A DNA stretch of 61,563 nt from Deltaproteobacteria bacterium (GTDB lineage Bacteria; Desulfobacterota; GWC2-55-46; DRQE01). The stretch spans positions 1-61,563 of the forward strand of contig WGEY01000069.1 in assembly GCA_015492495.1 (NCBI GenBank), in the 5' to 3' direction. Shown piece after piece: positions 1 through 61,563 of this stretch. How positions within the stretch are numbered: position 1 is the stretch's first letter; every line of letters begins with the position of its first letter. The notes beneath the pieces are model-generated. The model saw only the letters and a list, made by a program, of their open reading frames with translations, did not search any database and was not told the DNA's origin. A program made the translations under genes and the position numbers.

Positions 1-784
1 CCTTAAATAGAAGGGATTGAGACTCTATGGGTTGTTATTTTCTTCATTTCTCCCGAAGGAACGAAGACCTTAAATAGAAGGGATTGAGACTTGTATCCAT
101 TTTCTCCCTCCCTTTATTTTGTGAAGGAACGAAGACCTTAAATAGAAGGGATTGAGACGTGGTTACCACAACCACCACCCAGATCCTCCGCCCGAAGGAA
201 CGAAGACCTTAAATAGAAGGGATTGAGACCTATATACCCCTTTTGTCAGTCTTTCTTTCTTCATGAAGGAACGAAGACCTTAAATAGAAGGGATTGAGAC
301 ATGTAATCCTCTATGTCCTTTCCCTGTCCCTTGAAGGAACGAAGACCTTAAATAGAAGGGATTGAGACGCCGTTTTCCTTGACCTCTGCGCTCATATCGG
401 AAGGAACGAAGACCTTAAATAGAAGGGATTGAGACCAATTTTCTATGGAGGTATTCGATGCCCTCCTGGAAGGAACGAAGACCTTAAATAGAAGGGATTG
501 AGACGGTGAGATCATGGAGCGTCTTCAAAAAGAGGTCGAGGAAGGAACGAAGACCTTAAATAGAAGGGATTGAGACAAAAAAACTTTGGATTCTGGAGAA
601 AAGAAAAAGAAGGAACGAAGACCTTAAATAGAAGGGATTGAGACCGTTTTCATATCTCAAACAAGGCCGGCGTAACCTGAAGGAACGAAGACCTTAAATA
701 GAAGGGATTGAGACCTGCCATTCGGATCCGAGTTTTACGATTTTTTCTGAAGGAACGAAGACCTTAAATAGAAGGGATTGAGAC
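1..784 (+). CRISPR. CRISPR array: 12 identical 36-nt repeats (first truncated by window edge), 11 spacers of 31-36 nt
   Basis: Repeat GAAGGAACGAAGACCTTAAATAGAAGGGATTGAGAC at 1-23 (partial), 55, 123, 194, 265, 333, 400, 469, 541, 609, 679, 749. The 3' end ATTGAGAC resembles the ATTGAAAC-type 8-nt Cas6 handle and the degenerate copy lies downstream, so transcription is probably on + with the leader outside the window. Confidence 0.98.
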
Positions 785-835
785 GGTGAGCACGTTTCCG
801 GGGTTACAGCAAATTCTGAATATCGGGGGTAGAGA

Positions 836-997
836 TTGAAGAAACGGGAAGAAGAGAAAAAACACGACATGCAAGATTGTGGTTGTATAAAGAGAGAAGG
901 GACACTGTGTGAAAGATGCAGGACGGAGATATATCTAAGATTGAAGGAATGGTTCGAGAAGGTCCATGGAACCGGGACCTTGGATGGAAGGGATTGA
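836..997 (+). CDS. Putative 53-aa Cys-motif micro-protein (CxC...CxxC) in array trailer
   Basis: TTG at 836 preceded by GGGGGT (alternative ATG at 869). Reads (M)KKREEEKKHDMQDCGCIKREGTLCERCRTEIYLRLKEWFEKVHGTGTLDGRD*. Below the ORF-track size cut-off. Confidence 0.35.
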   Translation: MKKREEEKKHDMQDCGCIKREGTLCERCRTEIYLRLKEWFEKVHGTGTLDGRD

Positions 998-1000
998 GAC
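965..1000 (+). repeat. Degenerate terminal CRISPR repeat
   Basis: CATGGAACCGGGACCTTGGATGGAAGGGATTGAGAC matches the consensus at 28/36 with the last 14 nt perfect; 180 nt downstream of repeat 12. Confidence 0.9.
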
Positions 1001-1048
1001 GCATGTTCGCTGGGGCATCCCTGGTGGTTTTGAAGTAAGGAACAAGCC

Positions 1049-1927
1049 ATGAAGATGTATGCTACCCTGATTGCCGTGCTGGCCATCTTTCTTTCAGGAA
1101 CCGGCCCGGTGCAGGCCGAGGAGCCGAAGTTCTTCAGCGAAAGATACAGGAAGATGTACCTTTCGGATAAACTTGCGGAATGGTTCCCGGAAAATCCCCC
1201 CGACCTGTACACCCTTTACTGTGAAAAAAAGGACGGCGAAGGGGTTAGGGTCGAATACGACTCCTGCAAGGCGCTTCGTTCGTTACAGAAAAAGGGGTGT
1301 TACGGACTCACCACGCTCGAGATAAAGATGGAGCTCTGGATGTCGGACCTGTGCGATTTTCGTTCGGAGCTGTTGATGTTGCGCCCCGCTTCAAGTAGTT
1401 TTTTCGACCTCGACTCGGAAGACTGGTGGCGGGAGATACCGGCCGAGCTCATCCCTTTACACGGGGGTGTCTACAACGACGAGTTGTGGGATATGGCCGT
1501 GAAGGAGCACAGGCGGCTGACCGAAGGAAAACGCATCGGTGACATCCTGGCAAGCTTCCAGAGGAAAGAGGGCAAGGTGATCGAAGGTCTCGTAGGCCAG
1601 ACAAAGGAAGATTGCGGGCTCGTATTCGACAAGGTCCGGATAGAGCCTCTCGTAACGGGAGATGTCGACGGTGACGGCGCTGGAGAGCTTTCACTGAAGA
1701 TCGTGAGGCTCCGGTCCTCGTCGGAGTGCGAGTTACGTTCCCTCTACGGCTCCATGTACACGCCCGCCAGCGCAACATACTGGATAAAGAAGACATCGAA
1801 ACAGGGACGCATGGAGGTCTACGGGAATATCTGGTCGGTTCTCAGCTTCAAGAAGGCATACAGGGGTGCAAAAGACCTGGGGCTTGAAGAATTCTGGTGG
1901 AGAGGAAAGCTGTACAACACAAAATAG
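1049..1927 (+). CDS. Exported hypothetical protein
   Basis: 292-aa ORF with AAGGA RBS, Sec-type signal peptide (MKMYATLIAVLAIFLSGTGPVQA|EE), 6 Cys and a DVDGDG Ca-binding-like motif; family not recognised. Confidence 0.75.
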   Translation: MKMYATLIAVLAIFLSGTGPVQAEEPKFFSERYRKMYLSDKLAEWFPENPPDLYTLYCEKKDGEGVRVEYDSCKALRSLQKKGCYGLTTLEIKMELWMSDLCDFRSELLMLRPASSSFFDLDSEDWWREIPAELIPLHGGVYNDELWDMAVKEHRRLTEGKRIGDILASFQRKEGKVIEGLVGQTKEDCGLVFDKVRIEPLVTGDVDGDGAGELSLKIVRLRSSSECELRSLYGSMYTPASATYWIKKTSKQGRMEVYGNIWSVLSFKKAYRGAKDLGLEEFWWRGKLYNTK

Positions 1928-2269
1928 AACCTCCCACTGCCGTACCTTTTCCTCGCACGGCAAGAAGACCTTGCCGGGAAGAATCTTTTCTCGAACCAAT
2001 CCGATCCCGCCTTCGCTTAAAACAGGCGGCCGGAGGTCGTCGACCGTCCGCGCTTTTCTCCGCCTCCGGTCCTTCAAGGTAACGGAAATCCGCGTGTGTC
2101 TACCCTCGACCTTCGAACAGAGTAAGGCCAACCTGCGGCGACCGACACCGCGGCCCGAAGGATCGCTTCCTTCCCGGTGATTCCCTTTTCTGGCATCGCA
2201 TTTTCACCCGATCACGACAAGGCGTGGAGCGGTTCGGCTCTCCGCGATACCGCGATGAGCGGAAAACCA

Positions 2270-2296
2270 GCCGAAACGTTTTCAAAACGTTTCGGC
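2270..2296. promoter_or_regulatory. 27-bp perfect inverted repeat, candidate transcription-factor site
   Basis: GCCGAAACGTTTT-C-AAAACGTTTCGGC immediately upstream of a candidate -35 box of the cas operon. Confidence 0.55.
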
Positions 2297-2298
2297 GG

Positions 2299-2327
2299 AT
2301 GACAACCAGACCTTTCCTGCTTATCAT
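2299..2327 (+). promoter_or_regulatory. Candidate sigma70 promoter of the cas operon (leaderless)
   Basis: ATGACA-17 nt-TATCAT; the cas2 ATG follows 6 nt after the -10 box and no SD is visible. Confidence 0.5.
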
Positions 2328-2333
2328 CTGAAC

Positions 2334-2612
2334 ATGAGGCGACTTTACCTCGTGGCATACGACATAACCGACAACAAGAGGCTCAACCGCGTGAGGGACT
2401 TCCTCAAGGGGTACTCGACCGGAGGGCAGAAGTCCGTCTACGAGTGTTTTCTGTCGGAAGGCGAGCTGAGAAGGGTTGTCACAGGGCTCGATGACATCAT
2501 AGAGCCCGAGGAGGACAGGGTCCACATCTTCGCGCTGGACGGCCGGAGCAGGGTCCACACGCTCGGGGTCGCGCTCCAGCCGAAGGACCCGTCCTTCTTC
2601 TACTTCGAGTGA
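2334..2612 (+). CDS. cas2: CRISPR-associated endonuclease Cas2
   Basis: 92 aa with YLVAYDI, KRLNRV, QKSVYEC and EDRVHIF motifs. Confidence 0.95.
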   Translation: MRRLYLVAYDITDNKRLNRVRDFLKGYSTGGQKSVYECFLSEGELRRVVTGLDDIIEPEEDRVHIFALDGRSRVHTLGVALQPKDPSFFYFE

Positions 2613-2685
2613 GCACGAAGCGGCGCGGCTTTCAGCGGTCTGGAAGCGGACGGTCCGGAGCATGCCGAGTAAAGGGGCTGATACC

Positions 2686-3654
2686 ATGGGAACACTCTAC
2701 ATAGACAGAAGGGACATAGAGGTGAGGATGGACGGAAACGCCCTGGCCTTCTACGCAAACGGGAGAAGGGAGGGGCTTGTACCGATCGTACAGCTCAAGA
2801 GGGTGGTCATATGCGGCAGGGCGCTTATCGAATCGTCGGTGCTCGGAAGGCTCGCCGAAGAGAACGTAAGCGTCGTCTTCCTCTCGGGCAAGCACCAGCG
2901 GTTCAGGGGGATGCTCCACGGACGGCTCCACAATAACGGCCTTCTCAGGCTCAAGCAGTACGAGGCGTCGCTTTCACCGCTTGCACTGTCGTGGGCACGG
3001 GATCTGGTCAGAAGAAAGGTCGAAGGCCACAAGACATTGCTCGAGGATGCGCTCGAGGCCAGGCCCGACAGGAGGCGTGAGCTCTTCAGGGGCGTATCGT
3101 CGCTGGCGTCGGTCCTTTCGACCATTGAAGAAGACCGCGAATCAGACAGGACACGCCTCAGGGGACTCGAAGGCGCGGCGGCGGCGGCCTACTTCCAGGC
3201 TTACTGCCCGCTTTTCGCGCCGTCACTCGGCTTCAGGGCGAGGCGGAGAAGGCCGCCCACGGACCCGGTGAACGCCCTTCTTTCGCTGACCTATACGCTC
3301 GTCCACGCCGAGGCCGTAAGGGAGTTGGAGCTCGCAGGCATGGACCCGACGATCGGCTTTTACCACGAATTCGACTACGGCCGGGAATCGCTCGCCTGCG
3401 ACCTCGTCGAGGTCCTGAGACCCCTCTGCGACCGCTGGATCTGGTCGCTCATGCGAGACAGGGTCTTTACGGCGCGCAGCTTCACCACCGGCGGCGAGCG
3501 CCCGGGCTGCTACCTCAAGAAGGACGGCAGAAAGACGTTCTACGCGCTCTACGAGGAGTGGGCGGTCTCCGCAAGGGGTGTGCTGTCAAACGAGGTAAGA
3601 TCGCTCGTGCGCATGGTAATGGGAGACGAATACAATGAGGACCTTGTACCTTAA
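2686..3654 (+). CDS. cas1: CRISPR-associated endonuclease Cas1 (catalytic motifs intact)
   Basis: LRGLEGAAAAAYF, RRRPPTDPVNALLS, GFYH and ACDLVE motifs; ATG 2686 follows AAGGGG (ORF open from 2662). Confidence 0.96.
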   Translation: MGTLYIDRRDIEVRMDGNALAFYANGRREGLVPIVQLKRVVICGRALIESSVLGRLAEENVSVVFLSGKHQRFRGMLHGRLHNNGLLRLKQYEASLSPLALSWARDLVRRKVEGHKTLLEDALEARPDRRRELFRGVSSLASVLSTIEEDRESDRTRLRGLEGAAAAAYFQAYCPLFAPSLGFRARRRRPPTDPVNALLSLTYTLVHAEAVRELELAGMDPTIGFYHEFDYGRESLACDLVEVLRPLCDRWIWSLMRDRVFTARSFTTGGERPGCYLKKDGRKTFYALYEEWAVSARGVLSNEVRSLVRMVMGDEYNEDLVP

Positions 3655-4456
3655 CGGAGACAGGCGGTACACGGTGCGCAGGGACGGCCCTTCACTGTGG
3701 ATCGGCGAGCAAGGGAGGGCCGGAAGGAGGGTGCCGGTGCGCCTGGTAAGCCGGGTGATCGTAACGGGCCGCGTGACCATGGAGAGCGACGTGATACCGT
3801 TCCTCGCCCGTAGCGGCGTGCCGGTCTCGTTCCTGAGCAGCAGGGGAGACTTCGTAACCACGGCGCTTCCGCTCGAGCAGCCGCTCACCTCGCTGCAGGA
3901 GAGGGTCCAGCGGCTGTATCATGTAAGGGACGGCGTTGCGCGGGTCAGAGAGCGGCTTTCGGCCAGGAGGCAAGGCTTCATGGTAGAGCTTCTGAGGAAG
4001 TTTCTGCCCCACAAGGTGGCGTTCATAGGCGAAAAGGGGCTGGGAGAGAATGCCTACCTCCGGCTCGTCGAGACGATCATCCCGGGGGATGCGGGGGACC
4101 ATCCGCGGGCCGTGAGAGGCATACTCGACGGCCTTTTTCACGAGCTCGTACTCAAGGAGGTCGTCGACACAGAGCTCGACCCGCATGTGGGTTTCGTGCA
4201 TCGCCACGAAAATTTTGCCTTCGTGAAGGATCTGTGTTACGCTCTTGAGGCTGAAAGGGACAGGCAGCTCATCCTCTTCTTCAGGAGGCCGGGGTGGACC
4301 AGGTTCACGAGCCGAAGGGCCGGCCATGCCGGCGTGAACGCCGAAGGCATGAAGGACATAGCCGTGCGTTTCGAAAACCTCAGGGAGGATGTCTCGGCGA
4401 AGACGGACATGCTGCTCGACGACTTCTTCGGTGTGTTGAGGGAGATGGGGACATGA
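3635..4456 (+). CDS. Degenerate Cas1 paralogue (probably catalytically inactive)
   Basis: N-terminus parallels the upstream Cas1 (TLY...DG..L...VP...V++.G...L....V.V.FLS) and DPHVGFVH...KDL is retained, but the EG and RPPxDPxN motifs are missing and DLVE becomes DLCY. Confidence 0.8.
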   Translation: MRTLYLNGDRRYTVRRDGPSLWIGEQGRAGRRVPVRLVSRVIVTGRVTMESDVIPFLARSGVPVSFLSSRGDFVTTALPLEQPLTSLQERVQRLYHVRDGVARVRERLSARRQGFMVELLRKFLPHKVAFIGEKGLGENAYLRLVETIIPGDAGDHPRAVRGILDGLFHELVLKEVVDTELDPHVGFVHRHENFAFVKDLCYALEAERDRQLILFFRRPGWTRFTSRRAGHAGVNAEGMKDIAVRFENLREDVSAKTDMLLDDFFGVLREMGT

Positions 4457-4743
4457 AGTCGGCCTATCTCGTCTGCTACGACATATCAAGCCCCCGCAGG
4501 CTCGGCAGGGTCTTCAGGCTCATGAAGGGCACCGGCGTGCACCTGCAGTACTCCGTCTTCCTCTGCTCGCTTACGTGGCCGAAGCTTACGCTGCTCAAGG
4601 CAATGCTCGACGACATAATAAACCCGGGACGGGACGACGTGAGGATATACCCCCTGCCATCGGGGTGCAAGGCACGCGTACTCGGCAGGTGGGCGCGTAT
4701 CCCAGAGGGCATCGACATCTTCTTCGAAAAGGGGCTCCCCTGA
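4453..4743 (+). CDS. cas2: Second Cas2
   Basis: MKSAYLVCYDISSPRRL, LQYSVF and DDVRIY motifs; ATGA overlap with the cas1' stop. Confidence 0.93.
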   Translation: MKSAYLVCYDISSPRRLGRVFRLMKGTGVHLQYSVFLCSLTWPKLTLLKAMLDDIINPGRDDVRIYPLPSGCKARVLGRWARIPEGIDIFFEKGLP

Positions 4744-4775
4744 ACATTACGCGCGCAGGCGTGCCGAGGAAACCC

Positions 4776-5723
4776 GTGTTTGAAGGCCTTTACTTCTCAA
4801 AGTTTTCCTTTCACCTTGAGGCAAGGGACACCATAATACTGCCACCGTACAAGGGCTCTACCTTCCGCGGGGGGTTCGGGCACGCCTTCAAGCGAATCGT
4901 ATGCAGCGCGAGGCGCAGGTCATGCGACGAGTGCCTGCTCAGGAAAAGGTGCATCTACATCTATGTCTTCGACACGCCTCCACCCGAAGGCTCCGAGGTG
5001 CTGCGTAAATACACAAACGTTCCGCACCCTTTCGTGATAGAGCCGCCGCTCGACCCCGGGAGGATATACGCACCCGGTGAGCCGCTGGTCTTCAGCCTCG
5101 TCCTCGTAGGCAGGGCGACCGAGTACCTCCCCTACTTCATTTACACCTTCGAGGAGCTGGGCGATATCGGCATAGGCAAGGGCAGGGGCAGGTACCGGCT
5201 CACGAAGGTTGTGCAGAACGGATGCGGCGGGGAAACCGCGGTCTACTCGGCCTCGGAGAAGGCCCTTTCGGCCGACCGTCGCACATTGACGCCAGCGGAC
5301 CTGCCGACGGATCACGGTGAAAACACCACGCTCACACTACGCTTTCTCACCCCGGCGCGCATAATTTCACGCGGCAGCCTCGTGGTCGACCTCGAGTTCC
5401 ATCACCTCGTCAGAAGCCTGCTCAGGAGGGTATCGTCCCTCACCTACTTCCACTGCTCGAGCAGGCTCGAACTCGACTTCAGGGGGATGATAGAGTCGGC
5501 AGCCGCGGTAACGACGGTGGAGCGACGGCTCAGGTGGTACGACTGGGAGAGGTACTCGGCCAGGCAGGCGACGAGGATGAAGATGGGGGGCGTGGTGGGC
5601 GGCGTCCGTTTCCGCGGCAAGCTGCACGACTTCATGCCGCTTGTAAGGATCGGAGAGTTCCTGCACGTCGGCAAGGGGACGAGCTTCGGGCTCGGAAGGT
5701 ACATGGTGGAAAACGGTGGATAG
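4776..5723 (+). CDS. cas6: Cas6 pre-crRNA processing RAMP endoribonuclease (Cys-cluster type)
   Basis: GTG after GAGGA; YKGSTFRGGFG, C-x5-CxxC-x5-C cluster, PHPFVI and C-terminal glycine loop GKGTSFGLG. Confidence 0.93.
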   Translation: MFEGLYFSKFSFHLEARDTIILPPYKGSTFRGGFGHAFKRIVCSARRRSCDECLLRKRCIYIYVFDTPPPEGSEVLRKYTNVPHPFVIEPPLDPGRIYAPGEPLVFSLVLVGRATEYLPYFIYTFEELGDIGIGKGRGRYRLTKVVQNGCGGETAVYSASEKALSADRRTLTPADLPTDHGENTTLTLRFLTPARIISRGSLVVDLEFHHLVRSLLRRVSSLTYFHCSSRLELDFRGMIESAAAVTTVERRLRWYDWERYSARQATRMKMGGVVGGVRFRGKLHDFMPLVRIGEFLHVGKGTSFGLGRYMVENGG

Positions 5724-5832
5724 TCACAGCGCGCACCGCTTTCATGAACCCATTCCATGGTTCGAAGCGCCGCTGGCCGACGCCTCTGCGACACATCTTC
5801 GAAAATAAAAATGAAGAGAGGAGAAGCAGCAC

Positions 5833-6276
5833 ATGGAAGAGCGCACCGGCAGGGTCAGGCTGATCGGCATAATCCAGTGTGATTTTGCCAAGGAACGTTG
5901 CAGCGGCTTTGCATGCATCAACTCCTTTACGAACAGGATCGACGCGTTCGAGGATTACGCGGAGGACGGGATCATGGCCGTGCCGTTCAACTGCGGGGGC
6001 TGCCCGGGCAGGCGGATCAGCAGAACGGCAGCGCACCTCGCAAAGAGGGCCAAGCGGAAGGCGGGCATCGAAAAGGACGAGATCGTGATACACCTGGCCT
6101 CATGCATGGCCACGGACAACGGCCATTATCCCCCCTGCCCCCACCTCGGCTACATAGAAAAGATACTCGCCCGCAAGGGGTTCAGGGTGAGAAAGGGCAG
6201 CTACAGGAGCAAGACCGCGCAGAAAAGAAGGGAAGACGGCGTCTATGACGCATTCGACTGGAAATGCGGGCAGTAG
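5833..6276 (+). CDS. CGGC domain metal-binding protein
   Basis: IGIIQC...CSGFAC...CGGCPG...IHLASC...CPH pattern. Confidence 0.88.
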   Translation: MEERTGRVRLIGIIQCDFAKERCSGFACINSFTNRIDAFEDYAEDGIMAVPFNCGGCPGRRISRTAAHLAKRAKRKAGIEKDEIVIHLASCMATDNGHYPPCPHLGYIEKILARKGFRVRKGSYRSKTAQKRREDGVYDAFDWKCGQ

Positions 6277-6436
6277 CGTCCGTGAGCCCCGCGGACGCCG
6301 TAACTTCGCGGCACCTGTTACATCTCTTGACACGCGGGTATTAATGCGCTCTACTCGATGGGTCGGCTTGTACGGAAGGGTTTCCGGGCGGGCCGGGGAT
6401 GTGGGTACAACATATTTTAAGGAGGTGACCCTGCAA

Positions 6437-6562
6437 ATGAAGGTAACGGAAGTCGGACAGAGGTTCAGGTGCAGGCTCTGCGGCAACGAGGTCGAGGTTA
6501 CGAAGGTCGGCGGAGGAGAGCTCGTCTGCTGCGGTGAGGCCATGGAGCTCATGGAGGAGTAG
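6437..6562 (+). CDS. Stand-alone desulforedoxin-like FeS4 protein (41 aa)
   Basis: Strong AAGGAGG RBS; CRLCGNEVEV...GGGELVCCGEAM is the desulforedoxin CxxC...CC motif. Confidence 0.9.
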   Translation: MKVTEVGQRFRCRLCGNEVEVTKVGGGELVCCGEAMELMEE

Positions 6563-6643
6563 GCCGGCCGCGCGCCTTCGTGGCGCTTCGGTGCCCCAGA
6601 CCTCCCGAGGCCGCCCAGTCCGGCCGGTGGATCAACGCTTTCC

Positions 6644-6671
6644 TTGACACCACCTCGATAGGGGTTATACT
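6644..6671 (+). promoter_or_regulatory. Candidate sigma70 promoter upstream of fbp
   Basis: TTGACA-16 nt-TATACT; a CRP/FNR-like box TGTGA-N6-TGACA lies at 6726-6741. Confidence 0.5.
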
Positions 6672-6847
6672 TTACTCAGCGGATCATGTGCCTGGCGCGT
6701 ATCCTATCGTAACGAAAAGCCTTTATGTGACTCTTGTGACATACCCCGCAATCCTCCGGATCGTTTGATCGCTTGTTGGAATATTAAGACATAACCTGTA
6801 TTGTCTAAACATAGCATCCTTGTAATATCAAGAAAGGAGAAGGGGAG

Positions 6848-7954
6848 ATGGCAGGAGAGTCGAAGATTACATTGAGTGTAATCAAGGCAGACGTAGGGGG
6901 ATTTGTGGGGCACACGAACGTGCATCCGGACCTCATCGATACGGCCAAGGAGAGGCTTCACAACGCGAAGGAGAAGGGCCAGATCATAGACTACCATGTC
7001 CTGAGGTGCGGCGATGACATAGAGCTTATCATGACGCACGACAGGGGATGCGACAACTCGGAGATACACGGGCTTGCATGGAATATCTTCAGCGCCTGTA
7101 CCGCGGTGGCCAAGGAGCTGAAGCTCTACGGCGCCGGACAGGATCTTCTGAAGGACGCCTTCTCGGGGACCGTAAAGGGGATGGGGCCGGGAGTCGCCGA
7201 AATGGAATTCGTCGAGAGGAAGAGCGAGCCGGTCATCATCTTCATGGCCGACAAGACCTCCTCGGGGGCGTGGAACCTGCCGCTGTACAAGATTTACGCC
7301 GACCCTTTCAATACGGCCGGACTCGTCATAGATCCCCGGATGATCGACGGATTCTCTTTCCGCATAATCGACGTCAAGGAGGGGAAGGCCATCACGCTCA
7401 AGTGTCCGGCAGAGGCGTACTACACACTGTCGCTGATAGGCACGACCTCACGGTACATGATCTCGTCCGTATACAGGAACGCCGACAACGACGTTGCGGC
7501 CGTGGTCTCCACCCAGAAGCTCTCGCTCATCGCCGGCAGGTACGTGGGCAAGGACGATCCTGTCGCCGTCATGAGATGCCAGTCGGGCCTGCCCGCCGTG
7601 GGCGAGGTCCTGGAGGCCTTTACGCTCCCTCACCTCGTGGAGGGATGGATGAGAGGGTCGCACACAGGACCACTCATGCCGGTACCCTTTTACGAGGCAA
7701 ACCCATCGAGGTTCGACGGCCCGCCAAGGGTCATCGCCGCCGGCTTCCAGATAGCCAACGGCCGCCTCATCGGTCCCCATGACATGTTCGACGACCCGGG
7801 CTTTGATTCCGCAAGAAAGCTCGCCGGCAGGGTCAGCGACTACATGCGCCGTCACGGCCCCTTCCAGCCGCACAGGCTGCCGGAAGAGGCCATGGAGTAT
7901 ACGACGCTGCCGGAGGTGCTGAAGGTCCTTAAAGACCGGTTTGAAGACGCATGA
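6848..7954 (+). CDS. fbp: Bifunctional fructose-1,6-bisphosphate aldolase/phosphatase (class V FBPase)
   Basis: SVIKADVGG, GDDI.L.MTH, LYGAGQDLLKDAFSG, YVGKDDP, GWMRGSH.GPLMP and RFDGPP motifs. Confidence 0.95.
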   Translation: MAGESKITLSVIKADVGGFVGHTNVHPDLIDTAKERLHNAKEKGQIIDYHVLRCGDDIELIMTHDRGCDNSEIHGLAWNIFSACTAVAKELKLYGAGQDLLKDAFSGTVKGMGPGVAEMEFVERKSEPVIIFMADKTSSGAWNLPLYKIYADPFNTAGLVIDPRMIDGFSFRIIDVKEGKAITLKCPAEAYYTLSLIGTTSRYMISSVYRNADNDVAAVVSTQKLSLIAGRYVGKDDPVAVMRCQSGLPAVGEVLEAFTLPHLVEGWMRGSHTGPLMPVPFYEANPSRFDGPPRVIAAGFQIANGRLIGPHDMFDDPGFDSARKLAGRVSDYMRRHGPFQPHRLPEEAMEYTTLPEVLKVLKDRFEDA

Positions 7955-8108
7955 CGGTACCGTGGCTATGAATATTTGTTTAAGGATGTCTTTTCCTTGA
8001 AGATCGAAGCCTCATGCAGCTGTCCGCCGCCGAGCGCCTCGATGCCCGGCGGCTCCATGGCCCCGCAGAGGTCCTTTGCAACGCACAAGTACAGTAAAGG
8101 GGTCGACC

Positions 8109-9140
8109 GTGAACAAAGCAGCCCGTGGCGTGCTTCCTGCAGGGAAGCTGCCCGTAAGACTCCTCGCAAGGCTCCTTAAAAGGTATGCGGCCGCCGCCAG
8201 GGCCGACGGGAGCGTGGTCGTGGGGCCCTCGGTAGGGCTTGACTGCGCGGTGATAGATTTCGGCGGCAACCTCCTTCTGGCAAAGACCGATCCCGTAACC
8301 CTCGTGGCCGAGGACATAGGACTGTACGCCATACACGTAAACGCCAATGACATAGCGGTCATGGGAGGGGTGCCGAGGTGGTTCCTTGCCACGATACTCC
8401 TGCCAGAGGACAGGACGACGGCAAGGCTGGCGGAGAGGATATTCTCCCAGCTGAGCCGTGCCTGTGACGAGGTGGGCATAACGCTCTGCGGCGGGCATAC
8501 CGAGGTGACCCCGGGGCTCGAAAGGCCCATCGTCGTAGGGCAGATGCTCGGCGAGGTCCCCGAAAGGAGGCTCGTGTCTTCGGCAGGCGCGCGGCCCGGT
8601 GACGACATCGTCCTTACAAAGGGGGTACCCATCGAGGCGGGAAGCGTGATCGCGCGGGAGATGTCTTCGGAGCTCAGGGGCGTGTTTCCGGAAGGTTTCA
8701 TCCGCAGGTGCAAAAGGCTCGTCAAGGATCCGGGGCTGAGTGTGGTAAGGGATGCGCGCGTGGCCATGGACAGCGCGAGGGTACACGCCATGCATGACCC
8801 GACCGAGGGAGGGCTCTCCATGGGGTTGTACGAGCTTGCGGAGGCATCGGAGACGGGGCTTGTCGTATACGAAGAGAGTATCCCCTTTGTACCCGAGTCG
8901 TTGAGGCTGCTCGAACACTACGGCCTCGACCCCATGGGCGCGATAGCCTCAGGCGCGCTCCTTCTTACGGTAGATCCGCGGGACACCGCCGGTCTCTTAG
9001 GCGCATTCGAGAGGGAGGGGATCAGGGCGTCGTGCATAGGAAAGGTTACGGACAGGAAAAGGGGGATAAGGATCGTAAGCGGGGGCAGGCAGAAGGCGCT
9101 CAGGGTCTTTCAAAGGGATGAACTGACGAAGATTCTTTGA
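8109..9140 (+). CDS. AIR synthase-related (PurM/HypE-like) protein
   Basis: GKLP, G.DCAV, KTDP+T, NANDIA.MG, GGHTEVT and AMHDPTEGG motifs. Confidence 0.85.
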   Translation: MNKAARGVLPAGKLPVRLLARLLKRYAAAARADGSVVVGPSVGLDCAVIDFGGNLLLAKTDPVTLVAEDIGLYAIHVNANDIAVMGGVPRWFLATILLPEDRTTARLAERIFSQLSRACDEVGITLCGGHTEVTPGLERPIVVGQMLGEVPERRLVSSAGARPGDDIVLTKGVPIEAGSVIAREMSSELRGVFPEGFIRRCKRLVKDPGLSVVRDARVAMDSARVHAMHDPTEGGLSMGLYELAEASETGLVVYEESIPFVPESLRLLEHYGLDPMGAIASGALLLTVDPRDTAGLLGAFEREGIRASCIGKVTDRKRGIRIVSGGRQKALRVFQRDELTKIL

Positions 9141-9355
9141 TATCATTAAGGTTCCCAAGGAACCATTCGGCGCCGGGCACGCGCCCGGTCTAAGCTCCAT
9201 GCAGTGTACTCGGGCCTGCCCGTCGGGCAGACATGGAATCTTCATAATGTAAGTAAGTTTGTATTATATTCGCTCGCTATGCATCTTCACGAGACCCTTC
9301 GGACCGCCTGTGATCGATCAGAGGTTTCCTAAATCCTATCTAAGGAGGAGTATCT

Positions 9356-9859
9356 ATGAAAGGCACCAGGAAGTACTTGGCAGGCACCACCAAAAAGGCC
9401 ATCGACACGGAAAAGGATCCTTACCTGCTCAAGATGGAGCCGGAGGAGATGGCCATGTGCACGGATTGTTCCGCCGTGTACCAGCACAAGAGGTGGAGGC
9501 TTCCCACCGAGGAGGAGCTCGAAAAGAAGGAGTCATACGCAAAGGTCGTATGCCCGGCATGCCAGAAGATAAGGGACAAGTTCGCGGGCGGCTACGTCAC
9601 CCTCCGCGGAGAGTTCCTCAAGGACCACAAGGAAGAGATCCTCAACCTCATAAGGAACAAGGAAGAAAGGGCGAGATACACCAACCCCCTCGAACGCATA
9701 ATCGAGATAAACGAGAGCGGCGATACCATCGAGATAACCACTACCACCGACAAGTTCGCGCAGAGGATCGGAAGGGTTCTGCACAAGGCCTTCTCCGGCA
9801 AGGTCGAATACAAGTGGAGCGATGACGTCAAGATAGCGAGGGTTACATGGACGCGTTAG
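9356..9859 (+). CDS. BCAM0308-like Zn-ribbon protein
   Basis: DPY...CTDCSAVY..KRW...CPAC.KI.D...GG.+.L.G.F...H..EI.NL; strong RBS. Confidence 0.75.
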   Translation: MKGTRKYLAGTTKKAIDTEKDPYLLKMEPEEMAMCTDCSAVYQHKRWRLPTEEELEKKESYAKVVCPACQKIRDKFAGGYVTLRGEFLKDHKEEILNLIRNKEERARYTNPLERIIEINESGDTIEITTTTDKFAQRIGRVLHKAFSGKVEYKWSDDVKIARVTWTR

Positions 9860-9898
9860 GCCATGTCCCTGGTGCGTACGGAAGGATCGGTGAACTCC

Positions 9899-10909
9899 AT
9901 GCATGAGGCGAGGTTGTGGACAAGCGGCGGCGATGGCACCGTAAGGTGCAACCTCTGCAGCTTCCGTTGCAGCATAGCCGACGGCAAGCGCGGCATATGC
10001 GGAGTAAGGGAGAACAGGGGGGGCACCCTCTACAGCATCAATTACGGCAGGCTCATAGCGCAGAACATCGACCCCATAGAGAAGAAGCCCCTCTACCACT
10101 TTCAGCCCGGCTCCTCATCCTATTCGATCGCCACGGTGGGCTGCAACTTCAGGTGCCTGCACTGTCAGAACTACAACATCTCGCAGATGCCGAGGGTGAG
10201 CAGGAAGATCATGGGCGATGAGGTATCCCCGGACGAGGTCGTCAGGAGCGCAAAGGAGGCGGGGTGCAGGTCCATCGCCTACACCTACACCGAGCCGACG
10301 ATCTTCTTCGAGTACGCCAGGGACTGCGCCGTGCTGGCCAAAGAGGAGGGCATAAGAAACGTTTTCGTCACCAACGGCTACATGACGAAGGAGTGCCTGG
10401 ACGAGCTCTCCGGTATACTCGATGCGGCGAACGTGGACGTGAAGTCCTTCAGCGAGGAGTTCTACAGGAAGGTCTGCGGTGCACGCCTTGCGCCGGTACT
10501 TGAGAGCATCGAGTACATGCTCAAGCTCGGCATCTGGGTCGAGGTGACCACCCTCGTTATACCGCGCCACAACGACTCGGAGGAGGAGCTCAGGGAGATA
10601 GCCCGCTGGATAAGCAGGACCGAGAAGTCCATGCCGTGGCACATAAGCGCCTTCTACCCGGCCTACAAGATGATGAACGTACCGCGAACCCCGGCGTCCA
10701 TCATAGACCGCGCAAGGGAGATAGGGCTCGAGGAGGGGCTGAGGTACGTCTACACCGGTAACGTGCCGGGAGATCCCGGAGAGTCCACCTATTGTTATGC
10801 CTGCAAGAGGATCCTCATAGAGAGGCTCGGCTTCGGCATAAAGGCGAACCACATAGAGGACTCCAGGTGTCCGTACTGCGGCGCTGAGATAGACGGGATA
10901 GAGCTGTGA
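9899..10909 (+). CDS. amrS: AmmeMemoRadiSam system radical SAM enzyme
   Basis: N-terminal CxxC...GICGVR, DPIEKKPLYHF, CNFRCLHCQN, AYTYTEP and C-terminal CxxC pairs; start could also be 9863 or 9890. Confidence 0.88.
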   Translation: MHEARLWTSGGDGTVRCNLCSFRCSIADGKRGICGVRENRGGTLYSINYGRLIAQNIDPIEKKPLYHFQPGSSSYSIATVGCNFRCLHCQNYNISQMPRVSRKIMGDEVSPDEVVRSAKEAGCRSIAYTYTEPTIFFEYARDCAVLAKEEGIRNVFVTNGYMTKECLDELSGILDAANVDVKSFSEEFYRKVCGARLAPVLESIEYMLKLGIWVEVTTLVIPRHNDSEEELREIARWISRTEKSMPWHISAFYPAYKMMNVPRTPASIIDRAREIGLEEGLRYVYTGNVPGDPGESTYCYACKRILIERLGFGIKANHIEDSRCPYCGAEIDGIEL

Positions 10910-11418
10910 GGGACCCCAAGGACGCGCACTCAAGGGAGCCTGGCTTCAGGATACGGCATGCGGCCGAAGAAGACGCCGCAGCCATAGGACGGATACTGCG
11001 CGATCTCGGCTGGTTCTCGGACATAAACGCGGAGGCACCCGAAGAGAGCACCGGACGGATCGAACGTACCCTCGGGCGCTGTGCGGCCCGAACGGACCAT
11101 ACGGCGTTTGTAGCTGAAGACGACGCCGGAGAGGTCATAGGTTATGTTGCGGTCCACTGGTTACCCTACCTCTTCATGAAGGGCCCCGAGGGGTACGTCT
11201 CGGAGCTCTTTGTACGCAGGTCGTACAGGTGCAAGGGGGTGGGAACAAGGCTCCTCGAAGAGGTGCGAAAGGAGGCCGTCCGCAGGGGGGCATCCCGCCT
11301 GATGCTCGTAAACTCGCGAAACCGTCCGTCCTACAAGAGGGGCTTCTATGAGAGGCGCGGGTGGAAGGAACGCATCGAGGCCGCAAACTTCGTCCTGCCG
11401 TTGAAGGAGGACCGGTAG
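10906..11418 (+). CDS. GNAT family N-acetyltransferase
   Basis: ELFV...YR.KGVGTRLL acetyl-CoA motif A; GFYERRGW. Confidence 0.88.
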   Translation: MRDPKDAHSREPGFRIRHAAEEDAAAIGRILRDLGWFSDINAEAPEESTGRIERTLGRCAARTDHTAFVAEDDAGEVIGYVAVHWLPYLFMKGPEGYVSELFVRRSYRCKGVGTRLLEEVRKEAVRRGASRLMLVNSRNRPSYKRGFYERRGWKERIEAANFVLPLKEDR

Positions 11419-11658
11419 AGGTTGAGACGATATGAAGGCCCTTGTCGGCGGCCGCCCGATGACGGTACGGTATAACGGTTCCAGGGTCTTTCAGTGATCA
11501 GGGAAACTCCGGGAGAAAAAAACCGGTCTCCCGTAATCACCGGCGAAGCGACGCAGCCTCCGTACAAACCGGTGGGCCAGGGGGCATGGCCCGTCCACGC
11601 GGTGACGAACCGATCGGATACTTCTTTAAGAGATCCCTAAGCAGGAAAGGAGGACGCC

Positions 11659-11967
11659 GTGCTTGTTGAGTTCCATGTAGTACCGGTAGGCAAGGGTGAA
11701 AGCATGGGCGACGAGATCGCCAGGGTGCTGGACATCGTTGAAAGGAGCGGCCTGCCCTACAGGGTCAATCCAATGGGAACGGTCATCGAAGGACAGTGGG
11801 ACGAGGTGATCGGCGTCATAAGGAGATGCCACGAAGAGGTGCTGAAGAGCGCGCCGAGGGTCATATCGAGCATAACCATCGACGACAGGCCGTCCAGGCC
11901 GATGGACAGGATAACGGAGAAGGTACGATCGATAGAGAAGCGCTTGGGCAGGGAACTCGAGAAGTAG
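11659..11967 (+). CDS. MTH1187 family thiamine-binding protein
   Basis: EF.V.P.G, SGL.Y...PMGT.IEG.WDEV and ID.R motifs; AGGAGG RBS. Confidence 0.88.
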   Translation: MLVEFHVVPVGKGESMGDEIARVLDIVERSGLPYRVNPMGTVIEGQWDEVIGVIRRCHEEVLKSAPRVISSITIDDRPSRPMDRITEKVRSIEKRLGRELEK

Positions 11968-13016
11968 TCGAGATCGACGGAAGCATCGGCGAGGGAGGAG
12001 GTCAGATCCTGCGCACCAGCCTTACGCTCGCAGCCTTGACCGGCAGGACCGTGCGGGTTTACAACATAAGGGCCGGAAGGCCGAGGCCCGGGCTGAGGCC
12101 GCAGCACCTCCTGAGTGCACGCGCCGTTGCGGAGATAAGCGGCGGAGAGCTCGACGGGGCGCACGAGGACTCCACGGAGCTCGTATTCCGCCCGGGCGCG
12201 GTAAACGGGGGCAGCTACAGCTTCGACGTCGCTTCCTTCAAGTCAAGCGCCGGCTCGGTCGGGCTCGTGTTCCAGACCATCTGCCTGCCGCTGTGTTTCG
12301 CGCACACCGGCTCACGGGTGGTCATAAAGGGCGGCACACACGTTGAGTGGAGCCCTCCCGTTGATTACATAAAGGAGGTCTTCCTGCCGGCGGTAGGATC
12401 CATGGGCGTGGAGGCCGGGATCGATCTCCTCAGGTGGGGCTTCTATCCGATAGGGGGAGGCATGGTGGATGTTACGGTAAGGCCGTCCAGGTTACCCTTG
12501 CGGCCCTTCAGGGTCGTTGAGAGGGGCCGTCTGAGGAGGGTCGCGGTCCTCTCGGCCGTGGCCAACCTTCCCGTGGATATCGCCAGGCGTCAGCTCGAGA
12601 GGACCATGGAGAGGCTCAGGGATGCCTCCTTCGAGGCGGAAGGCAGGCGGATGAGCGTTCCATCGCCTGGAAGAGGCACGTTTCTCTTCATACTCGCCGA
12701 GTTCGACAATACGAGGGCCGGGTTCTCGGCCCTCGGGGCCAGGGGCAAGAGGGCCGAGGCTGTGGCCGACGAGGCGGTGGACTCCTTTCTGGAGTACATG
12801 AAAAGCCCGGCGGCGGTCGACCGCCACCTTGCGGACCAGATACTCATTGCCGCAGCCCTGGCCGGGGGAGACTCGGTCTTTACCACCGCCGGGATGACCG
12901 GACACCTCGCAACGAACGTCCGCGTCATAGAAAGGTTCCTCCCCGTACGTTTTTCGATCGAAGACGGCGGGGTCTGCACGGTGAAGGTCCGCGGCGCGGC
13001 CCTCGGACGACCTTGA
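11964..13016 (+). CDS. rtcA: RNA 3'-terminal phosphate cyclase (start codon unclear)
   Basis: IDGS.GEGGGQILR, NIRA.R..PGL.PQHL, GGTHV.WSP, GFYP.GGG and D.HLADQ motifs; no canonical start at the expected position. Confidence 0.92.
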   Translation, partial: VVEIDGSIGEGGGQILRTSLTLAALTGRTVRVYNIRAGRPRPGLRPQHLLSARAVAEISGGELDGAHEDSTELVFRPGAVNGGSYSFDVASFKSSAGSVGLVFQTICLPLCFAHTGSRVVIKGGTHVEWSPPVDYIKEVFLPAVGSMGVEAGIDLLRWGFYPIGGGMVDVTVRPSRLPLRPFRVVERGRLRRVAVLSAVANLPVDIARRQLERTMERLRDASFEAEGRRMSVPSPGRGTFLFILAEFDNTRAGFSALGARGKRAEAVADEAVDSFLEYMKSPAAVDRHLADQILIAAALAGGDSVFTTAGMTGHLATNVRVIERFLPVRFSIEDGGVCTVKVRGAALGRP

Positions 13017-13222
13017 CGGCTCACAGCGGCCAAGCGTACCCTAATCCTTATTACATTCGAGGATCAACCGCATGGCGACGGGCGGCCGCACAGGGGCTTC
13101 AAGCTGGACTGTGCGAGGATTGTATGGTATTTAAACTACTCTGACGCCGATTGAAGCCCCGCGGCCCGCTGCGGTGTCGGCGCTTGCGATGCATCTTCAT
13201 CTCAAGAGGAGGAGATTCTCAG

Positions 13223-13690
13223 GTGCTCAAGGTTTCCCTGTTTCTGCACGTGCTGGCCGCCATATTCTGGATAGGTGGCATGCTCTTTCTGACCCTGGTC
13301 ATAGCGCCCTTTTTGAGGACGCTCGACGATCCCAGGAAAAAGAGCGAGATATACCAGATAGTAGGCAAAAAGTTCAGGTTCTGGGGCTGGATAGCGATCG
13401 CGGTGCTCGTTGTTACCGGTCCGATCAACCTCTACCGCCTCGGCGTGACACCTGAGGTGCTCATGGACCCTGCCTTTCACTCCACGCCTTACGGCAAGGC
13501 CGTCTTGACCAAGATACTGTTCGTGGCGTTGATCGTTCTGTCGAGCACACTCCATGACTTCTGGCTCGGGCCGAAGGCAAGGAACTCGCGCCGGTTCTCC
13601 AGGTTTGCGATGATACTGGGCAGGTCCAACCTCTTCATAGCGCTCGTCATCGTCGCGCTGGCGGTACTCATAAGGGTGGGCGGGCTGTAG
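13223..13690 (+). CDS. CopD/DUF4149-like integral membrane protein
   Basis: GTG after GAGGAGG; LHVLAAIFWIGG, four hydrophobic segments and HDF..GP. Confidence 0.75.
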   Translation: MLKVSLFLHVLAAIFWIGGMLFLTLVIAPFLRTLDDPRKKSEIYQIVGKKFRFWGWIAIAVLVVTGPINLYRLGVTPEVLMDPAFHSTPYGKAVLTKILFVALIVLSSTLHDFWLGPKARNSRRFSRFAMILGRSNLFIALVIVALAVLIRVGGL

Positions 13691-13798
13691 CACACCCGCA
13701 TGCAGCAGGGGCAACCCGCCTCTGCATGCTGCCGCAGACACCGGAAAGGCGGAACAAACAACCTTGCCCGCCGGATACCTTGACGGAGGCAACGCAGT

Positions 13799-14380
13799 AT
13801 GGCGCACAAGTTCAGTCCGCAGAAGATAGAGCGCCTGCTTGCAGAGGACAGGCTGGGCGACACAACACCCGCGGAGCTCTTGAAGGAGAACGGACTCGGC
13901 GAGGGCATGGTCTTTGCGGACATCGGGTGCGGCCCCGGGTTCTTCGACGGCCCGGCTGCTGAGGTGGTCGGCCCGGCAGGCGTCGTCTATGCCGTAGACA
14001 CCCAGCAGGAGATGCTCGACGAGCTTGAAAAAAGGGTAGATTCGCCTAACATCATCCCTGTAAGGTCGGAGGAGAATCACATCCCCATCGATGACCGCTG
14101 CGTTGACTTCGTCCTCCTTGCCTATGTCCTGCACGAGGCCGAATCAAAGCCCGTGTTTCTCAAGGAGGTCAGGAGGATAATGAAAGACGGCGGCGGGCTC
14201 CTTCTCATCGACTGGGAGAAGAAGGTCGAGGACAAGGGGCCTCCCCTCGAGGAGAGGGTTTCGTGCGATGAGGCCGCGGGGCTGCTCGAAAGCGCCGGGT
14301 TCGTAATGGAGAAGGTTTCCTCACTGAACCCCTCCCACTACATCCTGAAGGCGAAGAAGGGACCGGAAGGGCCGAGGTAG
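13799..14380 (+). CDS. Class I SAM-dependent methyltransferase
   Basis: ADIGCGPG, VYAVD, VLHE and IDW.K motifs. Confidence 0.9.
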   Translation: MAHKFSPQKIERLLAEDRLGDTTPAELLKENGLGEGMVFADIGCGPGFFDGPAAEVVGPAGVVYAVDTQQEMLDELEKRVDSPNIIPVRSEENHIPIDDRCVDFVLLAYVLHEAESKPVFLKEVRRIMKDGGGLLLIDWEKKVEDKGPPLEERVSCDEAAGLLESAGFVMEKVSSLNPSHYILKAKKGPEGPR

Positions 14381-14436
14381 CGCTTCCGGGGTTGAGATTC
14401 GCAATTTTTGAGATAAAATTATACGGTGTAACGGCC

Positions 14437-14994
14437 ATGGATAAGGTGGAGATAAAGATAGACGGTGCCACGCTCTCCCTTGTCAGGGGAGATATAACGG
14501 ACGAGTCGACCGACGCGATCGTCAACGCAGCCAACTCGAGGCTTGCGGGCGGAGGCGGGGTAGACGGCGCCATACACAGGGCCGGCGGGCCCGAGATAAT
14601 GAAGGAGTGCAGGGCCATAGGCGGCTGCCCCACCGGAAGCGCGGTCATAACATCCGGCGGCAGGCTCAAGGCGCGCCATGTGATCCACGCCGTGGGACCG
14701 GTATACAGGGACGGCGGCCATGGCGAGGCCGAGCTCCTGGCAGGCGCCTACAAAAGGAGCCTCGAGCTGGCCACAGAAAACGGGCTCAAGAGCATAGCAT
14801 TCCCCTCCATAAGCACCGGCGCCTACGGTTATCCAGTGGAGGATGCCTCCCGCATCGCACTCGGGACCGTCATGGACTTTCTCAAGAAACACAGTGGCAT
14901 AAAGCTGGTAAGGTTCGTCCTGTTTTCGGAAAAGGACTTCAACGCATACAGGACGGCACTGGAAGAGCTCACATCCACCGCCGCATCACGCTGA
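14437..14994 (+). CDS. Macrodomain O-acetyl-ADP-ribose deacetylase (YmdB-like)
   Basis: GDIT..DAIVNAAN..L.GGGGVDGAIH.A.G, IHAVGP and AFPSISTGAYGYP motifs. Confidence 0.93.
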   Translation: MDKVEIKIDGATLSLVRGDITDESTDAIVNAANSRLAGGGGVDGAIHRAGGPEIMKECRAIGGCPTGSAVITSGGRLKARHVIHAVGPVYRDGGHGEAELLAGAYKRSLELATENGLKSIAFPSISTGAYGYPVEDASRIALGTVMDFLKKHSGIKLVRFVLFSEKDFNAYRTALEELTSTAASR

Positions 14995-15193
14995 ACCGTC
15001 CAGGGACGGACCCTTCGCAGGAAGGCCCGCCCGCGGGCACGGCCCGTCAAGGCATTACTTCTTGGAAACCACGGAAAACACCTCATCGGACCACATTCAT
15101 CCAGCACCTTGGGCGTTATGTTATCCGTGCCCGCAAGGCCTGCATCCAGAAGACACAACCGGAGAGGTTGCTTGTTGTTGCACGTGTTGATCC

Positions 15194-15219
15194 ATACGGC
15201 ATCCCCCGGGATGCCGTAT
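15194..15219. other. Perfect 12-bp inverted repeat just upstream of an RBS
   Basis: ATACGGCATCCC-CC-GGGATGCCGTAT ends 14 nt before ATG 15234; no U-tract. Confidence 0.5.
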
Positions 15220-15233
15220 CTCCGGAAGGTTGC

Positions 15234-16781
15234 ATGGCAAAAAGGTTCTGGAACATTCGGGTGCTCGCCGTGGACGACGAGCCCAAAAACATCGAGCTCC
15301 TCAGCGCGATATTCGAGGGATACGGTTGCAAGATCGACACCGCACCGGACGGCTTCAAGGCGCTCGCGCTCCTCGATACTGCGGCCTACGACGTCGTAAT
15401 AACGGATATACGGATGCCGGTCATGGACGGGCTGGCCTTCTACAAAGACCTCGTACGCAGGATGCCGTCGATGAAGGGGAAGGTGATATTCACAACCTCC
15501 GACCTCGATCAGAAGAGCGAGCTCTTGATAAAGGCCGCCGGATGCAGGTATGTTTTGAAGCCGCTGAGTGTGGTCAAACTCCTCGACACGGTGAACGAGG
15601 TGGTGGAACGCAGGGGAAGGGTGAGCAGGCCGGACCGCGAGCTCGTCCTCGAGTGCTTCCTCCTCTTCTCCTTCCTGTCCTTTTTTCTCCAGCTCCTTTC
15701 AGGCACCGCCGCCTACGGGGGTACGCTCAACCACAACTTGTGCAAGGAGTGCCATGCGGATGTACACAGCGAGGCGATGTCCATGCCCTACAAGCACTCG
15801 GTCGTGGACGAAAGGTGCGGGATGTGCCATGTGGTAGAAAGGAAGGTCTCCAGGTGGACGGGACTCGCCACCATGATACGGTCCACGCGGCCCGGGAAGG
15901 ATGTGCTGCTGCCGCTGAATAACATCTCTTACGACAAGATGCACATTGTCGAGGTCATTGCGAAGGACCGGCGCGGGAGGAAGTCGCGCCCGGTGGAGAT
16001 CGGGATCGACCCGCAGAACGTAGAGGACCTGCTGCCGGACGGGGATTCGCCTCCCGAGGTCTTCGACATAAGGGTTGAGAAGATACGCAAGGGGATATTC
16101 CCCGAGGCCACGCTTTCCTGGAGGACCGACTCGTACACAACGTCCTGGGTAGAGTACGGCCCCGACACCGGCTACGAGGAGACGAGCGGTTCGGGGACCG
16201 CGTACTCCAGAAGCCACGGCGCAACCCTCGTCAGGCTCAAAAAAAACACCGTCTACCACTTCAGGATAGTGGCAAGGGACGTTCTGGGCAACGTCGTGCA
16301 GACCGCGGACCACACCTTCGACACATCCATGGCGGTCGACGACCGCAAGGGCGAAGGCGTCCGCCGGGTGGCCTTCGACAGGAGCCTCCCCGTAATAAAG
16401 GACCTGAAGGTGGTGAAGACGGCGAAAGGCGGGGTGTGTCTGCTTGCGAGGTTCAACAAGCCCTCGACCGTCGAGGTACGCGTCAAGGAGGGGTCCGGGG
16501 ATGCCGCGGACGACCCCCATGGCGAGGGGTTCCTCCCGCCCATTGTCTCACAGATAGACGTCTGCGTAAGGTGTCACCGCCACGGGCTGTCCCATCCGGT
16601 GGGGGTTAGCTCCCGTAGCCCGAGGACGCGGGTGCCCGTGAACCTGCCCACGCTCCCGGGAGGAGTGATAACCTGCGTTACATGCCACTTTCCCCACGGC
16701 GGAGACAAGAGATACTTCGCGAGGCTGGATTTTCAGAGGGACATCTGCATAGAGTGCCACGGCGGGGGACCGTTCATCTGA
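15234..16781 (+). CDS. Receiver domain fused to TM/signal segment and FN3-containing pentaheme c-type cytochrome
   Basis: REC motifs VDDE, TDIRMP and KP; hydrophobic FLLFSFLSFFLQLL; CxxCH x5 (CKECH, CGMCH, CVRCH, CVTCH, CIECH); FN3-like SW.TD...VEYG...L...T.YHFRI. Confidence 0.8.
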   Translation: MAKRFWNIRVLAVDDEPKNIELLSAIFEGYGCKIDTAPDGFKALALLDTAAYDVVITDIRMPVMDGLAFYKDLVRRMPSMKGKVIFTTSDLDQKSELLIKAAGCRYVLKPLSVVKLLDTVNEVVERRGRVSRPDRELVLECFLLFSFLSFFLQLLSGTAAYGGTLNHNLCKECHADVHSEAMSMPYKHSVVDERCGMCHVVERKVSRWTGLATMIRSTRPGKDVLLPLNNISYDKMHIVEVIAKDRRGRKSRPVEIGIDPQNVEDLLPDGDSPPEVFDIRVEKIRKGIFPEATLSWRTDSYTTSWVEYGPDTGYEETSGSGTAYSRSHGATLVRLKKNTVYHFRIVARDVLGNVVQTADHTFDTSMAVDDRKGEGVRRVAFDRSLPVIKDLKVVKTAKGGVCLLARFNKPSTVEVRVKEGSGDAADDPHGEGFLPPIVSQIDVCVRCHRHGLSHPVGVSSRSPRTRVPVNLPTLPGGVITCVTCHFPHGGDKRYFARLDFQRDICIECHGGGPFI

Positions 16782-16829
16782 CGGCCGGTGTACGCCGCCC
16801 CCTTGGCGGAACCTGACTGTACCATATCT

Positions 16830-17621
16830 TCACTCCCCCACCTTCACAAGAAGCCCCTTTTTCTTGACCCCCTTGAAGTTTAGGTAAAAGAAGACGACCG
16901 CCGCGCCGAGGTAGACCATGTTGAGCCCGGCGGCCCAGACGAGTTCCTTGGTGGGGAAGGTCCCGGTAGCTATCACATGGCGCATGCCCTCGAATACGTG
17001 TGAAGAGGGCACGTAGCGGGCTATCGTGCGGATCGACGGCGGCAGCACGCTTACCGGGTAGAAGACCGCTGAGACGGGCTGGAACAGGAATGCTATCCCC
17101 CAGGCGAGGACCTCGGCCTCCTGGCCGTACCTCAGGATGATGCCCGTCGTTATTATCCCCACGGCCCAGCCCATCACTATGAGGTTCGCCACGAGCGGGA
17201 CGAGCAGGACCCCGAACTGGAATATGTTGAACGAATACATCGCCATGGCCACGAGTATCATCACGGTCGATGCAAGAAAGAGCTTGAAGAGGCTTATCAG
17301 GAGGAGCGACAGCACGTACTCGACCGGGCTCATGGGGCTCACGAATACGTTCAGCAGGTTGCGGGACCACATGTCCTCGAGGAACGACACGCTTATGCCC
17401 TGCTGGCACCTGAATAGGATGTCCCACAGTATGAGCGCGCCCACGAAGAAGGTCACGAAGTCCGGGAGGCTTCCCTTGTAGGTCGATAGGTATACGCTTA
17501 TGAAGCCCCATACGAGCAGGTCCAGGAGCGGCCAGTAGAAGACCTCCATGAGCCTCGGCAGGCTCCTCCTGTACAGGTAAAGGTGCCTCGTGGTGTATGA
17601 AAGGACACGCGATACCTTCAC
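16830..17621 (-). CDS. ABC-2 type transporter permease
   Basis: About six hydrophobic helices; FYPVS.LP....A...P..HVFEGMR signature. Confidence 0.9.
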   Translation of the reverse strand: MKVSRVLSYTTRHLYLYRRSLPRLMEVFYWPLLDLLVWGFISVYLSTYKGSLPDFVTFFVGALILWDILFRCQQGISVSFLEDMWSRNLLNVFVSPMSPVEYVLSLLLISLFKLFLASTVMILVAMAMYSFNIFQFGVLLVPLVANLIVMGWAVGIITTGIILRYGQEAEVLAWGIAFLFQPVSAVFYPVSVLPPSIRTIARYVPSSHVFEGMRHVIATGTFPTKELVWAAGLNMVYLGAAVVFFYLNFKGVKKKGLLVKVGE

Positions 17622-18358
17622 CCTGCACCACCGTCCTTCCTGGCTATCTTAAGGAACACCTCCTCGAGGGTGGCCCCACTGAACTCCGCCATTATCTCCG
17701 CCGGCCCGCCCGAGGCAACGATCCTTCCCCTGTCGAGGAATATGATCCTGTCGCACATCTCCTCCATCTCCTGCATGTTGTGCGAGGTATAGAGGATGGA
17801 GAGCGCCCGTTCACGGTTGAACCGCTTGAGGAGCTTACGCGTCCTGTCGGCCATGTCCGGGTCGAGGCTCGCGGTGGGCTCGTCGAGAAACAGCACCTCC
17901 GGGTCGTTCAGGAGCGACTTTGCAAGGCTCACCCTCGTGATCTGGCCGGACGATAGCCTCCTGGTGGGCTCGTTCTTTATCTCTTCTATCCCGAAGACAT
18001 CGAGGAGCTCGGCTATCTTCTTCCTGCGGCCCCTGACCCCGTAGAGCCTCGAAAAGACGGTCAGGTTCTCCCTTACGGTAAGGGAGTAGGGCAGGGAGAC
18101 GTACGACGAGGAGAAGTTCACCCTCGATAGTATCTCCTCGCGGTTCCGCCTGAGGTCCATTCCCAGTATACGTATGTCACCGGCCGTAGGGGTCGTGAGG
18201 CCCAGGAGCATGTGCATCGTCGTGGTCTTTCCGGCGCCGTTGGGCCCGAGGATACCGAGTATCTCACCCTTCATGACCTCGAAGGAGATACCGTCAACGG
18301 CCTTGAAGCCGTTGAATACCTTTGTAAGTCCTCTTACCTCTACAACTCGTTCTGCCAT
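17618..18358 (-). CDS. ABC transporter ATP-binding protein
   Basis: GPNGAGKTT, LSSGQ, FLDEPT and SH motifs. Confidence 0.93.
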   Translation of the reverse strand: MAERVVEVRGLTKVFNGFKAVDGISFEVMKGEILGILGPNGAGKTTTMHMLLGLTTPTAGDIRILGMDLRRNREEILSRVNFSSSYVSLPYSLTVRENLTVFSRLYGVRGRRKKIAELLDVFGIEEIKNEPTRRLSSGQITRVSLAKSLLNDPEVLFLDEPTASLDPDMADRTRKLLKRFNRERALSILYTSHNMQEMEEMCDRIIFLDRGRIVASGGPAEIMAEFSGATLEEVFLKIARKDGGAG

Positions 18359-18541
18359 GGTTAGGATGGGCCGGAGCCAAGATTGTGGAATACTCATGAA
18401 GGGACATAGTATCTTATATCCCGTGCATTGTAAATTGCAACCTCTTCCGCCGGGGTCTGCAGGGCCAACCTAATCCTTGCCTAAGCGCCCTGTTTTTTGT
18501 ATCATCGAGAGGATGTACCCACGAAAGGCGGTTTCCGTGTA

Positions 18542-19192
18542 ATGCTCATAACGTTCGAAGGGATAGAGGGGTGCGGCAAGACGACCCAGCTCGCGATGCT
18601 CCTGGGCCACCTCCGCAAGAAGGGCATGGACGTCATGGCCGTAAGGGAGCCCGGCGGCACTGCGCTCGGCGAGAAGGTGCGGGCGATACTGCTGAACCGG
18701 CACGGTGGGGGTGAGAAGGAGGGGATCAGCCACTGGTCCGAGCTCTTCCTCTACGAGGCGTGCAGGGCACAGCTCGTCTCACGTGTGATAGCGCCCGCCC
18801 TCGAAGACGGCAGGATCGTTCTCTGCGACAGGTTCACTGACTCCACCGTGGCCTACCAGGGCTACGGCAGGGGCCTTCCACTCGACGCGGTGACATCGAT
18901 AAACGGCTGGGCCGCACAGGGGATAAGGCAGGACCTGACCTTCCTCATAGACTGCCCGGTGGAGGTCGGGCTCGGCAGGGCGTGGTCGAGGATAGGGTCC
19001 GGCGGTGCGGCGCCCGAGGAGCGTGAAGACCGCTTTGAGAGGGAAGAGATCGAGTTCCACGAGAGGGTCAGGCGCGGGTACCTCGAGATGGCCGCAAAGG
19101 AGCCGGAGAGGATAAGGCTCATCGACGGAAGCAGGGAAATCCCTGACATACACAGGGAAATATGTGATATCATAGACGGTATGATGGGTTGA
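18542..19192 (+). CDS. tmk: Thymidylate kinase
   Basis: ITFEGIEGCGKTTQ, REPGG and DRF.DST.AYQG motifs. Confidence 0.96.
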   Translation: MLITFEGIEGCGKTTQLAMLLGHLRKKGMDVMAVREPGGTALGEKVRAILLNRHGGGEKEGISHWSELFLYEACRAQLVSRVIAPALEDGRIVLCDRFTDSTVAYQGYGRGLPLDAVTSINGWAAQGIRQDLTFLIDCPVEVGLGRAWSRIGSGGAAPEEREDRFEREEIEFHERVRRGYLEMAAKEPERIRLIDGSREIPDIHREICDIIDGMMG

Positions 19193-19249
19193 TCCCCGTC
19201 TCCACAGCCACGGTCGTACGTACAGGCCGGCATCGGGGCACTTTTAGAT

Positions 19250-20242
19250 ATGCGTTTTCAGGATATCCTCGGGCACGGAAAGGAGATCGGGCTGCTCAAG
19301 AGGGCCGTCCGGGACAAAAGGGCGGCGCACGCCTACCTCTTTGCCGGACCGGACGGGGTGGGCAAGTCCCTTGTTGCAGAGGCATTCGCCGCGGCGCTCA
19401 ACTGCGAGGACTTTGAAGAGGACGCCTGCGGAAGGTGTCCGTCCTGCAGGGCCATGGAGGCCGCGGCGCATCCGAACCTGCTCCGTGTGGGGCCTGAAAA
19501 GGGCGTGCTCAGGATAGACAGCGTGAGGGAGCTTCAGAGGGCTCTCAACTACAAGGTCGAAAGCGGATTCAGGGTCGCGGTGGTCGACGGGGCCGATCTC
19601 ATGGTGAGGGCCGCCTCGAGCGTCTTTCTCAAGACCCTCGAGGAGCCGCCTTCCGGCTCCATCATAGTGCTGCTTTCGTCAAGGCCCGACAACCTGCTTC
19701 CGACCATACTCTCCAGGTGCCAGAGGATAAACTTCGGGCCGCTCGGCGAGGATGTCGTCGCAGGGGTGATCGAAGAGAGATGCGGGCTCGGGGAAGAAGA
19801 GGCCAGGACCGTCGCCAGGTTGAGCGGCGGGAGCCTATCGAGGGCGCTCAAGGCCGTGGACAAGGGGATACTCGAAAAGAGGGATGACCTCTTAAAGAGG
19901 CTCCGCGCCGCAGGCAGGGGTGATGCAGCCGGGCTCCTGGACCTTGCGGAGGCGCTTTCCAAGGACGAGGACCTCGACGAGATGCTGGAGATCCTCAAGG
20001 TCTGGTACAGGGACCTCGTCGTGCGTGTTGCGGGCTGCCCGGAGCTGGTCATAGACCGTGACACAGAGGACATCACCGAGTGCCTGGGAGGGTGCTCTAT
20101 CGACCGGTCGATAGACCTTTTCGGTCTCGTCGAGGAGACACGGCGGAACGTCTTGCCGCCGCGTAACGCAAACAAGAGGCTCGCCCTGGAGGCGCTTCTT
20201 GCGGGCCTTTCGGGCGGCAGGCCCAGCCGTGTTTCGCCGTGA
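19250..20242 (+). CDS. holB: DNA polymerase III delta' subunit
   Basis: HAYLF.GP.GVGK, Zn Cys cluster, LKTLEEPP, LPTILSRC; follows tmk. Confidence 0.93.
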   Translation: MRFQDILGHGKEIGLLKRAVRDKRAAHAYLFAGPDGVGKSLVAEAFAAALNCEDFEEDACGRCPSCRAMEAAAHPNLLRVGPEKGVLRIDSVRELQRALNYKVESGFRVAVVDGADLMVRAASSVFLKTLEEPPSGSIIVLLSSRPDNLLPTILSRCQRINFGPLGEDVVAGVIEERCGLGEEEARTVARLSGGSLSRALKAVDKGILEKRDDLLKRLRAAGRGDAAGLLDLAEALSKDEDLDEMLEILKVWYRDLVVRVAGCPELVIDRDTEDITECLGGCSIDRSIDLFGLVEETRRNVLPPRNANKRLALEALLAGLSGGRPSRVSP

Positions 20243-20283
20243 TACACATGCAAGCAAGGAACAGAACGGAGGTTCAGGGATAG

Positions 20284-21012
20284 ATGGCAAGGGTTGTAGG
20301 CATAAGGTTCAAGACAGCCGGAAAGATATACCACTTCGATGCGGGCGACCTCGACCTCAAGAGGGGAGACGTGGTGATAGTCGAGGTCGACAAGGGGATA
20401 GGCATGGGCAGGGTGGTCTTTGCGCCTGTAGAGATGGATGAGCGGAGGCTCGAGCGCGCGTTGAAGAAGATCGTGCGCAAGGCCGACGATGTGGACCTGG
20501 AAAGGAACCGTTTCAACAGGGACCGCGAAGAGGAGGCCTTCAGGATATGCAAGGAGAAGATAGCCAAGTACAAGCTGCCGATGAAGCTCGTGGACGTGGA
20601 GTATCTCTTCGACTCGAGCAAGGCGATATTCTACTTCACGTCCGAGACACGCGTCGACTTCAGGGACCTGGTCAAGGATCTTGCATCGTGCTTTTATACG
20701 CGCATAGAGATGCGGCAGATCGGCGTGAGGGACGAGGCCAAGCACGTGGGAGGGCTCGGCCCCTGCGGAAGGGAGCTCTGTTGCGCGTCATTCCTCAAGG
20801 ACTTCGAACCCGTTACGGTCAAGATGGCAAAGGAGCAGAACCTGACGCTTAATCCCCTCAAGATATCCGGGCTGTGCGGAAGGCTCATGTGTTGCCTCGG
20901 TTACGAGCTCAACTCCTCTTCATGCAACAAGAACAGGAAAGGCAGGGGCAGGGGATGCGACAGCGGGGGATGTGCGGAGCCCGACCGCGCGGAGGACAGG
21001 CCCGGGACATGA
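20284..21012 (+). CDS. PSP1/YaaT (RicT) family protein
   Basis: RVDFR.LVK.LA, RQIGVRDEAK..GG.G.CGR.LCC and SG.CGRLMCCL.YE motifs. Confidence 0.92.
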   Translation: MARVVGIRFKTAGKIYHFDAGDLDLKRGDVVIVEVDKGIGMGRVVFAPVEMDERRLERALKKIVRKADDVDLERNRFNRDREEEAFRICKEKIAKYKLPMKLVDVEYLFDSSKAIFYFTSETRVDFRDLVKDLASCFYTRIEMRQIGVRDEAKHVGGLGPCGRELCCASFLKDFEPVTVKMAKEQNLTLNPLKISGLCGRLMCCLGYELNSSSCNKNRKGRGRGCDSGGCAEPDRAEDRPGT

Positions 21013-22553
21013 ACAAAGCCGTGGATACCTTTTACGTCACCACACCCATATACTACGTCAACGACATCCCGCACATAGGGCACGCTTACACGACCGTGAG
21101 CGCGGACTGCCTCGCCAGGTACAAGAGGCTCAAGGGCTACAGGGTCCTCTTTCTTACGGGCACGGACGAGCACGGGCAGAAGGTCGAAAAGGCGGCGACC
21201 GCCGCCGGATTGACCCCGAAGGAGCTGGCGGACCGTGTGGTCGTGAGGTTCAAGGACCTGTGGAAGGTGCTCGACATCTCAAACGACGACTTCATACGCA
21301 CGACCGAGGAGAGGCACCGCCGCGCCGCAACCCGCATCTGGCAGGAGGTGGCCCGCAGGGGCGACATATACCTTGGAGAATACGAGGACTGGTACTGTAC
21401 GCCTTGCGAGAACTTTCTCACCTCGAACCAGCTCGCAGACGGCAGGTGCCCGGACTGCGGCAGACCGGTGGACAGGCTCAAGGAGAAGAGCTACTTCTTC
21501 AGGTTGTCGAGGTACGGCGAGAGGATACTGAAGTACATCGAGGAGAACCCCGGATTCATCGGTCCGCCGGAGAGAAGGAACGAGATGGTAAGCTTCATAA
21601 AGGAGGGGCTCAGGGACTTGAGCGTCAGCAGGACGACCTTTTCATGGGGCATACCAGTGCCCGGAGACCCTTCGCACGTCATGTACGTCTGGTTCGACGC
21701 CCTGACCAATTACCTCACTGCAACCGGCTACCCGGACGAAAGGTACAGGGAGTTCTGGCCGGCGGACGTGCATATAATAGGCAAGGACATCCTGAGGTTC
21801 CACACGGTCTACTGGCCGGCCTTCCTGATGAGCGCGGGAATAGCCCCGCCCAAGAAGGTCTTTGCCCACGGCTGGTGGACGGTAGACGGCAGGAAGATGA
21901 GCAAGTCGCTCGGAAACGTCGTCGACCCGTTCGCTGTGGCAGGAGATTACGGTACGGACCAGTTCAGGTACTTTCTCCTGCGTGAGGTGCCCTTCGGCCT
22001 TGACGGCGACTTTTCCACAGCCACCCTGAAGGGCAGGATAAACGGTGAACTCGCAAACGACCTCGGCAACCTCCTCAGCCGGACCGTGTCGATGATAGCG
22101 AGGTACCTGAACGGTGAGGTGCCGGCGAGGGTAGCATCCCGGGACAGGGCGGAGCTTGAAGGACGGTTGCAGTCCATGTTCCGGGAGCTGCTGGACAGGG
22201 TCGACTCTTCAATGGAAGAGCTCGCCTTCCACCATGCGCTCGAAGCGATATGGTCCGTTATAAGGGAGATGAACGGCTACGTGGAGAGGGCGGCGCCTTG
22301 GCAGGTGGCCAAGGCCGGGGACCGTGAAGGGCTTTCAAACGTGCTCTTCACCCTCTGGGAGGGGCTGAGGATACTGTCCGTTTACCTCTTTCCGTTCATG
22401 CCCGGATCGGCGCAGAGGATATGGGACCAGCTCGGGGTGGATGAAAGGATCGGGGACCGCTCAATCGATGATCTGGCGCGCTGGGGAAGCGAGGTCCCGG
22501 CCCTCCGGGTCGAGAAGGGACCACCGCTCTTTCCCAGGGTCGAAGAAGCATAG
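21009..22553 (+). CDS. metG: Methionyl-tRNA synthetase (short form, no C-terminal tRNA-binding domain)
   Basis: TTPIYYVN..PHIGH, GTDEHG, YVWFDAL and KMSKS motifs. Confidence 0.97.
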   Translation: MNKAVDTFYVTTPIYYVNDIPHIGHAYTTVSADCLARYKRLKGYRVLFLTGTDEHGQKVEKAATAAGLTPKELADRVVVRFKDLWKVLDISNDDFIRTTEERHRRAATRIWQEVARRGDIYLGEYEDWYCTPCENFLTSNQLADGRCPDCGRPVDRLKEKSYFFRLSRYGERILKYIEENPGFIGPPERRNEMVSFIKEGLRDLSVSRTTFSWGIPVPGDPSHVMYVWFDALTNYLTATGYPDERYREFWPADVHIIGKDILRFHTVYWPAFLMSAGIAPPKKVFAHGWWTVDGRKMSKSLGNVVDPFAVAGDYGTDQFRYFLLREVPFGLDGDFSTATLKGRINGELANDLGNLLSRTVSMIARYLNGEVPARVASRDRAELEGRLQSMFRELLDRVDSSMEELAFHHALEAIWSVIREMNGYVERAAPWQVAKAGDREGLSNVLFTLWEGLRILSVYLFPFMPGSAQRIWDQLGVDERIGDRSIDDLARWGSEVPALRVEKGPPLFPRVEEA

Positions 22554-22581
22554 CGTGCGGCCGCCTGCAGGCGGCCGCACG
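22554..22581. other. 28-bp perfect palindrome directly after the metG stop
   Basis: CGTGCGGCCGCCTGCAGGCGGCCGCACG; no U-tract, so possibly an mRNA-stabilising hairpin. Confidence 0.45.
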
Positions 22582-22747
22582 GGACTTCGTACCGACCGCC
22601 CGACGATGCAGCAACCCCAAGGCCGCCGCATGCGGGCGCGGCTCCCGATGGTATCCGGAACATATTTGCTGGAAAATGCATAGCGAGCGCTGAGCTTGCT
22701 GCAGGGAGCCTTCAATCCAAGCGGCCTCGAGGCCGCTTCAGTACAGC

Positions 22748-24157
22748 ATGGAGATGATCGACAGGATGGAAAGACTCATTGACTCGCATGCACACCTCGA
22801 TGACCCGCGGTTCGACACAGACCGCCGGGAGGTCATAGCAAGGGCCAAGGAGGCCGGGGTCAAGGCCATAATAACGGTCGGCTGCTGGGACGGAGAGAGG
22901 GGCTTCGACGGTACACTCTCCGTTGCGGCCTCGGATGAGTGTGTCTTCGCCGCGGCAGGTGTTCACCCCCATGACGCAAAGGATGTCTCCGGGACGGAGC
23001 CCTTTGATCTCTTGCGGCGCCTGGCTGCCGAGGGGAGGCTCGTGGCAATAGGAGAGACGGGGCTCGACTACCATTACACCCACTCGCCCAGGGATGTGCA
23101 GAGGGATGTGTTCATACGGCACATAAGGCTTGCCAGGGAGGTCGGCCTGCCGCTCATCGTGCATTCGCGCGAGGCGGATCAAGAGACCATCGAGATCCTC
23201 AGGGGCGAGGGCGCGGAGGAGGCCGGAGGGGTCATACACTGCTTCTCCGGCGGTGAGAAGATGGCGCGCGAGGCCCTCGAGATGGGCCTTTACCTCTCGT
23301 TCACAGGGGTCGTGACCTTCCCGAAGGCCGAAGGCGTGCGCGCGGTCCTTAAAGGGGTGCCCACGGAGAGGATACTCGTCGAGACCGACTGCCCCTACCT
23401 TGCGCCTGTGCCGCACAGGGGCAGACGCTGCGAGCCTGCCCATGTCGTCGAGACCGCCCGGAGGATAGCCGAGCTAAAGGGGCTCAGCCTCGATGACATA
23501 GCGAGGATAACGACGCTCAATGCAGAGACCATCTTCGGCCTCGCCGAAGATACGGAGCCAAGGGCCAGGATAGCGTACGTCATAAGGAACTCGCTCTACC
23601 TCAACATAACCAACAGGTGCACGAACTACTGCGCCTTCTGCGCGAAGTTCAGGGACTATACGGTCAAGGGGCACTACCTGAAGCTCGAGAGGGAGCCGGA
23701 CTTCGCCGAGGTCCTCAAGGCCGTCGGCCCGGAGCCCGAAAGGTACGACGAGGTCGTCTTCTGCGGCTTCGGCGAGCCGCTCATAAGGCTCGACCTCGTC
23801 AAGAAGGTGGGCATGCACCTGAAGAGGAGGGGCTGCAGGATAAGGATCGACACCGACGGGCTCGCGAACCTGGTGCACGGAAGAAACGTGCTGCCGGAGC
23901 TGATGTTCGTCGACTGCATATCGGTGAGCCTCAACGCCCCGGACTCCGAGACCTACCAGAAGCTCTGCAAGACACCCTTCGGCGACAGGGCGTATCCGGC
24001 GATCCTCTGGTTTCTGAGGGAGGCGAAGAAGTACATACCGAAGGTCGTGGCCTCTGTGGTGGCCGTGCCTGGCCTTGACGTGGAGGCCGCAAGGAAGGTC
24101 GCGGAAGAAGAGATCGGGGTGGCCTTCAGGGTCAGGGAGTACAACGAGGTTGGTTAA
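22748..24157 (+). CDS. TatD DNase fused to TatD-associated radical SAM domain
   Basis: IDSHAH, GETGLDY, H.R, HCF and ETD.P motifs, then YLNITNRCTNYCAFC and FCGFGEP. Confidence 0.92.
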   Translation: MEMIDRMERLIDSHAHLDDPRFDTDRREVIARAKEAGVKAIITVGCWDGERGFDGTLSVAASDECVFAAAGVHPHDAKDVSGTEPFDLLRRLAAEGRLVAIGETGLDYHYTHSPRDVQRDVFIRHIRLAREVGLPLIVHSREADQETIEILRGEGAEEAGGVIHCFSGGEKMAREALEMGLYLSFTGVVTFPKAEGVRAVLKGVPTERILVETDCPYLAPVPHRGRRCEPAHVVETARRIAELKGLSLDDIARITTLNAETIFGLAEDTEPRARIAYVIRNSLYLNITNRCTNYCAFCAKFRDYTVKGHYLKLEREPDFAEVLKAVGPEPERYDEVVFCGFGEPLIRLDLVKKVGMHLKRRGCRIRIDTDGLANLVHGRNVLPELMFVDCISVSLNAPDSETYQKLCKTPFGDRAYPAILWFLREAKKYIPKVVASVVAVPGLDVEAARKVAEEEIGVAFRVREYNEVG

Positions 24158-24386
24158 CTGGAAACGGATGTCGATGACAGAAGGTCCCTGTTGCGCCCGC
24201 TTACTTTACTTTATCCCGAGGCGCCCCTGTTCTTCAAATCGGCCGGATCACGCACGATCCGGGATGAATAAGGGACGCAATCTCAAGACGCACTAAACCG
24301 GCAAGCAAGAAGAGCCGGTCCGGCGGGGCCCTTGGCTTTACCGCACGGAATGCCGCTTTTATCTCGATGACCCTGGGAGCTGAATT

Positions 24387-24563
24387 ATGGAAGTCAGATT
24401 CTGCAGCTTTGATTGCAGGTACGCAAAGGCCGAGAAGGCGACGAGTGCGGCCGAAAGCTGCATGACCTTCAACGCCGTCTACTGCAGGAAGCTCAAGAGG
24501 CGCATCTCAAAGGGGATGCCGTGCCCGGCCGCGAAGGGAACGAAACGGGCCCCGAAAAAGTGA
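24387..24563 (+). CDS. Small Cys-rich hypothetical protein (58 aa)
   Basis: GGGAG RBS; MEVRFCSFDCRYAKAEKATSAAESCMTFNAVYCRKLKRRISKGMPCPAAKGTKRAPKK*; host-like codon usage; absent from the ORF track. Confidence 0.65.
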   Translation: MEVRFCSFDCRYAKAEKATSAAESCMTFNAVYCRKLKRRISKGMPCPAAKGTKRAPKK

Positions 24564-24628
24564 CGGCAGGTTGACCGAACCGGCGGTCCGTCTGGGGCGC
24601 AAGGTCCCCGGTACCTGCACCAGCCTCT

Positions 24629-24657
24629 TTGACTCTACCCCCTCTAAATGCTATCCT
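24629..24657 (+). promoter_or_regulatory. Candidate era promoter
   Basis: TTGACT-17 nt-TATCCT with extended TGn. Confidence 0.5.
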
Positions 24658-24754
24658 TGAAGATGCACAGGCTGCAGCGGGACCGCAGGGCCCGCTGCGT
24701 GCGGCTCGCAGACAGCGGAGAGATGACACGGCGGCTTGCCGCGGAGCTTAGATT

Positions 24755-25642
24755 ATGCCCTTCAAATCGGGATTCATAGCGATCATAGGCAGGCCGAATG
24801 TGGGCAAGAGCACGCTCTTGAACGCCCTCCTCGGCGAGAAGATATCAATCGTATCCAAAAAGCCCCAGACCACGAGGAACATCGTCCGCGGGGTCAAGAA
24901 CCTCGAAGGCGCCCAGATAGTATTCGTGGACACCCCGGGGCTTCACAGGCCCAAGGGCCTTCTCAACGAGTTCATGGTAAAGGAGGCGCTCAGGGCGCTC
25001 TCCGATGTCGACGGTGTCGTCTACCTCGTGGATGCTACAAGGGAGATGGACGAGGTGGAAAGCTTCGTCATGGAACACCTCGAGGGCCTCAGGTGTCCGG
25101 TCGTCCTAGTCGTGAACAAGGTGGACCTCGTTGAAAAGGGCAGAATCCTGCCGCTCATGGAGCGGTACTCGAAGGCCTTCCCCTTCAGGGAGATCGTGCC
25201 AGTATCGGCGCTCACAGGCGACGGGCTCGAAGATCTGGTCGGGGTGCTGGTGGAGCTCCTGCCGGAGGGGCCGAAGTACTTCCCCGATGATATAATAACC
25301 GACCAGCCCGAAAGGTTCATCGTCTCGGAGATCATAAGGGAGAAGGTCTTCATGCTCACGAGGGAAGAGATCCCCTACTCGGTGGCGGTGGTTGTAGAGG
25401 AGTTCAAGGAGAGGGCCGAAAGGAACCTCGTCTCCATAAAGGCCGCCATAAACGTCGAGAGGGATTCGCAGAAGGGGATCATAATAGGCAGAAAGGGCGA
25501 GATGCTCAAGAGGATCGGCACCTATGCGCGCAGGGACATAGAGAGCCTTCTGGGCGTCAGGGTCTACCTGGAGCTCTTCGTGAGGGTCAAGAAGGGATGG
25601 ACAAAGGACAAGCGGGCGCTCAAAGACTTCGGCTACCATTGA
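24755..25642 (+). CDS. era: GTPase Era
   Basis: GRPNVGKSTL, KPQTTR, DTPG, NKVD and KH domain IIG.KG. Confidence 0.97.
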   Translation: MPFKSGFIAIIGRPNVGKSTLLNALLGEKISIVSKKPQTTRNIVRGVKNLEGAQIVFVDTPGLHRPKGLLNEFMVKEALRALSDVDGVVYLVDATREMDEVESFVMEHLEGLRCPVVLVVNKVDLVEKGRILPLMERYSKAFPFREIVPVSALTGDGLEDLVGVLVELLPEGPKYFPDDIITDQPERFIVSEIIREKVFMLTREEIPYSVAVVVEEFKERAERNLVSIKAAINVERDSQKGIIIGRKGEMLKRIGTYARRDIESLLGVRVYLELFVRVKKGWTKDKRALKDFGYH

Positions 25643-25768
25643 TGTCCTTGAGTGAAGGCGCGATACGAACGAATGCAAACCGGGCTCCCTGCGCTCGCGG
25701 CTTCTCACCCTCCTGCGCCGGGACTTCGATCTTCATTGTCACACTTCCATGCACGGAGGCTTGAAGCC

Positions 25769-27079
25769 ATGAAACCCGTGGTCGCCATAGTAGGTCGCCC
25801 CAACGTGGGCAAGTCCTCTCTCTTCAACCGTCTCATAGGGAGGCGCAAGGCCATAACCAAGGCCGAGCCCGGGGTTACGAGGGACGTGAACTATGCTGAC
25901 TGCGAAGAGAAGGGGCGTATCTTCACCCTCGTCGACACTGGAGGGTTCGAGCCGGCTGCAAAGGAGGGGATACTCAGGCAGATAAAGGAGCAGGCCATCC
26001 TTGCCATGGAGGAGGCCGATGTCATCATACTTCTCATGGACGCAAGGACAGGGCCTACCCCCTCGGACAGGGAGCTTGTCGAGATGCTGAGGAAGACCGA
26101 AAAGAAGGTCATCTATGCCGCGAACAAGGTCGATGCGCGATCACTCATGGACCTTACGGCCGAGTTCTATTCGCTCGGGATCGACAGCATCCTTCCTGTC
26201 TCTGCCGAGCACGGGCTGGGTACGGCCGAGCTCGTGGACGCCGTCCTCGATTCACTCCCCGAGTACGAGCCGGTCGCCGAGGCGGACGAGTGGGTCAAGG
26301 TCGCGATAGTGGGCCGCCCGAACGCCGGAAAGTCCTCCCTACTGAACAGGCTCCTCGGCAGGGAGAGGGCGATCGTGAGCGAGGTCCCAGGCACAACGAG
26401 GGACTCGATCGACACACCGCTCGAGAGGGACGGGAGAAAGTACCTCTTCATCGACACCGCCGGCATAAGGAAAAAGCAGAGGATAAGCAGGCGGCTTGAG
26501 ACCTACTGCGTGGTGGCGGCCATAAAGAGCATCGAGAGGTGCGACCTCTCGCTCCTCGTCATCGACGGAAATGAAGGGGTCAGGACGCAGGACGAGAAGA
26601 TAGGAGGGCTAATTGAGGACAGGGGCAAGGCCTGCATCATCGTCGTCAACAAGTGGGACCTTGTGGAGAAGGACACAGACACGATGCGCATATACACGGA
26701 GGCGATCCGATCAAAGATGCCTTTCCTGAGCTTCGCGCCCTTGGTCTTTGTATCCGCCTTGACCGGCAGGCGCGTCGAGGGCATATTCGACACCATTGAC
26801 CGCGTGATGGAAGAAGGTAGCCGCAGGATACCGACCTCGAAGCTCAATCAGCTCCTCGCACAGTTCACAAAGGCGCACCGTCCTCCGGCGTACAGGGGGA
26901 GGGAGATAAGGTTCTACTATACCACGCAGGTCGGCACCGCCCCGCAGAGGCTGGCGGTCTTTACGAACTACCCGGCCGGTGTGCCGGACTCGTACAGAAG
27001 GTACCTCGTAAACCGCTTCAGGGAGTCCCTCGGGCTCATGGATGTGCCGCTCAGGATATCCTTCAGGTCCAGACGGTGA
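25769..27079 (+). CDS. der: Ribosome biogenesis GTPase Der (EngA)
   Basis: Two tandem G domains (GRPNVGKS/DTGG and GRPNAGKS/DTAG/NKWD). Confidence 0.97.
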   Translation: MKPVVAIVGRPNVGKSSLFNRLIGRRKAITKAEPGVTRDVNYADCEEKGRIFTLVDTGGFEPAAKEGILRQIKEQAILAMEEADVIILLMDARTGPTPSDRELVEMLRKTEKKVIYAANKVDARSLMDLTAEFYSLGIDSILPVSAEHGLGTAELVDAVLDSLPEYEPVAEADEWVKVAIVGRPNAGKSSLLNRLLGRERAIVSEVPGTTRDSIDTPLERDGRKYLFIDTAGIRKKQRISRRLETYCVVAAIKSIERCDLSLLVIDGNEGVRTQDEKIGGLIEDRGKACIIVVNKWDLVEKDTDTMRIYTEAIRSKMPFLSFAPLVFVSALTGRRVEGIFDTIDRVMEEGSRRIPTSKLNQLLAQFTKAHRPPAYRGREIRFYYTTQVGTAPQRLAVFTNYPAGVPDSYRRYLVNRFRESLGLMDVPLRISFRSRR

Positions 27080-27400
27080 GAACTTTTGCGATGTGTCGCG
27101 AAGGGGCATAGCCAACACATCAGCGCGGACAGCGCAGCCGGCATGGAGAATGCAGCGTGGCCCGCATGGCCCGGAAGGCGTGAAAAAACAAGATTTTTGT
27201 TGTAAAATGTTTAATTATATGAGAAAATTTTAAATCTTGGACATTTGAGGCTTACGCGGCTTGCCGCGGTGAATCTTCAGATGCAAAGAAGAAGTCTTTT
27301 TGTATATTCGCCTGCTTGCCCAGCAGCATGCCGCTGGGGGATACGCAGACGATGCACCTTAGAGAACAATTAAGAAGGAGGAAGAGCAGGAAAAACGGTC

Positions 27401-29293
27401 ATGAATCAGTTATATAAGAACATAGCGATGTGGCTTATCATAATAGCCGCTGTTGTATTGATGTTCAACTTCCTGAACTACAAGGAAGACAACGCCGCCA
27501 AGGTGATCTTCAGTGACTTCATCGAGGCGGTGGAAAACGGCGAGGTCGCCGAGGTCACGATCCAGGGTCACAATATCACCGGAAAGTACAAGGACGGCAA
27601 GGAGTTCACCACCTTCGCCCCGAACGATCCGGGCCTGGTGGGCAAGCTCGAGGCCAGCGGGGTGAAGATCGCGGCGGAACCCGAGGTGGACACGCCGGGA
27701 TGGGGGACCATATTCGTCTCCTGGTTCCCGATGCTTCTCCTCATCGGGCTGTGGCTCTTTTTCATGCGGCAGATGCAGGGAGGCGGCGGCAAGGCCATGA
27801 GCTTCGGCAAGTCAAGGGCCAAGCTCCTGACCGAAAGCCAGCACAAGGTCACCTTCAAGGACGTGGCCGGCATAGAGGAGGCAAAGGAAGAGGTTCGTGA
27901 GATCATCGACTTCCTCAAGGCGCCGAAGAAGTTCACGAAGCTCGGCGGAAGGATACCCAAGGGTGTTCTACTCGTGGGCGCCCCGGGAACCGGCAAGACG
28001 CTCCTTGCAAAGGCCATCGCCGGAGAGGCCGGAGTGCCGTTTTTCAGCATCTCGGGAAGCGACTTCGTCGAGATGTTCGTGGGTGTCGGTGCATCCAGGG
28101 TCAGGGACCTCTTCGTGCAGGGCAAGAAGAACGCCCCTTGCATCATATTCATAGACGAGATAGACGCGGTCGGCAGGCACCGCGGCGCAGGGCTCGGCGG
28201 TGGACACGATGAAAGGGAGCAGACGCTCAACCAGTTGCTCGTGGAGATGGACGGCTTTGAGAGCAACGAGGGCGTTATAATAATCGCCGCAACCAACCGC
28301 CCGGATGTGCTCGATCCGGCGCTTCTCAGGCCCGGCAGGTTCGACCGCACCGTCGTGGTGCCCAAGCCGGACCTCAGGGGCAGGCTCGAGATACTCAAGG
28401 TACACGCGGCAAAGACCCCGCTCGCAGACGATGTGGACCTTGAAACCATAGCACGCGGCACACCCGGCTTCTCAGGCGCCGACCTCTCCAACCTGGTAAA
28501 CGAGGCGGCGCTTCTGGCCGTGCGCAGGGGCAAGGACAAGGTGGACAAGGAAGACTTCGACGACGCCAAGGATAAGCTCCTCATGGGCAGCGAGCGAAAG
28601 AGCATGATCATAAGCGAGGAGGAAAAGGTGAGCACGGCCTACCACGAGGCAGGCCACACGCTCGTGGCGAGGCTTATCCCGGGCACGGACCCCATACACA
28701 AGGTTTCGATAATACCGAGGGGCATGGCGCTCGGCCTGACGCAGCAGCTGCCGCTGGACGAGCGCCACACGTACAGCAGGGAGTATCTCGTCAACAACAT
28801 AGCCGTCCTCATGGGAGGCAGGGTCGCTGAAGAGCTCGTGCTGAACCACCTGACCACAGGCGCAGGCAACGACATAGAGAAGGCGACGGAGATCGCAAGG
28901 AAGATGGTATGCGAGTGGGGCATGAGCGAGAAACTCGGCCCCCTCACCTTCGGCAAGAAGGAGGAACACATCTTCCTCGGCAAGGAGATGGCCCAGGCGC
29001 GTGACTACAGCGAGCAGACCGCCCTCGAGATAGACAGCGAGATAAAGAGGATCGTCAACGACAACTACCTAAGGGCGAAGGAACTTCTCAGCGGCAAGAT
29101 AGATACGCTTCACAAACTCGCCAAGGCGTTGCTCGAGGAAGAGGTTTTGAGCGGAGACGAGATCGACAAGATAATCTTCGGTGACGAGATACCTGCCGGG
29201 GTGAAGACCACCAAGGACGAGAAGATTCAGCCTGAACCCGCAGCACCGGTTCAAGACAGCGCTACTGAAGAGGCTGGCCGGACGTCTGCTTAA
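27401..29293 (+). CDS. ftsH: ATP-dependent zinc metalloprotease FtsH
   Basis: Two TM helices, [22 protein letters not shown] and HEAGH motifs. Confidence 0.98.
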
Positions 29294-29516
29294 GCCGCAA
29301 CCTTATATCTGCACCATTTACAGATGAGATAGGGGGCACTCTCCGGTCTCATTTCCCCGGCACAACCTGCCATCGACCGTGCGGTTTCGACCATATCAGA
29401 CCGGATTCGTCCGCTGACCGTCATCGCAACGGTACGGCGTGCGAATAAAACCCGTTATTGCGGGGAAACCTTTCCCCAATGCACCCTTAACCGAGACGAA
29501 CGGAGAATCTCTCAAG

Positions 29517-30749
29517 GTGAAGGTCCGGTGTATCGAGATAAGGCGTAGAGAGGATGCGCAACTCGAGATGGAACGCATAGGGGTGGACCCCGTGGGCATA
29601 GGGCTCATGCTCCCCAAGCAGTTCCACTTCAACCTGAAGCTCACCGGGCTTTCCCCGGCACAGGCCAACATAATAAAGCAGGACATGCTCTCTCTGGGCG
29701 GCGAGGCCGCCGTGGCCAAGGGGGTGGTCTCATGCCGGGTCGTTCACACCGATTGCATCCTCTCCGCCACGCTGAAGCAGTTGAGAAGGCTTGTAAAGAA
29801 GCTCAAGCTTCAGCCCTACGGCCTCCCGGAGGTGGCCTCGAGCATAGGCGAGGCGCTCGACAACGCCACCAGGGAGGAGGTCGCACTCAGGGGCCGCACC
29901 AGGAGCTGGACCATATCCAGGCGGACCCTCATAATGGGCATACTGAACGTAACGCCGGACTCCTTCTCCGACGGCGGTATCTTCCTGTCGAGGAAGAGCG
30001 CCGTAGAGAGGGCCATGGAGATGGTCGAGGAGGGGGCCGATATCATAGACGTGGGCGGCGAGTCGACAAGGCCTGGCGCGGGCACGGTCAGCGCCGAGGA
30101 AGAATTGTCGCGCGTCATACCGGTCGTGGAGGAGCTGGCCTCGCGCGGTATAGCCGTTTCGGTCGATACGACAAAGGCCGCCGTGGCCGAGGAGGCGCTC
30201 TGTCGGGGGGCTGAGATCATAAACGACGTGAGCGCAATGGGACGCGACCCCGATATGGCGGGCGTCGTGGCACGGCACGGGGCCGCGGTGATACTCATGC
30301 ACATGCGCTCCACGCCTGCAGACATGCAGGAGCACACCCATTACGACGACATGATGACCGAGATCTTCAACCACCTCTCCGACAGGGTGGATTACGCGGT
30401 CAGAAGCGGCATAGAACGCGAGCGTATCGCAGTGGACCCGGGGATCGGATTTGCAAAGTCCTGCGAGGGGAACCTGGAGATAATCCGCAGGCTCGCCGAG
30501 CTGAGGTCCCTGGGAAGGCCTGTCGTGCTTGGCACATCGAGAAAGTCATTCATCGGCGCGGTCACCGGGCGTGATGTGGACGAGAGGCTCGTAGGGACGC
30601 TCGCCACCCTCTCGGCCGGCATACTGAACGGCGCGCGCATACTGAGGGTGCACGATGTCAAGGAGGCCAGGGAGACCGCCGATATGGTTGATGCGGTAAG
30701 GTGCGGTCCGCCCCGAACCCCGGCAACGCAGGAAGAGATCAAGCTCTGA
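29517..30749 (+). CDS. folP: Dihydropteroate synthase with N-terminal extension
   Basis: MGILNVTPDSFSDGG, GGESTRPG, DPGIGF.K, SRKSF and RVHDV motifs; start uncertain. Confidence 0.94.
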   Translation: MKVRCIEIRRREDAQLEMERIGVDPVGIGLMLPKQFHFNLKLTGLSPAQANIIKQDMLSLGGEAAVAKGVVSCRVVHTDCILSATLKQLRRLVKKLKLQPYGLPEVASSIGEALDNATREEVALRGRTRSWTISRRTLIMGILNVTPDSFSDGGIFLSRKSAVERAMEMVEEGADIIDVGGESTRPGAGTVSAEEELSRVIPVVEELASRGIAVSVDTTKAAVAEEALCRGAEIINDVSAMGRDPDMAGVVARHGAAVILMHMRSTPADMQEHTHYDDMMTEIFNHLSDRVDYAVRSGIERERIAVDPGIGFAKSCEGNLEIIRRLAELRSLGRPVVLGTSRKSFIGAVTGRDVDERLVGTLATLSAGILNGARILRVHDVKEARETADMVDAVRCGPPRTPATQEEIKL

Positions 30750-30764
30750 AAGGAAAGGCAAGGA

Positions 30765-31556
30765 ATGCTCGAGGGATTCGCAAGCTTCCCCTCCATAGTC
30801 GACCTTCTGGACATCATCATCGTCGCGGTCGTCCTCTACTGGGTCATGCTGCTGGTACGCGGCACACGCGCGGAAAGGATGCTGTGGGGACTGGCGATAA
30901 TAGTGCTCGTGTACTTCATATCGGCCAGGATGGAGCTTTACACCTTCCACTGGATCCTCAACAAGTTTCTCGCATCCATCGTCATCATCATCATCGTCGT
31001 CTTCCAGCAGGACATAAGGAAGGCGCTCGTGCAGATGGGCAGGCCTTTTACCAGCCACAGGGTGAGCTCCACCGAGTTTCTCGACGAGATATACAAGGCC
31101 GTGATCACCATGTCCACGAACAGGATAGGCGGGCTCATAGTAATAGAGAGGGGAATAGACCTCGGCGACTTCATCGACACCGGGGTCACCCTGGACGCAG
31201 AGGTCTCCAAGGAGCTGCTGCTGACCATATTCAACCCCTCCACCCCGCTTCACGACGGGGCGGTCGTCATACGTAACAGCAGGATATTCAAGGCAGGCTG
31301 CATACTGCCGCTTACGGGCAAGGAGCTTACCAAGTCCATGGGCACGAGGCACAGGGCGGCCATAGGGCTCTCCGAAGAGACGGATGCGGTCATCGTGGTG
31401 GTCTCGGAGAAGACCGGCGAGGTGTCGCTGGTCGTCGAGGAGAGGCTCGAGCTCGGCATCGAACCGACCGAGTTGCTCTCCAGGCTCAAGCGGGTCATAG
31501 AGACCGAGAACGGGCAGAAAAGAGGGTTGTTTCACTGGAGGAGGTCGAAGGCGTGA
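30765..31556 (+). CDS. cdaA: Diadenylate cyclase CdaA
   Basis: Three N-terminal TMs; PLHDGA and GTRHRAA DAC motifs. Confidence 0.95.
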   Translation: MLEGFASFPSIVDLLDIIIVAVVLYWVMLLVRGTRAERMLWGLAIIVLVYFISARMELYTFHWILNKFLASIVIIIIVVFQQDIRKALVQMGRPFTSHRVSSTEFLDEIYKAVITMSTNRIGGLIVIERGIDLGDFIDTGVTLDAEVSKELLLTIFNPSTPLHDGAVVIRNSRIFKAGCILPLTGKELTKSMGTRHRAAIGLSEETDAVIVVVSEKTGEVSLVVEERLELGIEPTELLSRLKRVIETENGQKRGLFHWRRSKA

Positions 31557-32266
31557 GGCTTTTGAACTTCATCAACAAGGGCGGTGACGGCGGCGAAAGA
31601 CTCGACGGGCTGAAGGGTCTCGTCTTCAGGAACCCGGGGCTCAAGGTGCTCGCCCTTATCTTTTCCATCGCACTGTGGTATCTTGTAGTCGGCGAAAAGG
31701 CCTACGAGGTGGGTCTTCTCGTGCCGCTCGGCTTCAAGGGGATACCAGAGGACATGATCGTGGTGGACAAGCCGCCGCTGGACATAGAGGTGCGGGTCGC
31801 GGGCCCCAAGGGGTTCATCGACAACCTTTCACCCACCGAGGTGAGCGCGTCCATAGACCTGAGCAACGCGAAGGAGGGGCTCAACACCTACAGGCTGCTG
31901 CCGCACAACATAAAGACACCCAGCGGCATAAAGGTGATAAGCGTAAGGCCCTCCTCGCTGGACATAAACCTCGAGAGGCTCGTGAGGGCGACCCTGCCGG
32001 TCAGGGCGAAGGTCACGGGGGCTCCGCCGCCGGGCTACAGGGTGGCGGAGGTGGTGGTTACACCGCAGAAGGTGACGGTCCTGGGAAGGAGGAAGAGCGT
32101 AAAAAGGCTCAAGGGCATACAGACGACCCCGGTCGACATAACCGGCCTCACCTCGACCGTTACCAGGTCCGTCCTAGTGGACATGTCGGAGAAGGGACTC
32201 ACGGATGTTGAGCCCGATACCGTGGATGTTGTCATAAGGATCGAGAAGATCGAAAAACAAGGCTGA
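31553..32266 (+). CDS. cdaR: CdaR/YbbR-like protein
   Basis: N-terminal TM plus YbbR-like repeats; located between cdaA and glmM. Confidence 0.85.
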   Translation: MRLLNFINKGGDGGERLDGLKGLVFRNPGLKVLALIFSIALWYLVVGEKAYEVGLLVPLGFKGIPEDMIVVDKPPLDIEVRVAGPKGFIDNLSPTEVSASIDLSNAKEGLNTYRLLPHNIKTPSGIKVISVRPSSLDINLERLVRATLPVRAKVTGAPPPGYRVAEVVVTPQKVTVLGRRKSVKRLKGIQTTPVDITGLTSTVTRSVLVDMSEKGLTDVEPDTVDVVIRIEKIEKQG

Positions 32267-32275
32267 GGCGCTGCC

Positions 32276-33637
32276 ATGGAGAAAAAAAAGAGGCTTTTCG
32301 GTACGGACGGGATAAGAGGCGTTGCCAACATAGAGCCCATGACCGCGGAGACGGCGCTTAAGCTCGGAAGGGCCGTCGCCTATGTCTTCAAGAAGGGTTC
32401 ACGGCGTCACAAGATAGTGATAGGCAAGGATACGAGGCTTTCCGGGTACATGCTCGAAAGCGCCATGATGGCGGGCATCTGCTCGATGGGAGTGGACGTT
32501 ATGATAGTCGGACCGTTGCCGACACCCGGGATAGCGTTCATCGCATCGAGCATGAGGGCCGACGCCGGGGTGGTGATCTCGGCTTCCCACAACCCGTACC
32601 AGGACAACGGCATCAAGTTCTTTTCAAGGGACGGGCTGAAGCTGCCCGACGAGGTCGAGCTGGAGATAGAGCGGTTCATATTCGAGAACCAGGAGGATCC
32701 GAGCCACAGGCCCACGGCAAGCGAGGTGGGAAAGGCCTACAGGATCGACGACGCCGTCGGGCGGTACGTCGTCTTTGCAAAGAACTCGTTCCCAAAGGAG
32801 CTGACTCTAAACGGGCTCAAGATAGTGGTCGACTGCGCGAACGGCGCAACGTACAGGGTGGCTCCCGAGGCGCTCTACGAGCTCGGCGCGGATGTCGTGC
32901 CCATCGGGGTCAACCCGGACGGGGAGAACATAAACAAGGGCTGCGGCTCCCTGTATCCTGAGTCCCTGAAGGAGGAGGTCGTAAGGTCCGGCGCGGACAT
33001 AGGGATAGCGCTGGACGGTGACGGAGACAGGTGCATACTCGTTGATGAGCGTGGCGAGGTGGTGGACGGGGATCATGTGATGGCCATCTGCGCCACGGCC
33101 ATGCTCAGGGAAGGAACGCTCAAGGGGAACACGCTCGTTGCCACCGTAATGAGCAACTCCGGGCTCGACGAGGCGTTGAAGAGGGCCGGGGGAAGGGTGG
33201 TGAGGACGAGGGTCGGCGACAGGTACGTCGTCGAGGAGATGCTGAGGGGCGGTTACAACCTCGGGGGTGAACAGTCAGGCCACATCGTTTTCCTCGACCA
33301 TACCACCACCGGAGACGGCGTCATAACCGCCCTCCAGGTGCTCGCCATAATGGTGCGGAGCGGAAAGCCGCTCTCCGAGCTTGCGGCCGTCATGACGAGC
33401 TATCCGCAGGTGCTCCTTAACGTCAGGGTTACGAAAAAGCCCGACCTCGACGGGCTTCCGGCGGTCAGCCACACCCTAGAGAAGATCCGGCGGAGGCTCA
33501 AGGACAGGGGAAGGGCATTCATACGTTACTCCGGTACAGAGCCCCTTGCAAGGATAACCGTAGAGGGCGAGAACATGGATGAGATAAAAGGGATGGCCGA
33601 GGAGCTTGCAGGGGTGGTGAGAGAGGAGCTTAGCTAA
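32276..33637 (+). CDS. glmM: Phosphoglucosamine mutase
   Basis: [28 protein letters not shown] and RYSGTEP motifs. Confidence 0.97.
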
Positions 33638-33662
33638 CACGCAAACAAAGGAGCGGTTCAAC

Positions 33663-34376
33663 ATGGCGAGACTCTCGGTCAACGTGGACCACGTCGCAAC
33701 GGTAAGGCAGGCAAGGCTTGCGAACGAACCGGACCCCGTCGAAGCGGCCCTTAGGGCGGAGACGGCGGGTGCCGACGGCATAACCGTCCACCTGCGTGAA
33801 GACAGGCGGCACATCCAGGACAGGGACCTCCTCCTCTTGAGAAGGACGGTCAAGACGAGGCTCAACCTCGAGATGGCCGCAACCGAGGAGATGCACTCCA
33901 TAGCGCTCGAGGTGAAGCCCGACATGGTAACGCTCGTACCCGAAAAGAGGCAGGAGCTTACCACCGAGGGCGGGCTCGACCTGAGGACGCACACCGAATC
34001 ACTCAAGAGGTTCGTGGCCTCGCTGAGGGACGCCTCCATTGATGTCAACCTCTTCATAGATCCGGTTCCGGACGCGGTCAAGATGTCGCACAGGATAGGG
34101 GCGAGCGGTGTAGAGGTCCACACCGGCCTTTACGCCGAGGCCAGAACCGCAAGGGACAGGATCGTGGAGCTCAAGAGGATAAGCGACTCGGTCATGCTCG
34201 CAAAGAGGCTCGGGCTCAAGGTGCACGCCGGGCACGGACTCGATTACCACAACATAAAGGATATCGCCTCCATAAGGGAGATAGAGGAGTTCGCCATAGG
34301 CTTCAGCATAATCGCAAGGAGTATCTATACCGGGATCGAGGAGGCGGTAAGGGAGATGGTAAGGCTCGTGAGTTAG
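33663..34376 (+). CDS. pdxJ: Pyridoxine 5'-phosphate synthase
   Basis: VNVDHVAT.RQAR, HLREDRRHI, LVPE...TTEGG and AGHGL motifs. Confidence 0.96.
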   Translation: MARLSVNVDHVATVRQARLANEPDPVEAALRAETAGADGITVHLREDRRHIQDRDLLLLRRTVKTRLNLEMAATEEMHSIALEVKPDMVTLVPEKRQELTTEGGLDLRTHTESLKRFVASLRDASIDVNLFIDPVPDAVKMSHRIGASGVEVHTGLYAEARTARDRIVELKRISDSVMLAKRLGLKVHAGHGLDYHNIKDIASIREIEEFAIGFSIIARSIYTGIEEAVREMVRLVS

Positions 34377-34399
34377 CCACGGAGCCCGGTCCAGGCGGT

Positions 34400-34753
34400 A
34401 TGATACACGGCATAGGCATAGAGATCATCGAGGTTCAGAGGTTCAGGAAGGCGCTGGAGAGGTGGGGCGAGAGGATCGAAAGGAGGCTTTTTACCTCCGA
34501 AGAGCTCCGGTACTGCTCAGGCCAGAGGTTTCCGGAAAGGCACCTCGCAGCGCGTTTCGCCGCAAAGGTGAGCCTGTTCAAGGCGCTCGGAAGAACCCTG
34601 CCCTTCAGGGATGTCGAGGTAACGAGGGACGAAAAGGGGCGCCCCTCGGTGACCGCCAAAGGGGCGTCCGCCGCGGGGTTGAGGTTCGCCATATCACTCT
34701 CGCATGACGGCGAGCTCGCGGTTGCGGAGACCGTGGCCGAAAGGGTCGCCTGA
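34400..34753 (+). CDS. acpS: Holo-ACP synthase (divergent acidic motifs)
   Basis: GIGIEIIE, LFT..E, ARFAAK, G.P and SLSH motifs; pdxJ-acpS-nnr synteny. Confidence 0.85.
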   Translation: MIHGIGIEIIEVQRFRKALERWGERIERRLFTSEELRYCSGQRFPERHLAARFAAKVSLFKALGRTLPFRDVEVTRDEKGRPSVTAKGASAAGLRFAISLSHDGELAVAETVAERVA

Positions 34754-34759
34754 CGCCTT

Positions 34760-34785
34760 CCCGGGCGTAAGACGCCGGGTTTTTT
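34760..34785 (+). terminator. Possible intrinsic terminator after acpS
   Basis: CCCGGGCGT-AAG-ACGCCGGG hairpin followed by TTTTTT. Confidence 0.45.
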
Positions 34786-34819
34786 CGTATGGTATGATAC
34801 AATAGCGGAGAGGGAAGAG

Positions 34820-36388
34820 ATGAAGCTCGTGGATTCCGACAGTATGAGGGCCCTGGACCGGAAGGCCATAAGGGAGTTCGGCATAAAGGGGCTCGTGCTC
34901 ATGGAGAACGCAGGCCGCGGAGTGGCCGATGCGGTCGAAAAGGTGCTCGACAAGGACCGGCCCGGCAGGATCGCCGTGGTGGCTGGCAAGGGCAACAACG
35001 GCGGTGACGGCTTTGTCTCAGCAAGGCACCTCCATAACCGTGGCCACGACGTAACGGTCTTCGCCCTCGCGGAGACCAAGGAGATCAAGGGTGATGCCGG
35101 CACGAACGCGCGCATATGGGAGAGGATGGGCGGAAGGACCATCTGTATAACCTCCGGAAGGGATCTCAGGAAGAACACAACGCTTCTCAGGCACGCCTCG
35201 GTCATCGTGGATGCTATATTCGGCACCGGACTCGGCTCCGAGGTGCGCGGGATATACGGCGACGTGATCGATTCCATAAACTCGCTGGAAAAACCGGTCG
35301 TTGCGGTGGATATACCTTCGGGCATGGATGCCTCGACCGGCAGGGTCCTCGGCAGGGCCGTAAGGGCGCACCTGACGGCCACCATGGCATTCGCAAAGAT
35401 CGGATGCTACCTCTACCCCGGCAGGGACTACACCGGAAGGGTTGAGGTGGTCGACATAGGCATGCCGCCCGAGGTATGCGAGGGCGAAAAGATCAGGTGG
35501 AACCTCATCGACTCTTCCATGGTGAGCCGGCTCCTCGGCCCTCGCAGGAGGGATACGCACAAGGGGACATACGGGCACGTGCTCATCATCGGAGGCTCCA
35601 CCGGAAAGAGCGGGGCCGTCTACATGGCGGGCATGGGGGCGATGAGGGTCGGAACAGGGCTCGCCACGGTGGCCGTGCCAGAGGGGCTCAACCCTGTGAT
35701 GGAGGCCAAGACCACCGAGGTTATGTCGCATCCCCTGCCCGAAACCATAACGGGGACGCTCGGCGAACATGCGCTCGACGAGACACGGAGGATACTCGCG
35801 GGCAAGAACGCCGTTGTCCTGGGCCCGGGGCTCGGCACCTTGGACATGCTCGGCTTCGTGGAAAAGGTCGTCTCCATGTGCGCGGAATCAGGCCTGCCGG
35901 TGGTCCTGGACGCCGATGCGTTGAACTCGCTCGGCACAGGGGTATCCGTCTTGAAGAAGGCGGCCGGCAGGGGAACAGGGATAGTGCTTACGCCGCACCC
36001 GGGCGAGATGTCGAGGCTTCTGGGTACGGACACCGGGGAGGTGCAGGCCGACAGGATCGGCTGTGCCGAGAGGCTGGCCGAAGAGACCGGGGCCGTGGTG
36101 GTGCTCAAGGGCGCATCGACCGTGGTGGCGGCATCCGGAAGCATCTACATCAACCCCACCGGCAACCCCGGGATGGCAACGGCGGGCACCGGTGACGTGC
36201 TATCCGGGATGATCGGCGGCTTGCTTGCCCAGGGCCTTGCCCCGGTGGACGCTGCGGTGGCCTCGGTGTACCTGCACGGGCTTGCTGGGGACGAGGCGGC
36301 GGCAAGGATCGGCGAGGCGGGGCTCGTGGCCACCGATCTCTTGGACGAGATACCGCCGCTCCTGAAGAGGCACAGCTTATTGTCATGA
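34820..36388 (+). CDS. nnr: Bifunctional NAD(P)H-hydrate epimerase/dehydratase
   Basis: LMENAG, GKGNNGGDG, DAIFGTG, DIPSG, HKG.YG, TPHPGE and GTGDVL motifs. Confidence 0.95.
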   Translation: MKLVDSDSMRALDRKAIREFGIKGLVLMENAGRGVADAVEKVLDKDRPGRIAVVAGKGNNGGDGFVSARHLHNRGHDVTVFALAETKEIKGDAGTNARIWERMGGRTICITSGRDLRKNTTLLRHASVIVDAIFGTGLGSEVRGIYGDVIDSINSLEKPVVAVDIPSGMDASTGRVLGRAVRAHLTATMAFAKIGCYLYPGRDYTGRVEVVDIGMPPEVCEGEKIRWNLIDSSMVSRLLGPRRRDTHKGTYGHVLIIGGSTGKSGAVYMAGMGAMRVGTGLATVAVPEGLNPVMEAKTTEVMSHPLPETITGTLGEHALDETRRILAGKNAVVLGPGLGTLDMLGFVEKVVSMCAESGLPVVLDADALNSLGTGVSVLKKAAGRGTGIVLTPHPGEMSRLLGTDTGEVQADRIGCAERLAEETGAVVVLKGASTVVAASGSIYINPTGNPGMATAGTGDVLSGMIGGLLAQGLAPVDAAVASVYLHGLAGDEAAARIGEAGLVATDLLDEIPPLLKRHSLLS

Positions 36389-36488
36389 GAGAAGCCCTGT
36401 GAAACCTCGCGAACCGTGGTTGCGGAGCGGGGGTTTGCCCCGTTGCCCCTGGGCTTCGATCCCATGGTCCATCTCAAGGACCGGAGAT

Positions 36489-36950
36489 GTGGAGAAGGGC
36501 GTGGAGAGTGAGCGCGAAGTCATTATCACGGATTCCCCCGAAGAGACCGAAAGGCTCGGCGAGGTGTTCGCTGGAAGGCTCAGGAAGGGCGATGTCGTGG
36601 CCCTCAGCGGAGACCTCGGCGGTGGCAAGACCCAATTCACCAGGGGGCTTGCACGGGGGCTCGGCATAAGTGATTATTACGTCAAGAGCCCGAGCTTCAC
36701 CATCGTGCACGTATACGAGGGTGGAAGGCTTCCGCTTTACCATATAGACCTTTACAGGATGGACAGCACGGCAGAGGTCCGGGACCTCGGGCTCGAGGAA
36801 TATGTTTACGGCAACGGTGTCTGTGTAATAGAATGGGCCGAAAGGGCGGAGGAGCTCATCCCCGAGGGCGCCGTGAGGATAAGGTTCTCATACGAGGGGG
36901 AGTCGAGGAGAAGGATAGAGATCCGGTGGGGCCGGAATGACGCCCGCTGA
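36489..36950 (+). CDS. tsaE: tRNA t6A biosynthesis ATPase TsaE
   Basis: L.GDLGGGKT, V.SPSF.I, H.DLYR and IEW motifs. Confidence 0.94.
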   Translation: MEKGVESEREVIITDSPEETERLGEVFAGRLRKGDVVALSGDLGGGKTQFTRGLARGLGISDYYVKSPSFTIVHVYEGGRLPLYHIDLYRMDSTAEVRDLGLEEYVYGNGVCVIEWAERAEELIPEGAVRIRFSYEGESRRRIEIRWGRNDAR

Positions 36951-36995
36951 AGCATTCGAGGAAGGAATACGGATAAAATAGAAACGGAGGTCTTG

Positions 36996-38387
36996 ATGAA
37001 GGAGTTCGACGTCGTTGTTATCGGAGGCGGTCCGGGTGGTTACGTTGCGGCGATAAGGGGCGCCCAGGCCGGGGCCAAGGTATGTCTCGTAGAAAAGGAC
37101 CGGGTCGGTGGGACATGCCTCAACCGGGGATGCATACCCACAAAGGCCCTATACTACAGCGCAAAGGTCCTGCATACCGTGAAGAAGTCCTCTGAGTTCG
37201 GGGTGGATACAGACGGCGTTGCCTTCGACCTTTCGAGGGCCATGGAGAGAAAGGACGACGTCGTAAGGAGGCTCGTGGGCGGCGTGGAGCAGCTCCTCAA
37301 GGGAAACGGTGTCGAGGTCCTGAAGGGCGAGGGTGCCATAGAAGGCAGGGGCAGGGTCAGGGTGGTCTCCGCCGGGGGGACCGAGGTCGTCGGGGCGAAG
37401 AATATCATCATAGCCACGGGGAGCGAACCTGCGATGATACCGGCCTTCAACATAGACAGGAAAAACGTCCTCACCTCCACCGAGGCGCTCGACTTGAGGG
37501 AGGTCCCCGATAGCCTCCTCATAATAGGCGGCGGGGTCATGGGCTGCGAGTTCGCGACCATCTTCGCGCGGTTCGGGTGCAAGGTAAAGATAGCCGAGCT
37601 CCTGCCCACCATACTCTCGTCAGAGGACAAGCAGGTGGTGAGGGTCGTCTCAAAGGCCTTCAAGAACGCCGGGGTGGAGGTTTATACCGGCGTCGAGGTC
37701 GACGGGGTCGAGGTTGTGGAGAACGGGGTTAAGACGACCTTCAAGGACGGAACCGAGTTCCATACCGAAAAGGTCCTCGTAACCATAGGAAGGAGCTTCA
37801 ACATAGAGGGGATAGGGCTCGACAAGGTCGGGGTGGAGCTCGACAGGGGGTGCATCAGGGTGAACGAAAGGATGGAGACGAATGTTGCGGGCGTATACGC
37901 CATAGGGGATGTTACGGGCGGCATGCTCCTTGCCCACGTGGCGAGCGTCGAAGGGGAGGTCGCGGTCTCAAACGCCCTGGGGGGCGAAAGACGCATGGAC
38001 TACTCGGTGATACCCGCCGGCATATTCACGGACCCCGAGATAGCGAGCGTGGGGCTCAGGGAGAAGGACGCCGCTTCGAAGGGCATCGAGGTCAAGGTGG
38101 GCAGGTTCCCCTATGCCGCAAGCGGCAAGGCGCTCGCGATGTCCGAGGCAGAGGGCTTCGTACAGATCGTCACGGATGCATCCACGGACGAGGTGCTGGG
38201 CGCTTCGATCGTGGGGGCGCACGCAACGGACCTAATAGGCGAGGTGGCCCTTGCCGTGAAGGCCGGCGTGGGGGTGAAGGAGATCGTAGAGACCGTTCAC
38301 GCACACCCAACCCTGCCCGAGATCGTCCTCGAGGCGGCCGAGGACGTACACGGCTTGGCCGTGCACAAGCTTACGAGAAGGAGATAG
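36996..38387 (+). CDS. lpdA: Dihydrolipoyl dehydrogenase
   Basis: [20 protein letters not shown] and HAHPTL.E motifs. Confidence 0.95.
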
Positions 38388-38398
38388 TCCTAGACCAT

Positions 38399-39637
38399 AT
38401 GGCTTTGATAGTACAGAAGTACGGCGGAACATCCGTAGGCAGCGCGGAACGCATAAAGAACGTTGCAAGGCGTGTCGCCGGAACAAAGGACCAGGGCCAC
38501 GACGTGGTGGTCGTTGTCTCGGCCATGGCCGGTGAGACCGACAGGCTCATAGGGCTCGCCAGCGAGGTCTCCGGGCACCCTGCCGGCAGGGAATACGACG
38601 TCGTGCTCTCCACCGGGGAGCAGGTGACCATCGGGCTCCTTGCCTTGGCGCTCCAGGACCTCGGCTACAGGGCAAAGAGTTTCACCGGCCACCAGATACC
38701 GATACTCACGGATTCGGTGCACTCCTCCGCGAGGATAAGGAGCATCGGGGAGAAGAGGATAAGAAAGGAGCTCGCCGAGGGCACGATACTCGTGGTAGCG
38801 GGCTTCCAGGGTGTCGACGAGGAGGGCGACATCACCACCCTCGGAAGGGGCGGATCGGACACCACGGCGGTCGCGCTCGCCGCGGCACTCAAGGCGGACC
38901 TCTGCGAGATATACACGGATGTTGAGGGGATATTCACCACAGACCCGGCGATATGCCCTGATGCGAGAAAGCTCGAGAAGATATCGTACGACGAGATGCT
39001 TGAGATGGCGAGCCTCGGGGCCAAGGTCCTTCAGACAAGGTCCGTGGAGTTCGCAAAAAAATACGATGTCCCCCTCATGGTTAGGTCTTCGTTTACAGAG
39101 GACGATGGGACGATAGTCTGCAAGGAGGATGAGGAGATGGAAAAGGCGATGGTCTCCGGCATAACCTACAACAAGGACGAGGCCAAGATATCGGTCGTAA
39201 GGGTCCCGGACAGGCCCGGTATAGCGGCCAGGCTCTTTCGTCCGCTTACAGAGGCCGGGATAAACATAGACATGATAGTGCAGAACATAAGCCATGACGG
39301 CCACACGGACCTCACCTTCACCGTGTCGAAGGGCGATTACCGCAAGGCCCTAGAGCTCGTGAGGTCAAAGGCCTCGGAGGTGGAGGCCGAAGACGTCATA
39401 GGGGACCCCGATATAGCCAAGATATCGATCGTCGGCGCCGGGATGAGGAGCCACGCCGGGGTGGCCTCCAGGATGTTCGAGACCTTTTCGAGGGAGGGCA
39501 TCAACATACAGATGATATCCACCTCCGAGATAAAGATCTCGTGTGTCGTGGACGTGAAGTACACCGAGCTCGCCGTGAGGGTCCTGCACGAGGCCTTCGG
39601 CCTGGGCAGGGAGGAGGTTACGGAGGAGCCCCTGTAG
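38399..39637 (+). CDS. lysC: Aspartate kinase
   Basis: [21 protein letters not shown] and two ACT domains with STSEIK. Confidence 0.96.
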
Positions 39638-39677
39638 CCGTCGCATACACCGCGGCGGACGAAACGAAGTTTACGAT

Positions 39678-41285
39678 ATGGCCGACAGAAGACGACATAC
39701 CGTGGAACTCTACGATACGACCCTCAGGGACGGCACGCAGGCCGAGGACATCTCGTTTTCGGTGGAGGACAAGGTGCGTATCGCAAGGGCGCTGGACCGT
39801 CTGGGGATCCATTACATCGAGGGTGGATGGCCCGGAAGCAACCCCAGGGACATCGAGTTCTTCAAGGCCATGCGCTCGGAGAAGCTCTTTGCGAGCCGCC
39901 TGGTGGCCTTCGGATCCACCCGCAAGGCCCGCACCGCGGTAAAGGATGATCAGAACATAAAGGAGCTCCTCAAGGCACGTACAGCCTGCGTGACCATATT
40001 CGGCAAGAGCTGGAAGCTGCACGTGACAAAGGCTCTGAGGGTCTCGCTCGATGAGAACATCGAGATGATACACGACTCGGTGGGTTACCTCAAGAAGAGG
40101 GTTGAAAAGGTCTTCTACGACGCCGAGCACTTCTTCGACGGCTACAAGGAAGACCCGGACTACGCCCTGAAAACACTAAGGGCCGCAGAGGATGCCGGAG
40201 CTGACTGCATCGTCCTCTGTGACACGAACGGCGGCGCCCTGCCCTTTGATGTGGAGGACATAGTACGGGAGGTGAGGCGGACACTCTCCGCCCCGATAGG
40301 CATACACGCCCACAACGACTCCGCCACGGCCGTTGCGAACTCGCTTGCAGCCGTAAAGGAGGGGGCCGTGCACGTCCAGGGCACCATAAACGGCTTCGGC
40401 GAGAGGTGCGGCAACGCGGATCTTACGAGCATCATCCCGGCCCTGGAGCTCAAGATGGGCATTAGGTGCCTTGGCAGGGCAAGGCTTAAGAGGCTCAGGG
40501 AGACCTCGAGGTTCCTGTACGAGCTGGCCAACCTCACGCACTTCAAGCACCAGCCCTACGTCGGAGAGAGCGCCTTCGCGCACAAGGGCGGGATCCATGT
40601 GAGCGCGGTCCTGAAGAGCCCGGAGACCTACGAACACATAAGGCCCGAGCTTGTCGGCAACCACCAGAGGGTCCTTGTATCCGACCTCTCGGGCAGGTCC
40701 AACATCCTCTACAAGGCCGAGGAGTACGGCCTGGACCTCGAGAGCGACTCGCCGGTTCTCAGAAAGGTCCTTTCCGACCTCAAGAAACTCGAACACCAGG
40801 GGTTTCAGTACGAAGGGGCCGAGGCGTCGTTCGAGCTCCTGATACAGAAGGCCCTGAAAAGGAAGGAGAAGTACTTCAAGCTCCTGGGCTTCCGCGTGAT
40901 AGACGAAAAGACGGTCGAAGGAAGGGAGCCATACACCGAGGCCACCATAAAGCTCGAGGTGAACAACCTCGTCGAACACACCGCGGCCGAGGGGAACGGA
41001 CCGGTGAACGCCCTCGACAAGGCGTTGAGAAAGGCGCTGGAGAGGTTTTATCCGTCACTCAAGAAGGTCCGGCTCTTGGACTTCAAGGTAAGGGTGCTCG
41101 CCGGCGGGGCGGGTACGGCCTCGAAGGTAAGGGTGCTCGTTGAAAGCGGGGACGGGGTCGACAAGTGGGGCACGGTGGGTGTCTCGGAGAATGTAATAGA
41201 GGCGAGCTGGCAGGCGCTCGTCGATAGCCTCGAGTACAAGCTCTTCAAGGACAAGAAGAAGAAGAAGAAAAAAAAGAGGGGCTGA
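39678..41285 (+). CDS. cimA: Citramalate synthase
   Basis: [39 protein letters not shown] and W.TVGVS motifs. Confidence 0.9.
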
Positions 41286-41355
41286 GGTGTGTCGTTACGC
41301 GGAGGTGGGCCCGGCCGGAGGAGACGGCGGCCCGGGCCTCGACGGTGCGGACGGT

Positions 41356-41769
41356 ATGAAGAAGTGCCGTGGAGCCCCCTGTGGCTACGCAGCGTTCATC
41401 ACCCTTGCCCTCATCATCCTGCTCGTTTTCTGCTCAAGGCAATGGCTCGTTCCGGCGTTCAAGGCCCGTTTGCACGCCCTGTCCACCGGCCGTCGGACCG
41501 CGGCGGTGACGGTTCCCGACGGGTCGAAGCCCTCCGAAAACTTCGTCATCCACGGAACCATAGACATCAACACCGCAAGCGCCGAGGAGCTCGAGGTGCT
41601 CCCTGGAATCGGCGAGAGGCTCGCCCGGAGGATAGTCGCAAAGAGGAGGGAGCTGGGCGGCTTCAGATCGGTCGATGAGCTCAGGACGGTCAAGGGCATA
41701 GGCAAGGCGAAGCTCGATGCGGTCCGTGCCCTTGTAAGTACGGGGGAACCCGGCGGCGGGAATCGATAG
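41356..41769 (+). CDS. ComEA-like helix-hairpin-helix DNA-binding protein
   Basis: N-terminal TM; DINTAS.EEL..LPGIG and VKGIG HhH motifs; start uncertain. Confidence 0.82.
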   Translation: MKKCRGAPCGYAAFITLALIILLVFCSRQWLVPAFKARLHALSTGRRTAAVTVPDGSKPSENFVIHGTIDINTASAEELEVLPGIGERLARRIVAKRRELGGFRSVDELRTVKGIGKAKLDAVRALVSTGEPGGGNR

Positions 41770-41897
41770 AGCCGTCTTCCCTGCTGCGGCGGGTCGCATG
41801 GAGAGGCTCACGGGGTAACGGGCATGTGAACGCCCCTCGCACTGAAGCGTTACAGGACGGCGAGGGCTTCTGCCCGATAACGGAGGTTGCATACAAC

Positions 41898-42632
41898 ATG
41901 GACAGTCAACTCGGAAATACCCTGATATACAGCGCGATAGCCGGACTGGCGACACTGGCCGGCGTGTACATCCTTTTTCTGAGGGAGAGCTGGGCCGAAA
42001 AAAACGCCATCTTCTTTCTGAGCTTCTCCGGAGGGGTTATACTCACCGTCGCATTCACCCACATCCTGCCCGAGGCGCTCAGGACCAACCCTGGCGCCCT
42101 GAGCGTTGTGCTCTTCACGCTCATAGGCTTTTACATACTCGAGCACACGATCGCCATTCACACCTGCCATGAGGACGAGTGCGAGGTCCACTACATGGGC
42201 GTGCCGGCGTTCATAGGGATAAGCCTGCATTCGCTCATCGACGGGGTGGCCATAGGGGTCGGCTTCGAGGCCGATTTTTCGGTCGGGCTCGCCGCAGCCG
42301 CGGCCATCCTCCTGCACAAGCTCCCGGTCGGCATCACGGTGACCGCGCTCCTGCTCCATGCCGGCTTTTCAAGGACCAAGATGCTCGTCATGGGCTGGGT
42401 CGTCGCCCTTGCAACGGCATTCGGCGCGGTGGGGGCTTACCTCTTCATCAAAGGTGTCGACGAGTCCGTACTCGGTATGTTCCTGGCCTTCTCGGCGGGC
42501 TCCTTCATCTACATCGGCGCATCGGACCTCCTTCCAGAAACGCACAAGAACACCGCGCGTTTGAATATACTGCTTGTATTGGCAGGTGTTGTTTTGGTAT
42601 ATATAATAACTTCGGTCACTGGAGGTCATTAG
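41898..42632 (+). CDS. ZIP family metal transporter
   Basis: His-rich loop, LHSLIDG, LHKLP and DLLPE motifs. Confidence 0.9.
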   Translation: MDSQLGNTLIYSAIAGLATLAGVYILFLRESWAEKNAIFFLSFSGGVILTVAFTHILPEALRTNPGALSVVLFTLIGFYILEHTIAIHTCHEDECEVHYMGVPAFIGISLHSLIDGVAIGVGFEADFSVGLAAAAAILLHKLPVGITVTALLLHAGFSRTKMLVMGWVVALATAFGAVGAYLFIKGVDESVLGMFLAFSAGSFIYIGASDLLPETHKNTARLNILLVLAGVVLVYIITSVTGGH

Positions 42633-43937
42633 GTGATAAGCCGGTACACGAGAGAAGAGATGGGTCGCGTCTGGGAGCCTGAGAACAGGTTCCGCAAGTG
42701 GCTCGATGTGGAGCTCGCCGCGTGCGAGGCATGGCACAAGAAGGGGAAGATACCGAAGGCGGCGCTTGCGAGGATACGCAAGAAGGCGGACTTCGACGTA
42801 AAGAGGATCGACGAGATAGAAAGGACAGTGAAGCACGACGTCATCGCCTTCCTGACATCGGTCGCGGAGCACGTGGGCGAGGATGCGCGCTACATCCACA
42901 TGGGGCTCACCTCGTCGGACATACTCGACACCTCGCTGGCCCTGCTGCTCAGGGAAGCCGCCGATATAATCACAGGGGACATCAAGGCCTTCATGGAGGT
43001 CCTTGAAAAGAGGGCCGTCGAGCACAGGGACACCGTCATGATGGGCCGCTCGCACGGAATACACGCGGAGCCCACGACCTTCGGCCTGAAGCTCGCCCTC
43101 TTCTACGCGGAGATGCAGAGAAACCTCGAAAGGATCGAAAGGGCGAGGGAGGTCATCTCGTACGGCAAGCTTTCGGGTGCTGTCGGGACATTCGCCAATA
43201 TCGATCCGTTCGTCGAGAGATACGTGTTGAAGAAGCTCGGTCTCAAGCCCGAGCCGGTGGCCACGCAGGTCGTCCAGCGCGACCGCCACGCGGAGTACTT
43301 CTCGACACTCGCCATCATCGCGGCCTCCATCGAGAAGATCGCCGTAGAGATAAGGCACCTACAGAGGACCGAGGTCCTCGAGGCCGAGGAGCCTTTCACC
43401 AGGGGACAGAAGGGCTCATCCGCGATGCCGCACAAGCGCAACCCCATACTCTCGGAGAACCTGACCGGCCTCGCCAGGCTGGTCCGGGGCTATGCCGTAA
43501 GCGCGATGGAAGACGTGGCGCTCTGGCACGAACGCGACATAAGCCATTCTTCCGTGGAAAGGGTCATTGGACCGGATGCGACCATACTCGTGGACTTCAT
43601 GCTGGCAAGGGTCACCGGGCTGATCAAGGGGCTCGTCGTCTACCCGGACAGGATGAGGGAGAACATGGAGCTATCAAGGGGGCTGGTCTTTTCGCAGCGC
43701 GTTCTTCTGAAGCTCGTTGAAAAGGGCATATCGAGGGAGGACGCCTACAGGATCGTCCAGAGATGCGCGATGAAGGTCTGGAATGAGCGGAAACATGACT
43801 TCAGGACCGTTCTGTCCAGGGACAGGGAGGTCACAAAGCTCCTCGGACCCGGTGAGCTCGATTCGTGTTTCGACCTGAAGCCGTATGTAAAGAACGTTGG
43901 GTACATCTTCAGAAGGGTCTTCAGGCGCAGGGCCTGA
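42633..43937 (+). CDS. purB: Adenylosuccinate lyase
   Basis: HDVIAF, GR.HG.HAEP and GSSAMPHKRNP motifs. Confidence 0.97.
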   Translation: MISRYTREEMGRVWEPENRFRKWLDVELAACEAWHKKGKIPKAALARIRKKADFDVKRIDEIERTVKHDVIAFLTSVAEHVGEDARYIHMGLTSSDILDTSLALLLREAADIITGDIKAFMEVLEKRAVEHRDTVMMGRSHGIHAEPTTFGLKLALFYAEMQRNLERIERAREVISYGKLSGAVGTFANIDPFVERYVLKKLGLKPEPVATQVVQRDRHAEYFSTLAIIAASIEKIAVEIRHLQRTEVLEAEEPFTRGQKGSSAMPHKRNPILSENLTGLARLVRGYAVSAMEDVALWHERDISHSSVERVIGPDATILVDFMLARVTGLIKGLVVYPDRMRENMELSRGLVFSQRVLLKLVEKGISREDAYRIVQRCAMKVWNERKHDFRTVLSRDREVTKLLGPGELDSCFDLKPYVKNVGYIFRRVFRRRA

Positions 43938-44005
43938 AGGGGTTGTTCGGCCACGGGACACATCACGTTTACCGGGCCGACGGTATGGAGAATGGAATGG
44001 AGGAG

Positions 44006-44716
44006 ATGACATTGAAGAAACTCGAAAAACTCTACGAAGGAAAGGCGAAGATCCTTTACGAGACGGATGATCCGGATCTTCTGGTACAGTACTTCAAGGA
44101 CGAGGCCACCGCCTTCAACGCAAAGAAGAAGGGAATAATCCGGAAGAAGGGCGAGATAAACAACGCCGTCTCATCGAGGATATTCAAGTACCTGGAGGAA
44201 AACGGGATAAGGACGCACTTCGTCGAGCAGCTCAATGAAAGGGAGATGCTCGTAAAGAGGCTCGATATCATCCCGGTGGAGGTCATAGTGAGAAACATCG
44301 CCGCAGGCAGCCTTGCCAAGCGTCTGGGCGTAGAAGAGGGAACGGAGCTCAGGGAGACAGTCCTGGAGTTCTGCTACAAGAGCGACGAACTCGGGGACCC
44401 GTTCATAAACGAGTACATAATACGGGCCTTTGGTTTCGCCACGGGCGATGAGATCACCGAGATGAGCGAGGCGGCCCTCAGGATCAACGGACTCCTTACA
44501 AGGTTCTTTGACGAACGGGGCATAATACTCGTCGACTACAAGCTGGAGTTCGGCCGGCACAAGGGAGAGGTGCTTCTCGGCGACGAGATAACACCGGACG
44601 GGTGCCGGCTCTGGGACAAGGAGACGCACGAAAGGCTTGACAAGGACAGGTTCCGCCGTGACCTCGGCAAGGTGGAAGAGGCCTACGAGGAGGTCCTGAG
44701 GAAGGTCTTGGCATAG
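44006..44716 (+). CDS. purC: SAICAR synthetase
   Basis: YEGKAK, VRNIAAGS, D.KLEFG, DEI.PD..RLWD and DKD.FR motifs. Confidence 0.96.
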   Translation: MTLKKLEKLYEGKAKILYETDDPDLLVQYFKDEATAFNAKKKGIIRKKGEINNAVSSRIFKYLEENGIRTHFVEQLNEREMLVKRLDIIPVEVIVRNIAAGSLAKRLGVEEGTELRETVLEFCYKSDELGDPFINEYIIRAFGFATGDEITEMSEAALRINGLLTRFFDERGIILVDYKLEFGRHKGEVLLGDEITPDGCRLWDKETHERLDKDRFRRDLGKVEEAYEEVLRKVLA

Positions 44717-44750
44717 GCCGCATACGGGGTCGGCCGGGGAGGAAAGAGGC

Positions 44751-45302
44751 ATGTATTGTTCGAAGTGTGGTCACAGGAATAACAGCTGGGCGCGTTCGTG
44801 TACCTCCTGCGGGGAGGAGCTGAGCGAACGGATCGTCTTGGAGAGCGGGGAGGTGGTAGAGGTCGTGCAGGGCGAAGATACTTCTCTTGAAAAGGCAAGT
44901 GTCGTAAAGGTGCTCGTGCTCACGCTCATAACCGGCGGCTTGTACGCGGCATTCTGGTTCCTGAGAAGGCTTAACGCACTAAACAGCCTCGCGTCGTCCT
45001 TCAAGTTGAACCAGGGGGTCTTCGGCTTCGTCATAGCAGGATGCCTTGTGAATATCGCCATAGTCTTTTACGTGGCCTTTTCAGAGGGCACGATATCCCC
45101 GGGGCTGGCGAAAAGCCTTCTGGATACATCCGACGTGCTGGGTCTCGTGATCCAGCTCGTGGTGCTCTTCCAGACCTTCAAGGTGCGAAGGATCCTGATG
45201 GACCACTTCAATGAACATCTCAGAAGGGATGTCAAGTTTTCCTGGATCTTGACGTTTCTGTTTTCCATCTTTTACCTTCAGTACAAGATAAACAGGTTAT
45301 AA
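44751..45302 (+). CDS. Zinc-ribbon plus DUF4234-like membrane protein
   Basis: CSKCG...CTSCG; L.LIT.GLY..FW and YLQYKIN with several TMs. Confidence 0.75.
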   Translation: MYCSKCGHRNNSWARSCTSCGEELSERIVLESGEVVEVVQGEDTSLEKASVVKVLVLTLITGGLYAAFWFLRRLNALNSLASSFKLNQGVFGFVIAGCLVNIAIVFYVAFSEGTISPGLAKSLLDTSDVLGLVIQLVVLFQTFKVRRILMDHFNEHLRRDVKFSWILTFLFSIFYLQYKINRL

Positions 45303-45330
45303 ACCTGGAAAGGGTAAGTATCGAGAAACA

Positions 45331-45573
45331 ATGAAGGCCAATGTCTACGTTACCCTAAAAAAGGGGGTCCTCGACCCCCAGGGCAAGGCCGTTATGGGCG
45401 CGCTGAACTCTATCAGCTTCAAGGAGGTCAAGGACCTGAGGATAGGCAAGTTCATGGAGATCGAGCTCGACGCCGACTCAAGGGACGAGGCCGAAAGGCG
45501 GGTTGAGGAGATGTGCAGGAAGCTCCTGGCAAACCCGGTGATAGAAGACTTCAAGGTCGAGATAAAGGGGTAA
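45331..45573 (+). CDS. purS: FGAM synthase subunit PurS
   Basis: LK.GVLDPQG.A, R.GK and LLANPVIE motifs. Confidence 0.95.
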   Translation: MKANVYVTLKKGVLDPQGKAVMGALNSISFKEVKDLRIGKFMEIELDADSRDEAERRVEEMCRKLLANPVIEDFKVEIKG

Positions 45574-45822
45574 AGGGCATGGCGCCGGCGCCCGGTCCCT
45601 TGGTAGCCTGAAGAGGTGCCTCGTCACGCATCCGCACAAAGCCGCAACCGGCGGTTGACGATAGCCCGATGTATGCTGCGAGCGTACAGATCCCTTATAT
45701 CCGGAGGCTTCCCCGTGCGGAGCCTCAAGGACTGAATCGCAACACTATACGGTCCCGGACGGACGGTTGACGGTCCCTCCAGGCCCCCGCCTCCACCGAC
45801 GGACGGCATATACGGATTGTCA

Positions 45823-46515
45823 ATGAAGTTCGCCATATTGGTCTTTCCAGGTTCGAATTGCGACCACGACTGCTATCACGTGGTGAAACATCTCATGGGG
45901 CAGGACGCCGAGTATGTCTGGCACAAGTCCACCTCGCTCGAAGGCTTCGACTGCGTGATACTGCCGGGCGGGTTCTCCTACGGTGACTACCTGAGGACCG
46001 GCTCCATAGCGAGGTTTTCTCCCGTAATGGCCGAGGTTGAGAGGTTCGCGGGCAAGGGCGGGCTCGTCCTGGGGATATGCAACGGCTTTCAGATACTCTG
46101 CGAGGCTGGGATACTTCCAGGCGTGCTCATGCGCAACGAGGGGCTTAAGTTCATATGCAAGGGGGTCACCGTAAGGGTGGAGAACAATGGCACACCCTTT
46201 ACCTCCTCCTATTCCGCCGGCAGGGTGCTTTCCATGCCCATAGCCCATGCCGACGGCAACTACTTCGCCGACGACGACACGTTGAAGGCGCTCGAGGACA
46301 ACGGCCAGATCGTCTTCAGATACTCCACGCCGGACGGAAGGATCACGCCCGGGGCGAACCCGAACGGGTCGCTCGGAAACATCGCCGGCATAGTGAACAG
46401 GCGGGGCAATGTCCTCGGGATGATGCCGCACCCTGAGAGGGCCTGCGAGGAGGAGCTCGGGGGGACAGACGGAAGGGGGATCTTCGAGTCCCTCATAAAG
46501 GCGTTGGGCCGGTAG
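45823..46515 (+). CDS. purQ: FGAM synthase glutaminase subunit PurQ
   Basis: [25 protein letters not shown] and MPHPER motifs. Confidence 0.96.
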
Positions 46516-46621
46516 GGTCTCCGAAGGAAGACGACTTTGTTAAATACATATTCCTTAACATACGAAGGTTCCGTGTCCGGGCGACGTGCGTGCGGGGACG
46601 AGCTTCGACCTGAGGGTTCAG

Positions 46622-47494
46622 ATGGGTGACAAGAGCCGCCTCGAGGAGGCGCTTGAAAGAGGGGACTTCGTCATAACGGCCGAGATATGCCCCCCTAGGG
46701 GAACCGATACGCGGGGCTTCCTCGAAAAGGCCCGGCTTATAAGGGATAGGGTGGTAGCCGCCAACGTCACCGACAACCAGAGGGCGGTGATGAGGCTATC
46801 GAGCCTCGCCTGCTCGGTGTTGCTTTTGAGGGAAGGCATAGAACCGGTCTTCCAGATGACCTGCAGGGACCGCAACCGCCTCGCCATACAGTCCGACATA
46901 ATGGGCGCGTGGACGCTCGGTGTGCGCAACATACTGGCGCTCACGGGCGACCACGTCTCGCACGGCGACCACCGTGAGGCCAAGGCCGTCTTCGACCTGG
47001 ACTCCGTGCAGCTCGTGCACACCATAGATCTTCTGAACCACGGGAAGAACCTCAAGGGAAGGGAGCTCCGCGGCGGCACGGGCTTCTACATCGGGGCCGT
47101 TGTGGCCCCTGAGGCCGAGCCCTTCGGGCCGGAGTGGATCAAGTTCGAAAAGAAGATCGACGCAGGTGCTAGGTTCTTCCAGACGCAGGCCGTCTTCGAC
47201 ATGGACAGGTTCAAGGCCTTTTTTGACGACGCAGAAAGGCTGGGCGCAAAGATACTCGCTGGCATACTGCTTCTCAAGTCGGCTAGGATGGCGCACTTCC
47301 TGAACAACAACGTACCGGGCGTCAACGTGCCGCAGGATCTCATAGAGGAGCTCGAGGGGTCGACCGACGAGCTCGAAAAAGGCATTGAGATAGCATCGCG
47401 GCAGCTGAGGGAGCTCAAGGGCTTCTGCCACGGCGCGCACATAATGGCCATAGGACAGGAGGAGAGCGTGCCCAGGATCGTGGACCTGGCCTGA
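46622..47494 (+). CDS. metF: Methylenetetrahydrofolate reductase
   Basis: T.E+.PP.G, NVTDN, TCRDRN, L.LTGD and GA.FFQTQ motifs. Confidence 0.9.
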   Translation: MGDKSRLEEALERGDFVITAEICPPRGTDTRGFLEKARLIRDRVVAANVTDNQRAVMRLSSLACSVLLLREGIEPVFQMTCRDRNRLAIQSDIMGAWTLGVRNILALTGDHVSHGDHREAKAVFDLDSVQLVHTIDLLNHGKNLKGRELRGGTGFYIGAVVAPEAEPFGPEWIKFEKKIDAGARFFQTQAVFDMDRFKAFFDDAERLGAKILAGILLLKSARMAHFLNNNVPGVNVPQDLIEELEGSTDELEKGIEIASRQLRELKGFCHGAHIMAIGQEESVPRIVDLA

Positions 47495-47532
47495 AGACCA
47501 CACAGCCACCGGCCGCTGGTGAGGGGCGCCGG

Positions 47533-47733
47533 CTACGCCATCGAATCCATCGAGTCCTTGAAGTGCTCGACGAAGTCTTCGGCGTGCAGAGGCCGGATGA
47601 TTATCCACTTCTTCTCCTCGTCGAGCCTGATCTCCACCTCGGCCCCCGGTATAAGCCCGAGCCGCCTCATGTACTCCTCCGGCAGGACCACACCTTCCTT
47701 GCCCTTTTCTATCCTGACGATCTTTCCTTTCAT
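47533..47733 (-). CDS. AbrB/MazE/SpoVT family DNA-binding protein
   Basis: GVVLP.EY.RRLGL.PG.EVEI...IIIRP pattern; 66 aa. Confidence 0.78.
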   Translation of the reverse strand: MKGKIVRIEKGKEGVVLPEEYMRRLGLIPGAEVEIRLDEEKKWIIIRPLHAEDFVEHFKDSMDSMA

Positions 47734-47865
47734 GTCACAGCGCCTCTTTTCGGTTGTCTTTGTCATTAGATATTAGTTTCACACAGCGCCCCAAGTCAAG
47801 CAAATTCCCGCCTTGACAAATTTTTCAAAAGGGTTTTAAATGAAGAGAATGAGCCGAAACGGAGC

Positions 47866-48441
47866 GTGGAATTGAAAGGAATCGAGAACGAGGAGCCGGT
47901 CAAGGAGCCTGCCGAGCGTAAAAAGGCCGTACGACAAAGATACTTTGTCGCAAGGGAACTGCAGCTTTCCATCGCCCTCCTGGTCATCATGGCCCTTCTC
48001 GGCGGCATATTCCTTCAATCCGTAGCCGCAGCACTCACAACCCACTTCAACCTCGAAACGCCGATACTCGGCGTCATACTCGTTGTAGGATACGTCCTCA
48101 TCGTAGCCTTCCTCGCGGTCTTCTTCTCCCACAGGCTTGTCGGCCCGTTCAAGCGGCTCGAGTTCGAGATGCGCCACATCAAGGACGGAGAGCTCGCCCG
48201 GAGGCTCACCGTGCGAACACGTGACGACCTCCATGTGCGGAACTTCGTGGAACACGTAAACGACATGATATCAAAGTTCGAGGAGATGAGCGAGGCCTAC
48301 AACAAGCTCAACAGCACCATATCCAAGGGGCTCGCCAGGGTGGTGGAGGAGCTGTCGAACGAGGACTTCGACTGCGACAAGATAAAGAAGGAGCTCAAGT
48401 CCCTCCAGAAGGAGATCCACAGGTACAGGGAGAGGTGGTAG
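47866..48441 (+). CDS. Two-TM HAMP-domain protein without output domain
   Basis: Two TMs, SHRLVGP..RL...GEL....VR..D and a coiled-coil tail. Confidence 0.75.
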   Translation: MELKGIENEEPVKEPAERKKAVRQRYFVARELQLSIALLVIMALLGGIFLQSVAAALTTHFNLETPILGVILVVGYVLIVAFLAVFFSHRLVGPFKRLEFEMRHIKDGELARRLTVRTRDDLHVRNFVEHVNDMISKFEEMSEAYNKLNSTISKGLARVVEELSNEDFDCDKIKKELKSLQKEIHRYRERW

Positions 48442-48457
48442 CCCTCCGGGCTTCGGC

Positions 48458-48967
48458 ATGCGGTCAAAGACGGCGAACAAGACGCGTCTCGGGCGGACCG
48501 TGGTCTTTACCCTCCTTGCGCTCCTGTCGTTGTTGTGCGGCCCCTCCGGCGCCGCCTCACGGCCCGACGGCCGGGTGCTGTCCCTGCCGGTCAGGTGGGT
48601 GATAGACGGGGATACCATAGTGCTCCGGGGCGGCATAAAGGTGAGGTACGTGGGCATAGACACCCCGGAGGTCGGTGAAGCGTTCTACGAAGAGGCGAAG
48701 GAGCGTAACAGGAGCCTCGTCGGCCGCAAGGTGGTAAGGGTCGTTATATGCGGCGCTCAGCCGAGGGATGTCTACGGAAGGCTCCTTGGATCCGTCTACG
48801 TGGACGGCCTGGATGTCGGTGCCGTGCTCTTGAGGGAAGGGCTTGCAAGGACGCTTATCATCCCACCGTGCGGGCTCGCGCACGCAAAGGAGTACAGGGG
48901 TTATGAGAGGGATGCGCGGAGACTCGGGCTCGGGATATGGGGGACAAAGGGATCCAAGGGGCGTTGA
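48458..48967 (+). CDS. Thermonuclease (SNase) family secreted nuclease
   Basis: Signal peptide; VIDGDT, VRY.GIDTPE, D.YGRLL and GIW motifs. Confidence 0.9.
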   Translation: MRSKTANKTRLGRTVVFTLLALLSLLCGPSGAASRPDGRVLSLPVRWVIDGDTIVLRGGIKVRYVGIDTPEVGEAFYEEAKERNRSLVGRKVVRVVICGAQPRDVYGRLLGSVYVDGLDVGAVLLREGLARTLIIPPCGLAHAKEYRGYERDARRLGLGIWGTKGSKGR

Positions 48968-49008
48968 AGGTCATCCTCAGCAGGGGTGCCGGAGGACCTC
49001 CGGTGGTC

Positions 49009-49037
49009 TTGACAGGGGATACCGGCTGTCTTATAAT
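49009..49037 (+). promoter_or_regulatory. Consensus sigma70 promoter for tRNA-Cys
   Basis: Perfect TTGACA-17 nt-TATAAT ending 11 nt upstream of the tRNA. Confidence 0.85.
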
Positions 49038-49048
49038 GCTTTGACATC

Positions 49049-49124
49049 GGCGGCGTACCCAAGTGGCTAAGGGAGCAGTCTGCAAAACTGCCATTCAGCG
49101 GTTCGAATCCGCTCGCCGCCTCCA
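49049..49124 (+). tRNA. tRNA-Cys(GCA)
   Basis: Acceptor GGCGGCG/CGCCGCC, anticodon arm GCAGT-CTGCAAA-ACTGC, T-loop TTCGAAT, U73 discriminator and encoded CCA. Confidence 0.97.
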
Positions 49125-49166
49125 TTCCGTCCTCGTGCGCCGCAGCTTCACCGAAGCAACGACGCC

Positions 49167-50192
49167 TCACTCTTCGGCCCTCTCATACTGTTTCGGCCAC
49201 TCGACCTTGACCCCGAGCGACCTTGCGGCGGCAAGCGGCCAGTAGGGGTTGCGGAGGAGCTCCCTTCCAAGCGCCACCATGTCCGCCCTGTGGTTGGCCA
49301 CGATCTCCTCGGCAAGTTCGGCCCCTTTTATGCAGCCCACCGCAATGGTCTTCACACCAAGCCGCTCTTTCAGCGCCGAGGAGTAAGGTACCTGGTAGCC
49401 AGGAAAGACGCGACCGGGCCCCACGGGCGCTATGCCGCCAGAGGATACATGCCATATATCCACGCCTTCATCCTTGAGCGCATCCACGATTCCTATTGTG
49501 TCATCGAGCTCCATGCCCCCAGGTATGTGGTCCACCGCGGAAATGCGCACTGAAAGCGGCCTTTTCTCCGGCCACTCCTCTCTCACCGCCGCTATCACCT
49601 CCTTAAGGAGGCGAGCGCGGTTGGCCGGCGGGCCGCCGTAGCCGTCGGTACGCCTGTTCGTCACCGGCGAGAGGAACTCGTTCAGTAGGTACCCGTGTGC
49701 GGCATGTACCTCAACGAGGTCGAACCCGGCCCGTCTCGCCCTCTTGGCGGCCTCCGCAAAGGCTGCGACGATCTTTTCGATGCCGTCGGCCGTGAGCTCT
49801 TCGGGCGTGGCGTATTCCTCGTCAAAGGCGATGGCCGACGGGGCTACCGGGACCGATCCCCTCGCCCCGGACTTTCTGCCGGCATGGGCTATCTGGAGGC
49901 CTATCTTGGCACCGTGGCTGTGGACGTTGTCGGTGATCCTCTTGAGCATGGGAATGTGTTCATCGGACCATATCCCGAGATCATAGTCGCTTATGCGGCC
50001 GCGGGGCTCCACAGCCGTGGCTTCCATGATGATGAGCCCTGCTCCGCCCACCGCCCTCGTGACGTAATGGATGAGGTGCCAGTCATTCGCCATGCCGTCG
50101 GTTGCGGCCGAGTACTGGCACATGGGCGGCATCACTATCCTGTTCCGGATCTCGAGTTCCCTTAGGGTGACGGGTGTGAAGAGTTTGCTCAT
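49167..50192 (-). CDS. namA: NADPH dehydrogenase NamA (old yellow enzyme family)
   Basis: NRIVM.PMCQYSA, Q.AHAGRK, HAAHGYLL.EFLSP, GRELLRNPYW and QY.RA motifs. Confidence 0.92.
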   Translation of the reverse strand: MSKLFTPVTLRELEIRNRIVMPPMCQYSAATDGMANDWHLIHYVTRAVGGAGLIIMEATAVEPRGRISDYDLGIWSDEHIPMLKRITDNVHSHGAKIGLQIAHAGRKSGARGSVPVAPSAIAFDEEYATPEELTADGIEKIVAAFAEAAKRARRAGFDLVEVHAAHGYLLNEFLSPVTNRRTDGYGGPPANRARLLKEVIAAVREEWPEKRPLSVRISAVDHIPGGMELDDTIGIVDALKDEGVDIWHVSSGGIAPVGPGRVFPGYQVPYSSALKERLGVKTIAVGCIKGAELAEEIVANHRADMVALGRELLRNPYWPLAAARSLGVKVEWPKQYERAEE

Positions 50193-50220
50193 ACAGGAGC
50201 CCCCCTTAGATGGAAGCACA

Positions 50221-50889
50221 TCAGTACCTCTGGTATACCCACTTGACCCTGCCGATTATGAAGTCTTCACCGATGTTCTTAGTCGGAATGGTCGTCTCAG
50301 GAAAGGTCGGGTTGTCGGGTTTCAGGACTATGCGGTCCGGATAGACGAAGACCCTCTTTATGGTGGCGCCTTCGTAGTTGAGCCATACGGCGTAGAGCTT
50401 CCCGCTTATGAGGTGACGGTCCCTCGTGTCGACCCCCACGGTCGCACCGTCGAGGATGCTGGGCTCCATGCTGTCTCCCTCGACCCTTATGACGACCATC
50501 CCATCCTTGTAGTCCCTCTTGGGGATGGATACCGCGTCGATGGGCTCACCCTTGGGAAACTCCTTCGGCCCCCTGGAGCCGGCCATGCCGTAGACCTCTA
50601 CCGTCACGTACTCTTCGCAGTAGACCGGATGCGCATTCTCTCCGGTGCTCTTCAGCTCCTTGGCGCTGTAGACGAACATGGGCCCCTTGCCCGTCAAGAG
50701 CCAGTCGAGGGAAACAGAGCCGAGGCTGGCGATCTTGCAGAGGGTCTGGATGTCCGGGCTCCTCTTGTTCTTTTCGTAGTCGCTTATCGTGGCTACCCTG
50801 GAGAAGCCGAGCTTGTTGGCGAATGCCGCCTGGTTTATGTGCAGGAGTTCGTCCCTTATGTGTTTTATTCTTTCACCGAGCGTTGACAT
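50221..50889 (-). CDS. XRE HTH plus S24 peptidase repressor (CI/LexA-like)
   Basis: HTH_3 N-terminus (Q..FA..LG.S...IS.YE, DWLLTG), AG cleavage-like site, GDSMEP serine and IKR lysine. Confidence 0.92.
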   Translation of the reverse strand: MSTLGERIKHIRDELLHINQAAFANKLGFSRVATISDYEKNKRSPDIQTLCKIASLGSVSLDWLLTGKGPMFVYSAKELKSTGENAHPVYCEEYVTVEVYGMAGSRGPKEFPKGEPIDAVSIPKRDYKDGMVVIRVEGDSMEPSILDGATVGVDTRDRHLISGKLYAVWLNYEGATIKRVFVYPDRIVLKPDNPTFPETTIPTKNIGEDFIIGRVKWVYQRY

Positions 50890-50892
50890 CTC

Positions 50893-50946
50893 TTACACGA
50901 AAACGTAAAAAACCCTTTGACAAAAATACGCAACATGGTATATAAT
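50893..50946. promoter_or_regulatory. Divergent control region with two WTAC-N8-GTAW boxes and a rightward promoter
   Basis: TTAC-N8-GTAA at 50893-50908 and ATAC-N8-GTAT at 50926-50941; TTGACA at 50917 with TATAAT at 50941 (18-nt spacer). Confidence 0.55.
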
Positions 50947-51138
50947 GCGAAATCAACCGATAATCAATTACGCACATCGTGTTTTGAGGACGATTCCGCT
51001 TTAGATTACGTTTACACTGCAGGCATGCCCGGTAAGGTCTGCCCCCTCGCACAAGGGGGGCGGCTTCTGCCGGCACCTTAGGGCAGGTTATAATTGTTAT
51101 AGCATGAGAGGATTCTAACGTCAAGAGGGAGGTTCATC

Positions 51139-51633
51139 ATGCGTGTAAATCATACAGATGTAATTGAAAGAATGAAACGTGCGGGAGGGCTTAAGAACGA
51201 TTCAAGGCTTGCAAGGGCGCTCGGGGTAACCCCCCAGGCGCTTTCCAATTACAAGAAAAGGGGCAAGGTGCCTTCTGACCTCATCCTCAAGTTCGCCGGC
51301 ATGAACGGGTTGAGCGTGGACTGGCTCTTGACAGGCGAGGGGCACAGGTACCTGGCGGAACGCGAAGGCGGTAAGGGCGCCGCGGGTGCCTCACACGGAG
51401 AGGTGGCGCGGGGGTTTGCGAAGTTCGCGGCGCTGACCCCGGATGAGCTGATCTATATCGGCAAGCTCCTCAGGATAATGCGTTCCTCCGACAGCTCCAC
51501 ATCCGAGGTCCTCAAGTGGAGCATAGATGCCTTCCTCAAGGCCGTCGAGTCATCCGGCGATGAGAAAACGAAGGGCCGCTGCGAAGAAGGTATAGAGCAG
51601 CCGTCGGACAACGGCGGCAACGAGGGCTGCTGA
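51139..51633 (+). CDS. Phage CI-repressor-type HTH protein (no peptidase domain)
   Basis: VIER+.......LA..LGV....LSNY.KRG.VP......SVDWLLTG pattern; GGAGG RBS. Confidence 0.82.
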   Translation: MRVNHTDVIERMKRAGGLKNDSRLARALGVTPQALSNYKKRGKVPSDLILKFAGMNGLSVDWLLTGEGHRYLAEREGGKGAAGASHGEVARGFAKFAALTPDELIYIGKLLRIMRSSDSSTSEVLKWSIDAFLKAVESSGDEKTKGRCEEGIEQPSDNGGNEGC

Positions 51634-51808
51634 CAGATCCCTGACACTGTGGGCAATGCGGGGCTCCCCTGTATCGGCCTGCTACTCAGAGCGGGCCGTC
51701 CAACCTCTCCAGTCTCCAATCCCCGCGGCTAATGAGCTCACCGCACCTTCTCGAGCCCGGATCGAGGTATAGGGGCTTAAACACCCTTCCCCTTACCTCT
51801 CAATAACC

Positions 51809-51837
51809 TTGACAGAGCCATAAATCCTTAATAATAT
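51809..51837 (+). promoter_or_regulatory. Candidate gyrA promoter
   Basis: TTGACA-17 nt-TAATAT in an AT-rich context. Confidence 0.6.
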
Positions 51838-51896
51838 AAAACATTAGCCGATCATATCCAACCGTTGTTTTTATCGCCATGGAGGTGTAAGTAGGT

Positions 51897-54338
51897 ATGG
51901 CCCAGGAACAGATCCCGGTCGCTATCGAAGACGAGATGCAGAAGTCCTACATGGACTATGCCATGAGCGTCATTATAGGCAGGGCACTTCCCGACGTACG
52001 CGACGGACTCAAGCCGGTCCACAGAAGGATCATCTACGCGATGCACGAGATGGGGGTCGAGTGGAACAAGCCCTACAAGAAGTCCGCCCGCGTGGTCGGA
52101 GACGTCATCGGTAAATACCACCCCCATGGCGACGCCGCGGTCTACGATGCGATAACCCGCATGGTCCAGGACTTCTCCCTGCGCTATCCCCTCATAGACG
52201 GCCAGGGCAACTTCGGATCCATTGACGGCGATCCACCGGCCGCCATGCGTTACACAGAGGTGCGCATGTCCAGGCTCGCCTGCGACCTCCTCGGCGACAT
52301 AGGAAAGGAGACCGTCGACTTCATGCCCAACTACGACGGCTCGCTCTCCGAGCCGGTCGTACTGCCTGCGGCCTTCCCGAACCTCCTTGTAAACGGCTCC
52401 TCGGGCATTGCCGTGGGCATGGCCACGAACATGCCGCCGCACAACATCTCCGAGGTGATAGATGCCATAATACACCTGATACGGAACCCGGAGGCCACCG
52501 TGGATGAGCTCATGGAGATCATCCCGGGTCCAGACTTCCCCACCGGCGGCTTCATCTACGGGGTGGAGGGCATAAAGGAGGCCTACAGGACCGGAAGGGG
52601 TATCATACAGCTCAGGGCCAGGGTAAACGTCGAAACGCACCCCAGGACCGGAAGGGTGAGCCTTGTCATAACCGAAGTGCCCTACATGGTCAACAAGGCC
52701 AAGCTCATCGAGAAGATAGCGGACCTGGTCAGGGACAAGAAGATAGAGGGCATCTCGGACATACGGGACGAGTCCGACAGGGAGGGGATGAGGGTCGTCA
52801 TAGAACTCAAGAAGGACGAGATAGCCGAGATCGTGCTGAACAACCTCTACCTCCACACCCAGATGAAGGCGTCCTTCGGCGTGATAAACCTCGCTCTGGT
52901 CGACGGCCAGCCCCGCGTGCTCAACCTGGTGGAGCTCCTCGGGCAGTTCATAGGCTTCAGGAAAGAGGTCGTGACCAGGCGGCTCGCCTTTGACCTCAGG
53001 AAGGCACGCGAACGCGCGCATATCCTGGAGGGGTTGAAGATAGCCATAGACAACCTCGACAGGGTCATAAAGCTCATAAGGGCTTCGAAAAGCCCCCAGG
53101 AGGCCAGGCAGGGGCTCATGGATAACTTCGGGCTTACCGCGGTGCAGGCGCAGGCCATACTGGACATGAGGCTCCAGAGGCTTACAGCGCTCGAAAGGGA
53201 CAAGATAATCACCGAGTACAAGGAGGTCAAGGCGCTCATAAGGAAGATAGAGGAGATCCTCGGAAGCGAGAAGCTCCTCATGGGCGTCATCGTCGACGAG
53301 CTCGAGGAGATAAAGCAGAGATACGGCGACGAGAGGAGAACCGAGATCGTCGCAATGCAGGGCGAGATAACGCTGGAGGATGTCATAGCCGAGGAGGATA
53401 TGGTCGTCACCATATCGTACCGCGGCTACATAAAGAGAAACCCCACGAGCCTTTTCAGGATACAGCGTAGAGGCGGCAAGGGGAAGATGGGGATGACCAC
53501 CAGGGACGAGGACTTTGTTTCGAGCCTGTTTGTCGCATCCACCCACAGCCACATACTCTTCTTCACGGACAGGGGCAAGGCCTATTCCCGCAAGGTCTAC
53601 GACCTTCCTCAGGCCGGAAGGGCCGCAAGGGGCAGGGCCATAGTCAACATACTAAACCTCTCGCCGGGCGAGAGGATATCCGCCTACCTGCCTGTGAGGG
53701 AGTTCGAGAGCGGCAAGTACGTGGTAATGGGCACCAGCCGCGGTGTGGTCAAGAAGACCGATCTCATGGCCTTCTCCCACATACGTTCCGGCGGGATAAT
53801 CGCGGTCAACCTGGACGAGGGCGACAGCCTCATAGGGGCCCGCCTCACCGACGGACACAGGGGCATATTCATCGGCACGCGCAATGGAATGGCCATAAGG
53901 TTCAACGAGGACGAGGTAAGGGAGATGGGACGCCAGGCCAGGGGTGTGAGGGGGATAAGGCTCGGCAAGGGTGACAGGGTCGTGGCCATGGAGGCCCTCG
54001 ACGAGGACACGACGATACTGACCGTCACCGAAAGGGGCTACGGCAAGAGGACGATGCTATCGGAGTACCGCACCCAGTCAAGGGGCGGAAGCGGCATCAT
54101 CAACATAAAGGTGACCGCAAAGAACGGCCCGGTCGTTGGCATAGCGCAGGTCAAGGACACCGACGAGGTGATGATCACCACGAGCAAGGGCAAGATCATA
54201 AGGATCGACGTCAAGGACGTATCCGTCATAGGGAGAAACACCCAGGGCGTAAAGCTGATGGACATAGAGGACGACGAGGTGGTTACGGATATCGCTCTTA
54301 TAGCGGACAAGGAAGACAAGTTGACCGTGGTCGACTGA
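51897..54338 (+). CDS. gyrA: DNA gyrase subunit A
   Basis: [26 protein letters not shown] and GyrA-box QRRGGKG. Confidence 0.97.
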
Positions 54339-54453
54339 GGCACACAAAAGCAACCCCCGGAAGCGAACCCCCTGCAAGCAATGCGCTTTGCCCGTCCGCA
54401 AGGACGGCTCCGGAGTTTCCATGTGGTCAATCAGGGGTTTCCCGAGATCGAAG

Positions 54454-55305
54454 ATGGCCGTACCTGCACAAAACCCATCCCATGCCCCTACAAGAAGGAG
54501 GATCACCTTGCTTGCGGCGGTCCTCGCCGCAGGCATCCTTTTCACGGTCCTTGCGGCCGGCTGCAGCCCGCGGGGAGACGAGAAGGCCTTCCACCAGGCC
54601 GAGGACGCCCTGGGCCGCGGCGAATACCTCGAGGCCGCGGCCCTCTACAGGAGCTTCATCACTAATTACCCCGACAGCCCCCTCGCCCCCGAGGGCCAGT
54701 ACAAGATAAGCTACATATACAGCCGCCATGTCCGTGACCTCAGGAAGGCGATGGATGCCTATTCCATGCTCTTCTACCTCTACCCGGAAAGCCCTCAGGC
54801 CGTTACGGCAAGGGAGGACAGGGCCGAGCTCTTCTCCTCCAGGAAGGAGTACAGAAAGGCTATTGCGGACTATGCCTGGCTCCTCGAGAACGGCCCCCCG
54901 GAGAAGAACGACCTCTACAGGTACAATATAGCCATGGAGTACATAAAGATGAACGACTTCCGGCAGGCGAGGATAGAGCTGGAAGAGCTCCTCAAGAATA
55001 TACCGTCGACCCCCCTCGCCCCGCAGGTGTACTACCAGATAGCCACCACCCATTACCTCGAGGGCAACCTCGAAGAGGCCGTCAAGGGGTACGACTCGGT
55101 CATCTCAAAGTTTCCCGACAACCCCATTTGCATAGAAGCACGGTTGGGCAAGGCCACGGCGCTCGAGGAGGCCGGCAGCCTCACCGAGGCGCTGGCGCTT
55201 CTAGAGGAGCTCAAGGACGAGTATTCGAACACGGACGTCGTCAAGATAAGGATAAAATCCACCAGGGAGAGGCTCAAAAAGGAGCCGAGGCTCAGGAAAA
55301 GATGA
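54454..55305 (+). CDS. TPR lipoprotein (BamD/YbgF-like)
   Basis: Lipobox LAAG-C and repeated YP.S..A TPR pairs; start uncertain. Confidence 0.78.
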   Translation: MAVPAQNPSHAPTRRRITLLAAVLAAGILFTVLAAGCSPRGDEKAFHQAEDALGRGEYLEAAALYRSFITNYPDSPLAPEGQYKISYIYSRHVRDLRKAMDAYSMLFYLYPESPQAVTAREDRAELFSSRKEYRKAIADYAWLLENGPPEKNDLYRYNIAMEYIKMNDFRQARIELEELLKNIPSTPLAPQVYYQIATTHYLEGNLEEAVKGYDSVISKFPDNPICIEARLGKATALEEAGSLTEALALLEELKDEYSNTDVVKIRIKSTRERLKKEPRLRKR

Positions 55306-55337
55306 CCTTTGATGCACCTCCCTGCGCCTCCCATCGG

Positions 55338-56351
55338 ATGAACACTCTCATGGAGACATTCGCAGTCATCGGTGCCGGAAGCTGGGGGACCACCCTGGCG
55401 GACCTTCTCGCGCGGAAGGGGTACGGCGTAAGGCTCTGGACGAGGAACCCGGAGCTTTCGCGCCTGATCGAGGAGGGTCGCGAGAACAAGCCGTATCTTC
55501 CAGGGGTGAGGTTGCCGGAGAACCTCACGGCCACCTCTTCCCTTGCCGATGCGGTCGAGGGCGCCTCGATGATCGTGTGCGCCGTACCCTCCCACGGCAT
55601 AAGGGAGGTCTTCAAGGATATCCGGTCCCGCATCTCCGGCGAGGCGCTTGTAGTCAGCGCCTCGAAGGGGATCGAACAGGGGACGCATCTGACCTGTTGC
55701 GGGATCCTCGAAGAGGTTTTCCCGGAAGGCGTCCACGGGAATATCGCTGTGCTCTCGGGGCCGACCTTCGCAAAAGAGGTGAGCAGGGGGCTTCCTGCCG
55801 CCGCCTGTGCGGCCTCACGTTCCGGCGAGGTTGCGCTCCGCGTACAGAGGATCTTCTCGACGCCGTACTTCCGGGTCTATACGAACCCGGACCGCATCGG
55901 CGTTGAACTCGGTGGCGCCTTGAAGAACGTAATGGCGCTCGCGGCCGGTGCATCGGACGGTCTCGGCCTCGGCAACAACGCCAGGGCAGCGCTCATCACC
56001 AGGGGGCTCGCCGAGATGTCGAGGCTGGGCACAAAGATGGGGGCTGATCCCAGGACCTTCTACGGGCTTTCGGGGCTCGGCGACCTGGTGCTCACATGCA
56101 CCGGGGAGCTTTCCAGAAACCGCAGGGTCGGGGTCGAGATAGGCAGGGGACGAAGCCTCGGGGAGATACTGTCGGAGATGAGGATGGTCGCCGAGGGGGT
56201 GAAGACATCCCTTGCCGTAAGGGAGCTCGCGGCAATGCACGGGATCGAGGTGCCTATCACCGAAGAGGTCTGCAGGGTCCTGTACGAAGGCAAATCCCCT
56301 GAAAGGGCGGTGATGGAGCTGATGACAAGGGAGCTTAAGGGCGAGCTGTGA
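55338..56351 (+). CDS. gpsA: NAD(P)H-dependent glycerol-3-phosphate dehydrogenase
   Basis: GAGSWGT, SKGIE, SGP.FA.EV, GGALKN and GDL.LTC...SRN motifs. Confidence 0.96.
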   Translation: MNTLMETFAVIGAGSWGTTLADLLARKGYGVRLWTRNPELSRLIEEGRENKPYLPGVRLPENLTATSSLADAVEGASMIVCAVPSHGIREVFKDIRSRISGEALVVSASKGIEQGTHLTCCGILEEVFPEGVHGNIAVLSGPTFAKEVSRGLPAAACAASRSGEVALRVQRIFSTPYFRVYTNPDRIGVELGGALKNVMALAAGASDGLGLGNNARAALITRGLAEMSRLGTKMGADPRTFYGLSGLGDLVLTCTGELSRNRRVGVEIGRGRSLGEILSEMRMVAEGVKTSLAVRELAAMHGIEVPITEEVCRVLYEGKSPERAVMELMTRELKGEL

Positions 56352-56686
56352 ACCCCCGTTTTACGCCCCTTAGGTACGCCGGATTTTTTTCTGTTTTTGT
56401 GTGTGATTTCACTTTACCACGCGGCGGCACCTGCCGATGAAACAATATGCATCCCCCGGGGTCCCGGGGATACGGACGGTCTTTAACAGGGGAAGGAAAC
56501 CACGTGCGCCGTCCGGCACGGCGGCCTCTGCAGCCGACCCCCTCATACCCTAATACCGGGACGGGAGAAGAGCTCACGGCAGGAGATACAACCAGGGTGC
56601 GGGGCCGAACCTGCGACACTTTGTATGGCACCCCGCAAGCCCCTTGACCCGCTGCTGCATCCGGGGCCGGCAACAGGATCGTTTTC

Positions 56687-59065
56687 ATGTACAGAAGGAG
56701 CATCCACTACAAAATATTGACCATCGTGGTAGGGGTCCTGGCCGTGGGGGTGTTCGTCGCCTCGTACTGGGCCCTGAAGAACGAGAAGAAGCGTTTCCTC
56801 GAGGAAAAGCTGATGATGAGCAGGCTCATGTCCCGTACGGTCCTCAGCGCCATCTACAAAGACATGATAGAGGGCCGCGCCGACATGGCCCGCCATCTCA
56901 TGGACATCCTGAGGACCGAGCAGGGGGTCACAAGGGTCCAGATCATAAGGAGCAACGGACGAGAAGAGGCCTTCCGCGACTTCAAAACGATCGAGGCCGT
57001 AAAGCAGAGGCTGGGCACCCTGAGGCCCGAGTGGCTCGATGACCACTCGAGCGTTACGGACAATGTAGCAGAGGGTGTAGACGACCCGGGATTCAGGGAT
57101 GCGCTCAGTGTCTTCAGGAAGGACTGGACGAGCGAGCCCGTGTATTACACCGAACGGGGCGGCAGGCAGTTCACCTACCTTCAGCCCATCGCCGAGCGCG
57201 AGGACTGCCGGACATGCCACGGAGCCGAGGACGCAAGGGGTATACTCATGATCTCCTTTTCCCTCGACGGCATGTACGGTGTACTGAGCAGGAACAGGAA
57301 CCAGTGGATCTTCTCGGGGCTTGCGGCCATATTCATAGGCAGCGTACTGCTTTCGCTCCTGATAAGAAGGACCGTCACCGGCCCCATACAGAAGACAGTC
57401 GAGGTCATAGAGGGTATCACCGAGGGCAAGGGGAACATAACGCAGAGGGCGGAGGTCTCATCGAACGACGAAATAGGTTACCTCGCAAAGGCCTTCAACA
57501 CCATGCTCGACTCCCTCGAGAAGAGGGACGAGGAGAACAGGCTGCTTCTTAAGAAGATAGAGAAGAGCCGCAAGGAGTGGGTGACCACATTCGACGCCAT
57601 CCAGGACCTCATATCCATCCATGACAACAACTACAACATCATAAGGGTGAACAAGGCCCTTGCCGCAAGGTTCAACTGCGAGCCGAGGGACCTCATAGGG
57701 AAGAAGTGCTTCAATGTCTTCAATTGCGGCAGCAAGCCCAATCCGCTCTGCCCCCACTCCAGGACCCTCGCCACGGGCACGGTGGCCACGGACGAGGACA
57801 CAGGCGAGCTCGGGCTCAAGGGCAACTTCAACGTCACCACCTTCCCCATATTCAATGACGACGGCGACGTGGTCGCGACCGTACATATAGCCAGGGACGT
57901 TACGCAGGAGAAGATACTCGAACAGCGGCTCCTGCACTCCGAGAAGATGGCAAGCCTCGGCAAGCTCGTCGCAGGCATAGCCCACGAGCTTAACAACCCC
58001 CTCATGGGCATAATGGGCTTCAGCCAGCTCCTCATGGAGATGCCCGGCGACAGGAGGATGGAGGAGGCCAAGGACAAGCTCGACAGGATATTCCGCGAGT
58101 CCATGAGGACCGCCAAGATAGTACAGAACCTCCTGACCTTCGCCAGGGCCAAGAAGCCCGAGAGGGGACTGCACAACATAAACAACGTTCTGAGGGATAC
58201 GCTCGAGCTCCGGGGGTACTCGCTCAAGGCCAGCAACATAGAGGTCGTGGAGGACCTCTCCGAGGACATACCCAAGTCAATGGTCGACTACTACCAGCTC
58301 CAGCAGGTCTTCATCAACATCATAAGCAACGCGGTCGACGCCATGGTGAGCTACAGGGGCAAGGGCAGGCTCGAGATAAGGACGAGGCTCAAGGGCCGGA
58401 TGATAGAGATAACACTGGCCGACGACGGTCCGGGCATACCGCAGGATGTCATAACCAACGTCTTTGATCCGTTCTTCACAACGAAGGATGTGGGCAAGGG
58501 CACCGGACTCGGGCTCTCCATAAGCCACGGCATCATAAGGGAACACGGCGGATGGATAGATGTGAAGAGCCCGCGCGGCGGCGGAACGGTAGTGACCATC
58601 GAGCTTCCGGTCTCGGGACAGGAGGCAGGAGGCGAAGGACTTACGGCGGACGGTACCGTGAAACCCCTCTCGCCTATAGCCGGCTCCAGGATACTCGTGG
58701 TCGATGACGAGGCGAGCATAAGGGATGCGTTGACGTACATCCTTTCCGCCAAGGGGTTCAACGTGACCGCGGCCGGTGACGGCGTGGAGGCGCTCGAGGT
58801 CTTTTCGCGCGAGAAGTTCTCCCTTGCCATAGTGGACATAAAGATGCCCGGAATGAACGGCATGGAACTCTTCAAGCATATCCGCGAGAAGCACCCTGAC
58901 CTGAAGGACAGGGTGCTCTTCCTCACCGGCGATGTCTTCAGCGAGGACGTCAAGGATTTTCTCAAGGACACGGGATGTCCCTGCCTCACCAAGCCCTTTG
59001 AAGTGAACGAGCTCGTAAGCCTTGTGAGCAGAATACTGAGGGACGGGGTCTCTCCGGCGGTATGA
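56687..59065 (+). CDS. Hybrid sensor histidine kinase with periplasmic heme-c motif, HAMP, PAS, HisKA, HATPase and REC
   Basis: TM-CRTCH-TM; DEIG.LA.AFN.M; AHELNNPL; D.GPG, FFTTK, GTGLGL; C-terminal VDDE/D.KMP/KP. Confidence 0.93.
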   Translation: MYRRSIHYKILTIVVGVLAVGVFVASYWALKNEKKRFLEEKLMMSRLMSRTVLSAIYKDMIEGRADMARHLMDILRTEQGVTRVQIIRSNGREEAFRDFKTIEAVKQRLGTLRPEWLDDHSSVTDNVAEGVDDPGFRDALSVFRKDWTSEPVYYTERGGRQFTYLQPIAEREDCRTCHGAEDARGILMISFSLDGMYGVLSRNRNQWIFSGLAAIFIGSVLLSLLIRRTVTGPIQKTVEVIEGITEGKGNITQRAEVSSNDEIGYLAKAFNTMLDSLEKRDEENRLLLKKIEKSRKEWVTTFDAIQDLISIHDNNYNIIRVNKALAARFNCEPRDLIGKKCFNVFNCGSKPNPLCPHSRTLATGTVATDEDTGELGLKGNFNVTTFPIFNDDGDVVATVHIARDVTQEKILEQRLLHSEKMASLGKLVAGIAHELNNPLMGIMGFSQLLMEMPGDRRMEEAKDKLDRIFRESMRTAKIVQNLLTFARAKKPERGLHNINNVLRDTLELRGYSLKASNIEVVEDLSEDIPKSMVDYYQLQQVFINIISNAVDAMVSYRGKGRLEIRTRLKGRMIEITLADDGPGIPQDVITNVFDPFFTTKDVGKGTGLGLSISHGIIREHGGWIDVKSPRGGGTVVTIELPVSGQEAGGEGLTADGTVKPLSPIAGSRILVVDDEASIRDALTYILSAKGFNVTAAGDGVEALEVFSREKFSLAIVDIKMPGMNGMELFKHIREKHPDLKDRVLFLTGDVFSEDVKDFLKDTGCPCLTKPFEVNELVSLVSRILRDGVSPAV

Positions 59066-59113
59066 GACCGCGGCCCCTTGATCCGGCAACCTCATGAGGA
59101 TCGAAGGTTCCCT

Positions 59114-59803
59114 GTGAAGGTTTCGGTCATCATACCCACACTCAATGAGGAAGGTGTCATAGCGGCCTCCATAGAGTCCGCCGTGAACGGTTGCGGCGGG
59201 GGAAGCGTGGAGGTGATCGTATCCGACGGGGGAAGCTCGGACCGTACCTGCCGCATAGCCGGGAGCATGGGGGCGAAGGTCCTCGAGGCCCCCAGGGGAA
59301 GGGGAGCGCAGATGGACAGGGCTTCAAAGGTCGCCTCCGGCGAGGTCCTCCTCTTTCTGCACGCCGACAGCCGCCTGCCGCCGGGGTGGTACGATGCCGT
59401 AAAGAGAGCCCTTGAGGACGAAGAGGTGGTCGGCGGGGGCTTCACCCTTTACATAGACTCCCCCGGTAGGTGGTTCCGCATCGTTGAGCAGGGGGTGAGG
59501 CTGCGCTCCAGGTGGCTCGGGCTCATCTACGGGGACCAGGCGATATTCGCAAGAAGGAGCGAGTTCCTCAACACCGGTGGGTTCAGAAGACTACCCTTGA
59601 TGGAAGACGTGGATTGTGTTAATAGATTAAAGAGCCGGGGCAGGCTCTGCGTGCTCGAAGAGCGCGTGACGACCTCCGGCCGCAGGTGGGCGAGGTACGG
59701 GACGGTGGCCAACACCCTGAGGAACGGCCTTTTTCTTCTGCTATACTTTTTAGGCGTGTCCCCGCAGAGGCTGTATCTCTGGTATTACGGGACAGGATCA
59801 TAG
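59114..59803 (+). CDS. GT2 glycosyltransferase (TIGR04283-like)
   Basis: SVIIPTLNE, DGGS.D, GR..QM, LFLHAD, YGDQ, LMEDV and TS.RRW motifs. Confidence 0.85.
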   Translation: MKVSVIIPTLNEEGVIAASIESAVNGCGGGSVEVIVSDGGSSDRTCRIAGSMGAKVLEAPRGRGAQMDRASKVASGEVLLFLHADSRLPPGWYDAVKRALEDEEVVGGGFTLYIDSPGRWFRIVEQGVRLRSRWLGLIYGDQAIFARRSEFLNTGGFRRLPLMEDVDCVNRLKSRGRLCVLEERVTTSGRRWARYGTVANTLRNGLFLLLYFLGVSPQRLYLWYYGTGS

Positions 59804-59855
59804 GCGGCCGCTGCAGTAGCTTGAGTATCCTTAAAGACGGAAAGGAGAGGTGATT

Positions 59856-61199
59856 ATGGAGTTCAGATCGATCGGCGATATGCATGACGCTTTAAGGGGG
59901 GCGGTGGAGGAAAAGGGGGAGGGGTTCGAGGTCACGGATGAAACGCGCCTCAGGGGAGAGCCGCTCGATAAGCTCGTCTACAACGCGGTCTTCAACGCAA
60001 AGGGCGAACTCCTCGAAGAGGCGCGGCGCATAATCAAGGGTTGCGCCTGCGCCCTGGGCATAAGGCCCGCTTCTATCCAGCATCTGTACGAGGCCATGGG
60101 CAAGGGGGAGTGCGGAGGGTTCACGGTGCCGGCCATAAACATAAGGGGCCTTACGTACGATACCGCAAGGGCCGTCTACAGGGCCGCGGAGAAGAACAAC
60201 TCCGGCACCTTCATATTCGAGATCGCCAAGAGCGAGATCGGCTACACGGACCAGAGACCGGCCGAGTACGCGGCTGTGCTTCTCGCAGCCGCGATAAAGG
60301 AGGGGTTCCGGGGCCCGGTCTTCATACAGGGTGACCACTTCCAGGTGAACGCCAAGAAGTACGTCGAGGACAAGAACGCCGAGATAGGCGCACTCAAGGA
60401 CCTCATCGCTGAGGCCATGGAGGCCGACTTTTACAACATAGACATCGATGCATCGACCATAGTGGACCTCTCCAAGCCCGAGGTGCCCGATCAGCAGAGA
60501 CCGAACTTCGAGACCACGGCGGCGCTTACCGTCTTCATACGGGAGAGGGAAAAGGAAGGTGTGACCGTCTCCATAGGCGGCGAGATAGGCGAGGTGGGCG
60601 GCAAGAACTCGACCGAGGAGGAGCTCAGGGCCTTCATGGACGGGTACCTCGCCATACTGGGCGGCAACTTCAAGGGCATAAGCAAGATAAGCGTGCAGAC
60701 CGGTACATCCCACGGCGGCGTGGTGCTGCCGGACGGGACCATCGCGAAGGTGAAGGTGGACTTCGACACCATCGAGAGGCTCACGAAGGTGGCACGCGAG
60801 GAGTACGGGCTCGCCGGCGTGGTACAGCACGGCGCATCCACGCTGCCCGACGACGCCTTCCACATCTTCCCGGAGAAGGGCACCGCCGAGGTCCACCTGG
60901 CAACTGGCTTCCAGAACATGATATACGACAGCCCGGCCTTCCCGCAGGAGCTGAAGGACGAGATATACCGCTACATCAAGGACAAGCTCTCCGGCGAGTG
61001 GAAGGAGGGACAGACCGAGGAGCAGTTCATCTACAAGACCAGGAAGAAGGGCTTCGGCCCGTTCAAGGAGAAGATCTGGAACATACCGGCCGAGCGCAGG
61101 CAGAAGATAGGCTCCGAGCTGGAGGACCGCTTCGATTACCTCTTCAAGAAGCTCAATGCAGTCGATACGGTCGATGTCGTCAAGAAGTGGGTGGGCTGA
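59856..61199 (+). CDS. Class II fructose-bisphosphate aldolase family protein
   Basis: VPAIN, QGDH, ID.S, GGEIGE.G, GTSHG and QHGAS Zn-aldolase motifs. Confidence 0.85.
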   Translation: MEFRSIGDMHDALRGAVEEKGEGFEVTDETRLRGEPLDKLVYNAVFNAKGELLEEARRIIKGCACALGIRPASIQHLYEAMGKGECGGFTVPAINIRGLTYDTARAVYRAAEKNNSGTFIFEIAKSEIGYTDQRPAEYAAVLLAAAIKEGFRGPVFIQGDHFQVNAKKYVEDKNAEIGALKDLIAEAMEADFYNIDIDASTIVDLSKPEVPDQQRPNFETTAALTVFIREREKEGVTVSIGGEIGEVGGKNSTEEELRAFMDGYLAILGGNFKGISKISVQTGTSHGGVVLPDGTIAKVKVDFDTIERLTKVAREEYGLAGVVQHGASTLPDDAFHIFPEKGTAEVHLATGFQNMIYDSPAFPQELKDEIYRYIKDKLSGEWKEGQTEEQFIYKTRKKGFGPFKEKIWNIPAERRQKIGSELEDRFDYLFKKLNAVDTVDVVKKWVG

Positions 61200-61375
61200 A
61201 AGGCACGGGTACGGGAAGGTACCTCTTCCATTGAGCCCCTGACCGATCGAAGCCCGCCGTGCATCCTCGGGGGATCCCTGGAAAGCCGCCCTTTTGATGC
61301 CCTTGCGGAGGCGGGGTTGAGGATGGGATCACCACCGCGGTCCGTTCCGCAAAGCCCCGCAATGGGCTTTTTCCG

Positions 61376-61419
61376 GTCATTGCGGGCCAAGGGCCTCTAT
61401 CCCGCGGCGAAGCAATCTC
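61376..61419 (+). repeat. Possible REP/RPE-like intergenic element
   Basis: GTCATTGCG...GCGAAGCAATCTC termini resemble widespread short palindromic intergenic repeats; only one copy seen here. Confidence 0.35.
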
Positions 61420-61563
61420 CGGCTGTTCGACCCTGCAAAAGAAAGGATCGTCAGGGAAGACCTGGAACGCCCCCTCCCCGGCCGCGGGTGGCAAATCCCA
61501 TCGTTATTATGTTATAATGGTTATTACGCAAACAAGACTCATCAGGAGGAGATCAACGCGACA

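Follow-up and report, generated by a model that had tools for sequence, protein, structure and literature searches.

Gene content and layout of the locus

The window, meaning the whole 61,563-nucleotide stretch of DNA analysed here, begins within a CRISPR array, downstream of which five genes lie on the forward strand in the order cas2A, cas1, cas1', cas2B and cas6 (positions 2334-5723). The features of this region are as follows.

1-784, + strand: CRISPR array with twelve 36-nt repeats (ending ATTGAGAC) separated by 11 spacers of 31-36 nt
2270-2296, + strand: perfect 27-nt palindrome directly 5' of the promoter match, candidate operator
2299-2327, + strand: sigma-70-like promoter match (10/12), a match to the consensus only, ending 7 nt 5' of the cas2A ATG
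2334-2612, + strand: cas2A, 92 aa, the upstream Cas2 type, with signature YSTGGQKSVYEC, DRVHIF
2662-3654, + strand: cas1, 330 aa, intact, covering the entire Pfam profile
3635-4456, + strand: cas1', 273 aa, Cas1 fold complete, K134 and Y202 at the acidic sites, Arg-rich loop deleted
4453-4743, + strand: cas2B, 96 aa, the downstream Cas2 type, with signature YLVCYDI, QYSVF, DDVRIYPLP
4761-5723, + strand: cas6, probable GTG start at 4761; the ORF call begins at 4575

The palindrome and the promoter match form a candidate operator plus operon promoter, judging from their sequence. A first-pass annotation had described two Cas2 genes flanking Cas1 and a Cas1 paralogue, and the open reading frames and Pfam matches bear this out: the cas2A and cas2B products match PF09827 with E values of 8e-19 and 7e-18 (68 and 65 bits; cut-off 23.8). 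Both keep the N-terminal Asp, and a YD(I) motif is conserved across the Cas2A and Cas2B clades, which separate cleanly in a tree (support 100/99). The cas6 product matches PF10040 (E 2.5e-20) and the PADLOC Cas6 model (E 1e-113), and GTG 4761 is more likely to be its start than the called position 4575.

The gene overlaps that had been proposed can be read directly from the sequence. The cas1 stop codon (3652-3654) lies beyond the cas1' ATG at 3635, an overlap of 20 nt, and the cas1' stop and the cas2B start share a common ATGA at 4453-4456. With start sites estimated, cas1 and cas1' overlap in 29 of 33 loci measured, and 32 of the 33 have a gap of at most 13 nt between cas1' and cas2B.

The first repeat copy of the array is truncated by the contig start. 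A degenerate copy at about 965-1000 indicates that the trailer end of the array points toward the cas genes. Several spacers of this array seem to carry a ribosome site plus ATG. Among 332 spacers of neighbouring arrays, 23 carry the same motif on the reverse strand (7.4 in shuffles), which by rough estimate is no more than real gene starts would yield, and the idea that spacers are drawn from translation starts was dropped.

An intact Cas1 and a homologue without the catalytic set

The window Cas1 aligns with all 283 positions of PF01867 (E 1.7e-73), and its residues E170, H235, D247 and E250 are each kept in 15 of 15 module Cas1 proteins. Its best solved match is the type I-C Cas1 (8d3p/8d3l, E 3e-36), and the window protein keeps the active-site Glu; by alignment positions counted by hand, E170 corresponds to E166, the residue changed in the E166A active-site mutant described for the type I-C protein (bioRxiv 10.1101/2022.05.30.494039).

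Cas1' is recognized by sequence profiles in its N-terminal part. It matches only positions 9-88 of the 283 in PF01867 (E 2.2e-14, 53.7 bits; cut-off 22.3) and scores 52.3 bits with NCBIfam TIGR00287, under the cut-off of 71.7. Its AlphaFold model is compact (pLDDT 95.4) and has two domains, N-terminal beta and C-terminal helical. The best solved Foldseek matches are Cas1 proteins and a casposase, with TM scores of 0.7-0.8 over both domains; the top matches are to Cas1 4xtk (TM 0.79-0.81, about 300 columns).

A profile-profile alignment of Cas1 with Cas1' (probability 99.5%, 254 columns) pairs E170 with K134, H235 with H189, D247 with D199 and E250 with Y202. Cas1' thus lacks two of the four active-site residues, with K134 and Y202 standing at both acidic sites, and the deletion of GFRARRRRPP removes the Arg-rich RRPPxDPxN loop beside the active site. 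The motif losses noted at first pass are confirmed by this alignment: GFxH and DL are retained, and EG, RPPxDPxN and the DLxE glutamate are gone. Of 80 Cas1' sequences, 6 have Glu at the position of E170 and 9 have Asp or Glu at that of E250. The catalytic residues of E. coli Cas1 are given as E141, H208, D218 and D221 (numbering of PMC4046053), and Cas1' lacks the full equivalent set. Cas1' is a structural Cas1 homologue, and an active integrase is not predicted.

Conservation, distribution and type III linkage

Related loci were gathered with a narrower Cas1' alignment and with a single protein as queries. The survey of gene order and selection that had been proposed found a recurrent order and purifying selection: among 38 distinct loci, cas1' is preceded by cas1 in all 37 that could be assessed and followed by cas2B in all 38. 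Upstream cas2A is present in 29, absent from 5 and not assessable in 4; the five loci without it form a single Nitrospira subclade that retains cas1-cas1'-cas2B-cas6. Of 401 genomes sampled from the window's phylum, 14 carry Cas1', after removal from 16 matches of two (G252 and G327) in which an ordinary Cas1 had matched via its N-terminal domain, as do 42 of 401 sampled Nitrospirota genomes. The family comprises 194 representative clusters at E <=0.001.

The cas1' gene is conserved and under purifying selection. Its frame is open in every match examined for stops, and its dN/dS is 0.11-0.19, versus 0.14-0.24 for cas1 (six pairs, one clade). Four further metagenome runs give 4 synonymous and 2 non-synonymous differences in cas1', without an indel, and 14 and 5 in the cas1 of the same module. 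RNA evidence was looked for as well, but the six runs listed are all of DNA. As the first-pass annotation had argued, cas1' is not a decaying pseudogene. Cas1' sequences fall into one group and module Cas1 sequences into another, their subclades mirroring each other; together with the Cas2A and Cas2B clades this indicates co-inheritance of the module genes. Of the four module proteins Cas1' evolves fastest, at about twice the rate of Cas1 (mean corrected distance 1.65 vs 0.82).

In relatives, the module is linked to type III effector and CARF genes. Cas10, Csm2 and RAMPs occur in four of six relatives' loci scanned, with Cas10 in three of those, and Cmr5 is present in locus L038. Further neighbours include Card1, Csx1, Csm6, NE0113 and Csx3. 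In the 112 contigs of the window's own assembly no gene reaches the cut-off for Cas10 and none matches a RAMP, and the array runs off its contig; function in this genome is therefore unproven, which counts against the integrase reading discussed below. Arrays of up to 83 repeats adjoin the module, indicating working arrays. The 332 spacers of neighbouring arrays have a strong strand bias (186 pyrimidine-rich vs 39 purine-rich), which selection alone could explain.

The layout itself is already catalogued and widespread and is not new as an annotation. The PADLOC model PDLC01185, "Cas1, diverged variant, second in the loci", which presumably derives from the Makarova/Koonin profile set, fits members of the same module; it is a label with no function attached. 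The window locus agrees with that description, its canonical cas1 being accompanied by another cas1-like gene. Window Cas1' matches the model only weakly, over its N-terminal part (E 5.5e-6, 24.3 bits), so its subfamily is poorly covered. Relatives with the same gene order score from 1e-10 to 1e-24, and Cas1' proteins from two loci with the same four-gene order match at 2.7e-16 (G287) and 6.3e-10 (G188). For 9 of 14 scanned Cas1' proteins, which are all nine of the distant short relatives in that set, PDLC01185 is the sole family at E <=1e-12. Three of three metagenome relatives of one PDLC01185-matching protein lie in cas2A-cas1-cas1'-cas2B, and window Cas1' and the matching relatives form one tree group (support 100/99).

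The first-pass annotation could not establish whether the layout had been characterized: it is catalogued, as PDLC01185, and a functional study was not found in the literature. The literature search turned up no paper that describes or tests an additional, inactive Cas1 within a cas operon, although the supplementary profile tables of the 2015 classification may carry a note. Its sole trace is a contig given as cas2-cas1-cas1-RT-... in PMC11742911. Cas1-solo group 1 proteins, like Cas1', are Cas1 homologues without the full active-site set. They were ruled out as the Cas1' family because, as Krupovic et al. (2014, PMC4046053) describe them, they are confined to Methanomicrobiales and lie away from CRISPR loci, whereas Cas1' here is bacterial and always within a cas operon.

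A proposed heteromeric integrase and its alternatives

The canonical Cas1(4)-Cas2(2) integrases (E. coli type I-E; type I-C Cas4-Cas1-Cas2) share with this module the Cas1 and Cas2 families and the Cas1 fold. In the canonical complex one gene product fills both Cas1 roles, whereas the window encodes a shorter paralogue that has lost the catalytic residues, together with another Cas2 type; compared with type I-C, the module is without Cas4 and linked to type III. Solved integrases have one active and one inactive subunit per Cas1 dimer, with DNA-contacting walls (PMC12259127; bioRxiv 10.1101/2022.05.30.494039). The five genes may make up a single operon that serves a type III CRISPR system in acquiring spacers and processing crRNA. 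In the reading preferred here, Cas1 would be the catalytic integrase subunit and Cas1' an inert paralogue retaining the Cas1 fold. Cas1' would join Cas1 and Cas2B, and Cas2A where present, in a heteromeric integrase, filling the structural Cas1 positions that an ordinary Cas1(4)-Cas2(2) fills with a further copy of its single Cas1. Both the assembly of one complex from four proteins and the position of Cas1' in it are our inference.

We consider the chances about even that Cas1' is such a non-catalytic structural subunit. A fold that is kept while its chemistry is lost argues for a structural role. Tight gene junctions, purifying selection, co-inheritance, the working arrays and a cas1' that is never found alone all point to a heteromeric integrase. 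Loss of cas2A from one Nitrospira subclade that keeps cas1-cas1'-cas2B favours a joint complex over two independent ones. Several observations count against it. To our knowledge, all integrases studied to date contain Cas1 homodimers. Two CARF genes stand between cas1 and cas1' in locus L022, which indicates that the module can split into cas2A-cas1 and cas1'-cas2B pairs. Cas1' evolves faster than its partners, and in an exploratory comparison its strongest partial rate correlation is with Cas2B. As weak evidence, a search for homologues of 479-2000 aa gave none, and hence no fused Cas1-Cas1' or Cas1'-Cas2 form.

A lesser but real possibility is that Cas1' and Cas2B form a separate non-catalytic complex alongside a Cas1-Cas2A integrase, acting in prespacer capture or hand-over, as a leader or repeat binder, or as an acquisition brake. 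The L022 split would suit such a complex, as would the canonical cas1-cas2 order and translational coupling of cas1'-cas2B and the positive net charge that Cas1' maintains (median +9, n=80 sequences). Partial rate correlations, an exploratory measure of little weight given that it has no significance test and that locus pairs are non-independent, are also highest for Cas1'-Cas2B (0.46, against 0.33 for Cas1'-Cas1). On the other hand, the sole Cas2 in the active Cas1's locus in the cas2A-less subclade is Cas2B, which would leave Cas1 without a Cas2 of its own there, and cas1 accompanies cas1' upstream in every assessable locus.

An asymmetric integrase, in which a Cas1 dimer on Cas2A and a dead Cas1' dimer on Cas2B are joined by a Cas2A-Cas2B heterodimer, seems improbable. 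Such a complex would have a single catalytic lobe and be intrinsically polar. The layout cas2A-cas1 followed by cas1'-cas2B and the two distinct, ancient Cas2 clades fit it, and so does the spacer strand bias, which selection alone could also yield. There is also a precedent: in the Vibrio vulnificus type III-D module RT-Cas1-Cas2A-Cas2B, acquisition was lost on deletion of either Cas2, and the authors proposed a Cas2A/Cas2B heterodimer (PMC6821258). That module and the window's are both type III-linked adaptation operons with two different Cas2 proteins; as described there, the Vibrio module has a single, RT-fused Cas1 and no dead Cas1, whereas the window has no RT and two Cas1 genes, and the two are likened by gene content. 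Against the asymmetric arrangement, cas2A is dispensable in one subclade, and Cas2A-Cas2B has the lowest of the exploratory partial correlations (0.12). Full integration consists of two transesterifications, one per repeat end, and a lone catalytic lobe would have to act twice to complete it.

It is very unlikely that Cas1' is still an enzyme using other residues, such as the near-invariant D199 (the D247 equivalent, Asp in 79 of 80 sequences) and the invariant E247 (80 of 80). E247 pairs with E298 of the active Cas1, which is conserved but does not belong to the catalytic residues; histidine stands at the H235 position in just 44 of the 80 sequences; the Arg-rich loop next to the site is deleted; and in a more distant branch of the family even the DPH..H motif is gone. 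That the module is a decaying duplicate with a functionless cas1' might be read from the N-terminal third to which profile matches are limited and from the rapid evolution of Cas1', but the open frames, the dN/dS, the 194 clusters and the confident, compact fold already contradict it.

A stronger form of the heteromeric integrase is a natural, obligate complex in which the catalytic and structural Cas1 positions are split between paralogues, two Cas2 proteins bridge them and the resulting asymmetry sets spacer orientation. This form is doubtful, though the strand bias of the spacers would fit it. Were the complex polar, it might appeal to groups building molecular recorders from integrases. 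Placing the active and inactive Cas1 roles in two genes would make each separately mutable, deletable and swappable, which is impossible in homo-oligomeric integrases, and the module is frequent enough (42/401 Nitrospirota; 14/401 in the window's phylum) for a tractable source to be chosen. No part of CRISPR immunity is less well understood than adaptation in type III systems, and the module touches the question of how spacers in the orientation required for RNA targeting are acquired without a PAM. If the stronger form is true, a built-in asymmetry would let PAM-less, RNA-targeting type III systems fix spacer orientation at integration.

Gene order and co-inheritance of the module

The window, a complete contig of a 2.26-Mb assembly in 112 contigs, carries a CRISPR array followed by a cas operon. 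The cas2-cas1-cas1'-cas2'-cas6 layout that the first-pass annotation read at 2334-5723 was confirmed, including a 20-nt overlap of cas1 and cas1' and an ATGA common to the end of cas1' and the start of the second Cas2 gene. Below, the upstream and downstream Cas2 genes are termed cas2A and cas2B.

Features of the CRISPR-cas region of the window
1-784: CRISPR array, running off the contig start; 36-nt repeat ending ATTGAGAC in 12 copies, the first cut by the contig end, with 11 spacers (24-748)
about 965-1000: degenerate repeat copy
1049-1927: ORF of 292 aa between array trailer and cas2A, with an N-terminal signal-like stretch
2334-2612, plus strand: cas2A
2662-3654, plus strand: cas1
3635-4456, plus strand: cas1'
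4453-4743, plus strand: cas2B
ending at 5723, plus strand: cas6

A promoter-like site, a consensus match only, ends 7 nt 5' of cas2A, and directly upstream of it lies a perfect 27-nt palindrome (2270-2296), possibly a regulator's operator. The 292-aa ORF had no Pfam, NCBIfam or PADLOC match and no BLAST match among the 37 related-locus sequences searched. Housekeeping genes (FBP aldolase/phosphatase, MetG, Era, Der, FtsH, GyrA and others) make up the remaining contig. At 22748-24157, one 469-aa ORF carries both a TatD-family nuclease domain and a "TatD-associated radical SAM" domain (NCBIfam TIGR00010 and TIGR04038).

Gene order was compared across 38 distinct loci: the window, 14 from 13 other genomes of the same phylum, 20 from a species-level genome collection (after removal of 3 duplicates of same-phylum loci) and 3 on metagenome contigs; at L013, cas1' was detected by HMM and blastp only. 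The order is conserved: cas1 precedes cas1' in 37 of 37 assessable loci, cas2B follows it in all 38, and cas2A is found in 29, missing from 5 and not assessable in 4. The genes are also tightly coupled: with start sites estimated, cas1' begins within cas1 in 29 of the 33 loci measured, and in 32 of them at most 13 nt separate cas1' from cas2B. The five loci lacking cas2A (L046, L049, L051, L052 and L058) keep cas1-cas1'-cas2B-cas6 and group within a single Nitrospira subclade in the Cas2B tree, for which one loss suffices; at L051, eight ORFs scanned upstream of cas1 gave no Pfam match.

The Cas2 proteins separate cleanly into an upstream and a downstream clade (26 and 33 rows, support 100/99) that differ in their signature motifs. 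Similarly, Cas1' forms one group (25 rows, 100/99) and module Cas1 another (22 rows, 96/98), separated by a long branch and showing mirrored subclades. In the complete genome carrying L022 (6001-9296), a Cad1-like CARF-adenosine deaminase fusion and an NE0113 CARF gene lie between cas1 and cas1', splitting the module into cas2A-cas1 and cas1'-cas2B. One genome (G352) has the four-gene module twice, on separate short contigs, with proteins 71-89% identical between the copies. At L024 (415-1295, minus strand), the cas6 that follows the module is broken into pieces of 109 and 156 aa, which may reflect a frameshift or an assembly error.

Fold, active site and selection of Cas1'

BLASTP aligns Cas1 and Cas1' over the first 71 residues only (42% identity). 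Although sequence profiles detect just the N-terminal third of Cas1', its AlphaFold model, built on 80 relatives, is very confident (pLDDT 95.4, pTM 0.91). The model resembles solved Cas1 proteins and a casposase across both domains, with TM 0.79-0.81 against Thermotoga maritima Cas1 (4xtk).

A profile-profile alignment of 15 partner Cas1 and 80 Cas1' proteins (probability 99.5%, 254 columns) pairs Cas1 E170, H235, D247 and E250 with Cas1' K134, H189, D199 and Y202. Cas1' also lacks about 25 residues after position 140 and the Arg-rich GFRARRRRPP stretch. Counting alignment positions by hand places E170 opposite E166 of the type I-C Cas1 structure, for which E166A served as active-site mutant (bioRxiv 10.1101/2022.05.30.494039). 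All four positions are invariant in 15 of 15 partner Cas1 proteins; among the 80 Cas1' sequences, Glu occupies the first in 6, His the second in 44, Asp the third in 79, and Asp or Glu the fourth in 9. As the first-pass annotation read, the window's Cas1' keeps GFxH and DL but has lost the EG and DLxE glutamates and the RPPxDPxN motif; judging from its residues, Cas1' is probably catalytically inactive. Separately, protein P0143 (327 aa) combines the N-terminal domain of Cas1 (Pfam positions 10-83) with a CoxE-like VWA domain; a Cas1 beta domain was not expected in a protein that is no integrase.

A word-index search returned 22 Cas1' relatives of 258-290 aa, and an exhaustive search 194 representative clusters at E 0.001 or better. 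Among 46 distant representatives scanned, one is an ordinary Cas1; in the other 45 the match to the Pfam Cas1 profile (283 positions) extends no further than position 160. Cas1' occurs in 14 of 401 genomes sampled from the window's phylum, to which Syntrophorhabdaceae belong, after exclusion of two of 16 matches as ordinary Cas1 proteins, and in 42 of 401 sampled Nitrospirota genomes, every one as an open frame. Six pairs within one clade had synonymous divergence that could be counted; their dN/dS is 0.11-0.19 for cas1', 0.14-0.24 for cas1 (dS 0.8-1.6 for both, near saturation), 0.04-0.08 for cas2A and 0.10-0.12 for cas2B. Near-identical module copies on contigs from four other hydrothermal-vent metagenome runs differ by small synonymous/non-synonymous counts (cas1' 4/2, cas1 14/5, cas2B 2/0, cas6 5/2, cas2A 0/1), some short contigs possibly deriving from other strains; indels occur only between cas2A and cas1. 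The dN/dS values, open frames and cluster count mark cas1' as a gene under selection and uphold the first-pass view that it is no decaying pseudogene.

Type III context and spacers

In longer loci the module neighbors type III genes (Cas10, Csm2 and RAMPs, with Cmr5 in L038), together with Card1, Csx1, Csm6, NE0113-family CARF, Csx3 and CARF-adenosine deaminase genes. In the window's own assembly no Cas10 scored above the cut-off and no RAMP was matched. The assembly contains a complete separate type I-C system (contig C5, L034 3501-10924: cas3, cas5, cas8c/csd1, cas7, cas4, cas1, cas2), preceded by a WYL/WCX regulator gene, whose Cas1 is 34% identical to the window's. An NE0113-family CARF gene at the end of contig C12 (L035 6-1127, minus strand) shares 46% identity with the NE0113 gene that separates cas6 from cas10 in the related locus L020. 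A type III effector may lie in an assembly gap or be absent from this genome.

Arrays beside the module have related 36-37-nt repeats, up to 83 in number. Across 332 spacers from the window and 12 related loci, the purine fraction of the crRNA-sense strand is below 0.45 in 186 and above 0.55 in 39; the window's 11 spacers comprise 9 pyrimidine-rich and 2 purine-rich. Coding strands are purine-rich in the window's genome and, if the same is true of targets, most crRNAs would be complementary to transcripts, a requirement of type III. Such a bias could arise through selection alone. A ribosome-binding site with ATG on the reverse strand of several window spacers failed as a pattern across the 332.

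Possible roles of the second Cas1

Second Cas1 genes have been catalogued. PADLOC-DB model PDLC01185, named Cas1, is described as "Cas1, diverged variant, second in the loci"; such labels presumably derive from the Makarova/Koonin profile tables. It matches the window's Cas1' weakly (E 5.5e-6) and 9 of 14 scanned Cas1' proteins, all of a distant, shorter branch, with E-values from 1e-14 to 1e-24; no other family reaches E 1e-12 in these 9. In whole-genome scans it matches Cas1' of two loci with the four-gene order, and relatives of one distant member show that order in 3 of 3 metagenome loci. Curators had therefore already noticed the second Cas1. A literature search found neither description nor experiment on it, and the window locus is a further case of a catalogued kind for which that search found no functional study.

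In solved integrases, each Cas1 dimer has one active and one inactive Cas1 (PMC12259127; bioRxiv 10.1101/2022.05.30.494039). The leading proposal, given about an even chance, is a heteromeric integrase in which Cas1 would provide both catalytic sites, Cas1' would fill the non-catalytic positions and Cas2B, plus Cas2A where present, would form the bridge. Strict co-occurrence, tight coupling, selection on a fold without the chemistry, and the subclade keeping a single Cas2 beside both Cas1 genes argue for it. Two distinct Cas2 proteins are also found in a type III RT-Cas1 module, which requires both and for which a heterodimer was proposed (PMC6821258). Inactive group 1 Cas1-solo proteins are described as confined to Methanomicrobiales and without a CRISPR link (PMC4046053).

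The main rival, itself rather unlikely, is a separate Cas1'-Cas2B complex acting in capture, targeting or regulation; the split module of L022 and exploratory rate covariation both lean toward it. A polar complex with one dead lobe is improbable, and residual catalysis by Cas1' is more doubtful again. Decay of cas1' can practically be dismissed given the evidence for selection. The first-pass annotation had proposed a dead Cas1' within a heteromeric integrase or a Cas1'-Cas2' regulator; of that interpretation, function and selection are supported, and the heteromer stays a proposal. Cas1' is a large family under selection.
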